Assembly (NCBI RefSeq): GCF_002113885.1
Contig: NW_018405944.1
Coordinates: 2,011,931 to 2,075,930 of the forward strand
Length of the DNA stretch: 64,000 nt
Direction of reading: 5' to 3'
From: Mizuhopecten yessoensis
Taxonomy: Eukaryota
The stretch's first letter is position 1. Every line of letters starts with the position of its first letter. Shown here piece by piece: positions 1 through 64,000 of this stretch. The notes under the pieces were generated by a model. It worked only from the letters and a program-made list of their open reading frames with translations, searched no databases and was not told the origin of the DNA. The position numbers and the translations under genes are program-made.

Positions 1-2150
1 TCACTTAGTGGTTTCCAATCTTACCCATTCGGGGAAGATCGAGAATACTCCCAAGGAGAGATGTTGTTGTATATATCTCGCATCTACTTTCGGCACACCG
101 TCGTCTTGATTTAGAATTTCCGTCAGGCGAGGTCATTTGGACTGAAGTATCTATTGACAACTCTTCGTATCTTCTTCGTTCAGTCTAGCTATAGACCCAA
201 CGATTGTGTAAATCCATTTTGGGAACAATTTAAATATTCCACAGAAAAGGCTCTAAATGAAAACCAACATGTAATAATAGTTGGTGATGTAAATGCCAAT
301 CTAAGCTTGTAGTTCGCACACGTGCCTTTCTCCTTGACCCTGTACCTGTGAGTGAGACATGCGCGGTCGGGTTTTCGGATGTTATTGAAATAGACACGGG
401 TATTCCGGACCATCATGCTGCCNTAGCATATGTGTGTATTTCAGACATTTGTAACGTGCCCCTGTGCTGCCATGGTAACATTACTATCAAATTGAAACGC
501 ATGATCTGGTGCTATAAGTATGCTGACTACCATAGATTTCACTATTCATTAGGAAACACCGATTAGCATGATTTGTTTAGTAATGCTACTACATGTGATG
601 AAATGTGCTTGCTATTTACTAAAATATGATGGAAATAGCTCATGATTGTATTCCTACGAAGTTTATTACATTTCGATGTAATGATAAACCATGGTTCCCT
701 TTAGAGATACGACGTGAAATAAGGATCAGAGATAGACTTCAAATAAAAATAAAAAGTCATTTTTCTGTAGATAATGTAAGTAATTAAAAAAGTGGAATCA
801 CGTCAACAATCTTAAACGAAGAACACGTGAACTTTTTTATGCTGATGTGAATGGACTATAAGATCAAATAAAAATAACCTGTTGCAACTGGTACGTAGAC
901 TAATAAAATCCAATGATGTATTTAACAGTATACCCCCTCTGTTAAAACCCTATTTCGAATTTGGTTGAAGTTGATGCCGAGCGTAAAGCCAATATCCTTA
1001 ACGACTATTTTGTATTCATTTCCACTATAGATGATTCTGACGTACCTCTACCACCTATTGATCTTCGGACAGAGAGTAGAATTGATAATGTAGAATTTAC
1101 AAAATCGGATGTCGTTGACTTTCTTAAATCACTTAATATAGGTAAAGCAGTTGGACATGACAAAATTAGTCATCATATGCTTACGAATACTGCTCATACT
1201 GTTTCATACCCAGTATTTCATATATTTAGAAAATCACTTGTCTAAGGAATATATTTACAATCTTGGAATATTGCTTTAGTTATGCCTATATTTAAAAAAA
1301 GGCGACAAACAATGTCCCAGTATCTATAGGCCCATATCTCTGTTAAGCACTGTTGGCAAAGTTTTTTGAAAAAGTCATTACTAAATACCTTCATAACTAT
1401 TTATAGATAATTCATTGCTATATAAATACCAGTCTGGATTCCAGCCAGAACAATCTTCGGTACACCAGCTAATTAAATGTATCACACTGTATGCAATAAT
1501 CTCGAAAGTCATAAATTGCGAAGGTTTTTGACAAAGTATGGCATGCAGGCCTTGTACATTAATAAGAAAGCTATGTTATGTTTTGTAATCTTTTATATTG
1601 GTTATCTGATTACGTAAGCAATCGCCATCTTCTAATTCAAAAACAACTAATGCTGGTGTACCACAGGGTTCTGTCCTAGGCCCTTTGCTTTTCCTTCTAT
1701 ATATCAACGATATCTTGTTAGTCTCTCCCGCTTATTCGCTGATGATACTTCACTTACTGTCCTCTGCTTTTTCCGCAAATGATCTAGAAACCACCACCAA
1801 TAAGGACCTCGAAATTGTTTTTAATATGGGCAGGCAGCTGACTTGTAAAATTTAACCCTTTGAAAACGGAAGCATTACTAATTTCAAATACAAAGTACGA
1901 ATTAGACATTAACTTAGGTATACTACGCAATTTAAAATACACTCTAGATAGTAAAACATGAACTAGAATTCATACATCTTACTTCTTTTGGAATATTGTT
2001 GTGAGAAATGGGATGGTTGTTCTAGCGCCGATGCATGTAAAGTAGGAAAATTACAATTAGAAGTGTTGTCAGTATTGTCACGGGTTTACCATCCTTTGCT
2101 AGTAGAGAGTCGTTGTATTTTGAAACAGGTTGGGAAACTCTCTCTTAACT
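1..2150 (+). mobile_element. Degenerate non-LTR retrotransposon (CR1/L2-group LINE), endonuclease end plus reverse transcriptase, frameshifted
   Basis: Motifs in shifting frames: YRPISLL (~1326), QSGF (~1430), FDKVWH (~1527), AGVPQGSVLGPLLFLLYINDI (~1653-1714), RLFADDT (~1729-1749), ETGWETL (~2122). ORF 961-1245 is the linker region. Confidence 0.9.
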
Positions 2151-2712
2151 GAAAGACGCACTGTTACCCCGTATAACTTAAGAGACTCTGATTTTTGCAC
2201 AACAGGATGAGCTACATAACCAATAATTAAGCATGGAGAAAGATTATTATTTTAAACAAACAGTTTGCAAATAAGTTATTTTTCATACTCCAATGAAAAT
2301 TAAAAACAAATCACTCTCAATTCTTAAATAATGATGTTTTCTTTGTTTTCAAACAAAATACCTGAATCTGACTGGTCAAAATGTTCGTTTCATTGTTTCA
2401 TGAAAAAGAAAGAAATATAAGCCACGACCACCGGAACTACGTTCGCCAAATAATTATTCTAAAATAAAAAACAATATTACAATCATATTCCACAAAAGAT
2501 GATTTAAACAACAAAACATTGTTTTTCTTTATTTACAAATATTTTATCTAATAGTTTTAACATATCTCAGTGATGATACAGCAGGAAATCCGGTCTGTCT
2601 CTTTATAACAAAGGAAAGCAGGCTGTAATATATACTGGTCACTACTGCAGGTCTATTATTTACAACAGACTTTTTTCTCATTAATGTTCATGACTTGTTT
2701 CTCTGTCTGTAT

Positions 2713-4536
2713 TTAGTCAAATACAGGCTCGACTGTGGCAGTCTGTCTGACGAAGCAGCACAGGAGATTTCTACGTATCCAGTCTCTCTTGTTATGGGCC
2801 TTGGATGCGCTCTTCTTCTTTCCACCGACTGAGGTGCTGGTGCTGCCACCTATTAAACATTGAAAATGACACATTTACATCGCGGATAACAGTATTTTTT
2901 AAAGGAAGGAAGAACAAAATGGTTTATTGATATGATTAAATCATGTTTTTCTTAAGTTTGACTCGGTACAGAATATAAAGTCACATAACCACACACAAGC
3001 AGAGAGCAAACGTGAAACGTCGGCACCTTCAGTAAACGAGAAAATACGTTTTTCTGATTAATTTTGAGAAACATGTTTTTACCCAAATATTTGATATACT
3101 GAAATTCATGAAACCATTCTCATGCTCAAACATGGATTTTTTCAAATCATTGACAAAATAACATTTGTTTATCAATGTATAACTAGAACAAGAAATTAGG
3201 CTTGGGCACAAAACCCATGCTTGAGCATGAGAACGGTTTCATGAATACGGGTCCGGATATGAACGATTTTATCGAGTGAATAATATTCTCACCAGCTGTA
3301 GCGGTATTCATTTCCTTCGCTTCTTTCTTGTTTCTCTAAAACCAAACGTGAAATCGAATTACATCAATTCAATCAAGCTCCTAAATATTTTCGATGGTCT
3401 TTTAATATTCTGTATTATTTGATACAGTTAGCAGAAAGCTTTTTTAATTGTTGTTTTACGTAAATTTTTTAATAAACATTGACAACATCGTGTAACATCA
3501 GTATAATTCCTCGTCTAATTGAACAACCCTTTCTCTGTGAAATTACGTATAGTCGTGAAAGCGTTTGATGTTTATTAAAAATATATATATACATTTTAGT
3601 TTTGGATTTCTATTAGAATGGTTAGAGATTGATTAACAATCTAATAAATAACATCTTTATCAACAGAAGACAGATATAGTAGCCTTACCTTGAGAATTCT
3701 GTCCAACAATCGTTCAAGTACATTCTTCTTTTGGGTGGCATTGGTCATCTGCGCATCCGTTGTAGCCTCGTGCCCTATCTTGAGTCCTGTCAGTTTGACG
3801 TCTTTATGAAGTAAGGCCGAAATTTGATTAAAGCGATGCTATTTTTTCATTATGATATAACGATATAAACAAACTCGTTTTAAAATTATCTCTTAATTAA
3901 TAACGTTAATAATAAATGAAATATAGCTTTGTGACTAGATGTCTACGTCTTTTTAAGAATTTGTTATTTCTTTGTACATAATGAAATACTTGAGTTGTTA
4001 AACTTAAGAAGTAAATAAAGCATACATGAGATCGGAATATTCTAATTTTTAAAATTACCTTTGACGGGGTCAGAGGTGATAATATGAGGCTGGTTATCGT
4101 TTCCTCCAACACTTGGTTTGATTCGACCATCTTTAATCTTTAGGGGCTTACTTCCTGTAGCGCCAGTTGTTACTTCCGATGTTGCAGTAACCAAGGTTTT
4201 GTGAAGTCCAATCATTCCCTCCGTCTTATTGTCAGTTGTAAAACTTTGACATTCGTGTATGGCTGTGATTGACCGTTCACTGGTCAGTCCTACAATGTCG
4301 TCTACTTCCTTATCCAGTTGTCCTGCCATTCCCTCAATCTTATTAACAGTTGGTGAAATTCGAAATTCGCGGATGTACATAATTGACCGTCCAATGGTCA
4401 TCTCTTCAATATCATCAACTCCCTGGTCAAGACCTTCGTTTATTTCCCTTGTTTCGGTATTTATTTTATCAACAGCTTTCTCTATTACACTCTTCACCAA
4501 AAGCTGTGCAATATTTCGCAGTTGTTCATCATCCAT
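2713..4536 (-). CDS. Uncharacterised 256-aa protein, copy A; putative AKAP-like (PKA-R-binding helix) with C-terminal di-cysteine motif
   Basis: Coding exons 4536-4059, 3801-3689, 3335-3293, 2849-2713 (478+113+43+137=771 nt), all GT-AG, phases 1/0/1, no stops. Acceptor at 4545-4546 just before the ATG; 5'UTR exon donor at 5613. Same exon structure in the paralogue at 12383-14167. Function is inference from motifs. Confidence 0.85.
3104..3254. mobile_element. MITE (Harbinger-like terminus) in an intron of copy A
   Basis: About 32-bp inverted repeats attcatgaaaccattctcatgctcaaacatgg / ccatgcttgagcatgagaacggtttcatgaat; absent from the homologous intron position of copy B (~13050). Confidence 0.7.
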
Positions 4537-4874
4537 TGTAGATTCTGAAAGAAAAATACTTCGTTAAATTGTATTTGTACGTTCATGGTATATTCCACCA
4601 CTTCTTTGCTTCAACAACTCTTTTTCATTGGTTAATAACTATGTATTATTGGACGATAGACCATGCGCGTGCATGTATTATTATCCAACAGACCATGTAG
4701 GTGCAACTCTATGATATTTGCTTGTGGCGGAGACTCGAGATATTATGAGTACCTGATTAGGTCTATATAGTAATGTTTCATTACTTACAAAATCTTTAAA
4801 ATGGAATGCAAATTACACGTTTCATTAGATACATCTATATCAAGACTACCCCTGTTTTAGAAAAAAAAACTTGC

Positions 4875-5520
4875 GGTGAGTTAAACAGTGACTATACGCT
4901 TAAGACAGGTATGATTAGTGAGGAAAGTAGCAACTCCACTTTAGACAGGTATGATTGATGATATAAACAGTAGCTCTGCTTTAGACAGGTATGATTGATG
5001 ATATAAACAGTAACTCCACTTTAGACAGGTATGATTGATGACATAAACAGTAGCTCTGCTTTAGACAGGTATGATTGATGACATAAACAGTAACTCCGCT
5101 TTATACAGGTATGATTGATGAGTTAAACAGTAGCTCTGCTTTAGACAGGTATGATTGATGACATAAACAGTAGCTCTGCTTTAGACAGGTGTAATAGGAC
5201 GAGGAAAAGTGATAAAGATAGTACCGTCGCTGGGGCTCGAACCCGCGACCCTTGGCTCTCCAGCCCGATGCTCTACCGCTAAGCTAAAGGGAAATTCCCT
5301 ACAGCTGACGCTTGTAAGGCAACCTAATTAATCCACATCTTTTACACTGGTATGATTGGTGGGTTAAACAGTAACTCTGCTTTAGACAGGTATGATTGAT
5401 GATATAAACAGTAATTCCGCTTAAGACAGGTATGATTGATGACATAAACAGTAACTCCGCTTTAAACAGGTGTGAATGATGAGTTAAACAGTGACTCCAC
5501 TTCAGACAGAAATGGTCGAC
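4875..5520. repeat. 40-bp minisatellite in intron 1 of copy A
   Basis: Unit ttagacaggtatgattgatga(g/c/t)(t/a)taaacagta(a/g)ctc(c/t)(a/g)ct, about 12 copies, interrupted at 5190-5346. Confidence 0.95.
5190..5346 (-). mobile_element. tRNA-containing solo-LTR-like element (Helenus-type TRIM candidate)
   Basis: 157 bp, TGT...ACA ends, flanks cagg/ctgg (4-bp TSD with 1 mismatch, defined by the interrupted repeat unit); minus strand has A-box TAGCTTAGCGG and B-box GGTTCGAGCCC. Confidence 0.75.
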
Positions 5521-5711
5521 AAGTGGTAAAATACATTGCGTTAAGTTAAAGCAGTTACGTATTCGGTTAAACTCAATTTGTTCATATTCAAAGAGACTAA
5601 GTACAGTACATACCTTTTAAAGATCCTGTTCCTTATTGCAAAGTGATTAAAACAAAAGTTAATTGTTTATCTCCTTCGAATTCGCACGTCTAGTTGACTG
5701 TAGCCTCCTTT

Positions 5712-5793
5712 GTCGCTAGCAACAGTGACAATGACGACAGGAAATCTCGCGTGACGATCGCCTATTGTGACGTCATAGAAATAAATATTTATA
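5712..5793 (-). promoter_or_regulatory. Promoter of copy A: TATA-like box, CRE, X-box-like motifs
   Basis: TATAAATA (minus, 5793-5786), TGACGTCA 5768-5775, GTGACAATGACGAC 5725-5738, GTCGCTAGCAAC 5712-5723; conserved with identical spacing in copy B. Confidence 0.65.
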
Positions 5794-6339
5794 GCCTGCG
5801 AACCACATTTTTTTATCTTTGCGGACAATGATAAATATTTATATTGATAGAATTCTAACAGGGACTCACGCAATTTTTTTTATAAATTTCCGTTGGACAT
5901 TCTTTGATAATATTAACACAATACTTGAAATACGCGATAAAAATGCACCAACAGAGAAAGCCTTTAATTTAAAGGGTAGACTATGTATGGAGTGCGCGCA
6001 GAAGGAATATCTACGGAAGCCCAGAAACGGCGAATGACGCGTGATAGTCGTATATATGAACTCATCAGTAGTTATTTACATTTGTGTTGCAGTGCCACTA
6101 GATAACAGTACCAACTAAAATGTTTGCATGATTCAATAAAAGCAAGTGTGTAGTAATATTAACAGTACAACATGTACCGTTGCATGACCTCTGACCCCCC
6201 AACACACACAAACACAAACAAACCAAAAACAAAACAAGATTGTTAATCAACGGTTAAAATACATGTAAATATATTTTGATAATCCTTTTTTTTAAATCAT
6301 CAACAAGAAATCACCGTGAAATTTAAGTCGGCGTATTCA

Positions 6340-7298
6340 ACGTCAAAAATGCGTCGTGTGCTAACTCCAGCTACAAACATTTGTAACGAACCCCTGTGTT
6401 CCAGCCATTATGCCTGACAGCGACGTCGCGGACGTGTCCCTAGAATATGGAATGACTGTGGTTTTGAATCAAGGAACATCATGTATATGGCGGGCCACCG
6501 AAGCGTGTCTGCTATGAGATCCTATAACCGGTCCTTTTCAACAGAACAGAATAATTCACTTTCCTCTAGAATCTACACTAGCGTCCGTTGCAAGTGGCGA
6601 AGCAGGTGAAATCGTCCCGGCTCGTCGGGCAGTCCCTCATCGATAGTAACACATACCGAATGCTCAAACGATGAGCTAGTCCTGTTGACACAGTCGATCG
6701 ACACAAGAATTCAGCAAATAGCATATTTTAAATCGTCTTCTAGTTTCAAAGGAAAACTCAATATTTCACGGATGCACTTTCTATCTCGTTCATTGAAAGT
6801 GGAACCGCTTCGTTGCCGGATGTTTAAACGTTCAGCTTTCTCCGCGAACACGAAATAAATTTCTGACTTTTGGCAACTAAAATATTTTATATGGTATTTT
6901 TGTTTTAAAAGATCTACTGTCAAATTTTAAGATAACCAATGCTTGTTAAACATGCTGGTAATGAAAATTAAATTAGCAAAAAATATGCAAAGTGGAACGA
7001 TTTGTTTATTGCTCAACTGTGTATTTCGTCACCGTTGTCAACGCTTCATCTTTCCCGCGAAAAAGGCTGTTCAATTAATGTTGTTTTCATGACGGTGTTT
7101 TGCTTTTTAGCGTGAAAAAAGACTATTAATAAAATAAAAGTGGATGTAATAGAATGTAAATATAAGGTTTGAAGTGCATCTTTTTAACATTTATGAGGGT
7201 ATGCTACACAGTTCCGTTCAAACTTATTCCATGATGCGCGTTAGCGGAGCTGTGTTGCATACCCTCATAAATGTTAAAAAGATGCATTTCAAACCTTA
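6340..7298 (+). mobile_element. Crypton-like (tyrosine recombinase) transposon remnant with terminal hairpin
   Basis: ~6383-6530 reads VTNPCVPA...(G)FESRNIMYMAGHRSVSAMRSYNR, the degenerate H-x-x-R / GH / catalytic-Y end of Crypton-type recombinases; about 53-bp inverted arms at 7163-7215 and 7245-7298. Confidence 0.65.
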
Positions 7299-8389
7299 AT
7301 TAATTATGTAGATTTTAGCATGCATCTAAGAACATAATATGCTGGCAACATTAAAGGACACTTATTGTAAATATCAGTTATTAAATAGGATTAAATTTTA
7401 ACATAAGCAGTAAATGAAAAGATATGGGTACGAGAAGCTTAAATCAGGAATAGTTAGTTTCAGAAATTATTTTATGACAAATGGGACCTCATTGACTTAC
7501 ACCTGTGTGAGTGTTAAATATGCGGTAATACAACTCCTCATAGATATTTAAATGACACAATTACTTTAAAATTATATCATTATCGTGTACAACATATTCC
7601 TACTATTAATTTGATACAGAATATAACACATATTACAAAAACGACAATCGTTAAAGAGCTATGGCGTATAACTGTCACTATTTCCCCAAGTCGGCATTTA
7701 TTAAGATGAAAAAAAAATAAGGAGTAAATAATTTCTAGTAGCGAAAATGCATAGAAGAGTTAAAAAACAATTGAATATTTTTTTTTTCAACTACTGAGAT
7801 ATTAGGTGTTTTTTTTTTTTTTTATATAATACTGCAGATATAACCATTTTCACTATATCTATGAAAGGGATTGGGTTTCCAACACTTTTAAGGAAACAAT
7901 GTACTTTCAACACGTTCCCATCCGAGGACAAACTTTTTGATATTGTTTTTGATTCCGTGTAACAAATGACAAAACCCCCGAAAAAACAAATAAACGTACG
8001 ACGGGAAAATGGTCCTTCTTTGGGAAAGTGCTCAAAATAATGAAAAACAGGGGTAATCAAATTTCTCAAAACTGCGACAGGTGTTTCTTGGTTTAATCAG
8101 TTGGTGTTTCCATATTGTTCTATGTTCAATCTAGCCGAATGTGTAAGGCTATTTACTTTTGACCAGAAAAGGAACAGTGCAAGTTCGAATCCACGTTCAG
8201 ATTAAAATTCTTCTTTATTACTTTTATATTTAAGCATGTTGTTATCTTCTTTCTAAACTACGTAATATTTTTATTTTTTTTAATCAATAGAACATTTTGT
8301 TTATATTTTAATAACATACCTATACATTTATCAGTTTTGTTTAGAATATTTTTGTTATCATTTAGTGTGACATACTTCTTAAGAATCAT

Positions 8390-10620
8390 GTCAACAAATC
8401 CTGTACACGTGTACAGTTCAGCTATGCTAAAAGCCTTTGAAGGTAAGACATCATTTTACATTACATTTATGAACTGTTTACCCACCAACTGACAAAAGTT
8501 ATTATATATGTTAAGAAGAATGAACAATTATGGCAAATATTTTACCAAAAATGCGGGGAAAAGTCATCATTGAGGATGGTCTCAATGGATTAAAATACAG
8601 GAAAACTGCAACACAAAGTAAGGAGCGCAATACACGTGTAAGATATTCTTTTCGAAAATTATATGTAATTTTACCATTCTAAGGTGCAGGAAGAACAAAA
8701 TCAGGATGTATGTTTTGTAAGAAAACAGGTAACGGCATGACAAATGTACCCTCACAGACATGTCTGCAGGTCTTTGTCAGTCATTAATGTGTGTTGATTC
8801 CCCAGGGAACACGATGTTGCAAGTCACACCTAAATTGCCCAAAACTGAACCAGGGGGTAACGGAAAATGTGACGGCATTGAAATGTAATTCAAAGGTGAC
8901 CACAGATAAATGAATCGTTTCTCTCACTGGACTGTGTAATGTTGCGATAAACACCAGTAAGATTGATTTTGACAACATGAATATGACAGATGATCAGTTA
9001 CACAATACAACTGGGTTGAATAGACAGCAATTTGATGACACGTGTTCCATAGTGAAGTCAATGAAGAAATCCAAATCGCACAGGTAGTCTAGATGGAATG
9101 CTCCTGATGAAGTTGCGTATAGGAGTGTCCGATAGGTAAATTTATAAATATTATTATTATATAAAATATATCTGCAATCTTCAAACCAAATCACACCTTC
9201 GAATTGTTACGTCGCTAAATAAATGGTGTCAATAATGTATTTATACGAAACCGTTATTATTTCATCAACACGTTGACTTATAACAGCGTACTACCACAAT
9301 AAAGATGTGCCAGAGCAATAAACCAAATGTCACATGCGTTACAATATAATATCATTTTTTCTCGTCAGATAATTATTAAACAAGTAAGTCTCTACAGCTC
9401 TTGGTGGTAGAAGCTTTAATTAAGAGTTAATTAACTCTATTGGATGTAAATGATATTACATCACCATTTATAAGATACTCTCTATATATATCTCAGTTTT
9501 GTTTATTCATTACAAAATATCGTCTCTCGATTAAGGCAAATCAGTATTTTAAGTGTCGGTTTATTGCTAGTCGTACTTTGTATACTTTACAAAGTTATAT
9601 TATACATTTCCTATTTTCACCAAATTTCATGTATCAATCTGTGTTAAATCATCCCGATGTTGACACGTTTATTTAACTTCATGGTCATTGCAACATTATG
9701 CAATCAGCAGCAGGCGGAAGGTGGCTCATTACATCGCAGCAGCAAAAAAGGCTTTGAAAAAGGACTTCGTACCATCGCACCTAGGACTTCAACATATCGC
9801 TAGATCAGACATCTTTAAAAAAAACATGCAACCGATTTAGCCGTTCAATTATTTTCCAATTTCACCTCAGATTCAGTTATTCTTATCATGGATGAACTAG
9901 CAGTGAGCAAAAATATCAAAGGAAATGTTTCTCTATGCCTAAGTACCGCCCCCTGATAAAACCCATGATGACCATGATGCTGGCTACAAACTAAGAGTTC
10001 TAACAATGAAGCGGCAATTATATATCTGCATGGATGAAACAGTAAGATATGATCACCCTTCAACGCGAATTTCGGGATATTCTTCCTTCTTTTCTCGAAG
10101 AAATTGAGATTGAAACGCACTCGCCAGCGTTCCTAAAAGAGGAAAGAAATAAATGTCAACCGAAGATGTCAACAATTCCCGGCTGGTAAAGAAAAATTCG
10201 TTGGGCGGTTGAAACTGTCAACGGTAGATTAAAAACCTGGAAGTACCTGTGCAGTATTGTACCAAACAAAGATCTGCCCAATGTATGGGATTTTATCAGC
10301 ATCATCGGGCCACCGTTGCGGACATCTCTACCGTCAGACTGTGACGTCGCTCGCCGAATGGTTGAATGTGCTGCAGCAGACAACACAGTTCAGTACCGTT
10401 TTATGAAAACATGGAAACATTTTCCGCAAAGCAACACAACCTCTTGGTGGAATTTTCAGAGCGCAATATAACCGGCTGGTACTGTTAATGTTCTGCTCAC
10501 ACGTAGCCATGGTATTAAGGTATTTGTGTTTTGCTCGTCATGTGCATTATCACCCCGGATTGGATTATTTCTCAGGACTGATTGTCAATGCTGCCGAATT
10601 ACCGAACGCAGGTAGTAGTG
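8390..10620 (+). mobile_element. Degenerate, intron-containing ISL2EU/PIF-Harbinger-type DDE transposase
   Basis: Fragments VLIPQGTRCCKSHL (~8790), IDFDNMNMTDDQLHNTTGLNRQQFDD (~8961), YIAAAKKALKKDFVPSHLGLQHIAR (~9730), REFRD..LEEIEIETHSPAFLK (~10064), MSTEDVNNSRLV / KIRWAVETVNGRLKTWKYL (~10153-10249); many frameshifts. Confidence 0.75.
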
Positions 10621-10762
10621 ATAAAATTTGAAATTGATAAAAATGGAATCCTTTCAAATCTTGTGTTACGATTTGTTATAAATTAACATAAGTAACGTGA
10701 AAGAGACATATATCTGTCATTTTGTTGGGATACCCTCGTCCCTCAACCTTGTGTTGTGCATG

Positions 10763-11113
10763 GTTTTGTTTGTTTTGTTTGTTTGTGTTCGTCCTATTAA
10801 CAGCTATGGTCATTAAGGACGTGCCAGGTTTGGTTTGTTTGTGTTCGTCCTATTAACAGCTATGGTCATTTAAGGACGTGCCAGGTTTGGTTTGTTTGTG
10901 TCCGTCCTATTAACAGCTATGGTCATTAAGGACGTGCCAGGTTTTGGTGGTGGAGGAAAGCCCGAGTTCCCGGAGTTCCCGGAGAAAAAACATAGACCTT
11001 ACGGCCAGTACCTGGCGACTGCCCCACCGTAGGCCTTGATCCCGCGACGCAGTGGTGGAGGGCTAGTGGTAGCAGAATGTCAGACGCCTTAACCACTTGG
11101 CCACTGCGGTTCC
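10763..11113 (-). mobile_element. tRNA-derived V-domain SINE with triplicated 3' tail
   Basis: Minus strand starts with a tRNA-like head (GTGGCCAAGTGGTTAAGGCG), has TTTTCTCCGGGAACTCCGG...TTTCCTCCACC, ends in (CAAA)n; last ~57 bp present three times (10781-10945). Confidence 0.8.
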
Positions 11114-11629
11114 TTGGTGTTATGCAAGGAGGTCCACTACGCTTATCAGTAATAATAATGAATAGTTTTATATGCAATTATTGTTCAGTTTTTATGTATC
11201 CACATATAGCGAAACAGTATAAAAAATTGGAGTAGGGACTGAATGTTGACCTCATCTTTGTGCTTTTGAACAAGATATTTGCTCTTGAATATTACTTTGA
11301 TCAGAAGCAAAGACAATGTGGAGAGGATTTGGTACCTTCTCAGGTTCGTGTACCCGTATGTTGTGACAGATGCAGAGAAGCTGTCTTAGGTGTTGTACTT
11401 CCCGGATGTGAAGAGACTGTAGTTATTTATATAGATAAATGTAGGACGGGTAGTGAGAGTAATAGCGAGTGTGAATACTGGTTGGTTCCTTTTTTAAATA
11501 TGTTGATGTAAATAACATTTGTGTATGCATAGTTGTTTTCCTCTGTTGTGATTTTTTTCCTGTTTCTATTTCCTTAATACTAAACTGAGGCTCGCCCTGT
11601 GTTATACTATGGTCCCATGTTTTATTAGG

Positions 11630-11669
11630 CAGAAGGAGGAGGAGGAGGAGGAGGAGGAGAAGAAGAAGA
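11630..11669. repeat. (GGA)n/(GAA)n microsatellite
   Basis: Direct reading. Confidence 0.9.
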
Positions 11670-12382
11670 TACGTCAAAATGACTCCAATTCCCTCTGGTA
11701 GTGTCTAAATATACATATATATGTATCAGTTTCTATAAACGAGACCATCCCTTGATAACTTGATTTTTTAGTAAGTATAAGCATACATACACACAAAACG
11801 AAAATAAGAAGAAAGACATCAGTGTTTATTAATAATTGAAACAAGATGTACGTATACAAATTGTCAAGCATGAAAACATATTTTATCAGTACTATTCATT
11901 ACTCGAAGCTCTGTGACGGCCAATATCAGAAAAAAATGATACTATTTTACCAATCGGATCGTTCCGCCCCTTTCCTTTGCATACTTGAGAGTCAGTGATA
12001 TCACGGAAATGGCCGAGCGCGGTCCGATATAAATTGTATTCTTTCGAAGCCTGGCGGAGAGTAGTGATAGTACGGGGGGCAATCCAGTCTATCTCTTAAT
12101 TACAATGACAAAAACTTGACTTGAACAATGAGTATTTCACTGCTAAAATTAAGATTGCTTTGACTAATGCTTAAACGGATTGGATTATTTAATTAAATAA
12201 AGTATATATCTTACGATAATTTCACTCTGTCACCAAACTTGAATCCGGGTTTCTTATTTTTTTACTTTTAGAAATTGATTCAATATTATCATTATTTTGT
12301 TTTTGTTTATATCGTTAATATGATACATGTAAGCCACATTATATTCGGAATGTCCATGACTTCGCTTGATGTATTTATTCAT

Positions 12383-14167
12383 TTATAGAGGCTCGACTGT
12401 GGCAGTCTGTCTGACGAAGCAGCACAGGAGATTTCTACGTATCCAGTCTCTCTTGTTATGGGCCTTGGATGCGCTCTTCTTCTTTCCACCGACTGAGGTA
12501 CTGGTGCTGCCACCTATTGGACATCGAAAGTAACACATTAACATTAAAATAACAATATATTAAAATGGAAGAGAGAACAAAATAGATAATTGATCTGATA
12601 AAACCATGCTCTTTTTTTTTTATTAAGTTTGACTCGGTACAGAACATAAAATCACATAACCCCGTGCACACGAGCTTTTCACACAAGCAGAGAGCAATCG
12701 GGACCATCGGCACTTTCCATAAACGTTAAAAATACGTTACGGAAAGTGCAGACGGTTCCTTCCCGATTAAAGCCGAGAAAAGGCCAAAAAACAGTTATTG
12801 AAAAGGCACCGGGAAAAAGGTCCGGTCCGGAACCTGATTCGCCTTTATAATTATAGACTTTTTCTTTCTATATCCCTTTTTTCTTTTGGCTTAACTCCAA
12901 TACCTAGCTGTGCCGATCGCATATAAATCATCTGGTAATCATTCAGACTTTTCTGGTATGTACCTATTTTAGTTCTTGCCTGACTTCAATGAAGCGGAAA
13001 TGCTATAGGGTATTTTTTCTCATTAATTTCCCAAATGTATGATCTACTGAAAGACCGGATCTGAACGATGTTATCGAGTGAATACTATTCTCACCTGCTG
13101 TAGCAGCATCGATTTCCTTAGCCTCTTTCTTGTCTCTCTGAAACAAAACGTTAAAATCGAATTGCATTAACTTAATCAAGCTAATAAATACATTAATTAA
13201 GTGTTTTAATATTATGTATGACTTATTTTTAAGTTATATATTAAACTTTGACTTTATTCATTCAAAGTCAGATGTTTCTTGTGTATTGAACGAGCCTTTC
13301 TGTGAAATTACATGTGGTGGTACTAGTGTTTGATGTTGATAAAGAAATAATATTTATTTCAATTTTGAGTTTTTGTTACAATGGTGAGACACTGATCAAC
13401 GATCTAATAGAAATGTTAATCGACCGAAGTTACCTTGAGGATCCTGTCCAACAATCGTCCCAGTACATTCTTCTTACCGAAAGTCTTGTTTAAATGCTCA
13501 TGCGTTGTAATCACGTGCTCTTTCTTCAGTTCTGTCGGCTTGTCGTCTTTGATAATAAAGACCGAAAAGAAACACAATTTGATCATTTTTATTTGATAAT
13601 TTTTTTTCTATTTTTCACTATAAATCAACGTTATAAACTGATTCGTTTTAAACGATATCTTAGTAACGTTAATAATAGATGAAATATAACTTTGTGACTA
13701 CATCTTTTTAGTAATATGCCATTTTGAAATACCTTGGTAGTTTAAGCTAAAGGAGTAAATAGCACATGCATGAGACAGGAATATTTTGATTTTTAAAAAT
13801 TACCTTTGACGGGGTGAGAGGTGATGATATGAGGCTTGTTATCGTTTCCTCCAACACTTGGTTTGATTCGATCATCTTTAATCTCCAGAGGCTTACTTCC
13901 TGTTGTGCCACTTGTTACTTCCGGTGTTGCAGTAACCAAGGTTTTGTTAAGTCCGAACATTCTCTCCATCTTGTTGTCAGTTGGTGACCTTTGACCTTCG
14001 CGTATGGCCGTGATTGACCGTCCAATGGTCAGTCCTACAATGCCGTCTACGCCCTGGTCAAGACCTTCATCCATTTGCCTGTTCTCGGTCTTTACTCTAT
14101 CAACGGCTTTCTCTATTACATCCTTCACCAAAATCTGTGCAATATTTCGCAGTTGTTCGTCATCCAT
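12383..14167 (-). CDS. Uncharacterised 216-aa protein, copy B; putative AKAP-like paralogue
   Basis: Coding exons 14167-13804, 13546-13434, 13137-13095, 12513-12383 (364+113+43+131=651 nt), GT-AG, phases 1/0/1, no stops; AATAAA on minus at 12379-12374; 5'UTR exon donor at 15583. Confidence 0.85.
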
Positions 14168-14519
14168 TGTAGATTCTGAAAAATGTAGTTCATGTCGTTA
14201 AATTATTGCCTGTAAGCTCATTCTACCACTTCTGTGAATCAACAACGCTTTTCATTGGTGTATTGTTGGACGATAAACCATGCACGTGCAGGCATTGTTT
14301 TCCAACAGACCATTCACATGCAACACTGTAAAGCACTATTTCCAGCCAATAACATATATGTTTGAGGCGGGGACTCGGAGATATTTCGAGTACATTTGTA
14401 CCTGTTTAGGTCAATATTAATGTTTCAAACAAATTGAATTGACCTAATGTGTAAAACGGAATGAATTTCATGTTATATTATACATCTGGATCAGAGGTAT
14501 CCCCATTTAAGAAAAATCT

Positions 14520-15485
14520 TGTTGGTGAATAAAACAGTATCTCCACTTAAGACAGGTATGATTGGTGAGTTTAACAGTAACTCCGCTGTAGACAGGTATG
14601 ATTGGTGAGTTAAATAGTAACTCCACTTTAGACAGGTATGATTGATGAGTTAAACAGTAACTCCACTTTAGACAGGTATGATTGATGAGTTTAACAGTAA
14701 CTCCACTTTAGACAGGTATGATTGGTGAGTTAAACAATAACTCCACTTTAGACAGGTATGATTGATGAGTTAAACAGTAACTCCACTTTAGACAGGTAGG
14801 ATTGATGAGTTTAACAGTAACTCCACTTTAGACATGTGTGATTAATGGTTTAAACAGTAACTTCACTTTAGACAGGTATGATTGATGAGTTAAACAGTTA
14901 CTCCACTTTAGACAGGTATGATTGGTGAGTTAAACAATAACTCCACTTTAGACAGGTACGATTGATTAGTTAAACAGTAAATCCACCTTAGACAGGTATG
15001 ATTGATGAGTTTAACAATAACTCCACTTTAGACAGGTACGATTGATGAGTTAAACAGTAAATCCACCTTAGACAGGTATGATTGATGAGTTTAACAATAA
15101 CTCCACTTTAGACAGGTACGATTGATGAGTTTAACAATAACTCCACTTTAGACAGGTATGATTGGTGAGTTAAACAATAACTCCACTTTAGACAGGTATG
15201 CTTGATGAATTTAGTCGTAACTCCGCTTTAGACAGGTACGATTGATGAGTTAAACACTAACTCCACTTTAGACAGGTATGATTGATGAGTTTAACAATAA
15301 CTCCACTTTAGACAGGTACGATTGATGAGTTAAACAATAACTCCACTTTAGACAGGTATGATAGGTGAGTTAAACTGTAACTCCACTTTATACAGGTACG
15401 ATTGATGAGTTTAACAGTAACTCCGGTTAAGGCATGTATGATTGTAGTTAAAGAGTAGTTACTCCTATTCAGTTATGGCTGATGA
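14520..15485. repeat. 40-bp minisatellite in intron 1 of copy B
   Basis: About 23 highly similar copies of ttagacaggtatgattgatgagttaaacagtaactccact. Confidence 0.95.
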
Positions 15486-15683
15486 GTACCAAAATACACT
15501 GTGTAGAGTCAAACAGTTTCATATCACAAACATATCGTAACAGTGTACATTTTATATATGGAGAATACGTGATTCATACGTACCTTCCGAAATAAAATAT
15601 CCTATACCTAGTTTAAAAGTTATCTTTTGGAACCAAAATAGTATATCTCCTTCGCACGTCTTCGTTAATCTGTAGCTTCCTTC

Positions 15684-15765
15684 GTCGCTAGCAACAGTGA
15701 CAATGACGACAGGAAATCTCGCGTGACGACTGCCTATTGTGACGTCATAGAAAGAAGTATTTATA
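15684..15765 (-). promoter_or_regulatory. Promoter of copy B: TATA-like box, CRE, X-box-like motifs
   Basis: TATAAATA (minus, 15765-15758), TGACGTCA 15740-15747, GTCGCTAGCAAC 15684-15695; 46-nt block identical to 5712-5757. Confidence 0.65.
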
Positions 15766-16552
15766 GCCCGCGAATAACCTGGTACAACCGTTAAGCGAAA
15801 AACGAATGCGACCCATTATGTAAACTACGAGATTTATAAATTGAAAGTAAGTTAGAATATCTTGCAACAGCAAAATGTACTGACACAGGCTAGTATATTT
15901 ATGTCAGTCAGTTCGCCATAATGCCGTTTTTATCCAAAGGGTATGTTAAATATTGATAGGTTTCACATTTACTGTACTGTAATAAGTAGCGAGAGTGTCT
16001 CCTTAAATGCAACATCGAACACACCGTGAATGATGTAAGCCTACCTCAAACGACGATTTTGTCATTCTAAAATGACCCTTAAATTCGACAATCGAGTAAA
16101 AGGGAACTATTTCTACAAAATAGTTGTCGATTCTTGTCGGATCCTTGCGATGACCGAGCATCAACTACAAAGCAGTGTTACTTGATTGGATAACTGCTGC
16201 TGATGCATCTGTAAACGATGCAAGGTCCACAGAGTCGTCTGCTAGTTCGTCTAGTATTAACACATTCATTATTTCCTCCATCTTGAAATTGTTTTCTGCG
16301 AACGCAGCGTACGGTAAGCACAGAACGTTCGCCAACAAAACGCTCGCGAACGTTCTCGCTACCGAACGCACCTCTTGTATCATTGCGGTCAACGATAATT
16401 GTTCATTTTGATGGAAATCTTACAAGACATTAATGCAGCTTTTTATGTATGAAAATATTAAAATAATACTTGAACGACCCGAAAATTTGACTAAATTATA
16501 AATCTACATGTAAATTGACCAAAAATGCTTCAACAGAGAATTTAATTAATTT

Positions 16553-16996
16553 CACTTCAGACAGATTCGGCTTATGAGATAAACAGTAATTCCGCTTTAG
16601 ACAGGTATCATTGATGAGATTGGCAGTAAATCCGCTTAAAACAGGTAATACTGAAGAATTTAGCAGTAAATCTGCTTCGGACAGATTTCATTTATGAGTT
16701 AAACGGTAACTCCACTCTAGACAGGTATGTTTGATTAGTTGAAAAAATAACTCCACTTAGACAGGTATATTTAAAGAATTCATCATGAACTCCTTTTAAG
16801 ACAGGTGTGATTGATGATTTAATATTTAATTCCACTCCAGACAGAAATGACCGATGAGTTTAAGAGTATTTACTCCCATTCAGACAGTATTACTGATGAG
16901 TACCGAAATACATCGTGTCAAGTCAAAACAATTTCATTTCACAAACATAAACCGCAAAAGTATACATTTTATATACAAGGAGAACACGTGATGCAT
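16553..16996 (-). pseudogene. Third, partial copy of the gene's intron 1 (degenerate 40-bp array plus flank), no exons seen
   Basis: About 8 diverged 40-bp units; 16890-16996 aligns with 15478-15577. Confidence 0.75.
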
Positions 16997-18901
16997 TCGA
17001 TATGCGAGCTTTTTAGCTTATATGATATGTTCCGTCGTCACTTACTTGTGTAGGTAATAATTTTATTGTGCTACATATATATATGAATTACTTTTTTCCC
17101 AATTTTAATGATGAAATGAGTTCCTAATGAGGAGCCAAACGATGTGCTGTATGCGGGTGTCTGAGCACACATGCGGATGCTATCTAAATGAATCCGTGTT
17201 TGTACGTAATTCGTAACACCAGAACTGTTAACAATGTACTTTTTATTATCATAATTCAATTAATCTCTAGAAAATTTAATGAGCCCCTTTATACAACACA
17301 AAGTAATTGATTAAGAATTGAGTCAAATGAACGGAAGCGAACCCCACCCCTTTCTTTACAGTATGGAGATATACGATTGAAATTGATAAACAAAAATGCA
17401 TCAGTACAATAATTTATACTCAAAATGAGCAGCAACCCATGTATTTTTAACCACAGTTATAAAAACTTAAAATATTGTGAATGAGTATGTACTATTTGTG
17501 ACATAAGTTGTCTTATATAGTTGCATTAAATATTGAGGTAACGTGAGGGGATATTTTCCGTATTTTTATTCTTTATGGAACTGAGAGATCAGTTAAAACA
17601 AATACACGTCTTTCATGTTATTGTTACACATAATAAATATACACACCAATTTTAACAATCTTAAGAAGTCTCACAAAAATGAAAATAAATTACCATTGAA
17701 CCACCTAATTAGATATATATAACGTTCATAACATGGTTCAGCATTATTTGTTTGATGCAGTTGTACTTGTTATGGTTTAAATTTGCATATACACTGTGTA
17801 ATGTGACTGTGCTAGTTAGTGCTTACGCACTTTTTCTGCATGTTTCCCTTGAAATTGATCCTTTTTAATTATTAATTCCCCTGTTATCTAACCTGAGGAG
17901 ATTGTTGTTAAATTGAAAATTGGAACACACATAATATTCACCAATCTACAACTTCAGGTACCCCCTTGCCCACCTGCTGACATCCCTTTTATGTCATACC
18001 TGGACACAGATATAAAGGTGTGACTTGGGCTTCCTGCTGTGAGCACTGGACACAGGTGTGTTAAGTGTTATTTATCTGTACATACATTCCATTACACTAA
18101 GGAATTGGATCGAGATGATTTTCATTATTGAACCAAGATTTTAAGTTATACATGTTACTCGTGTATATTATATATATATGCAGAATACTTTGAATATCAT
18201 GATTCAATTATATTTTCGAGATAAAGATAATTTAGCACCGCATACATAAGTATTGTATAAAATTAAATGTGAAACTGTTTGTCGGTATTTTGCTGTTTAT
18301 TTGAATTGTCGACCTAACACAAGGAAGACACAATGTCGTCAATATGTGATGATTCGGTACGATATTTAAAATATGCCATTCATTTTATTACCATTCAAGA
18401 ATATAGCAGACACCAACGTTGGAGTAATTTTGTAAAAAAAAAATCACTGGTATTTCCGTAGCAGTACCACAGTTTATAACTTTGCAATATAAGTAATCCG
18501 ACACAGAAACTGGTCACGAAAATGTTGCTGTTCAACGACGACATGATGGAATAAGTTTTCACTACAGAGTAAAGAAAATGATTGAAAACTGACTTCCAGC
18601 TAAAATTAAAGAATAAACATTTTTTTGAATCAACAACATAGAGATTATTGCTGTTTAATTTCCCTCTATTTCGTTTATTCGACATATTTCCCATCAGTGC
18701 TCAGAAACTGGACACTCTTCAGAGTCGTCAGTTTACTTTGGTTTCAATTAAACTCACTATCTGAAACTTCCGGCAGATTTAATAAGGCTGGATACCATCT
18801 ACATAATTTCATCTTCAGCCCGATCTCATTTCTCAAATCTCATGTCACTTGACGAAAGGGTCCGATTCACCACCAGTTATGATTATGCTAATTATTAGCA
18901 G

Positions 18902-19165
18902 TGTAACAGGAAAGAGAATAGTGTGCTTCCAACGGGGATCGAACCCTCGATCTCCAGGTTCCTATAGTCGGATGCTCTACCACTGAGCTAGAGGGAAATT
19001 CCCGTCACTTTTGAACATATTTTCCGGGGCATACACAAATGTATCATCTATACTGTTTCACCTGGAGGAACCAGATCGGGTGTACAAAGCTATCTTGGGA
19101 GAAATTCCCTCTAGCTCGAAGCTAGAAGGCGACCTTAATCCTATGTACAATTGAACCCTGCCACA
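18902..19165 (-). mobile_element. tRNA-containing solo-LTR-like element carrying a 100-bp inverted templated insertion
   Basis: TGTAACAGG...CCTGCCACA ends, flanks gcag/gtag; A-box TAGCTCAGTGG and B-box GGTTCGATCCC on minus; colinear with 27504-27661 except for the insert. Confidence 0.8.
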
Positions 19166-19276
19166 GTAGTACATGTAGAAGGACAGGTGAATTTAACACT
19201 TTACGCGTCAATATCTCGGTATTGGGCTCACCGATTTTTATGCCATTTTCGACATTTTTGTTTTTGGATCATATAA

Positions 19277-19967
19277 AACAAGGCGAAGTTCTACAAGACA
19301 ATCCATAGTCCTCCATCGGTAATGATTTCTATATCTAACAGACAGTACACTTTTATCACGATGTACCTACATGTAACATAAGGAAAGAATCTTCGAACAA
19401 ACTTTTTCAAAAGTTTAGGTCAAAGGTCAAAACATAGGTCACAGTGACCTAATTCCAGCACTCTGCACTCCTTCCTCCCAAGATAGCTTTGTACACCCGA
19501 TCTGGTTCCTCCAGGTGAAACAGTATAGATGATGCATTTGTGTATGCCCCGGAAAATATGTTCAAAAGTGACGGTCAAAGGTCAAGTCATAGGTCACAGT
19601 TACCTAATTCTTGCATTCTGCAGTCCGTCATCCCACGGAATTAGATTAGTTATCTAAGTCCGTGGTCATCCAAAGATGTCTTTGTTCACCAAATCTGGTT
19701 ACTTCAGGTGAAATAGTACAGAAAATATGCCCCGAGCATTTTCAAAAGTTAAGGTCAAAGGTCACAGTGAGGTCATAGTGCCCTTCTTCTTGCATTCTGC
19801 ATTCCGCCATTCCAGAGACATACGTCTCTGGCCATCCCAAGTTCCTTGTACATCAAATCTGGTTACTCCAGGTGAAGAAGTATTGAAGATATGTCCCGGT
19901 ACTAATAATAATATATTAATTTCTATTTTCGTTCAGGATACATTTTAGTCCCCGTGCTACTGCCAAA
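19277..19967 (+). mobile_element. Helentron-associated interspersed element (HINE)-like repeat with ~155-bp internal tandem units
   Basis: Starts aacaag; three internal units each with ggtcaaaggtca...ggtcacagt and tctggtt(a/c)ct(c/t)caggtgaa. Confidence 0.6.
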
Positions 19968-20517
19968 AACTGTATCTACATATGGGGAACTGGGTTTCCG
20001 GCATAATGATTACCTTAGATAAATCATTTCTGTAAAGAAAACCATACAATGCGAGAATTGTATGAGAAATAATAAGAGAGATGAAATAAACAAAAGACAA
20101 TAATCAACAGTATTTTTTGTGTGTAAAAAATGCAGTTCCGCTAGACCGGGATTCCAACCTTGATTGGTTTTACGTCCACTTCACTTCCGTGTAGCTATAT
20201 AGTTCTGTTATCCAGCAGATGAATATATCTGTAGCTGGTAAACGGATGTACTAAGGCCAATTTGTACATGTGCTCGTCATCCAAACGAAGGTTAAGGGGA
20301 GGTAACTGTATCTAGTGCAGTGGGACAGACATCCTGAACATGTTGATAAATAATTCAGTGACGTCACAAAATCAACATTACCAAAACAAACAACCTTGTT
20401 CACTGCAGTGTCTTCTTTATTTGGTATATATACAATACATATCACAGATACCTTGTCCAGGTAAAACTCAATAGTTACATAAATAGAATGATTTCCTCCA
20501 TACCGGGTGGTTTGGTG

Positions 20518-20741
20518 CACAGGGACCTGAGAATTTGTTACAGCTATATTTGGGCCTAAACTTAGGTGTTCAGAGTAATTTTACATGTTTTAGGAGTTTA
20601 TATCGACTTTCCGTATCATTGAGGGTGTGATTTTTACCGAAAGTCTGTCTTAACACCTAAAACATGTAAAATTACTCTGAACACCTTAATTAGTTTAGGT
20701 CTAAACATAGCTGTAACAATTTAAATTATGAGGTCCCTGTG
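20518..20741. mobile_element. MITE with ~75-bp TIRs (CACAGGGACC...)
   Basis: Left cacagggacctgagaatttgttacagctatatttgggcctaaact...catgttttagg mirrors the right end ...gaggtccctgtg; same family as 37720-38298. Confidence 0.85.
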
Positions 20742-23270
20742 CAGTAGGGTTTGGTGAAGCAAGCAGTTAATTTTTCATTTCCCTTGTCCAATGACCATAT
20801 TCACAGGACTATTTGCGTAGCCTTTTTTGGGATTTTATGTGCGTGTAGCATATCAGTAAGGTATCTTTTTTTATAGCAGGAACTTGTTTTTCAATCATGC
20901 AAGGGGTGCATGGTCAGTTTTAGCAAACTAAGGTCTTACACATATATACCATGTATTCAAGCATACAAACCACTAAACACCAATGATAGCATATGACCAG
21001 TCACACATCAAATTCTTTCAAAATAAACAAGGTTCCTTACATATTTGTATTATGCAAATGAGAAAAGCCCTGATGACATGAATTCCTAACTGACTGACTG
21101 CTAGATGTGGGTTATATACAATATCTGTATGGATAAGGAACTCAAAAGGCCAAAGTTTCATGTGTTTTTTTAAGGGAAATAAAAGTTTTTTTCCATGGGA
21201 AGACACAAAAGAGTTAAAAAAATCTGATGAACATTTCTATTAACTTCATTAATGCTTTCCTATTAAAAAACTTAAGCAGAGAAATTGTTAAAAATCTTAC
21301 CGGGTACACATAAGTAGTTAAATGTCTTTAACTTCACGATCGTTTAAGGCTTCGAGGCTAATGATGGAGCAGTAGATAGTCTGAGATACATGCAACCTGA
21401 TTTTACTCAGCTACAGGATTTCTTTTGCATGAAATTAGTTAAAAAACCCATTTAGTTTCAGTATAGTTTATGTTAGGTATCCTGTCTTGGGCCTCAAATT
21501 AAAATGCCCTAAGCACGACTTATAGTTATGTTTCTGCAAAAAATCATATAGAATGTGCTAAGAAAAGAAAAAAAAACATGTTTCACATTATAGATAACAT
21601 TTAACGATGTAATATTACACATTTAATGACAAATTAGAATATTTTAATTGTGGGTTGAAAAAAGTGTTTTATATGCAGATGAACATGAATTCACTACCGG
21701 TATATGAAATTTTGAGACAAATGTCACACGAAGGTACCAGACAGATTGTAGGAGACAGAAAAATCTAGCACAAGGTAGTATGGTGCATGTGGGATATCTC
21801 TGTCTGAGGTTAGAGAAAATATTGACTTGATCTCTCTTAATCCATTTCACGACTAGTAATTGTCTGACTACATTAAATTAATTTATGCATCATAAGACAC
21901 ATATCAGTGCTAACCATGGGAGTCATTCACAAATTCAAAAATATCATCGTAAATGTTTAATCCAACCCATTTTAAAAGTGACAAATATAGCTGCCGATGT
22001 TATGAATTCAAATTTCTAAATTTCTGGATCTACGTTGAGAAATACAGTAACAATGTATGCATGTGATGTGTTTGCATTAACATGATTTTGTATGAATAAA
22101 AGATACTTAGACATATATGTATGAATACATGGATAAAGAGTACCCATGGAATAAACAAAATTATAAACACCACAAATAGGAGTGATTTTACAGTAACAAA
22201 ATACTTGTCGTCACCTGATGATAACACAGCAGTTTCCATGTCATCTAGCCTGCCATTTCAGAAATGAATGTGTCCGAATCGACATAGAAATGCCCTAAAA
22301 ATTGTTATCTAACTGGATTGACCTCCAGTTTTACGTCAGAATAAATGGATAATATGTGACAACAAAAACAACACGTTATACAACCTACCACTGTAACAGA
22401 CTGTTCCCAATACATATTCCTCACACAACCACTAAAGGTTTCCTCACTCCCACAACCACTATATATGTAGGTTTCCTCACTCCCCACTCATTGGATAAAC
22501 CTGCTAGGAGTTGGTAAACATTTTTGGTTACACACTATGGATGTTATATATCATAGGACAATCTTCTAATTATGGCGTCACATTACTTTCTATAAGACAT
22601 CATAGTTTATGGCAATTGTTTCACTGATCGGAAACAGGAATAACGAATTCTCAAGAAAAATGTGTTGTTTCTACATATAGATAATATCTGAATGATGTGG
22701 GAGAAAAAAGATCCCCAAAACTTGTGATGGTTGATTATCATGTTCATCCAACTCACATGGTTAATTTTCAAATTATGAAAGACACTTGATAAAACTTGTG
22801 TCAAAAATAATTTGAAAATCAACTTACTTGAGTTAGATAAACATGAAAAGCAATTATCACTTGTTAGAGAACCCATATATAAATATATACTGTATCGGTT
22901 CTTCCTATCTGAAGACTCAAACACATTTGACCCTAAACACTACATTTCTGGAAAATCTTAACATTATATTATATACATCTGTACCATATTTCCGGAAAGT
23001 AATACGAAAGTTTTCTTGTGATAAAGATCACAATGAAATATATTCCTTGTGCTGTCGACTCTCATCAGCAACACTGTTTACCAGTAGACACTTTTCAGAT
23101 TTAGAAATTGTGCATGCATAATTCAATTAAAGTGGAGAATGTTCCAACTTTGAACACAAAGGAATAATATGTCTTGCATCGATCACTGGATCACAGAAAA
23201 CAAGCCTCATAGTCATCAGTCTCGTCAGCCATCTTCACTTTCTTTAATTATCAACACTAAAAGTTTTTCA

Positions 23271-26200
23271 TCATTTTCTGAATTTCTTTTTCTCCTGTAA
23301 AAAAAAGAAAGAAAAAAGAAAAATACAAAATCTGTCAGAATAAGTTGAACCAACAAATTATCATTCAAAAAGTACACTACTGTCTATTGTTTCACCAAGG
23401 TGCCCGGGGTTTGATTCCCCGATCGCACGTGAAAAGGCATGGGGTCACCTACAGTCCAACAGGTTTTCTCCAGGTACTCTGGTATCCTCCTAGGTATATC
23501 AAAACTTACTTACCCACCCACATGCCAATATCTGAGCCAACAAGAGCGACTAATATAAGTTGATTTAAGAACATCTACTACACATATATTTACATATATG
23601 CATATTAATGTCATTGAATATGAATTTCATTTTTTTCCCCCTGAAAATCAGAGAACTAAATATTACATAGACAGCTTGCACTGCATAGGATGATTTTTAA
23701 CAAAACATCATAAGGAATGGGAATGAGCTTGCAATTTTTTGTAATGAAAATTATGCTTAAGACAATGTGTTATGACATCATTACACAAAGTGTTATGACA
23801 TCACTACACAAAATAATGACATCACTTCACAAAGTGTTATGACATCACTACACAAAGTGTTATGACATCACTACACAAAGTGTTATGACATCACTACACA
23901 AAGTGTTATGACATCATTACACAAAATGATGAAATCACTACACAAAATGGTATGACATCACCACACAAGGTGTTATGACATCACTGTACAAAATGTTATG
24001 ACATGATAACTACACAAGATGTGAAGGGGACATCTGAGGCGTTTGCACATGTGATAAGGAAACACCATTTCAGTACCCGGATGAGACTATTGACCCCCTC
24101 AGACAGTTACTGGTGCACCCTAAAGACAAGACTGACATTTTAGACAGAACTGGAATTGTGTATCAAATTTTATGCAAAAATTGTCAGCAGTCATATATGG
24201 GTGGAATTGGAAGGATTTTTTTTACATTTCTGAAGGAACATCAAAAGGACATTGAGAAAATGGGCAACATCACATTCACCAGATGTACACGCGAAAGATC
24301 TGCCAACCAGTACAATAAATCGGCATTAACAGATCACGCTAACACCCAAAATCACATCGTTTATTTGGACAATGCTAGCATAGTTGAAAGGAACAACACA
24401 ACAAATCAAGACGAATCAAAGAAGCAATCAAAATCAGAAAAACTCAGAACATGAACAGAGATGAGGGGGGACACCAACTGAGTCATCTGTATGACCCGAT
24501 ACTGACATAACAGGATAGAATAGATCGACTCCCTACCTGTTACCTATCTGATGCAGTGTGTATACACTCCCTATCGATAGGCGAAATGTCTCAGGTCGAG
24601 TGACATGAAAAATATACAATATAGTCACATCGTTGTGCGGGTATAAAATACAAATTGCTCACTCAGTCATAGCTTGACAAAGGGACCAGTCAGTCCTAAA
24701 ACATTGTGACACATTTAATACATACATTGTTTGTGTAGAAAGTAAAACTTTGATATCACATATTTCCAAACTGATGAATATTATTGAAGATAATTTGACA
24801 TCACTTCAAAAAATGTTATGACATCACCACACAAAATGTAATGACATCATCACACAAAATGTTTTGACATCAAATGTTATGACATCACTACACAAAATGT
24901 CATGACATCACAAAATGTTATGACATCACTTCACAAAATGTTATGACATCACTACACAAAATGTTATCACATCACTACACAAAATGTTATGACATTACTA
25001 CATAAAATGTCATGACATCACTTCACAAAATGTTATGATATCACTACACAAAATGTTATGACATTACTACATAAAATGTCATGACATCACTTCACAAAAT
25101 GTCATGACATCACTTCACAAAATGTCATGACATCACTTCACAAAATGTCATAACATCACTTCACAAAATGTTATGACGTCACTACACAAAATGTTATGAC
25201 ATTACTACACAAAATGTCATGACATCACTTCACAAAATGTCATGACATCACTTCACAAAATGTTATGCCATCACTACACAAAATGTTATGACATTACTAC
25301 ACAAAATGTCATGACATCACTACACAAAACGTTATGACATCACTACACAAAATGTCATAACATCACTACACAAAATGTTATGACATTACTACATAAAATG
25401 TCATGACATCACTTCACAAAATGTCATGACATCACTTCACAAAATGTTATGCCATCACTACACAAAATGTTATGACATTACTACACAAAATGATATGACA
25501 TCACTTCACAAAATGTTATGATATCACTACACAAAATGTTATGACATAACTTAAAAAAATATCATGACATCACTACAAAAAATGTTATGACATCACTTCA
25601 CAAAATGTTATGACGTCACTACACAAAATGTTATGACATTACTACACAAAATGTCATGACATCACTGCACAAAGTACCTTATGACATGATTTGAGAATAA
25701 GGAAACCCAATGCAAATTTTGGAGAAATTTCTCTAAAATAGACGGCCACTGCAAGAGTTTCAAGTAAAAACACTGACCTTTGGCTGTGGTACTTTTTGTG
25801 CCTTTAGTTCATCTATTTCATCTTTCTGCTCGGCAAGCTTCTCGTTCATGCTGGCCAAGTGTTCGCTCATCATACTTAGTTGACCCTCGTAACTTTTTGT
25901 TGTTGTCTGCAGTTCATCCTGAATATAATAATGTCAAACAAAAGTCTGATTTAACTTTAAACCTCAACATCTAATTTGTTTGCATAAATTTGATCATCAT
26001 AAGTTAAATTTCAATCAGAGAGCTTAACACCAAAATGGATAGCATTCTCAGTCGGAAACAGATATGTCAACCCAGGACAGCATACCTTCAGTTGGGCAAG
26101 GAATTGTGAAGAATCTTTAAGCTCCTCTTCACACCGAGTTTTGGATTTCTCCGCGATCTGTAATTGTTTGTGTAATGCTCGCACCTACAACAAACAAGAT

Positions 26201-29200
26201 TTTGATAAAAATATCCGAAGCTTGTAGCAACAAAACAATGTGTGAGACACTATGAAGGCAGATGTAGGGTTTTGGACTGTTGAACATGCAATACATTGTA
26301 AACTCCTGCCTGTCCTCTGATCATAGGCCTTGCATGACTGACCTTGACCCATAACCTAATCAATAAATAGTTGATCTTGATCCACGACCTGATCTTTGAT
26401 CAACATTTGAACTCTATCCTACTTTCTGAGACCTTGACTTATTACTACCTTTGACACTTTTATGACCTATGACCTGATCCTGGCACCTTTGACCTTGTCA
26501 CAAGACCGGATCCAGAAACTTTTGACCCTGACTCATATAACCTAACCTCTGACCTGTCACATGACCTGATCCTGGCACCTTTGACCTTGTCACAAGACCA
26601 GATCCAAAACCTCCTGACCCATCACATATCACCTAACCTTTGACCTGTCACATGACTTGATCCTGGCACCTTGAACCTTGTCACAAGACCGTATCCAGGA
26701 ACTTCTGACCCTAATCAATAGAATTTGAACCTTAAGCTTTGACCTGTCACATGAATTGATCCTGACACCATTGACCTGGGCCCCTGACCTTACCTCTGAG
26801 TGAAAGTTGACTGCTTTACTCTCCACCAGCTGTAGTTGTAGTGCTTGCTCATTAATTCTGTTGGTGAAGTGATTTTTGATCAGGACCTCCCTTGTCTCTG
26901 CATCACTGGAGCTAGTAGACGCCATGTCTAACTTACCAAACTGAAAAATACAAACACTGAAATCTGTTTCTGGCCAAACAGAAACTCTACCTAAATGACA
27001 AGATGTGATAAAGTATGGCTTTCTGCCTGAAATATTTTCGAGAATTAGAATTAGTACATTTAAAAAAAAAAAAAAATCAAAGCTGAATACATGTTATTCG
27101 TTTCATTTATAAGCTTCCAAAATTGAATGAATTGCTTTAAAAAACACACACTTAAGAACTAAGAAATTACATGTACTTGAAAAACGTGTCTTTGGTCTGA
27201 CATATATAATATTTTGGGGGTTTTGGCTAAATCTAAATTTTGATACATATTTCATGGACCAGTCCTATCTTTTCAAAAGAAAAGAAACTGAATTTAAAAA
27301 AAAAAAAATATGATTTACTCAAAGCACTATTTTCGAAGAATTCCTGAATTCAATATTACAAAGGTCACTTTTACAGTTATCTTATACAACACACCCAACC
27401 AAAAATATTAATACCGGTCAGAATTTAAAACTTATACTGTATCTTTTACACAGTGAATGGTCTCTTGTTAAATCTAAGAGTACACACTTTAAAGTTATAG
27501 TAGTTTAACAAAATTGAAAATAGTGTGCTACCACCGGGGATCGAACCCTCGATCTCCAGGTTCCTATAGTTGGGCGCTCTACCACTGAGCTAAAGGAAAA
27601 TTTCCCCTAGCTCGAAGCTAGAAGGCAACTGTAATCCTATGTACAATTAAAATCTGCCAAAGTAGAATAGACTGTTACCATGGCAGCCTTAGCTTCGGGA
27701 TTCAGAGGTACGACGGCATCTAGTGACCAGGTCCTGGATGACGGCTCTTTAGTGATATTGTCTTCAATGGAGTCTCTGTGGGCTCCAGAGGCAAGCCTGC
27801 CGGCTAGGTCTTTCTCAAGCTTCTGCACTTTCTGAAACAAGTGATAAAACTTTTATATCTAAAAACAAATTTTAAGAAAAGATGTCCAATTTTTCCATTA
27901 GAAAATCTTTTTTTATTTTTTATTTTATCTCACGTACAAGCATACATGAAAAATTTGAAAATGACAGGCAATACTTTTACCGAGAGCTGCCACCGATATA
28001 AACACTACAAGTCTACTTGAAGATGGTGTAGTTAAATGGTATCTCTTAACTTAATAAATATTGTATTGATAAATATGATATCAAATGGAATTGAGCAACA
28101 GGTAAAAGTCTGTTACACTGTCGTCAATATTAAGAATCCCACCATGTGAAGCCTAAACGTGTTTATCGACGTCACTGACCTCCGTTTCCTTGTCGTGTTT
28201 TATCTGCAGTAGTTGTAGCTCTAACATCCAGTGTTCCTTTTCCTGTTCCAGTTTGTTGACTCGTGTCTGGGCTGTCGTAAGCTGTAACCAGATAAATGCG
28301 TAATAATATACCTTACTGACTCAGGTCTGGGCTTTCGTAAGCTGTAAACCAGGCAGATGCGTAATAATATACCTTACTGACTCTTGTCTGGGCTTTCTTA
28401 AGCTGTAACCAGATTAATGTGTAACAATATAGCTTACTGACTCAGGTCTGGCCTGTTGACAGCACAGATCTGGTATGACCAGACATACAATTTAGCAGTC
28501 AAAACAACGGAACTATTTTAAACGCCGACATTTGGCGGCAATAATTCCAATCGTGAGTTAATCACTGTCGGAGTGACGTCATAGTGCGTGTAGGCTGTCA
28601 TTTATGGCTTTCATCCACCTATCTGTTACAGGATGTGTCACATATTACAGTCCAATCCTCCTCCAACCATCCAGGGCTACAGGGAAGGGAGTTTAAGATC
28701 TTGGTTTTATTATGCACCTGACAACAATATAGGGACATAATTTTCATGTTCAGTTGAAAGAAAAATATTGGTGTTTTGCATTTACTGACTAAACATCTGC
28801 TAACGACACTTGAGTTAAGACGTGTGGGGCAGTGGATAACACAGTTGCCTTTCACCAAGGCGGTCGGGGATCAATTCCCCGATGGGGCGTGAAAAGGAAT
28901 TGGGTTACCTGCCCAACCACGCAGGTTTTCTCCGGGTAACTAAGCATGTTTCCTACCACATTAAGACCCCCCCTGCGTGCCATCATCTGGGCCAGTTGCA
29001 ACAAGAGCGATTAGTAAAACTTGTAAAATAATAGTTGTAACATAAATAAAGTTTACATTTTAATTAAGACAGGAAGAGATTGTATACTGTTAGACCTGTA
29101 ATTGTACTCACCTGTTTGGACAATCCCTCACGACTCTCTGTTGAGCTGAGCAATACCTTCCGGTTCTGAACAGCCACTCTATGGGGAACAGTCTCGGGGC

Positions 29201-32200
29201 AGGGCTGACACAGAAAATTCACAGTAAACATTCAAAGCTATGGGAAATAGCTCTTAAGACAGAGCTTACACATTTTATGTGGAACAGTTTCTGGGCAGAG
29301 CTCACACAGAAAAATAATTGTAAACATTTACTTAACTCTAGATCTATGGGAAACACTCAAACAGTCTATGGGCAGGGCTGACACACAATATTGATGAAAA
29401 ACATTTAATGCTATGGGAAACCGCTCCTTGGTCAGGGCTAACACAGAAAAGTGCTTGTAATCATTTATTTAACTCTATGGGAATAAGTCTAGGGTCAGAG
29501 CTGAAAAATAAAAATGATATTAGCAAGTTTCTGGGCAGGAATGACAAAGAAAATTGATGGTAGAGCTCACACAGAAAAAAAAAGGTAGACATTTAAGGCC
29601 ATGTTGTACAGTTTCTGGGCAGTGCTGACACAGTAAGAACTTTACCCCAAATGGACACATTTCGAAAGTTTAGAACCACTTTTTTACGTTTATCACAAGC
29701 ATACAATACTCCTTTAACTCATTCACGCCTGAAATTTAATAATGCACTATTCCAAATTTTGAATTGAAGGAGTTTAAATGTGTCTTTAGGGGTGAAAGAG
29801 TTAATTAGCTCACCGCAGACAGGTGTGACAGGTAGGTTGCTGCCTTCTGTCTGAAGCAGACGGTAGCTGGGCTGGAGCGTGGTCCCTCCATACTGGTGTC
29901 TGTCCCTATACTGCTTCCACGGGTTCTGTAACCCGGGTTTTCCTTAAAGAAGTCGAGGTTACCGGCAAAGAATGCTGAAACCTGAGGAAAAAAATATTTC
30001 AAATAAGTAATATGAATTCAAATCGAGGGAAGAGTCAATTTTATATTTATAGTAATAGTGACATTGACGACTGACCTTCTGACCTGAAAGCAGTTTCTGT
30101 AAGGAAGGTGTGTATGAAGTTTGAGTATTATTAGCCAAAGTGCTTGAAACTGTTAAGAAGATATCAAGTTTTCTATTTATAGTACCAATGACCTTGACCA
30201 TTGACCTTCGGACCAGAAAAGCAATCTCAAGCAAACCGTTTTAGTGAGAATGCAAGGTAAGATTTTTTGGTAGAATTAGGAATTAGGAATCAGGAACTCA
30301 AATTTTTGTTGGGAAATGCAAGTGGGACAGACAGACAGATGGATGGTTATGATTACAGTATCACCTCCTATCTTGATCATGGGGAAGATATTTTAACCCA
30401 AGTCGTTTATACTATTGTCAGGTCTCCTAGTTCAAATTCTTTTGATAAGGATATACAATATACAGAAAAGTAGCATACATTTCTTTTTCATATGAACATT
30501 AAGATAATTTGATGTCACAGTAAGGTAACATACAGCCTTAAGTCTCCATGTCACAGTATGGTAACATACATCCTTAAGTGTCCATGTTACTGAAAGGTAG
30601 CTTACAGCCTTAAATCTCTGTGTTGCAGTTTAGAAGTATATACATCTATAAATCTTTGAGCAACAGAAAGTTGGCATACACCCTTAAGTCTCTATGTCAC
30701 AGTAAAGTAGCATACATTCTTAAGTCTCTATGTCACAGCAAATTAGCATACGTTCTTAAGTCTCTACATCACAGTAAGGCAGCATACATCCTTAAGTCCC
30801 CAAGTCACAGAAAGGTAGCATACATCCTTAAGTCTATACATCACACTAAGGTGACATGGAGACTTAAGTCCCCAAGTCACAGAAAGGTAGCATGCATCTT
30901 TAATTCTCCATGTCACAGTAAGGTAGCATACATCCTTAAGTCTCTATAAGTCAGAGAATGGTAGCATACATTTTTCTACATATTATCCTGAAGAAAGTTT
31001 GATATTTATACCAATATCCAGCAATGTACTAAGTTGGTTCACGGTCCTCACCTTTCCTGTACAGGTAACCATGGAGATCAGTGATGATACGATACATTCG
31101 TCTGTTGTCTTAAGCTTTTGTGTTGCCGTGGGTAGCTGATGTTCCAAAGATACTTTAGAATTGTAATGTTTTGACACATCTAAAATTAAAACCAACAAAG
31201 AAAAGATTATTGTAACACAACATCTAAAAATTTGTGAATTTATAGGAATATTTAAATCTGAACAATTTCAATCAGAAATCATATCTTGTTTTTTATTCTA
31301 TTGTACAATAATAAATATCACTAGATACTGGTAATAACAGTAATTGGACTAACATCCACTAATTTACGGGAAAAGAAGAGTGATTAATATCAGTTAAAAT
31401 GAACTTGTTTCATAATTGTTGTAAAAAAAAAAATGTATTTAATTGGACTTGAATTGAACAGTTGGCTTATGTATTTTTCACCTGGTATAAGAAATATACT
31501 GCTCTAAATTTGCTGAAATATATTAAGCAGCAACTTTTCTGCCAATAGTGCAATAACTTTTAGCAAAAGTATCATTATTATTATTAAAGAGAAAAATAAA
31601 CAACTATATGTTATTCAGGTTAAAGTAAGCAAAAGGTAAGGGAGATAACTCTCAGAAAATGTTATCTCTGTTTGGTTGAGAAAAGATTTTTTTTTTTTTT
31701 TTTTTGGTAAGATAACACTATCAACACAAAAGAAGCTCCTTCAGCGGAGGAAACTTTTGGTGTACATTACCTCTGACTGATGTATCTAAATCCTGTAGAA
31801 CTTTTGACAAACACACAAAGAATGAGAAGTGGTTTTGATGTGGGTAATGGCAGTGATTCTGACCTGTACCAACACACAAGAGCAGAATATAGTTTTGCAA
31901 ACATGGAATTAAACAGGTTAAATATTATTTTTCATAAATATTCTCTAAAAGGTAAAATGACTTAAAACAATATTTAAAGAAATATTTTAGGATGGTCAGG
32001 TGGCACTGTGTATAGCACACTTGCCTTTCACCAAGGCGACCAGGGTTCAATTCCCCGATCGGACGTGAAAACGTATTGGGTCACCTGCCACATGGGTTTT
32101 CTCTGGGTACTTTGATTTCCTCCCACAGTAATACCCCCAGTGCGCTAACATCCGGGCCAACAAGAGTGATAAGTATAAGTTGTAAAAACTTGTTTCATAA

Positions 32201-35200
32201 TTGTTGTACAATAAATAAAGTTTATGATAAAGAAAATTTTAAATGAATTTTCATTCAGTACGATATAACGAAATAAGCTTCAATGAGTTCATTGAAAGGA
32301 AAACGGAATGAGTACAATTCTGAAATTCATTCATCATACACTCACCAACTAAAGCATATTATGTTTCAAATTTGTTAATATTTTGACAAAGAAATAAAAG
32401 AAAATACCACCACTTGTCATGAAATAACACATCACTAGCCTAAGTGTGTGATAAAAATATTAATAATGGTCTATAAAATCATGTATAATCTTGGTGATAT
32501 AATAGTTCACTTGCTCCCCAGGGAAAATAGTTAAAATGCCAATTCCTTTCTTCATGCGCATCTACATAACTACAATGTACTTCACTGTGTAAAGTTACAA
32601 AAAAATCCAACACACGATTTAGGAAGAATTGCGCTTACAAAGATCATGGAAAGACAGACAGACAGACAGACAGATGGACACGGTGATTCCTATAAACCCC
32701 CCACCCCCCCTTCCCCCCCAATTTTTTTTCCAATGGATAAGTGATATAATTATATATAAGTGTGTCGACACTTACTTTGGGTGGCTAGTAGAGCGATGTA
32801 CGTGTCGAGTTTGTTGAACACGGAGGTGAGATGTTTGAGGGAACGATGGAGATCCATGTTTTTATTTTCCAACGTCGAGGTGCAGGACGAGACGGCGCAT
32901 TCCTCCTCTATACTGTAAAAGTAGCAGTGTTAAAAGTAGATTCACAGTAAACAAAGTCATCGAAGCACTGATTATTCCGACTGCCTAACCATCTAGCTAC
33001 AGGGTATATAGTTCCTTTTTTACTAGCAACTGATCCTCTTCGGCTTGAGATGAGGGTTTGTCGAATTTAAGAAATTTACAGGAATAGGGAAATACTTGCA
33101 AAAGTTAAATTTCTAACTTCCATCATCAAGTTGGATTCATCATCACAAGTGAGTATTGGTACAAATCAGATTATACATATAAAGTATCTTTTCTTTGAGT
33201 GACAAAATGAACACTGGACAAATAAGGATTTTATCTGAGACAGAAGAACATTTTAAAGCGTGAAGGTTTTTCTCGTGTACAACATATAATGTAATTCTCT
33301 ACTGTACTAATAGTGTGTACATACCTAGCCAGCTGATAAGGCAAAAGTTTGTTCATGTAAGCCACGAGACATCTAAAATTCTTTGAAAACACCAGTAAAT
33401 CTGTAGCAGTTTCCTGAAAAAAATAGCTCTCAAGATTAATGAGTATTTCTTGCAGTTTTATAACATTATAGTACTTGAAATTTAGAGATAACATATCTGA
33501 TTCTAGTAATATTTGTTGTCTAAATTCTTCTGTTTGCATAATTATTACAGGAGATGGTGTCAAAGCCACCTAGTAGTCACCTGTTTTATTCCTTATGTAG
33601 CAGGGATACATTTTAGTTGGTTTGTAATGATTTTTGATAAAATACATATTTTTTATATAGCGTGATTGTCCAACATATTTTATAACACGTCCGAAGCAAT
33701 GTTAACGTTTTGTGCATGTTCATTTCGTTTGTACCTTACCCTGCAATTGTAGTGTCCGAGTGGTCATTCATGGTGGTGTTATATAGTTTCTGTTAATTCA
33801 AATTTTTTTTCATTGGGCAATTAGGTCGATGGTCTTGTATTTGTCAGCGTCAGACATACTTTTCCATTGACTGGATGGACCTGACAGATTTACATCATTA
33901 GATTGTATGTACCTGAAGACGTACCGAGTATGTGCGTCATGCAAAGGTGCTCCGTAGATATCCACACTTGTACTGGACAATGCTTTGTGCCTTACTCAGA
34001 CTGTAAACCACACGTCCTTATGGGATCAATATTACCAACATAACATGTGGTCTTGTCATATTTATGCAAGAAATACATCACTATTACACTTACCTGGGAA
34101 CACAAACAGACATTGTTGTAAACATAATTCAGCAAGAATTTTTACTGAATCATAAATCTTACTGTATCATATTTTACTTACAAGAGTTGTTAAAGAATCC
34201 TCATTAAAAGTACCGAGGAAAGAACGCAGAGCTTGCTCACAGGGGCGCAGGTAGCTCACATTCTCGTGAAGGTATTTACAATACTGCAATGTAAGGACAA
34301 AACTCCATGTACTGTTATTTAATAAAACCAACAGTTTAAATTTGCACATACTTTTGTGTATATTCATCCATTGAAATTGAATTACATACATCAATTGTAA
34401 AGAACACTACTTATTAGTCTAATTCACACAGTAATGAATTATCGTTTTTGAGATCATCCCCAAGATACAAAATGTCATGGAATGCATATGGGTGTTTAAT
34501 TATGTCTGAATCCTTTAGAAAACCCTGGATACAATCCTTTAAGGCATATGCAGCAACCATAATATGACAAGCACCTCCTGTACAAAAGAGTTCCAAGACA
34601 GTCAATTCACCTATAATAAACAAGGTCATCACCTTAACACTTACATATTTATCCTAAAGGCTCATTTGAATCCCCTTCAAGTTTTGCCATTAACATGTAT
34701 GGCCTAGAAATGCTATGCCCTAAAAAACATCTGGAACTTTCTATTATATTGTAACAGGAGATGAAAAAATGCACGGCCAGACCCGAGTTTGTACCCGGTA
34801 CCCTCGAAAATCTAGATGGAGGCTCTAGTAATTGAGGGTGGATGGATGGACCTGAATGATGATGAAAAAAATAGAAAATATCTGTAAGACATAAATGCCC
34901 CCGCTCATGGATGGGATGGGATGGGACGGGATGGGACAACACTATATGCCCCCCCCCCCCCCCCCCATTTTATGGTGGGGCATAAACATTTGTTTCAGGG
35001 GAGATGACTCTTACACACAGGTATGATGTGTAAGGTAGCTACCTTTGTAAATATACTTACCAGTAGATTGATGGAACTTAAAGGTTCACTAAGTCCATCA
35101 ATGGGGTATATTTTGGACCTCTGTTCTGAGTAGGTGTAGAAGTTGGACAGAGCCTGAACCAGTTCTGACAGGTGGTTCACTGATTGGTTCACCAGTTCTC

Positions 35201-38200
35201 GTGCTCGTAGTTGGTGCTTCCTATCATGGGTAGGCAGGTTCAGGCAATTTAAGTCTCGGTGCTCTGCAAACACGTATCAATATTTTATTCTCAGGTAGTG
35301 AAAGATATAGAAATATGTACGTAGTATTTATAGTTACTGCAGGATCTACAAAAAAAACCGTTGGAGTCTCTGTGCTCTTCAAACGTGTACCAATTTAAGA
35401 AAAAAATACAATCAAAAACAAAAAGCAAACTATGTGTTCTATGACCAGTACATATGTTTCAATGTTTGAATCACAGTACAAGTACTGATGGATCTTTCAT
35501 TTTTATTTAATTTTTTTATTTCGTACGTCTACAAATATGTATCAATATTTCAATTAAAACTGCTTAAAAATATTTCAACCCCATTTTGTTTCCTTTTAGT
35601 CTTATCAATATGTATCAATTTTAAATTAATAACAAACAAAACAAAAAGCTTGTAAGTACTTTTAAATCATAGTTAAATTTTACATTATTGCATTAAAAAA
35701 ATCTTTTTAAGGTGGAGTTTCTATTTATTTTTGACAAGTTGTAATTAAATTTCTCACTTGTATCTATGAAGGGTAGTTTGTCAGCAATTATTTTTCTAGC
35801 CTGTTGTAGATCACCTTGAAGACGGGACTGAACACCGTCCAGTTTTTCTTCACTGTAATCAAAGAAAAAAATAGTCAAATATTTTAATTACAAATTAGCT
35901 TGTGGGCCAAACATTCATCAGAGGATAGTAATTCGCCTGTTTCAGATTTGTGAAGTGATTTAGAATCAATGTGTTCATCAAGGACAGACAGCGGTCTGGC
36001 TCAGTTGTTGAAAATATGACTTTTGACAAATATCTGAAAATTTACAATTATTTTTCTGTGTTTCTTGTCTTCAGTTGAAGATTTTGAATCCCAACGCACA
36101 TAATTCCCTTTTGAATTTTAAGTTTTGATAACATATACATGTACTCTATGAAATAATTTGATTATCTTGTAAATAAGCCCATCCAGCTTTAAACAATGCA
36201 GCCTTGGTGTCCATTTGTACAGCTAGGTAGAGCTGAATCTTTCACTCAGGTTTTTACGAAGACAGACTTGCAGAAAATATACATCAAGTAAGACTTCATT
36301 GCCTCTGGTTTTCACAAAGATAAAGTTTGTTTCAGATTTACGATAATTCTTCGATAATTCAGACTTACGATAATTCAGATTTACGATAATTCTACGATAA
36401 TTCAGATTTACGATAATTCTACGATAATTCAGACTTACGATAATTCAGCTCTGGATCGGTAACTTTTCACATCAGATTCCAATTTTTGCAGTTTAACCTG
36501 AAACAACAAAAATGTATATAAATGTTGAATAATGATATTTTGTATGCCTATGCTATCATAACAGAAAAGTTATGGATTAGTGCATTGTAGTAGTTTTACA
36601 TTCAATAAAACATAATATCACTTACAGAGTTGTCTCCCTTGGTCTCATCTATCTTTCCATTTTATATAGTTCAACCTAATGCTCTTCTATTTCCTAATAT
36701 GGTCATTGTCGGTCTCTCTCCCCCTAATATAACCTCTCATTTCCTTCCCTCAATATTGTAGCAATTTGTTCCAAAATTAATTATCTTTTTCTCCTTAATT
36801 TAATTTTCTCCCTCCAGCTTCATCAATGTATTTCCAACTAGCAAGTATCTTTCACATTATGCATCCTCTTTCTCTAACCATATTCTGTTTCTTAATAGTT
36901 TGTCCTTCCCTCCCTACTGACCTCTTCTCTCCATCCATACTCAGTCTCCTACTAGCCTGTATTTCCCTCACCTTTTCTCTATCTGTACTCAGTTTTCTAC
37001 TAGCCTGTATTTCTCTCACCTTTTCTTTATCCATACTCAGTCTCCTACTAGCCTGTATTTCTCCCTAAGGGCCCTTTCTCTCTTTCCACACTAAGTTTCC
37101 TACTTCCCAGTATTTCCCATCCCTTTTCTCCCTATCTGTACTCAGTTTCCTACTGGCCTGTATTTCTCTCCCAATGGACCCCTTCTCTCTATCAGTACTC
37201 ACCTCTACCATGGCCTTTTCTTGTTGCAATTTGTCTATCTGGTCCTTGCTCTTCTGTAGTGTGGACTGGAGCACCTGCTGATGCTGGTTGCATTCTTTCT
37301 CATAGAACTCTAGCCTGGTTTCCAGCTCCTGTATCCGAGCCTGGTACTGACGATAACTGTCATCTACCTGTACAATATACAAAGGTAAAATACAACACTT
37401 GTACATGTACATAGCACAGGTAAATTTAACATCTTTCTGTACATAACACAGGTAAATTTAACATCTACCTGTACAAAACACAGGATAATTTAACATACAT
37501 CTGTACATTATACAGGTAAAATACAACAGCTGTACTTATTAAACACAGTTACATCTACCTGTACATAACACAGGTTAAACTAACATTTACCTGTACGTAA
37601 CACAGGTTAAACTTATATCTACCTGTATATTACAAAGAGAAAATATAACACTAGTACATAGCACAGGTAAATTTAACATCTACCTGTACATTACACAGTT
37701 GTACACAGGTTAAATTAACCACAGTGACCTGGGAATTTGTTACAGCTATATTTGGACCTAAACTTAGCAGTCAGCCTGCCACTTTTTCAAATATTTATGG
37801 GGTTTAGGTCAGCGTGTGCCGAGACCTGCTGTGTGATTGGCTGGTAGCAAAGCCATTTTTTCGCTTAACCAACTAACACTGCATGTTTCAGCACGCGCTG
37901 ACCTTAACCTCATTAATATTCAAAAAAGTGGCAGGCTGACTGCGAAAAACTTTGAAACTCTTAAATGGCATGTGTTTTTGGAGGAAACAAGAGTTTATGT
38001 CCGCAGAAGGAATACATTTTTACGTGCGCATATGAGGTTTGTAAAAGAAAATTAATCTATCTTTCCAAAGGTACTAAGCATTTTCCTGTAGATCAACTAG
38101 AAAAGTTGTTTTTGATGCAAGAAAGTTAGGTGGGGTCGACATTTCGACATCGAGAGCTTTCCTCCCTTCTCGTATATATGATCATTGGAGGTGTCATTAT

Positions 38201-41200
38201 TACTGAAAATCAATCTAAATCCCTAAAACATGTAAAATTATTCTGAACACCTTAGTTTAGGTCCAAATATAGCTGTAACAAATTCTCAGGTCCCTGTGAA
38301 ATTAACATCTTCACCTGTACCAAACAATGATTTCTTAATTAATAACTAACAATGCTAAATCTTAACTTATCATCAGGATACAGCATTCCATGAGCACTAC
38401 GTACCACAATATAGTAGTGGTAATTGTTTTTCTTTCTTATTGTTTTAATTTTGTTTTCCTAAACATTGATTCATGCAATCCCTCTTAAAAGCTAAATTCT
38501 GTTAACTCCTGAAAGAGTTAACATAGTTACCTGTTTGTGTAACCGCTCGTTCTCCTGGATCTTGCTGAAGAGTTCTTCGCTGTACACCCCCGGTGATTCA
38601 GGCATTGGGGCAGCTGTTGATGGCTCTGCATTTCTGTTCTGTAATGAAAAACTCAACAAAGTTGAGATCTTGTAACAAAAGCATTAAAAGCATCTTACAC
38701 ATGTATATATTCAATAACAAGAGGCCCAGAGGTCCTGTATCGCTCACCTGTTTCTTTTGTTACATGCAACTGACATATAGGTAACTAATAAGACCAAATT
38801 TAGTAACTAGAACACAAGACATTTTAACATCTTTTAAAAGGTTCTGAAGATATTGTTGTTGAAATTTTGATTTTAAAGCTTTTAACCCATATTGATCTTT
38901 GACTCTCGACTTGCACTTAAAGTTGACCTTTGACCTCATTACTGTAATAAAGAAAACAATTCACACAGCTGGTCTTCATAACATACCGAAGTATCATGAC
39001 TCTAGTCCAAATGGTTCTTAGGATATTGTTGTTTGAAGTTTTTAACATATTTGACCCCTGTGACCTTGAAAGTAGGTCAAGGTCATTCTAATAAGGAAAC
39101 TTTATAGCACTTCATCCCATGTACCTACTGGCCAAATATCATGACCCTGAGCCTTATGGAATTTGAAAAGAAGATTGTTAAAGCCTTTGACCCATGTTGA
39201 CCTTTGACACTGACTTGCACTTAAAGTTGACCTTTGACCTCACTACTGTAATTGAGAAAAAGATTTGCACTGCTGGTCTACATAACATACCCAAGTATCA
39301 TGACTCTTAAGTCCAAATGGTTCTTAGGATATTGTTGTTTGAAGTTTTTTTTACATATTTGACCGTTGTGACCTTGAAAGTAGGTCAAGGTCATTTTAAT
39401 GAAGAAACTTTATAGCACTCTATCCTNAAGAAAAATATATGGTCTACATAACATACTGTTGGATATTGTTGTTTGAAATTTTTCACATATTTGACCGCTG
39501 TGACCTTGAAAGTAGGTCAAGGTCATTTTCATGAGGAAACTTTATAGCACTCTATCCCAGGTACCTACTGGCCAAATATCATGACCCTGGGCCCTATGGA
39601 ACTTGAGAAGAAGATTGTTAAAGCTTTTAACCAAAGTTGACATTTGACCCCCAACTAGCACTTAAAGTTGACCTTTGACATCATTACTGCAATTGAGAAA
39701 AATATATGGTCTACATAACATACTGTTGGATATTGTTGTTTGAAATTTTTCACATATTTGACCGCTGTGACCTTGAAAGTAGGTCAAGGTCATTTTAATG
39801 AGGAAAGTTTATAGCACTCCAACCCAGGTACCTACTGGCCAAATATCATGACCCTAGGTCCTACAGTTCTTCAGAAGAAGTCGTTCAAAAGAAAAAGTTG
39901 ACAGACGGACAACGGACACCGCAAGCTAAAAATGGTTTTAACGTCCATGTGATCGTAGAAATACAAATAAAACAAATCACTGAAGACTAAAGCTCACTAG
40001 TACTTTCACCAATCTAGGGCTCTTCAGGCAATTATTTGTGATGTCACATTAAGAGTACACACAAGACTCTATTTCCGACGTCACAAGTAAATTCACAGAC
40101 AGTTGTATCCAAATTTCTGGACTTCAAACTCTGAAAATCAACAAAAAATTGTAACTGATATCTTGTCTACGTAATTAATGAGCCAATTTTGTGGATTTCC
40201 AATATTATGATGAAATTGATATCGAAAGTGCTGTTCACAATCTTAACAGATCCATTATGTCACATGTACATACAACTTAATTAATGTGATGAATAATAAC
40301 ATCATTTCAGTTACAGAGCAAACTTGTGCAATGATTACTATTACAGTGTATTTCTACAAATTAATCTATGCTAAACTCTTGTGGGAAACTCGTCTATTAC
40401 ATGTATTTTTCTTGCATTTGTTTTTTATTATTTTAAAGCACAATTCACCCTCATTTTTCCTCCACTATTGGTTAAGCTGGTAAGGGGGATATACATTACT
40501 ATACTGTGAAATAAGATAGTTTGGTCCAAATTTCATGATTTCCTGACAAAACACCATTTAGTGGGTACATGTATTCAAGGATTACGAGTAACCACTTAAA
40601 CGGACAAGTGCTTTATATCAATCTTGTAATTACTTGGTGGCCCTATGAACTTGTGGATGACGTTTACCCACGAAATCAACGAAATTAAAAAACGCCATGA
40701 AAATTAGTGATTTCACAGCAAACATGTGATTACATTGTGGACCTATAAATTTGTGGATGAAAATTACCCATGAAATCAATGAAACAGATTCGCCCTCATC
40801 ATGTAGGGCAAACAAGGCAAACGTTAAACTGCATTGAAAATTTGACAGTATACAGTATCAATTTAATAATACATGTACAAAGCTGTTAAATCCCCAATGA
40901 AAGATTATAAGTATGTGTAGAACTGTATTTTATCCTTATTCTGATCATATCTTTGCTGTATATAAATATAACCTTCACACAATGTAAGCTCTGAGGAAGT
41001 TACACTGTAGTCACTTAGAAATGAGTCAATTATTTAGCACTGAAAGTATCGATAACTGTATCTCCGTGTCAGACACTGATGTGACCATCACTTGTAAGTT
41101 TTAAAGAGGTGGGTTTTACTCAGCATTGGAGGATATGTTATGTCACCGTGGGAAATGTCGTAAGAAAAACCAGGAAGAATTATTATATCACAGTCGCGAC

Positions 41201-44200
41201 AGGAAACAGTAAAAGTTATCACTTCCTTTAACAGACAGATGATGGACACGATTAATTTTATTCCGAGGACATGGTCATAATAAAATCAATTAGCATTTAT
41301 TTCAGAACTAGCAAATGTCTGTAAGACATGAATGTCCCCTTGGCCCTGTGTTTGACCTTGAATAGAAAACGTGACAATGATGATGACCTTTGGACTCTGA
41401 AATACCAAACTATCAACTGATCAGAGATATTCCCATACTTTGTAAAAACTTAAAGGATAATCTGTTTAGAAATGAAGTCGGTATAGTTATGATTAGTGAA
41501 TCGCGACTGGACAGGAAGGATATGGGTATGTCCATGTGTCCCTACAAAAAGGCGGGAGCATAGAAATAACATTTTCACATATTTTGATTTAAGTACAAAA
41601 AAACACAAAAAAACTAGTAAAAGAAAAATTGTGAATGTTATGTATCCCTCAATATTAGTAGAAAAAGTAATTCTTATACTGTAATCAAGTGACCTTTTGA
41701 CATATAACCTTTGACTTTCAATCACTTTTGTCAATATAATAAACATATTATATATATTCAATATTTCATCAGGTGATTGAACAAATTGATCCAAATTTTC
41801 TTCGGAATTTTACCTTTGACCTTCAATTTGTTGATAATTATAAGAATTCATTGTTTAGAGGCAGGCAAATTTATAAGAAATTATGACAGTCCAATTTTTT
41901 GGAGTGACATTATGATGGAAATAACTAATTATAAACTATGTATACTAAATCAATGAGGTTAAACCCAATACAGGCTAAGGTAGCAAGTAATTACACAACC
42001 TTATTTTATTTTTTTTAAGAAAAAGAAAGAATAAAGAACTACTCTCAGTGCTTCAGTGCATTAAATGCAAGCATTAGCCTATAGCTAAGTCGCTTTCATT
42101 TATCTCGATCCAAACTGTTGAACCGTTTGGACCAGAATTGTTCGTTAATGAAGTAAGGTCGGACCCAGTAACCTGATGCTGCTTTCAGGCGAGCCTTGAT
42201 AAAGCCTTGCAAGGCCTGCATAAACAATTGCAGGTCCACCAGGATTTATACAAGAAATCTGTTACAATACTTACAACAGACAAACCGGTCGTTCCGCATA
42301 AACAAACAGGGCCTAACTGTATACTACTAAAATTCCAGTTATCAATTTTAAATAAATACATTCAAAGAGACAATTTTGTTTAAGTCATTAAAATGATTGG
42401 TCTAGCCTAATAATACATTAATTAAAACACAAATTGAAAAAAAAATGATTACAGAAGGTTAAATGACTACTCTCCCAGCAAGGAGTGCTTGTTGCAGAAA
42501 GAGTACCTGGCACAACCCATAGATTATACAATCGCAAGCTATTAAAAAAAAAATCATATATTCTTTCTAAAAGCCTACAGCTAGCTAGCAAACCATCACT
42601 AAAATATGTCAGGTACAAATTTAAAATACATATTAATAACCTTTATACAGTGAAACCTGTCTAAACAGAACAGCATCATTACACAAAAAAACACAAAAAA
42701 ACGAGTACCGGTATGTACTTTTTTTTCGGATTATTTGCGTTTTATCAAAAGAAAGGTATACTATACAGTGGATCATGTTGAAGTTCTGGTTTATTCACCC
42801 CTTTAATTTCATAATGAACTATTCCAACCCTTGGGTTGGAGGAAATCAAATGTGTTTTCAGGGGTAAATAAGTTAAGGCTTCTGGATTATACAGGATTCA
42901 GTTACAATCAAAATTTAAAATTTATTGTACTAATAAGCAGAAATGTTTGTATTTTTGCATTTGATAGTTATTTTATTTTAAGATTTGATTTTCTTCCTAA
43001 TTAAATATGTAAGGACTTTCATTTGCAACACTCTTGATATAATTAGTACTCAAACTGAACCAAATTTACATACTAGCACTCTTTAGATACAATTACATTA
43101 ATTTATATATAATAGTGTGCTGCATCACTGATTGCAATTGAGATATTATCTTTGTTAATAATTCATCATCTTTATATAGCACCACACATTACTTACCCTT
43201 GCTCTCCCAAATATCTAACAACATCAAAATTGCAAATTGTATACCTAAACAACTATTTCCTATTCCTTACAAGCTTTAATTTAATAATTTTGACACATTA
43301 ACTCATGCTTTGACCTTGACCTTTCGGTGTAGACTAGGATATACATGATGTATTTGTAAATATATCAAAAACATGTTTCAATAAGTAATATTTAAAAGTT
43401 ATATGGAGATTAAAATGATTGACCTTTAACCTTTTGCTGTGACCTTGACCTTAGCAGTATAAACATGCGTCATGTACGTGCGTGCCACAAGTTTAACAGG
43501 TTGGTGAATTTATACAGCACATGGTATTGAAATTCATTTCACAACACCAAGATAGTTTAATTTACATTCATCAGACAATATGAAGGTATTTAAGCTGTCC
43601 AAATATTTAGCTATTAAAATGTTCATCACTGTGTGTTTTACCTTTTTCTTTTTTGTTGCTTCTACGGTGTCCAGTTCTTCCTGGAGAAAAAGGACGCGTT
43701 TGGAAAGCTGTTGGTTTCTGAATGATAAACTGTCGACTTCCTGTTCATATTTTCGTAGTGCCTGATCCCTCTCTTTAATTTGATCCTGTGAATAAAAAAT
43801 TATCTATATTGAAGATGCATTTAGAAACGGTAAAAAAACCAACCCATTACATTATACATTTGTAATTCATTGGAATTTTGAGTTATATGTTATTTTAACT
43901 ACCGTAATTCATTCGTAGATATCATTCATGACCATGTCTATTTATAACTACTTGCAGCAACAGTAGTAATAAATGTATGATCAATTACAGAAAAACTTGA
44001 TGGACTGATCTGGCTTTGAGATTGCTTCCATGCCTTTAAATAACTTATAAGAGTAAAGACATCAGTTAATTGAGACACCACTAGTTTAAATCTGTGTGGT
44101 AATGTGGTATTTAGATGTTATTAAAATTGTTTAACCTGTGTTGTTCTTTTTATGCAGTTAATAATGGCAAACGAAACAATGTTGTGACTGGAATAACATC

Positions 44201-45827
44201 ACATTACCATTGCATCAAAACTGCTGCAAAATGCCATCTCAAATAACTTTGGGAGATATGCCAGAAGTACAAGACTACATGTAGTTGGTACCTTCTCTGT
44301 GGAAGTGTCTGAGGTCGACATCTATTCTTGGCATCCAAGTTAATTATGAACAAGTAATCATAAGACCAAAAAAAGTATGTATGCTTCAGAAAACATGACT
44401 GAAATTATAGGGTAGGTAGGTCAGGATTTACATACAGTACATATCTTTTTTATGAGAGGGGCTCTTTTTAGAGCTAAAAAAAAAATTAACTAAACATATT
44501 ATTTTTTCTTTTGAATTATTGGAATTAAATTTGGTTTTTATAACTGCCTATGATGAATAAGTTGCCTTGTTTGTTTGTTCATCAATTTGTTTGCATCCAG
44601 TAAAAATTGTTAGGGTCAGAGGTAAAAATAGGATACATCAGGTTACCTGAAACTTACACATTGTTTTGCCTAATATCAGTTATAGATCATGTATACCTTA
44701 TAATCGTTACTTGTGCCTTGCTCGTCCAGATAAGCCTTCTTCAAAACAGGTATTTGGGCTTTTAACTGGAAAAAGAATAAAAACATTGTTTCAGGTACAT
44801 CAAAGAAAAGGTATTTGCTTTTCAATTAAAAAACAATTTCTACAAATAATATATTTTAATTTCATAAATGAGCTTTAGTTGTTGTACAGAAAAGCAGATA
44901 AATCATGTAAATTTTTGGCACTATAATATTACCTGCTGTACATCTATGATTCTGTGTTACACTTAAAGTTAATAACCAAACATACTTATTAAATAATTAG
45001 TGGCTGTATATTAGATGATTTATGACTTTACCATTTGTGTTTTTTAGGAATGTTTTATTTATATATCCTTGCCAGTGAAAACAGCTGACAGACATTTTTC
45101 TAGACATGGAAATGGAAAAATGAAAGTTACATTATTTCTCTCGTTTTTTTTATTATAGTTCAATTCCGCTACATTATTTCAATATCAATGTTCTAAGCCT
45201 TTGTCCCCGAATAGAACACTATTTCTAACCCTGGTTCGGGTACCCTTTGCAAAGCAAACACCCAGAACTTGAAACAACGCGAATGAATGGTTGGTCACAG
45301 GCACCAATGCAATAGATAGGAGAGGAATATGCACGGCCAGAGAGGGATTCGAACCCGTGACCTCTAAACGGACGCTCTAACCAATATTGAGCCGGCGATC
45401 GACCCAGTCAAATTCCGCTACAATAATTCACAATACAAGATTATCTAACTGACAAGTTCAACATACAAGCCTCCAACTAGGCCTGAATTGCCCAATTAAT
45501 ACATGCATGCATTTTCAACAATGAACGATCGTATAAAGCGATATTACACCGTTCCAACCCCTTGTAAGAGAACACCTCACTTTCCGTTTTTATCTCATAA
45601 TCCGATAATGATATCGGCTGGTGGGCGTTTTTAGTAAGGTAATTCACATGCTTTCCCACCAAAAAAACACAAAATCGCACATACTGACATAGCTAAATAC
45701 ATCACGCTTATATCATATACGAATCGATTTTTAGTTGTATGCTTATTATAAAAGGTAACGTTTAACAATCTCCACAAACCTTGGCATATTCTGATGCTAA
45801 TTTCTGATATTTAGCGGCATCTGCCAT
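23271..45827 (-). CDS. PPP1R21: Protein phosphatase 1 regulatory subunit 21 (KLRAQ1/CCDC128, FERRY complex subunit), about 788 aa, 21 coding exons
   Basis: Exons: 45827-45780, 44765-44697, 43785-43642, 38638-38531, 37367-37203, 36497-36439, 35852-35758, 35263-35061, 34283-34182, 33413-33325, 32912-32776, 31863-31771, 31179-31052, 29981-29814, 29204-29112, 28281-28180, 27831-27679, 26940-26794, 26184-26086, 25918-25778, 23294-23271; all GT-AG with compatible phases. Recognised motifs KYQKLASEYAKLKAQ, DSLSFRNQQLSKRV, LEHQLPTATQKLKTTDECI, LLSSTESREGL, LEQEKEHWMLE, DELQTTTKSYEGQLSMMSEHL match human PPP1R21 as I recall it. Confidence 0.97.
23372..23570 (+). mobile_element. V-domain tRNA SINE, degenerate copy
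   Basis: tttcaccaaggtgcccggggtttgattccccgatcg...ggttttctccaggtactctgg; homologous to 28825 and 31997 copies. Confidence 0.75.
23765..25690. repeat. 23-bp minisatellite (about 50 units) in the last PPP1R21 intron, split by a Penelope-like insertion
   Basis: Unit gttatgacatcactacacaaaat at 23765-24020 and 24797-25690. Confidence 0.95.
24021..24790 (+). mobile_element. 5'-truncated Penelope-like element: GIY-YIG endonuclease plus terminal repeat region
   Basis: HPKDK...GIVYQILCKNCQQSYMG.IGR...KEH...KSALTDHA; after a frameshift IKEAIKIRK...MNRDEGGHQLSHLYDPIL. Confidence 0.85.
26335..26793. repeat. Degenerate ~100-bp tandem repeat abutting the exon 18 donor
   Basis: tgacctgatcctggcacctttgaccttgtcacaagacc recurs at ~26470, 26563, 26652, 26752. 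Confidence 0.75.
27504..27661 (-). mobile_element. tRNA-containing solo-LTR-like element
   Basis: 158 bp, perfect 4-bp TSD gtag (27500-27503 and 27662-27665), colinear with 18902-19165; lies 15 bp from the exon 17 donor. Confidence 0.8.
28257..28452. repeat. 60-bp tandem repeat spanning the exon 16 acceptor
   Basis: About 3.2 copies of tgactcgtgtctgggctgtcgtaag|ctgtaaccagataaatgcgtaataatataccttac. Confidence 0.9.
28825..29060 (+). mobile_element. V-domain tRNA SINE
   Basis: gtggggcagtggataacacagttgcctttcaccaagg...ggttttctccgggta...ataaataaagttt. Confidence 0.8.
29179..29635. repeat. Degenerate ~60-bp tandem repeat spanning the exon 15 acceptor
   Basis: About 8 copies of ctatgggaacagt...gggcagggct(g/c)acacagaaaa...aaacattt. 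Confidence 0.85.
29718..29800. mobile_element. 83-bp TTAA-flanked MITE (piggyBac- or Kolobok-like target site)
   Basis: ttaa|ctcattcacgcctgaa...ttaggggtgaaagag|ttaa; related copy at ~42790-42876. Confidence 0.7.
30150..30395 (+). mobile_element. HINE-like 3' fragment
   Basis: tgaccttgacc motif, (GACA)n microsatellite, terminal hairpin-like end; similar fragment at 32510-32750. Confidence 0.5.
30510..30970. repeat. 36-bp minisatellite
   Basis: About 13 copies of cacagtaaggtagcatacatccttaagtctccatgt. Confidence 0.9.
31997..32225 (+). mobile_element. V-domain tRNA SINE
   Basis: B-box gggttcaattccc, ggttttctctgggtactttgatttcctcccac, tail ataaataaagttta; 3' fragment of the same family at ~31372-31430. 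Confidence 0.8.
34750..34840 (-). mobile_element. Truncated tRNA-containing LTR-like element
   Basis: Begins TGTAACAGG like 18902; atgcacggccaga matches the 45308 copy. Confidence 0.55.
34869..34986 (+). mobile_element. Minimal (~118-bp) HINE-like element
   Basis: 5' end ctgtaagacataaatgccccc shared with 41307 element; (GATGG)n; tatgcccc...ggggcata terminal hairpin. Confidence 0.6.
36331..36448. repeat. 16/11-bp tandem repeat of the exon 6 donor site
   Basis: Minus-strand unit ctgaattatc|gtaa(g/a)t repeated; authentic donor at 36438. Confidence 0.9.
36925..37202. repeat. ~48-57-bp tandem repeat starting at the exon 5 donor
   Basis: tactcagt(c/t)tcctactagcctgtattt recurs; final copy is tactcac, the real donor. 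Confidence 0.8.
37361..37719. repeat. ~32-bp tandem repeat spanning the exon 5 acceptor
   Basis: About 11 copies of catctac|ctgtacataacacaggtaaatttaa; resumes at 38299-38320 after the MITE. Confidence 0.9.
37720..38298. mobile_element. MITE with 8-bp TSD (hAT/P-like), containing a nested inverted repeat
   Basis: TSD aaattaac at 37712-37719 and 38299-38306; TIR cacag(t/g)gacctg(g/a)gaatttgttacagctatatttggacctaaact; inner ~53-bp inverted arms spanning 37768-37942. Confidence 0.85.
38716..39932 (+). mobile_element. HINE-like element with internal ~300-bp tandem units
   Basis: aacaagaggcccagaggtcctgtatcgctcacctg start; repeated tgaccttgaaagtaggtcaaggtca; gacagacggac near end; agctaaaaa end. Confidence 0.8.
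40502..40719. mobile_element. Tc1/mariner-like non-autonomous element, degenerate
   Basis: tactgtgaaat...atttcacagca termini. Confidence 0.45.
41307..41563 (+). mobile_element. HINE-like element
   Basis: aactagcaaatgtctgtaagacatgaatgtcccc start, tgaccttg motifs, ...ggcgggagcata end. Confidence 0.55.
42646..42906. mobile_element. Tc1/mariner-like MITE with nested TTAA-type MITE
   Basis: tacagtgaaacctgtctaaac...attatacaggattcagttaca; inner 42790-42876 resembles 29718-29800. Confidence 0.5.
45162..45422 (-). mobile_element. Two-LTR TRIM remnant: tRNA-containing LTR, PBS, 134-bp internal region, start of second LTR
   Basis: LTR 45422-45308 (TGTAGCGG...TGCA, B-box GGTTCGAATCCC); PBS TGGTGCCTGTGACCA 45306-45292; TGTAGCGGAATT repeated at 45173-45162. 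Confidence 0.65.
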
Positions 45828-45829
45828 TC

Positions 45830-45880
45830 TGCATCACCCGGAAGTGGGAAACACACATCGGACTTCCTCTAGACTTACCG
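45830..45880 (-). promoter_or_regulatory. PPP1R21 5' region with ETS-type motif
   Basis: CCGGAAGT at ~45838-45845 immediately upstream of the ATG; a 48-nt GTAAGT...CAG 5'UTR intron (45877-45830) is also possible. Confidence 0.4.
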
Positions 45881-48176
45881 CTTGTAACAAACATAACTCC
45901 CGAGGTCAACTGAAATTAACAAAAGTTTTTGTGCGGAACGCTGATTTAAAAGATTATACACGGACCAGGACGGTATTGTACAATCTGTCTGAAGGGTAAT
46001 GACAAATTAAATGTGTCCACTTGGCCACGTTATGATACTAACCAGTATATGTATAAACATAACTTTATACACATTTACAAATTGTACCGTTGATTTCTTA
46101 ATTTATGACACTTTAAAAAAAAAAAATATTCTACATTTTTGTACATGTAAGCTTAAGAGATTAATACGGAAAAAAATACTTTTACCACGCAAGGACCGAT
46201 TTAGAGGCTACATGTATTTAGTTTTCCATGGATATATATATACCACGGAATTAGCTTATATGCTATCTAATTCCTTGTCTATACTAACATCTAACTTGTG
46301 TGAAATGGTTTCTTCCTCCCATTTGGGATCAAGAAAACAGAGAAAATTACTTACAAGACAAACTTTGATACATGTAAGAGGTATAGTTGTGCAATCGTAT
46401 AAGAAATTAAATGTGGCAAGGCCAACTTAAGTTCAATAAATACATATTTGAAAAAAGGTTGACCACTATCGTTGCATTGAAAAATATATAGCTATACAAT
46501 ATGTCTTAAAAACATTTTCAAGTTTAAAATATTTGCTTTTTGATGCATTTTTCAAGAATAAAAATTGTTATTAATTGATAGAAATAGTTATGAACGACTA
46601 ATTAATTTAAATATGGTACCTGTATTGAATTTGCGTGCATAACATTTTGCTCCCACGCACAAAACATGGTCCATTTTCAAAAATGGCCAGCAAGGTTTAT
46701 TTGGCGAATTCGATTTTTAAAACTTGCATTTTCAATTTAACGTCCGCAAAAGTTAAATTGATAGAGTATTTTCTGGATTGCCCAAACTTACTTAATAGTT
46801 TGAAAGTATTCAATAATTCTACTTTAATATTACATGTATGTGTTGACTGGAATGCTGTACAAGACAAAGATATGGATACACACAATATTAGACATAGTAC
46901 TAGTAATGATAATAATCAAAAAGCTCAGGAAATGATAAAAAATATATAATATATACTTCTGAACTTGTTGATCCACGGAGAAATTTTTATCCTGAATCGA
47001 GGAATTTCACATGGAAACGAAAAAAACTCCGTACAACAGAGTGGATTAGATTATTCCCTGGTCTCAGAAGACATTAACGAACTAAAGACTCAAAGATTAT
47101 ACCGGGATATAAAACAGACCACTCAGGCATTGCTTGAGAAGTTGATTTTACAAACACTGAAAGGGGAAAGGATATTGAAAACACAACACATCATGTTTGG
47201 TAGACACTACATACATATATGCAAAAGACAAAAAAAAAAAAAAACCCAAAAAAACTGCATTACAGAGACAATATGTGAATATGTGCGTAGAGGTAAGACA
47301 TGGAAGACCTAGTATTTAGAACTAATGACTAATTGTTCTTTGAAATTTTGAAAATGAAAATAAGATCCATCAACATCACATTTTCAATAGCACAAGGAAA
47401 ACAAAACAGGAAATTAGAGAAATATTTAGAGACAAAAATATCAACATTAGAAAAAGAATTGAACTTAAATCCTACTGATGGTATCTATTTGACAATTTGA
47501 GAGTAATAACAGCATCTAGAAAACATCCGTAAAAGCAGTTAGAAGGATTGATGTTAAGGTCAAAGGCAAATTGGTATGAAAATGGAGAGAAAGCGACAAA
47601 ATATGTTTGTGATTTGAAAAAGAGACGTTTTGTGAATAATTCTATAACAGAACTAATCACAGAAGATGGGAATATATTAGATAATCAGGAAGAAATACTA
47701 AAAGCAGAAGTGTTCGTTTTAAATTGTATACTAGTAGATTTACAGATCCCAACTCTCTTATAAATTCATATTTTTTTCAGCATCGGGTGAAACTGCATGA
47801 AAAAGAAAAAGTAACTTTTTGATGACTAAGACATTAAAAAACATGAAAAATGGCAAAAGTACAAAGTCAGTAGGGTTGGATTCAAGGCTTTAAATACTTT
47901 TGGAAAGACAAGGGAACATTTTTGGTCATATCAATAAATTGTGCATACAGAACAGGGTTACTTTCAGAATATCGGAATCAGAGTATAATTATTCAAATAA
48001 AACATAAAGACAGACGTTATTAAAAAAAAAATGGAGACCAATCTCACTTCTGAATGTAAACTTGTAAGCTTCAGCTGCAAAAGCTAACAGGATTAAAGAA
48101 TCCCTCCCAAGTCAAATAAGTGTAACACAGACAGGTTTTATAAAACGTAGGTTTATAGCTTATAACACAAGACTTG

Positions 48177-48239
48177 TCATTCGGCACACCTCGGCAGTTA
48201 GATGTAGGGTACCGGAATCTGCCGAGGTGAGCCGAATGA
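48177..48239. mobile_element. 63-bp hairpin insertion inside the LINE RT
   Basis: 21-bp arms tcattcggcacacctcggcag / ctgccgaggtgagccgaatga (1 mismatch), 21-bp loop. Confidence 0.7.
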
Positions 48240-49034
48240 ATACTTGAATGATGCAATGTATGTATGTTGGAAGAAAAAACCCTTAATCCGGATTATTGTA
48301 TATGTTAGATTTCGAAAAGGCCTTTGATTCAATTGAATGGAGTTTTATAGACAAGGCATTGGGCTCCTTCAACTTTGGTCAGTAATTACAATCCTGGACC
48401 AAACTTCTGTATAATAACTGAAAAATCAGTATTATTAACAATGGGCGATCATTTGTATCACCCTTTTTAATCTAGAGCGTGGTTCGCCAAGGGGATCCAC
48501 TATCTCCATATCTTAAATTTATAATAGGGATAGAATTTTTTACTTTAGCAACAAAATCGAATAATGGTATTAAAGGAATAGTTATATCTGGAGTTTTACT
48601 TGGACAATATATATGCTGATGATATCTATCTTCCACTTGATGGCACTAGTCAGTCTCTGTACACAGCAATATGCATATCACGGGACTAAAAATAAACGTA
48701 GACAAATGTAGTCTGTATTGTATAGGAAATAAAAAGTATTCGCAGGGAAAAAATTGTGAAGATTTGAATCTTAAGTGGTCTACTTTTAACTTCAGGATTA
48801 TTAGGCATTGTATTTGCACTTGATCTGCAAGAAATGGAAAGGCTAAATTTTGAACCTAATTTACAACAAATAGATAAATAATTTAAAGTTTTAATATATT
48901 GGACATATAGAGACCTCACTCTCTGGTTGGCCGTATTTCAGTATTGAAACCCCTTGTCATACCACTGTTTGTTCACCTTTTTACTAGTCTCCAAAGTCTA
49001 ACACAGGAGTTCATCAAAACGCTGAATGCAGCTC

Positions 49035-49871
49035 TTTAATTATTCCCCACCCACTCGCAAAATTTGTACCTCCTACTCCTCCTACCTAGGTTTATGCAGG
49101 GATTTTGATGAAACTTTACACACATGTTATACCTCATATGAGCTTGTGTCTCCCAGAACTCCATTATGTTCCTTCAATATTTACCAGAGTTATTGCCCTT
49201 GATTTCTGTAGACAGTACATTTCGTTACTGAAATGGCTAATTATCTCGGAAATGGTAGGCATTTTGTATACACATATACATTGGAATGTTATAGGCATTA
49301 ACGAAAGCTTCTCTTCCGACAAACTTCTGAGGTCATGGGGCAAATGTCACAAATCAATTACGTTACTGAAATGGCTAAATATCTCTGAAACGGTAGGCAA
49401 ATGCAATCTATTCTACTGACAACTTCCGGGGTCGTTGGGTCAGATGTCACTAGGTCACAAATAAATTACGTTACTGAAATGGCTAAATATCTCGATCGGA
49501 AACGGTAGGTATTTTGAATACCCATATACATTAGAGTATCGTAGCCAATTATACAAGCTATATTGTGACAAACTTCCAAGGCCATGGGGTCAAAGGTCAA
49601 AGATCACAGATGCATTATGTTACTGAAATGGCTAACTAACTATCGCAGAAATGGTAGGTATTTTGTATACACATACATTGGAGTATATGTAGCAAAATTA
49701 CGAGGTCATTGAGTCAAAGGTCACAGTAATGGTGTTTGTCTTTTCCATCGGTCTGTGATACGACATCTGAGGTTAGACTTTTTCATGACCCTTGATCTTT
49801 TAGCCCCTACACGGACAAATAGCAGGCGGAATGCGGGGGTATAAGTTAGCCCATAGGCGACAGTTCAAGTT
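49035..49871 (-). mobile_element. HINE-like element inserted in the LINE
   Basis: Internal ~120-bp tandem units (cgttactgaaatggctaa...ggtagg) and ggtcaaaggtca motifs; LINE reading frame resumes after 49871. Confidence 0.7.
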
Positions 49872-50215
49872 TCATATAGAACTTTAAGTGTGAAAGAAGT
49901 AAAAGAGCTACACTCATCGCTAGTATTCAGAAAGGGTGCCTTACTATGACACATATCACATCCTCTGTGAGATACCTCAAGATCAAATGGATAAAAAGAT
50001 TATATGAGATTAAAGTGTTCGTAGGAAAGTACTTTTCAAAGACATATAACCAATCAGTTTAGACATGTTGTATGGACTAGATAAAGTAAAACTTAAAGAA
50101 ACAGTATAACACACGAAAAACAGCTTTGGATGAATGTATATCATGTTATGCCCTATCGGATAAAGAAGTTGAATCTATCGGAATTACAAAAGGAACCTAC
50201 ACCATTAAAAGAACC

Positions 50216-51380
50216 TTTTTTTTTTTTTTTTTTTTTTTNNTTTTTTGTAATTTTCTTTTTATTCAAGATTTTTTTGCAATATATGGTATATTTACATTCA
50301 AACAATTCATATTATATATTCAGACCTCACACGACTCATATATACTTTTACTTACATCAGTTGATATATTAGACACAAGTACATGTAATGGTACCTATGT
50401 ACACATATATTGCCTTTATGAGAACAGAGAGAGAGAGAATAGAAAAGAAGAAGAAGGAAAAAAATAGCAATGAAAAACGGAGAAAGTCAACAGAAAGAAG
50501 AAGAAAAAGGAGAAACTAGTTTTTGCACTGCAGCTCAATAATAAACAAACTTTATGTTTAGAATAAGATTATAAGATAATCTTCTGTATTAATTGTAAGT
50601 AAGGTGCTTTCGGCTTTAAACTGCAAGTAAATACAGCCATATAAAGGTGGCTGAGAATTGAGGGTAATACTCAGGACAAAATATATTTATATCATAAAAG
50701 AGATTAACTTTAATAAGTTCAGACAGAAACATCAACTTAAATTCACAAAAAAGGGACAAAAAATATATATTTGGAGTTCAGGCAATATTCAATACAGGTA
50801 TGGTAAAAGGGACATAACTACCAAAAAAAAAAGTCCTTGTGAAAATGTGCATCAGTGTATTTTTAAAATATAAAATGAGAATTATACTGTGGGAGGAGAT
50901 GTATTGTATCTGCTGACTTGATGATATTAAATTATTTAATTTTGACTTATAATTCCAGGAGGTGGTTCCATTTTTTCCATTCTCTTTCCAGTTTTCTTAC
51001 AAAATTATCCCCCTTGCAACATGCTATATATTTTTGTACAGAATGATGGTCTTTTATGCTGTTAATTAAAGCATTTACTGACAAATTGTTTTGAAGGCAT
51101 CTTGTTTTATAAATATAGTGTTTGATCAAAATTAAAATTTCATTATCTAGTCTGTTGCCTATTCCTGACTGTGACACTTCCGAAAAGGAAGGATTCCTTA
51201 TTAAAAGAAAATGGGATAACTAAAGCTTCTAGTAATGTTTCAAAACTGTATAGGAAGTTTTGTACAATGGCACACTCCCATAATGTATGAATTATTGTTT
51301 CCCTATCTAGATTACAAAAAACATATAAAGGATTATTAGAGAGGCCGGCTTTGCATAGATATATATTTGTTGTCAAATAT
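50216..51380 (-). mobile_element. 3' end of an L1/Tx1 LINE (zinc-knuckle, 3'UTR, poly-A)
   Basis: VFCNLDRETIIHTLWEC, ILILIKHYIYKTR, WKKW; poly-T 50216-50246 followed by ttttatt (AATAAA on minus). Confidence 0.85.
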
Positions 51381-52439
51381 GATGAAATATATCTTGGTAA
51401 AAGTATCATTAGTTTCGTATTTTCTGTGAGTGTAATACATGCTTGAAACGCTCATTTGTGTGATACATAATGAATATTGTATTAAAAACCTCATCAGATG
51501 TCATTTTGAACGAACGGTAAAAAAAAACAAGTCCACGTCGATTTTTAACAACAAACTAAAAGAGTTTATTTGCATGGAAAATACCGACTAGTACATCATT
51601 TTTTCCGGAACAGCTGCTATGAAATGACAAATTTTACACACTAAATTGGAACTTAAACAAGAGTACCACATTTCAAATTTTATAACTTTATAACCCATCA
51701 CCCATGACCGTGAAAGGAAACTGTTTGATGTAGTTTAATAGGAATGACAAATGCCTAGACATATGCTAATTATATTCTGTCTGTCGACCTACGAAATATA
51801 TATATATATATATACATTCTTGTTGTTTAAAACCACAAACCAGTTTTATATGTGCAATCGAACTCGGACGAGATGAGGATTTTGTTATTCTGTTTCCCCA
51901 CTTTAAACCATAATGGGTTATCTAATTATACACAGAGAAAATAAACCCATAAACACATTAGAACACTAAGCATTCGCTTGTCTTGGCATGCATGTTTAAA
52001 ATGCAGGTTCCAGATATCGATATTTTGTTCAATTTGGACTCGTTAAATTTGCTCGAAATCAATCCTGCAGGTCAACTTTGAAGATTTCAATCTTTTGTGT
52101 GTGAAAGCAACATTTGTCACATAGACACATTAAATACAGGTATAGGTAAGACATATATATATAATGTAAGCTTGACAGATTGTATTTCTTTATTACTTAG
52201 AGTCTCGCTGGTTTAAAGAAGGTATAGATAATGTAATATGTTTACTTTCCGTCCTGCCGTTTCATAATAAAATATGTATGAATGAGATATTGGAATAAAA
52301 TACTTGAAAGCGTATTGTGGGTTGTCAAACGAGATTTAATTATATCTATATATATATAGGGAAGTCGCAGAAACTCTTGTCTTTTATTTTTCTTATTTAT
52401 ATACAATGTAATGTAAATAATACTTATTATGACAATGTA

Positions 52440-52442
<3 letters not shown>

Positions 52443-52471
<29 letters not shown>
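52443..52471. repeat. (TA)n microsatellite
   Basis: Direct reading; shorter run at ~51796-51813. Confidence 0.9.
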
Positions 52472-52475
<4 letters not shown>

Positions 52476-54050
52476 GCTCATTTCAAGGTTAGACATCTGA
52501 TATACAAGAATGTTGCGGTGACACAGATAGGCGCATACGTGCTATAAACAGTGACATACATTGTAATGATCGGATGACTTGTCAGGTACGTCTACCGTGG
52601 TTATCTGTTGTAAGCGAAATACCCATGTAATATGTGACGTCAACAGTAAACAAGCAGACAGGTATATTTGTATACAGGTAATACCAGGTTACCTGATTGA
52701 CTGCAACAAGACTGTCAGGTACGTATATACGTTAGATTGCCTCTCTAAGAAAACTTGGCAAGTTTGTGGGTGTGTACAGTTAATTCTTTAGACGATAACA
52801 CATTTTACGGTATATTTTAAACGACTACGCCTTGGCTAGTCTACCATGACTTTTTGGAGATAAACTAAATAATTAACTTCCTGGTACCAGGGCAGCGATA
52901 GCAACGTGCAGATCCTTTTTACTCGACTAGTTATTAATACACACACATATATATGTATTTACCCTTGTTTGTTTGTTTGATTTTACGTACTCTTTCAATT
53001 AGTTCGGTTAGACAGAGGACGGCTGAGACAACTAAAATCGTAAATGAGTCTCTATTTATTGTATATATTAGCTTTGCAAAACGAAAATAGAAGGATTGAG
53101 TTTACCGAGGCTCTGCCTAACGTCGGGTCGCCTGAGTTTCATATTCTCATACGAAGATGAAACGAATTTAAGATACACAGTTTTTATCATGGCTGTTGTA
53201 TCCAGAGCGAAGTTCCAATGTTGTGCGATGTCTTTCCGACTTCACAATGTAATAACAAATTACAGATATATGCACTCGTTACATACCACGATTGTCATGA
53301 AACCAGTAGTGTTTTTCTGGCTACGATTTTCATCGTAGGAATCAATATACTATAACCGGAACCTGATCGGCCTTTATTTCTGGACTAGTCCTTTTTTATG
53401 GCATTTGGTGTGAAAACATATTCAAAATAAGTCCTGAACATGGTCGAAATGACTGCCATATCAGGTATTTTGTACTTTTACATACAGCTGTGTCTAATAT
53501 TATTTATTATGTATATAATAGCCATATGGTGCAGTCTTTGGCTTTCTGCACCGACAAAGTAATTAGTACAGAAGCCTCATTATATTGTATTTAATTTCTA
53601 GTGACTATGCTAGACTGCTATCTTTTTATTTGTATCTATTACAAAGTACATAGGTGTAAAGATACACTTATATCTGCGACGTCTTTAAATAATTATTCAA
53701 TGGCGGCAGGGAGCTGGACCTCGATCGACCTTCCGATGTTTCATCGCAGTTACAATGTAAATTCTTTTCAGATCAATTTTGACTTCGAAATTTGATATTG
53801 TGTGTTGACCCTGTCTATCTTTTGAAAATTTCATCGTGTAATTTAATGTAATAAGTCCTACCAAGCCTCCTTAATCATGTATGCATATATATATAATTAA
53901 GTACTTCTTGTCGTACGAACCTTATATAAAAAATCTACCACTCGATCAGAAGATCATACCAGTAAAACAATATTCATAAATTATGACGATTTGTGCGTTT
54001 TGTAACTACGGTAATCTGCTTGTTCCGTAAATAATCTAGATGATAACAAT

Positions 54051-54137
54051 TCAATCATCATCATCATCATATCATCATCATCATCATCATCATCATCATT
54101 GTCGTCGTTATCGTCGTCGTCGACGACGTCATCATCA
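54051..54137. repeat. (CAT)n/(CGT)n compound microsatellite
   Basis: Direct reading. Confidence 0.9.
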
Positions 54138-55131
54138 CACATGTATTAATTCATAAAAGCCCCAGCACATATGAGTTAAATTGGAAATCAAAAATATTCC
54201 AAAACTTCCGGGTAACAAACTAGAACTCGGTCGATACCTTCGGTAGTAACGTAAATATTCACAATACAGATAACAAAGGAGTATGTACATTCCTTTCATT
54301 TTTTTTTATCAGAGCCATAAAATGATAATCTAATTGCGTATACATTTTGATACAGGTTAAAAACATTCATTCCGTATCTGTTTTCCTTCATTACGTTGTC
54401 TCCTTCGATGCACAAGATCAACTAAATATCTCCAAAGTACTATGTATATGTATTTATCAAATGTACACCACTCAATGTATCCTACTTTCAGATATATTAC
54501 ACTAGTACAACAACAGACGTATGTAAATACTTACTTTTCCACCAGCGTTACCCCTTTTCAGCCATTTTTATAATTTGCAGCTTGACTGTTACACAATGCA
54601 TCAAACTTATGAAGAAACTTCAAAAAATGAACATGCAGTTTTGTCAAAAGGAGACCGTTTGTGATTTTGGTCCCCCCATTTTTCCCCCTCATATCTCGGA
54701 ATGGTCTCCAAGCTGACCTTAATTTCATGTCATATCATGACGGCATGACCCCAAGGTATGCACCAAAAGGCCCGAATTGGCACCCATCCTTTTTATGGAT
54801 ATCTCATCGGTGTAAGATGTTATCACTTGAAATCGATTCTGTTTTTTTAACTTGTCATTGTGTGTTGATGTTGTGGTTTTAAAGATTGGTATCTTCCTCG
54901 GACAAGATTTATTACCAATTCTGCGCAGGTACCTGACTCACTGGATATATCGTGCCAGGCAATTCAAAGATAATAGGATAAGAAGATGATTCTATATCAT
55001 AAACACCTGCTTGCTATATAACAAAGTTAGTGTAAAACCAAATAATCAATAGACGCATTTAAATTCATATGTAGTATCTATAACTTATAAATGAATAATA
55101 TACCTACATTAGTTGCTGATCAGAGACGTTC

Positions 55132-58100
55132 GAGATAACCCTAACGACAGAGACAACCCTAACAACAGAGACAACCCTAACCACAGAGACAACACTAACA
55201 ACAGGGACAACCCTAACAACAGAGATAACCCTAACAACAAAGACAACCCTAACCACAGAGACAACACTAACAACAGAGACAACCCTAACAACAGAGACAA
55301 CCCTAACCACAGAGACAACACTAACAACAGAGATAACCCTAACAACAGAGACAACCCTAACAACAGAGATAACCCTAACAACAGAGACAACATTAACAAC
55401 AGAGACAACCCTAACAACAGAGACAACCCTAACAACAAAGACAACCATAACAACAGAGATAACCCTAACAACAGAGACAACCCTAACAACAGAGAAAACC
55501 CTAACAACAGAGACAACCCTAACAACACAGATAACCCTTACAATAGAGACAACCCTAACAACAGAGACAACCGTAACAACAGAGACAACCCTAACGACAG
55601 AGACAACCCTAACAACAGAGATAAAATAACAACAGAGACAACCCTAACAACAGAGACAACCCTAACAACAGAGATAACCATAACAACAGAGACAACCCTT
55701 ACAACAGAGACAACTCTAACAACAGAGACAACCCTAACAACAGAGAAAACCCTAACAACAGAGATAACCATAACAACAGAGACAACCATAACAACAGAGA
55801 CAACCCTAACAACAGAGATAAAATAACAACAGAGACAACCCTAACAACAGAGACAACCCTAACTACAGAGATAAAATAACAACAGAGACAACCCTAACTA
55901 CAGAGACAACCTTAACAAAAGAGACAACCCTAACAACAGAGACAACACTAACAACAGAGACAACCCTAACAACAGAGACAACCCTAACAACAGAGACAAC
56001 ACTAACAACAGAGATAACCCTAACAACAGAGACAACCCTAACAACAGAGATAACCCTAACAACAGAGACAACATTAACAACAGAGACAACCCTAACAACA
56101 GAGACAACCCTAACAACAAAGACAACCATAACAACAGAGATAACCCTAACAACAGAGACAACCCTAACAACAGAGAAAACCCTAACAACAGAGACAACCC
56201 TAACAACACAGATAACCCTTACAACAGAGACAACCCTAACAACAGAGACAACGCTAACAACAGAGACAACCCTAACAACAGAGACAACCCTAACAACAGA
56301 GATAACCCTAACAACAGAGACAACCCTTAAAACAGAGACAACCATAACAACAGAGACAACTCTAACAACAGAGACAACCCTAACAACAGAGAAAACCCTA
56401 ACAACAGAGAAACCCTAACAACAGAGACAACATTAACAACAGAGACAACCCTAACAACAGAGACAACCCTAACAACAGAGATAACCCTAACAACAGAGAC
56501 AACCCTATAAACAGAGACAACCATAACAACAGAGACAACACTCTCAACAGAGACAATCCTAACAACAGAGACAACCCTAACAACAGAGACAACCGTAACA
56601 CCAGAGACAACCCTAACAACAGAGATAACCCTAACAACAGAGATAACCATAACAACAGAGACAACCCTTACAACAGAGACAACTCTAAGAACAGAGACAA
56701 CCCTAACAACGGAGATAACCATAACAACAGAGACAACACTCGCAACAGAGACAATCCTAACAACAGAGACAACCCTCACAATAGAGACAACCCTAACAAC
56801 AGAGATAACCCTAACAACAGAGACAACACTAACAACAGAGATAACCCTAACAACAGAGATAACCATAACAACAGAGACAACCCTCTCAACAGAGCCAATC
56901 CTAACAACAGAGCCAACCCTAACAACAGAGATAACCACAACAACAGAGACAACCATAACAGCAGAGACAACCTTAACGACAGAGACAACCCTAACAACAG
57001 AGCCAACCCTAACAACAGAGATAACCTTTACAACAACGGAGACAACCCTAACTACAGAGACAACCTTAACAGCAGAGACAACCTTAACAACAGAGACAAC
57101 CCCAACAACAGAGACAACCCTAACCATAGAGACAACCCTAACAACAGAGAAAACCCTAACAACAGAGATAACCTTTACAACAGAGGCAACCCTAACTACA
57201 GAGATAAAATAACAACAGAGACAACCCTAACCATAGAGACAACCCTAACAACAGAGATAACCCTAACAACAGAGATAACCTTTACAACAGAGGCAACCCT
57301 AACTACAGAGATAAAATAACAACAGAGACAACACTAACAACAGAGACAACCCTGACTACAGAGACAACCTTAACAACAGAGACAATCCTACAACAGAGAT
57401 AACCATAACAACAGAGACAACCATAACAGCAGAGACAACCTTAACGACAGAGACAACCCTAACAACAGAGACAACCATAACAACAGAGACAACCATAACA
57501 ACAGAAACAACCCTCCCAACAGAAACAACCTTAACAACAGAGACAATCCTACAACAGAGATAACCATAACAACAGAGACAACCATAACAACAGAAACAAC
57601 CCTAACAACAGAGACAACCCTAACAACAAAGACAACCCTAACGACAGAGACAACCCTAACAACAGAGATAAAATAACAACAGAGACAACACTAACAACAG
57701 AGACAACCCTAACAACAGAGATAACCATAACAACAGAGACAACCATAACAACAGAAACACCCCTCTCAACAGAGACAACCTTAACAACAGAGACAATCCT
57801 AACAACAGAGATAACCATAACAACAGAGACAACCATAACAACAGAGACAACCATAACAACAGAGACAACCATAACAACAGAGACAACCATAACAACAGAG
57901 ACAACCCTAACAACAAAGACAACCCTAACAACAGAGACAACCCTAACCATAGAGACAACCCTAACAACAGAGATAACCATAACAACAGAGATAACCTTTA
58001 CAACAGAGATAACCCTAACAACAGAGACAACCCTAACAACAGAAACAACACTAACAAGTGTGATAACCATAACAACAGAGATAAACCTAACAACAGAGAC

Positions 58101-58175
58101 AACCCTAACAACAGAAACAACCCTAACAACAGAGACAACCCTTACAATTGTAATAACCATAACAACAGAGATAAC
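55132..58175. repeat. 18-bp satellite A (about 170 units), one telomeric hexamer per unit
   Basis: Unit ACAACAGAGA(C/T)AACCCTA; minus strand TTAGGG TTGTCT CTGTTG. Confidence 0.97.
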
Positions 58176-58299
58176 CCGAATAAAGAAGAAAACTTTGCAA
58201 AAATAACCCTAACAAGTGTGATAACCTTAACAAAAGAGATAAGCGAACCGAAGAAATAACCCTAAAAAAAACCAGAAAAATATAAACAAATGAAACAAC

Positions 58300-59310
58300 G
58301 TTCACAACAGTGATAATAAAAGAAATAACAAAAAATATGTAATTGTAAAAACGAAGATAACAAAAAGAGAACACTAACAAAGGAGATAACCCTAACAATC
58401 GACTTTAAAATATATGATACAGGTTCAAACACGTATTTTCATTAAGGTTCCTGTCTGATAAATTTGTTGCTGTGTTATGACCACTATTCCAGATAATTTA
58501 GAGAATATGTTTTCTGTGGTTTAGTATATTGAGCGCAGGTATCTTGTGTGCAACATGCATGGTTACAATTTATTTTGTGTATCTTCATTGTCCAGTTTTT
58601 CGTCGGGGGACGTCCTGAATTAGACGCATGGCGTCACTCTATTGTTATATCTAACAAAGACGGCAACTTACATAATAATATTGTTGGTTAATTGGTACGC
58701 TATCTAAACATTAACAATATATACTTATTATTGCATTCATAACGTCAGTATCGCTTTTTTACTCATATATCGGGTAAAGAAGAGAATAACAGCGAGTCAA
58801 ACATCTTGTAGGTAAGGTACATCCTCGATCATGACATACACGAAACAGATTAATTATATGAGTCCCACTATATTATCTGTTTCGGATAAATAACAAAAGA
58901 TATATCCTACTCGATATAGTTACAATGAGTAAAAGAGAGTACACATTATATGAGACCAATCTTCACATTCTATTGCCCGGTTTATCCCCGAGTTGTAACA
59001 GGAAAATCTCCTTGTACTTTATTTAAACATTTTCCCCTATTGACAGCTATAAAAAAAGTGTAAATATATTTTTATTCGTTTGTTTGGCTAGTGTAAACTT
59101 ATCTTATCGTCAATATATTAAAACAAAGAGTTCAGGCAAACACTACATGTGTATCACACCCTATCAAAGCTGTTTGCGGATGGCACTATATTAGACGGTG
59201 TAAATATTCTAGTCGTAAAGAGGAGCTCGTAGAAACCCAATATGATTAACATCATCTGTTACATGGCTCCGTTAACTTCGTACTATATAGTAGCTGGCAG
59301 TAGATGGGGA
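58300..59310 (+). repeat. Duplicated core, copy 1
   Basis: 58378-59310 aligns with 61427-62350; 58300-58375 aligns with 60321-60410. Confidence 0.95.
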
Positions 59311-59794
59311 CATGTACTGTAGATAAGGACCCGGGCAGTAGATAGGGACATGGGCAGTAGTAAGGGGAACGGATAGTAGTTAGGGACATGACTGTAGATA
59401 AGGACATGGGCAGTAGTAAGGGACATGGGCAGTAGTAAGGAGAACGGCCAGTAGTTAGGGACATGGACTGTAGATAAGGACACGGGCAGTAGATAGGGAC
59501 ATGGGCAGTAGTTAGGGACATGGACTGTAGATAAGAACACGGGCAGTAGTAAGGAGAATGGACAGTAACTAGGGACATGGACTGCTGATAAGGACATGGG
59601 CAGTAGTTAGGGACATGGACTGTAGATAAGGACATGGGCAGTAGTTAGGGACATGGACTGTAGATAAGGCCACGTGCAGTAGAAAGGAGAATGGACAGTA
59701 ATTAGGGACATGGTCTGTAGATAAGGACACGGGCAGTAGTAAGGAGAATGGACAGTATTTAGGGACATGGACTGTAGATAAGGACATGGGCAGT
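59295..59794. repeat. 19-bp G-rich satellite C with higher-order subunits
   Basis: Subunits ttagggacatggactgtag / ataaggaca(t/c)gggcagtag / taaggagaatggacagtaa. Confidence 0.95.
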
Positions 59795-60003
59795 TGAAAA
59801 AGCAAAATCTATACGGCCTGTTAACTATGTTAACAAATATGTAATATTCCACAAAATTGTAATTCAAACTGGAAATTGATAAAACTAGGGTAGAATTAGA
59901 ACAAAATGAAAATGTACATACTTGGAAAATTACATCCTGAATAAAAGCATGTGTTCTTCTTCATCACCTTTTTAATCTTGATCAAGTCATTTTACATTTA
60001 CAG

Positions 60004-60132
60004 GGTGTATATAGGGGCGCATAAACCGGTAACAGAAATGGCCAGTAATGTATATAGCAGGGACGATGACGAGGAAGATCATTACGTCAATTTAAAAAGT
60101 GTGGTTGATAGAGTTATATACGACACGCCCGC
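60004..60132 (+). CDS. Probable internal exon encoding a tyrosine-motif cytoplasmic segment of an unidentified gene
   Basis: Acceptor cattttacatttacag, donor gc|gtaagt, 129 nt, phase 2-2: VYIGAHKPVTEMASNVYSRDDDEEDHYVNLKSVVDRVIYDTP. Confidence 0.55.
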
Positions 60133-60464
60133 GTAAGTAAATACATTTTAAATCTGCACTAGTTTGTGAAACACAAATACAGAAATTGATTTGCTTAAAT
60201 TTAGCACTGGTCTAACATAATAGACTGCTAGCATTGCATTTAATCCCAGTTCAGTCTCTCCGAATACTGATTCAGCCGTGAAAGCGCAACGAACAATGGG
60301 ATAATATTGAGGTTAATACTTTCACAACAGTGATAATGAAAATAAAGGAAATTACAAAAAGATGTAAAATTCTAAAAAGGAAGATAACAAAAAAGGGAAC
60401 GCTTACAAAAATAAAACTCTGAGATAACCCCCTAAAAAAAGATTACCTTTTCCAAAAATGAAAA

Positions 60465-61447
60465 TCTTAACAAAAGAGATAATGATAACAAAGAAAGTAA
60501 CCGGACGAGACGGATAACCCGAACAAAGGAGATAACCCTAACATAGGAGATAACCCTAACATAGGAGATAACCCTATCAAAGGAGATAACCCTAACAAAG
60601 ATGATAACCCTAACAAATCATATAACCCTAACGAAGGAGATAACCCTAACAAATAAGATAACCCTTACATAGGAGATAACCCTAATGAAGGAGATAACCC
60701 TAACGAAGGAGATAACCCTAACAAATCAGATAACCCTAAACAAAGGAGATAACCCTAACACAGGGAATAACCCTAACAAAGGAGATAACCCTAACAAAAT
60801 AGATAACCCCACCAAAGGAGCAAACCCTAACACAGGAGAAAACCCTAACAAAGGAGATAACATAAACAAAGGAGATAACACTAAAAAGGAAATAGCCCTA
60901 ACAAAGGAAACAACCCTAACAACGGAGATAACACTAACAAAGGATATAACCCTAACAAATCAGATAACCCTAACAAAGGAGATAACCCAAACGAAGGAGA
61001 TAACACTAGAAAATAAGATTACTCTATAACAAATAAGATAACCCTAACGAAGGAGATAACCCTAACAAAGGAGATAACCCTAACAAAGGAGATAACCCTA
61101 ATAAAGGAGATTACCCTAACAAAGGAGATAACCCTATCAAAGGAGATAACCCCAACATAGGAGATAACCCTAACATAGGAGATAACCCTTACAAAGGAGA
61201 TAACCCTAACAAATCAGATAACCCTAACGGAGGAGATAACCCTAAAAAAAGAGATAACCCTAACAAATGAGATAACCCTAACAAAGATGATAACCCTTAC
61301 AAATCAGATAACCCTAACGAAGGAGATAACCCTAAAAAAGGAGATAACCCTAACAAATCAGATAACCCCAAACAAAGGAGACAACCCTAACATAGGAGAA
61401 AACCCTAACAAAGGAGATAACATAAACAAAGGAGATAACCCTAACAA
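60465..61447. repeat. 18-bp satellite B (about 55 units), one telomeric hexamer per unit
   Basis: Unit ACAAAGGAGATAACCCTA; minus strand TTAGGG TTATCT CCTTTG. Confidence 0.95.
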
Positions 61448-62350
61448 TCGACTTTAAAATATATGATACAGGTTCAAACACGTATTTTCATTAAGGTTCC
61501 TGTCTGATAAATTTGTTGCTGTGTTATGACCACTATTCCAAATAATTAAGAGAATATGTTTTCTGTGGTTTAGCATATTGAGCGCAGGTATCTTGTGTGC
61601 AACATGCATGGTAACATTTTTTTTGTGTATCTTCATTGTCCAGTTTTTCGTTGGGGGACGTTCTCATTTAGACGCATGACGTCACTCTATTGTTATATCT
61701 AACAAAGACGGCAACTGACATAATTATATTTTTGTTGATTGGTACGCTATCTATATATTGTTAATGTTTAGATAGCGTAGCGTCAGTATCGATTTTTTAC
61801 TAATATAACGAGTAAAGAAGTGAATAAAAGAGAGTCAGGTAAGATGCATCAAGGATTGTATAACTAGGTCAAATCGTCAATAAAGCAGCAGATGAATAAT
61901 ATGAGCCGTAATATTTTATCTGTTTCGTATAAGTAACAATCGATTTATCCTACTTGATCAATTTTTTTCGATGAGTTAAAGAGAGTAAACATTATATGAG
62001 ACCAATATTCACTTTAGATATCAGTTTATCCCCGAGTTGACACAGGAAAACCTCCTTGTACTTTATGTGAATATTCTCCCCTATTCACAGCTATAAAAAA
62101 GTGCAAATGTAGTTTTACTCGTTTGTGTGGCTAGTGTAAACTTATCTTATTGTCAATATTTTAAAACAAAGAGTTAAGGCAAACACTGCATGTGTATCAC
62201 ACCCTATCAAAGCTGTTTGCGGATGGCATTATATTAGACGGTGTAAATATTCTAGTCGTAAAGAGGAGCTCGTAGAAACCCAATCTGATTAACATCATCT
62301 GTTACATGGCTCCGTTAATACGTACTATATAGTAGCTGGCAGTAGATGGG
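61427..62350 (+). repeat. Duplicated core, copy 2
   Basis: Colinear with 58378-59310; ends near-identical, middle more diverged. Confidence 0.95.
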
Positions 62351-64000
62351 GACATGTACTGTAGATAAGGACACGGGCAGTAGATAGGGACATGGGCAGT
62401 AGTAAGGAGAACGGATAGTAGTTAGGGACATGGACTGTAGATAATTATAAGGACACGGGCAGTAGTAAGGAGAACGGACAGTCATTATGGACATGGACTG
62501 TAGATAAGGGCACGGGCAATAGTTAGGGACATGGACTGTAGATAAGGACACGGACAGTAACTAGCGACATGGACTGTAGATAGGGACATGGGCAGTAGTA
62601 AGGAGAACGGACAGTAATTATTGACATGGACTGTAGATAAGGGCACGGGCAATAGTTAGGGACATGGATTGTAGATAAGGACACGGGCAGTAGTAGGGAG
62701 AATGGACAGTAACTAGGGAGTTCGACTGTAGATAATGACACGGGTAATAGCAAGGAGAATGGACAGTAATTAGTGACATGGGCAGTAGTTATGGACATGG
62801 ACTGTAGATAAGGACATGGGCAGTATTTAGGGACATGGACTCAAGATAAGGACATGGACAGTAGTAAGGAGAATGGACAGTAATTAGGGACATGGACTGT
62901 AATAAGGACACGGGCAGTAGTAAGGAGAATGGGTTGTAGTTAGGGACATGGACTGTAGATAAGGACATGGGCAGTAGTAAGGAGAATGGATAGTAATTAG
63001 GGAAGAACGGACAGTAATTATTGACATGGACTGTAGATAAGGGCACGGGCAATAGTTAGGGACATGGATTGTAGATAAGGACGCGGGCAGTAGTAAGGAG
63101 AATGGACAGTAACTAGTGACATGGGCAGTAGTTATGGACATGGACTGTAGATAAGGGCATGGACTGTAGATAAGGACATGGGCAGTATTTAGGGACATGG
63201 ACTCAAGATAAGGACATGGACAGTAGTAAGGAGAATGGGCAGTAATTAGGGACATGGACTGTAGATAAGGATATGGGCAGTAGTTAAGGATTTGGACTGT
63301 AGATAAGGACACGGGCAGTAGTTAGGGACATGGACTGTCGATAAGGACACGGGCAGTAGAAAGTAGAGTGGACATTAATTAGGGGCATGGACTGTAGATA
63401 AGGACACGGACAATAGCAAGGAGAACGGACAGTAATTAGGGACATGGACTGTAGATAAGGACATGGGCAGTAGTAAGGAGAATGGATAGTAATTAGGGAA
63501 GAACGGACAGTAATTATTGACATGGACTGTAGATAAGGGCACGGGCAATAGTTAGGGACATGGATTGTAGATAAGGACACGGGCAGTAGAAAGGAGAATG
63601 GGCAGTAGTTAGGGACATGTGCTGTTATAAGGACACGGGCAGTAGTAAGGAGAATGGACAGTAAATAGGGACATGGACTTTAGATAAGGACATGGGCAGT
63701 AGTAAGGAGAATGGACAGTCATTAGGGACATGGACTGTAATAAGGACACGGGCAATAAGGTCACGGGCAATAGTTAGGGACATGGACTGTAGATAATGAC
63801 ACGGACAGTAACTAGCGACATGGACTGTAGATAGGGACATGGGCAGTAGTAAGGAGAACGGACAGTAATTATTGACATGGACTGTAGATAAGGGCACGGG
63901 CAATAGTTAGGGACATGGATTGTAGATAAGGACACGGGCAGTAGAAAGGAGAATGGGCAGTAGTTAGGGACATGTACTGTTATAAGGACACGGGCAGTAG
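62338..64000. repeat. 19-bp G-rich satellite C, second array (runs off the window)
   Basis: Same subunits as 59295-59794. Confidence 0.95.

What the first reader, a model, noticed from the sequence alone, without database searches (positions are those of the whole stretch)
2713..15775. Tandem pair of unannotated genes encoding a putative membrane-anchored AKAP
Seen: two intact paralogues with identical exon structure. N-termini DEQLRNIAQLLVKSVIEKAVDKI and DEQLRNIAQILVKDVIEKAVDRV; C-termini GGKKKSASKAHNKRDWIRRNLLCCF. Established: A-x-x-L-V-x-x-V-I-x-x-A fits the amphipathic PKA regulatory-subunit docking helix of AKAPs, and a basic/aromatic stretch followed by Cys-Cys is a typical S-palmitoylation membrane anchor. 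Inference: a lineage-specific small AKAP with a docking helix, a disordered fast-evolving linker and a lipid anchor at the C-terminus. The ORF track shows only the first exon, so the protein is easy to miss.
Basis: partly seen in the sequence, partly recalled or inferred. Interest (0 to 1): 0.75.

Follow-up and report, generated by a model that had tools for sequence, protein, structure and literature searches.

The report
Scallop-only candidate membrane AKAP gene pair
Two neighbouring, spliced genes of the Yesso scallop, already in NCBI as "uncharacterized", belong to a scallop-only family of mostly disordered proteins whose N-terminal helix fits the docking motif of protein kinase A anchoring proteins and whose tail carries an invariant Cys-Cys; the anchoring function is plausible but untested.

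Summary
Two head-to-tail four-exon genes lie on the minus strand (A 2713-4536, 256 aa; B 12383-14167, 216 aa). All splice sites are GT..AG. Transcript contigs from two studies join all three introns of gene A exactly as predicted.

"Unannotated" is wrong. The window is Mizuhopecten yessoensis, and NCBI lists both genes as uncharacterized LOC110450494 and LOC110450496. They belong to a family of about 12 copies in this genome. Relatives were found only in other scallops (Pecten, Ylistrum, Argopecten) among 1.84 billion representative proteins.

AlphaFold gives a confident N-terminal helix (pLDDT 81-88), a disordered linker (about 30) and no globular fold. The helix fits the published AKAP consensus LxxxAxxIVxxAIxxA in 19 of 25 members, against 0.2% of shuffles. 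Its hydrophobic face is conserved and its polar face varies. Trp235 and Cys242/Cys243 are invariant.

No Pfam AKAP model reaches threshold (best 14.1 bits, cut-off 22.7). Some members lack the helix. Neither PKA binding nor acylation could be tested.

Verdict: real, expressed genes and a credible but unproven lineage-specific AKAP candidate, probability about 0.4.

The parts
4059..4536 (-). Gene A (LOC110450494) exon 1: ATG at 4536, 478 nt, residues 1-159 plus 1 nt
   Evidence: equals P0001:1-159; transcript contigs at 4059-4527
4453..4530 (-). Gene A N-terminal amphipathic helix, residues 3-28 (AKAP-consensus-like: L6, A10, L13, V14, V17, I18, A21)
4207..4434 (-). Gene A: two copies of the 38-residue family repeat (residues 35-72 and 73-110); gene B has one
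3689..3801 (-). Gene A exon 2 (113 nt); its end encodes the first part of the conserved basic helix (residues 186-197)
   Evidence: (joints 3801|4059 and 3335|3689)
3293..3335 (-). Gene A exon 3 (43 nt)
2713..2849 (-). Gene A exon 4 coding part with TAA stop: Gly/Ser stretch, polybasic stretch, Trp235, Cys242-Cys243, conserved tail
   Evidence: (joint 2849|3293)
2755..2760 (-). Gene A Cys242-Cys243 codons, invariant in the family (candidate S-acylation site)
2550..2712 (-). Gene A 3' UTR (approximate): contigs reach 2566 and 2597; AATAAA at 2533
13804..14167 (-). Gene B (LOC110450496) exon 1: 364 nt, residues 1-121 plus 1 nt; lacks one 38-codon repeat relative to A
14084..14161 (-). Gene B N-terminal amphipathic helix, residues 3-28
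13434..13546 (-). Gene B exon 2 (113 nt)
13095..13137 (-). Gene B exon 3 (43 nt)
12383..12513 (-). Gene B exon 4 coding part with TAA stop; Cys204-Cys205 at 12419-12424
4537..5802 (-). Upstream part of duplicated block A. It has the conserved acceptor 8 nt before the ATG and a 40-bp minisatellite (4897-5190 and 5341-5509) split by a ~150-bp insertion
14168..15774 (-). Upstream part of duplicated block B, with the 40-bp minisatellite (14532-15457, 23 copies). Homology to block A ends at 15774

Best explanation
The two genes are real, spliced, protein-coding members of a family found only in scallops (Pectinidae). Each encodes a small, largely disordered cytosolic protein. Inferred mechanism: the near-C-terminal module (a polybasic stretch, an invariant Trp and an invariant Cys-Cys within a predicted helix) tethers the protein to a membrane through electrostatic contact and dual S-acylation. 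The conserved N-terminal amphipathic helix then acts as a docking helix. Its best candidate partner is the four-helix docking/dimerization (D/D, RIIa-fold) domain of a PKA regulatory-subunit dimer. On that reading the protein is a lineage-specific, lipid-anchored AKAP, analogous to but not homologous with AKAP18alpha or smAKAP. Shown here: gene structure, splicing of gene A, family distribution, helix and disorder prediction, motif fit and conservation pattern. Inferred only: acylation, membrane location, and binding to PKA R subunits.
For: Gene models: exon translations map contiguously onto NCBI proteins P0001 and P0005, and the spliced gene A transcript is seen in two studies. Family range: about 12 loci in this genome. 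A profile search of 1.84e9 representatives found 11 proteins; the 10 with a source name are scallop proteins, and one unnamed fragment came from an unidentified SRA run. A cross-genus profile search at E<=1 found only scallop proteins. Structure: with the cross-genus alignment AlphaFold gives helix 3-56 with pLDDT 81-88 over residues 1-30, a linker at about 30, a C-terminal helix 229-249 at about 69, and pTM 0.18. Motif: 19 of 25 members match a 16-mer patterned on the published consensus LxxxAxxIVxxAIxxA (PMC3682517) at the N-terminal helix, against 0.2% of composition-preserving shuffles. Hydrophobic residues fall at the spacing 2, 5, 6, 9, 10, 13, 14, 17 described for AKAP helices (PMC12083921). 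Face positions have mean entropy 0.76 bit against 1.68 for the others, and Ala21 is invariant. The only near-threshold Pfam hit of any N-terminal segment is AKAP7_RIRII_bdg (P0012, 14.1 bits, E 0.048). Anchor: Trp235, Cys242 and Cys243 are invariant across four genera. Exon 4 is the most constrained part (dN/dS 0.29, dS 0.036). Precedent: AKAP18alpha is targeted by myristoylation of its N-terminal Gly plus palmitoylation of Cys4/Cys5 (PMC2174236). Partners exist: at least four distinct RIIa-domain exons above the Pfam cut-off in this genome.
Against: No curated AKAP model is matched above threshold: RII_binding_1 gave nothing and AKAP7_RIRII_bdg gave 14.1 bits against a cut-off of 22.7, in one member of eleven. 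The i, i+3/i+4 aliphatic pattern is common to many helices that pack against other helices. The looser 12-mer pattern occurs in 16% of shuffles. My strict pattern's substitution classes were chosen after seeing the data. The Kyte-Doolittle hydrophobic moment of residues 5-26 is not exceptional (P = 0.13 against shuffles). P0017 and P0028 lack the helix, and P0013 and P0016 have substitutions at face positions. Two RNA-seq runs read as raw reads show no expression, and the expressing tissue is unknown. No binding data exist, and no paper mentions these loci.
Confidence: 0.4

Rival explanations
1. The protein is a membrane-tethered disordered scaffold whose N-terminal helix is a docking or self-association helix unrelated to PKA or to any RIIa-fold partner. 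It could be a homo-oligomeric coiled coil or could bind another scallop-specific partner. On this reading the 38-residue repeats, with their conserved Ser-Pro-Thr-Asp sites, are the main functional units and may be regulated by phosphorylation.
For: The repeat (1-4 copies) and the C-terminal module are the most widely shared parts, and members without the N-helix exist. No AKAP Pfam model passes threshold. The helix pattern is generic for packed helices, and the hydrophobic moment is unexceptional. dN/dS of 0.5-0.8 over most of the protein and tandem expansion are typical of fast-evolving lineage-specific genes.
Against: The 16-residue fit to the AKAP consensus includes small residues at consensus positions (Ala10, Ala21, Ala/Val17). 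It is conserved in four genera and rare in shuffles. The only near-hit among 24,736 Pfam models is an AKAP docking domain. AlphaFold shows no confident intramolecular packing (pTM 0.18).
Confidence: 0.35
2. The helix docks to an RIIa/DPY-30-fold domain of a non-PKA protein, such as ropporin-, SPA17- or CABYR-like 'R2D2' proteins of cilia and sperm flagella. The mechanism would be AKAP-like, but the protein would not anchor PKA.
For: The genome encodes several distinct RIIa-domain exons. The fast-evolving, tandemly expanded family with restricted expression would suit a reproductive or ciliary role. From general knowledge, AKAP-type helices also bind R2D2 proteins.
Against: There is no expression or localisation evidence for testis or cilia. 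The helix lacks any feature known to me that selects R2D2 over PKA R subunits. Not testable here.
Confidence: 0.15
3. The open reading frames are not functional: they are non-coding transcripts or decaying duplicates, and the motifs are chance.
For: dN/dS between A and B is high in exons 1-2 (0.65-0.83). There is no expression in two RNA runs. There are no homologues outside scallops.
Against: Reading frames and intron phases are intact in both copies, and most of the roughly 12 paralogues are open. Orthologous family members with the same exon layout exist in Pecten. Invariant residues persist across four genera. Exons 3-4 show strong constraint. The spliced transcript is observed.
Confidence: 0.04

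Closest known systems
AKAP18alpha / AKAP15 (AKAP7 short isoform)
   Same: Both are small proteins with one aliphatic docking helix plus a lipid anchor built on adjacent cysteines; AKAP18alpha is targeted by myristoylated Gly and palmitoylated Cys4/Cys5 (PMC2174236). One family member (P0012) gives a sub-threshold hit to Pfam AKAP7_RIRII_bdg over the helix.
   Different: Homology is not detectable: 14.1 bits against a cut-off of 22.7, in one member only. The order is reversed, with the helix at the extreme N-terminus and the Cys pair near the C-terminus. There is no N-terminal Gly for myristoylation. The scallop proteins also carry 38-residue repeats and a long disordered linker, and they are restricted to scallops.
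smAKAP (C2orf88)
   Same: It is a small membrane-tethered AKAP whose anchoring helix sits in an otherwise unstructured protein (PMC12083921).
   Different: smAKAP is vertebrate-specific and RI-selective through an aromatic-Ala ('FA/YA') pair at helix positions 1-2 (PMC12083921). In the register where the consensus Leu is position 2, those positions are Gln5-Leu6 here (Ile9-Ala10 in the alternative register). Neither pair has the aromatic residue, so an RI-selective mode is not indicated. No sequence similarity was found.
AKAP79/150 (AKAP5)
   Same: It combines polybasic membrane-targeting regions, palmitoylation and a PKA helix. AKAP150 also carries a lineage-specific internal repeat (PMC12083921).
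   Different: AKAP5 is much larger, is a tetrapod family, has its helix at the C-terminus and has defined PP2B, PKC and adenylyl cyclase sites. No homology was found.
Synthetic and natural RII-binding helices (AKAP-is, Ht31) and the consensus LxxxAxxIVxxAIxxA
   Same: The scallop helix reads L-x-x-I-A-x-x-L-V-x-x-V/A-I-x-x-A. This is the same spacing, with Ala at the first and last Ala positions of the consensus (PMC3682517; peptide sequences in PMC4526808 Table 1).
   Different: Leu replaces Ile at the first core position, and Val often replaces Ala at the third small position. No affinity has been measured.
Lipid-anchored disordered 'GMC' proteins (GAP-43, MARCKS, BASP1)
   Same: They are highly charged, disordered proteins held at membranes by acyl groups plus a basic effector stretch containing Ser (comparison from general knowledge).
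   Different: Their anchors are N-terminal. There is no sequence similarity and they have no AKAP-type helix.

Membership tests
A-kinase anchoring proteins (a functional class) | A 14-18-residue amphipathic helix with aliphatic residues at positions 2, 5, 6, 9, 10, 13, 14, 17 (consensus LxxxAxxIVxxAIxxA) | tested here: met
   19 of 25 members match a 16-mer patterned on the consensus, against 0.2% of shuffles. Face positions are conserved. The helix is predicted at pLDDT 81-88. Consensus taken from PMC3682517 and PMC12083921. Caveat: the substitution classes were set after seeing the data.
A-kinase anchoring proteins (a functional class) | Direct, helix-dependent binding to the D/D domain of PKA RI or RII (overlay, pull-down, competition by Ht31/AKAP-is, loss with a proline substitution) | not testable with these tools
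   No complex prediction or binding assay is available. RIIa-domain genes are present in the genome.
A-kinase anchoring proteins (a functional class) | A targeting determinant that places the complex at a defined site | tested here: inconclusive
   An invariant Trp and Cys-Cys next to a polybasic stretch within a predicted helix fit a lipid or electrostatic anchor. Neither acylation nor localisation was shown.
Pfam PF10470 AKAP7_RIRII_bdg | Score at or above the gathering cut-off (22.7 bits) | tested here: not met
   The best score is 14.1 bits (E 0.048), for P0012 residues 2-24 only. Ten other N-terminal segments and the window's exons gave no hit. The single own-genome hit lies at another locus.
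Pfam PF10522 RII_binding_1 | Score at or above the gathering cut-off (18.8 bits) | tested here: not met
   No hit at E<=10 in any scan. The genome-wide search with this 19-position model had no power, since its controls also found nothing.
S-acylated peripheral membrane proteins | Cysteine(s) next to basic or hydrophobic residues in a protein without a transmembrane segment; acyl group shown chemically | tested here: inconclusive
   The sequence context is present and the Cys pair is invariant. There is no transmembrane helix in the model.
Pectinid 'uncharacterized protein' family (LOC110450494-like) | Significant full-length similarity, shared four-exon layout, N-helix / 38-residue repeat / basic helix / W..CC tail | tested here: met
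   E-values from 1e-32 to 1e-145 to members in four scallop genera. The same layout is seen at the Pecten maximus locus L015.

The most novel reading that the evidence does not exclude
The family is a multivalent anchoring scaffold. Besides the N-terminal helix, each 38-residue repeat (L-D-x-x-V-D-D-I-V-x-L-T/A-I-G-R-S...) would be a second, weaker D/D-docking helix followed by a Ser-Pro-Thr-Asp phospho-switch. Repeat number (1-4, differing between paralogues such as genes A and B) would then set how many PKA or RIIa-fold dimers one lipid-anchored molecule clusters. That would be a scallop-specific way to tune local cAMP signalling by copy-number change of a docking module.
Probability: 0.08. 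Interest if true: 0.65.

Novelty: new member of a known kind. Interest (0 to 1): 0.4.

Why it matters
AKAPs are defined by function, not ancestry. A recent evolutionary survey places their main expansion in vertebrates (PMC12083921), and I found no lineage-restricted invertebrate AKAP described in the papers I searched. If the N-terminal helix binds PKA R subunits, this would be an independently evolved, lipid-anchored small AKAP, expanded to about a dozen copies in scallops. It would show that the recurring design of docking helix, floppy linker and acyl anchor arose by convergence, and it would give a handle on compartmentalised cAMP signalling in a mollusc. If it does not bind PKA, the result is still a clean description of a scallop-only orphan family with a defined modular layout, plus a correction of a chimeric gene model in the original genome annotation.

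Tried and rejected
1. Pfam scan of every exon of both genes: no family.
2. PDB sequence search with residues 1-45: only designed helical repeats and unrelated helices at E >= 0.008, and no AKAP peptide. This is uninformative for so short a helix.
3. ESM Atlas look-alikes: best feature score 0.78, and structural TM at most 0.33, both at chance level.
4. Genome-wide search with PF10522: no power, because the controls were also silent.
5. Test of whether the N-helix is 'repeat zero' of the 38-residue repeat: hhalign picks the expected register but is not significant (P 0.077, probability 0.7%). Left open.
6. Hydrophobic moment as a test of amphipathicity: not significant (P 0.13), probably because the apolar face is broad.
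7. Looking up the expressing tissue: run identifiers are coded; exact-protein look-ups for P0001 and P0005 returned nothing; no paper cites the LOC identifiers.
8. The regex [AVLISE]xx[AVLIF][AVLI]xx[AVLI][AVLIF]xx[AVLISE], which I recalled from memory, could not be verified in the paper library. I use it only as a 'loose' pattern and cite the Gold et al. consensus instead.
9. Fold search was not run, because pTM 0.17-0.18 means there is no fold to compare.
Searches used exon references or the database proteins P0001 and P0005, which equal the exon translations.

Full report
WHAT IS THERE

The window is scaffold G000:C2617:2011931-2075930 of a 988-Mb, 82,659-contig assembly. Protein hits identify it as the Yesso scallop, Mizuhopecten yessoensis.

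Two long ORFs lie on the minus strand, at 4042-4536 and 13793-14167, and two short ones at 2713-2874 and 12383-12544. Aligning 2500-4800 with 12170-14430 shows a tandem duplication at 80% mean identity. Four better-conserved blocks are bounded by canonical splice signals.

The exon coordinates are as follows:
- Gene A: 4536-4059 (478 nt), 3801-3689 (113 nt), 3335-3293 (43 nt), 2849-2713 (137 nt including TAA), giving 256 aa.
- Gene B: 14167-13804 (364 nt), 13546-13434, 13137-13095, 12513-12383, giving 216 aa.
- Intron phases are 1, 0 and 1 in both genes.
- The length difference is one extra 38-codon repeat in exon 1 of gene A.

Exon translations, taken by reference, map contiguously onto two database proteins returned by the search. 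P0001 is NCBI 'uncharacterized protein LOC110450494' (256 aa) and P0005 is LOC110450496 (216 aa). These database proteins were used wherever a full-length query was needed. The genes are therefore not unannotated. The original genome project's model KP79_PYT09444 (P0022, 319 aa) is a chimera of gene B exon 1, gene A exons 2-4 and upstream ORFs.

EXPRESSION

I laid four runs on 2400-8399 at 97% or more identity. Transcript-like contigs of two studies (X1, X3) carry joints 2849|3293, 3335|3689 and 3801|4059, all GT..AG on the minus strand. One 589-nt contig covers 2597-2846, 3290-3335, 3689-3801 and 4059-4238 with a single mismatch.

Two RNA-seq runs read as raw reads (X17, X22; about 12 million reads each) have no read on any exon. 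Expression is therefore restricted to some tissues or stages, which I could not identify. Gene B splicing and the 5' non-coding exon were not resolved; the exon is implied by a conserved acceptor 8 nt before the ATG in A, B and Pecten.

FAMILY

Exon 1 finds about 12 loci in this genome, six of them on this scaffold. Exon 4 finds 12 copies at 86-100% nucleotide identity.

A profile of ten Mizuhopecten members was searched with HMMER against 1.84 billion representative proteins. It found 11 proteins. The ten that carry a source name come from Mizuhopecten, Ylistrum balloti, Argopecten irradians and Pecten maximus. The eleventh is an unnamed fragment from an SRA assembly whose organism I did not identify. 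A cross-genus profile search of the 5.8-billion-protein set at E<=1 again returned only scallop proteins. The Pecten locus L015 has the same exon layout. This is a Pectinidae-restricted orphan family. No paper in the library cites the locus names.

ARCHITECTURE

The cross-genus alignment shows five modules:
1. An N-terminal helix.
2. One to four copies of a 38-residue repeat, consensus xLDxxVDDIVxLTIGRSITAIRxGQTSPTDxKM.
3. A variable linker.
4. A basic helix, KKNxLxRxLDRILKRxKK.
5. A Gly/Ser stretch and then a polybasic stretch leading into ...KRDWIRRNLLCCFVRQTATVEP, followed by a few variable residues.

Met1, Lys228, Trp235, Cys242 and Cys243 are invariant.

AlphaFold2 with the 15-sequence cross-genus alignment gives the following. 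An earlier run with ten same-species paralogues only gave mean pLDDT 37.
- pLDDT 86/88/81 for residues 1-30, as a helix.
- pLDDT 50-66 over the repeats.
- pLDDT about 30 for residues 92-182.
- pLDDT 57-63 for helix 187-211.
- pLDDT about 69 for helix 229-249.
- pTM 0.18, meaning no globular fold.

Between A and B, dN/dS is 0.65 (exon 1), 0.83 (exon 2), 0.17 (exon 3) and 0.29 (exon 4). Exon 4 has only one synonymous change (dS 0.036, against 0.18-0.77 elsewhere), although the flanking introns are 65-77% identical. Gene conversion or an additional nucleotide-level constraint could explain this; I did not separate them.

Two corrections apply: the Cys pair lies 13-15 residues from the C-terminus, and the repeat module was overlooked.

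IS IT AN AKAP?

The published definition is a 14-18-residue amphipathic helix whose aliphatic face occupies positions 2, 5, 6, 9, 10, 13, 14 and 17 and inserts into the D/D groove (PMC12083921). The consensus is LxxxAxxIVxxAIxxA (PMC3682517). Reference peptides such as AKAP-is and Ht31 are listed in PMC4526808, Table 1.

Evidence for:
- The scallop helix reads L6-x-x-I9-A10-x-x-L13-V14-x-x-V/A17-I18-x-x-A21-V22-x-x-I25.
- A 16-mer pattern built on the consensus with conservative classes matches at this place in 19 of 25 family proteins, against 0.2% of shuffled family sequences.
- Across 18 distinct helices, the ten face positions are at least 89% hydrophobic, with mean entropy 0.76 bit against 1.68 for the other positions. 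Ala21 is invariant, and Leu6, Ile9 and Ala10 are present in 17 of 18.
- The only near-threshold Pfam hit of any N-terminal segment, out of 24,736 models, is AKAP7_RIRII_bdg (P0012 residues 2-24, 14.1 bits, E 0.048).
- The genome encodes several RIIa-fold domains that could serve as partners.
- Lipid-anchored small AKAPs are precedented. AKAP18alpha uses a myristoylated Gly and palmitoylated Cys4/Cys5 (PMC2174236).

Evidence against:
- Nothing reaches a curated threshold.
- The loose 12-mer pattern occurs in 16% of shuffles, and my strict classes were chosen after seeing the data.
- The Kyte-Doolittle hydrophobic moment is unexceptional (P 0.13).
- Two members lack the helix and two have substitutions on the face.
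- This residue spacing is shared by many packed helices.
- Binding and acylation cannot be tested here.

I put the probability that the helix really docks PKA R subunits at about 0.4. A further 0.15 goes to docking on a non-PKA RIIa-fold protein. About 0.35 goes to an unrelated docking or self-association role. About 0.04 goes to non-function.

AN OPEN POINT

The 38-residue repeat has the same i, i+3/i+4 spacing as the N-helix (L-x-x-x-V-x-x-I-V-x-x-T/A-I-x-x-S). In several paralogues it matches the loose pattern, and in P0014 the strict one. A profile-profile comparison of the N-helix with the repeat picks that register but is not significant. Whether the repeats are degenerate docking helices, phospho-regulated modules (each has a conserved Ser-Pro-Thr-Asp) or something else is unknown.

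VERDICT

If true, it is a new, convergently evolved member of a known functional class. If false, it remains an uncharacterised scallop-only family of disordered, probably lipid-anchored proteins.

Noticed in passing
window 4897-5190, 5341-5509, 14532-15457, 16574-16768: A 40-bp minisatellite lies upstream of both genes, inside the duplicated block. There are about 11 copies upstream of A, split by an insertion, and 23 upstream of B; a third, more diverged array lies at 16.6 kb.
   Followed up: partly
window 5190-5346: A ~150-bp element is inserted in gene A's minisatellite. It is heavily represented in RNA contigs and reads (word depth 600-1000) with many different loose ends, so it is a high-copy repeat transcribed in many contexts.
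   Followed up: partly
window 3216-3250 (intron 3 of gene A): A ~35-nt segment has very high RNA depth (up to about 4000 word depth) and loose ends on both sides in all four runs. It is a short sequence shared with many other transcripts or repeats, not part of this gene's mRNA.
   Followed up: no
window about 2713-16392; protein P0022: The original genome annotation KP79_PYT09444 (319 aa) is a chimera. It combines upstream ORFs near 16.2-16.4 kb and about 15.5 kb, gene B exon 1 and gene A exons 2-4.
   Followed up: partly
L014:1333-1710 (G000:C2300:1050282-1050371): An unrelated ORF in the scallop genome gives the best own-genome score to Pfam AKAP7_RIRII_bdg: 17.7 bits, below the cut-off, over a helix of the type A-L-E-L-A-K-R-L-E-D-D-A-A-L-N-A-V. 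It may be another AKAP-like docking helix.
   Followed up: no
window 2713-2849 and 12383-12513: Exon 4 is almost identical at synonymous sites between A and B (dS 0.036), while the introns are 65-77% identical. There are 12 copies genome-wide at 86-100% identity. Gene conversion and nucleotide-level constraint were not separated.
   Followed up: partly
window 10772-10944: A 56-bp tandem repeat, 3.1 copies at 96% match, lies in the spacer between the two genes.
   Followed up: no
Pecten maximus proteins P0024, P0025, P0026: Some NCBI isoform models in Pecten start at upstream in-frame ATGs and add a short hydrophobic N-terminal extension before the conserved Met-Glu-Asp start. This is probably an artefact of choosing the longest ORF, but it would change the topology if real.
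   Followed up: no
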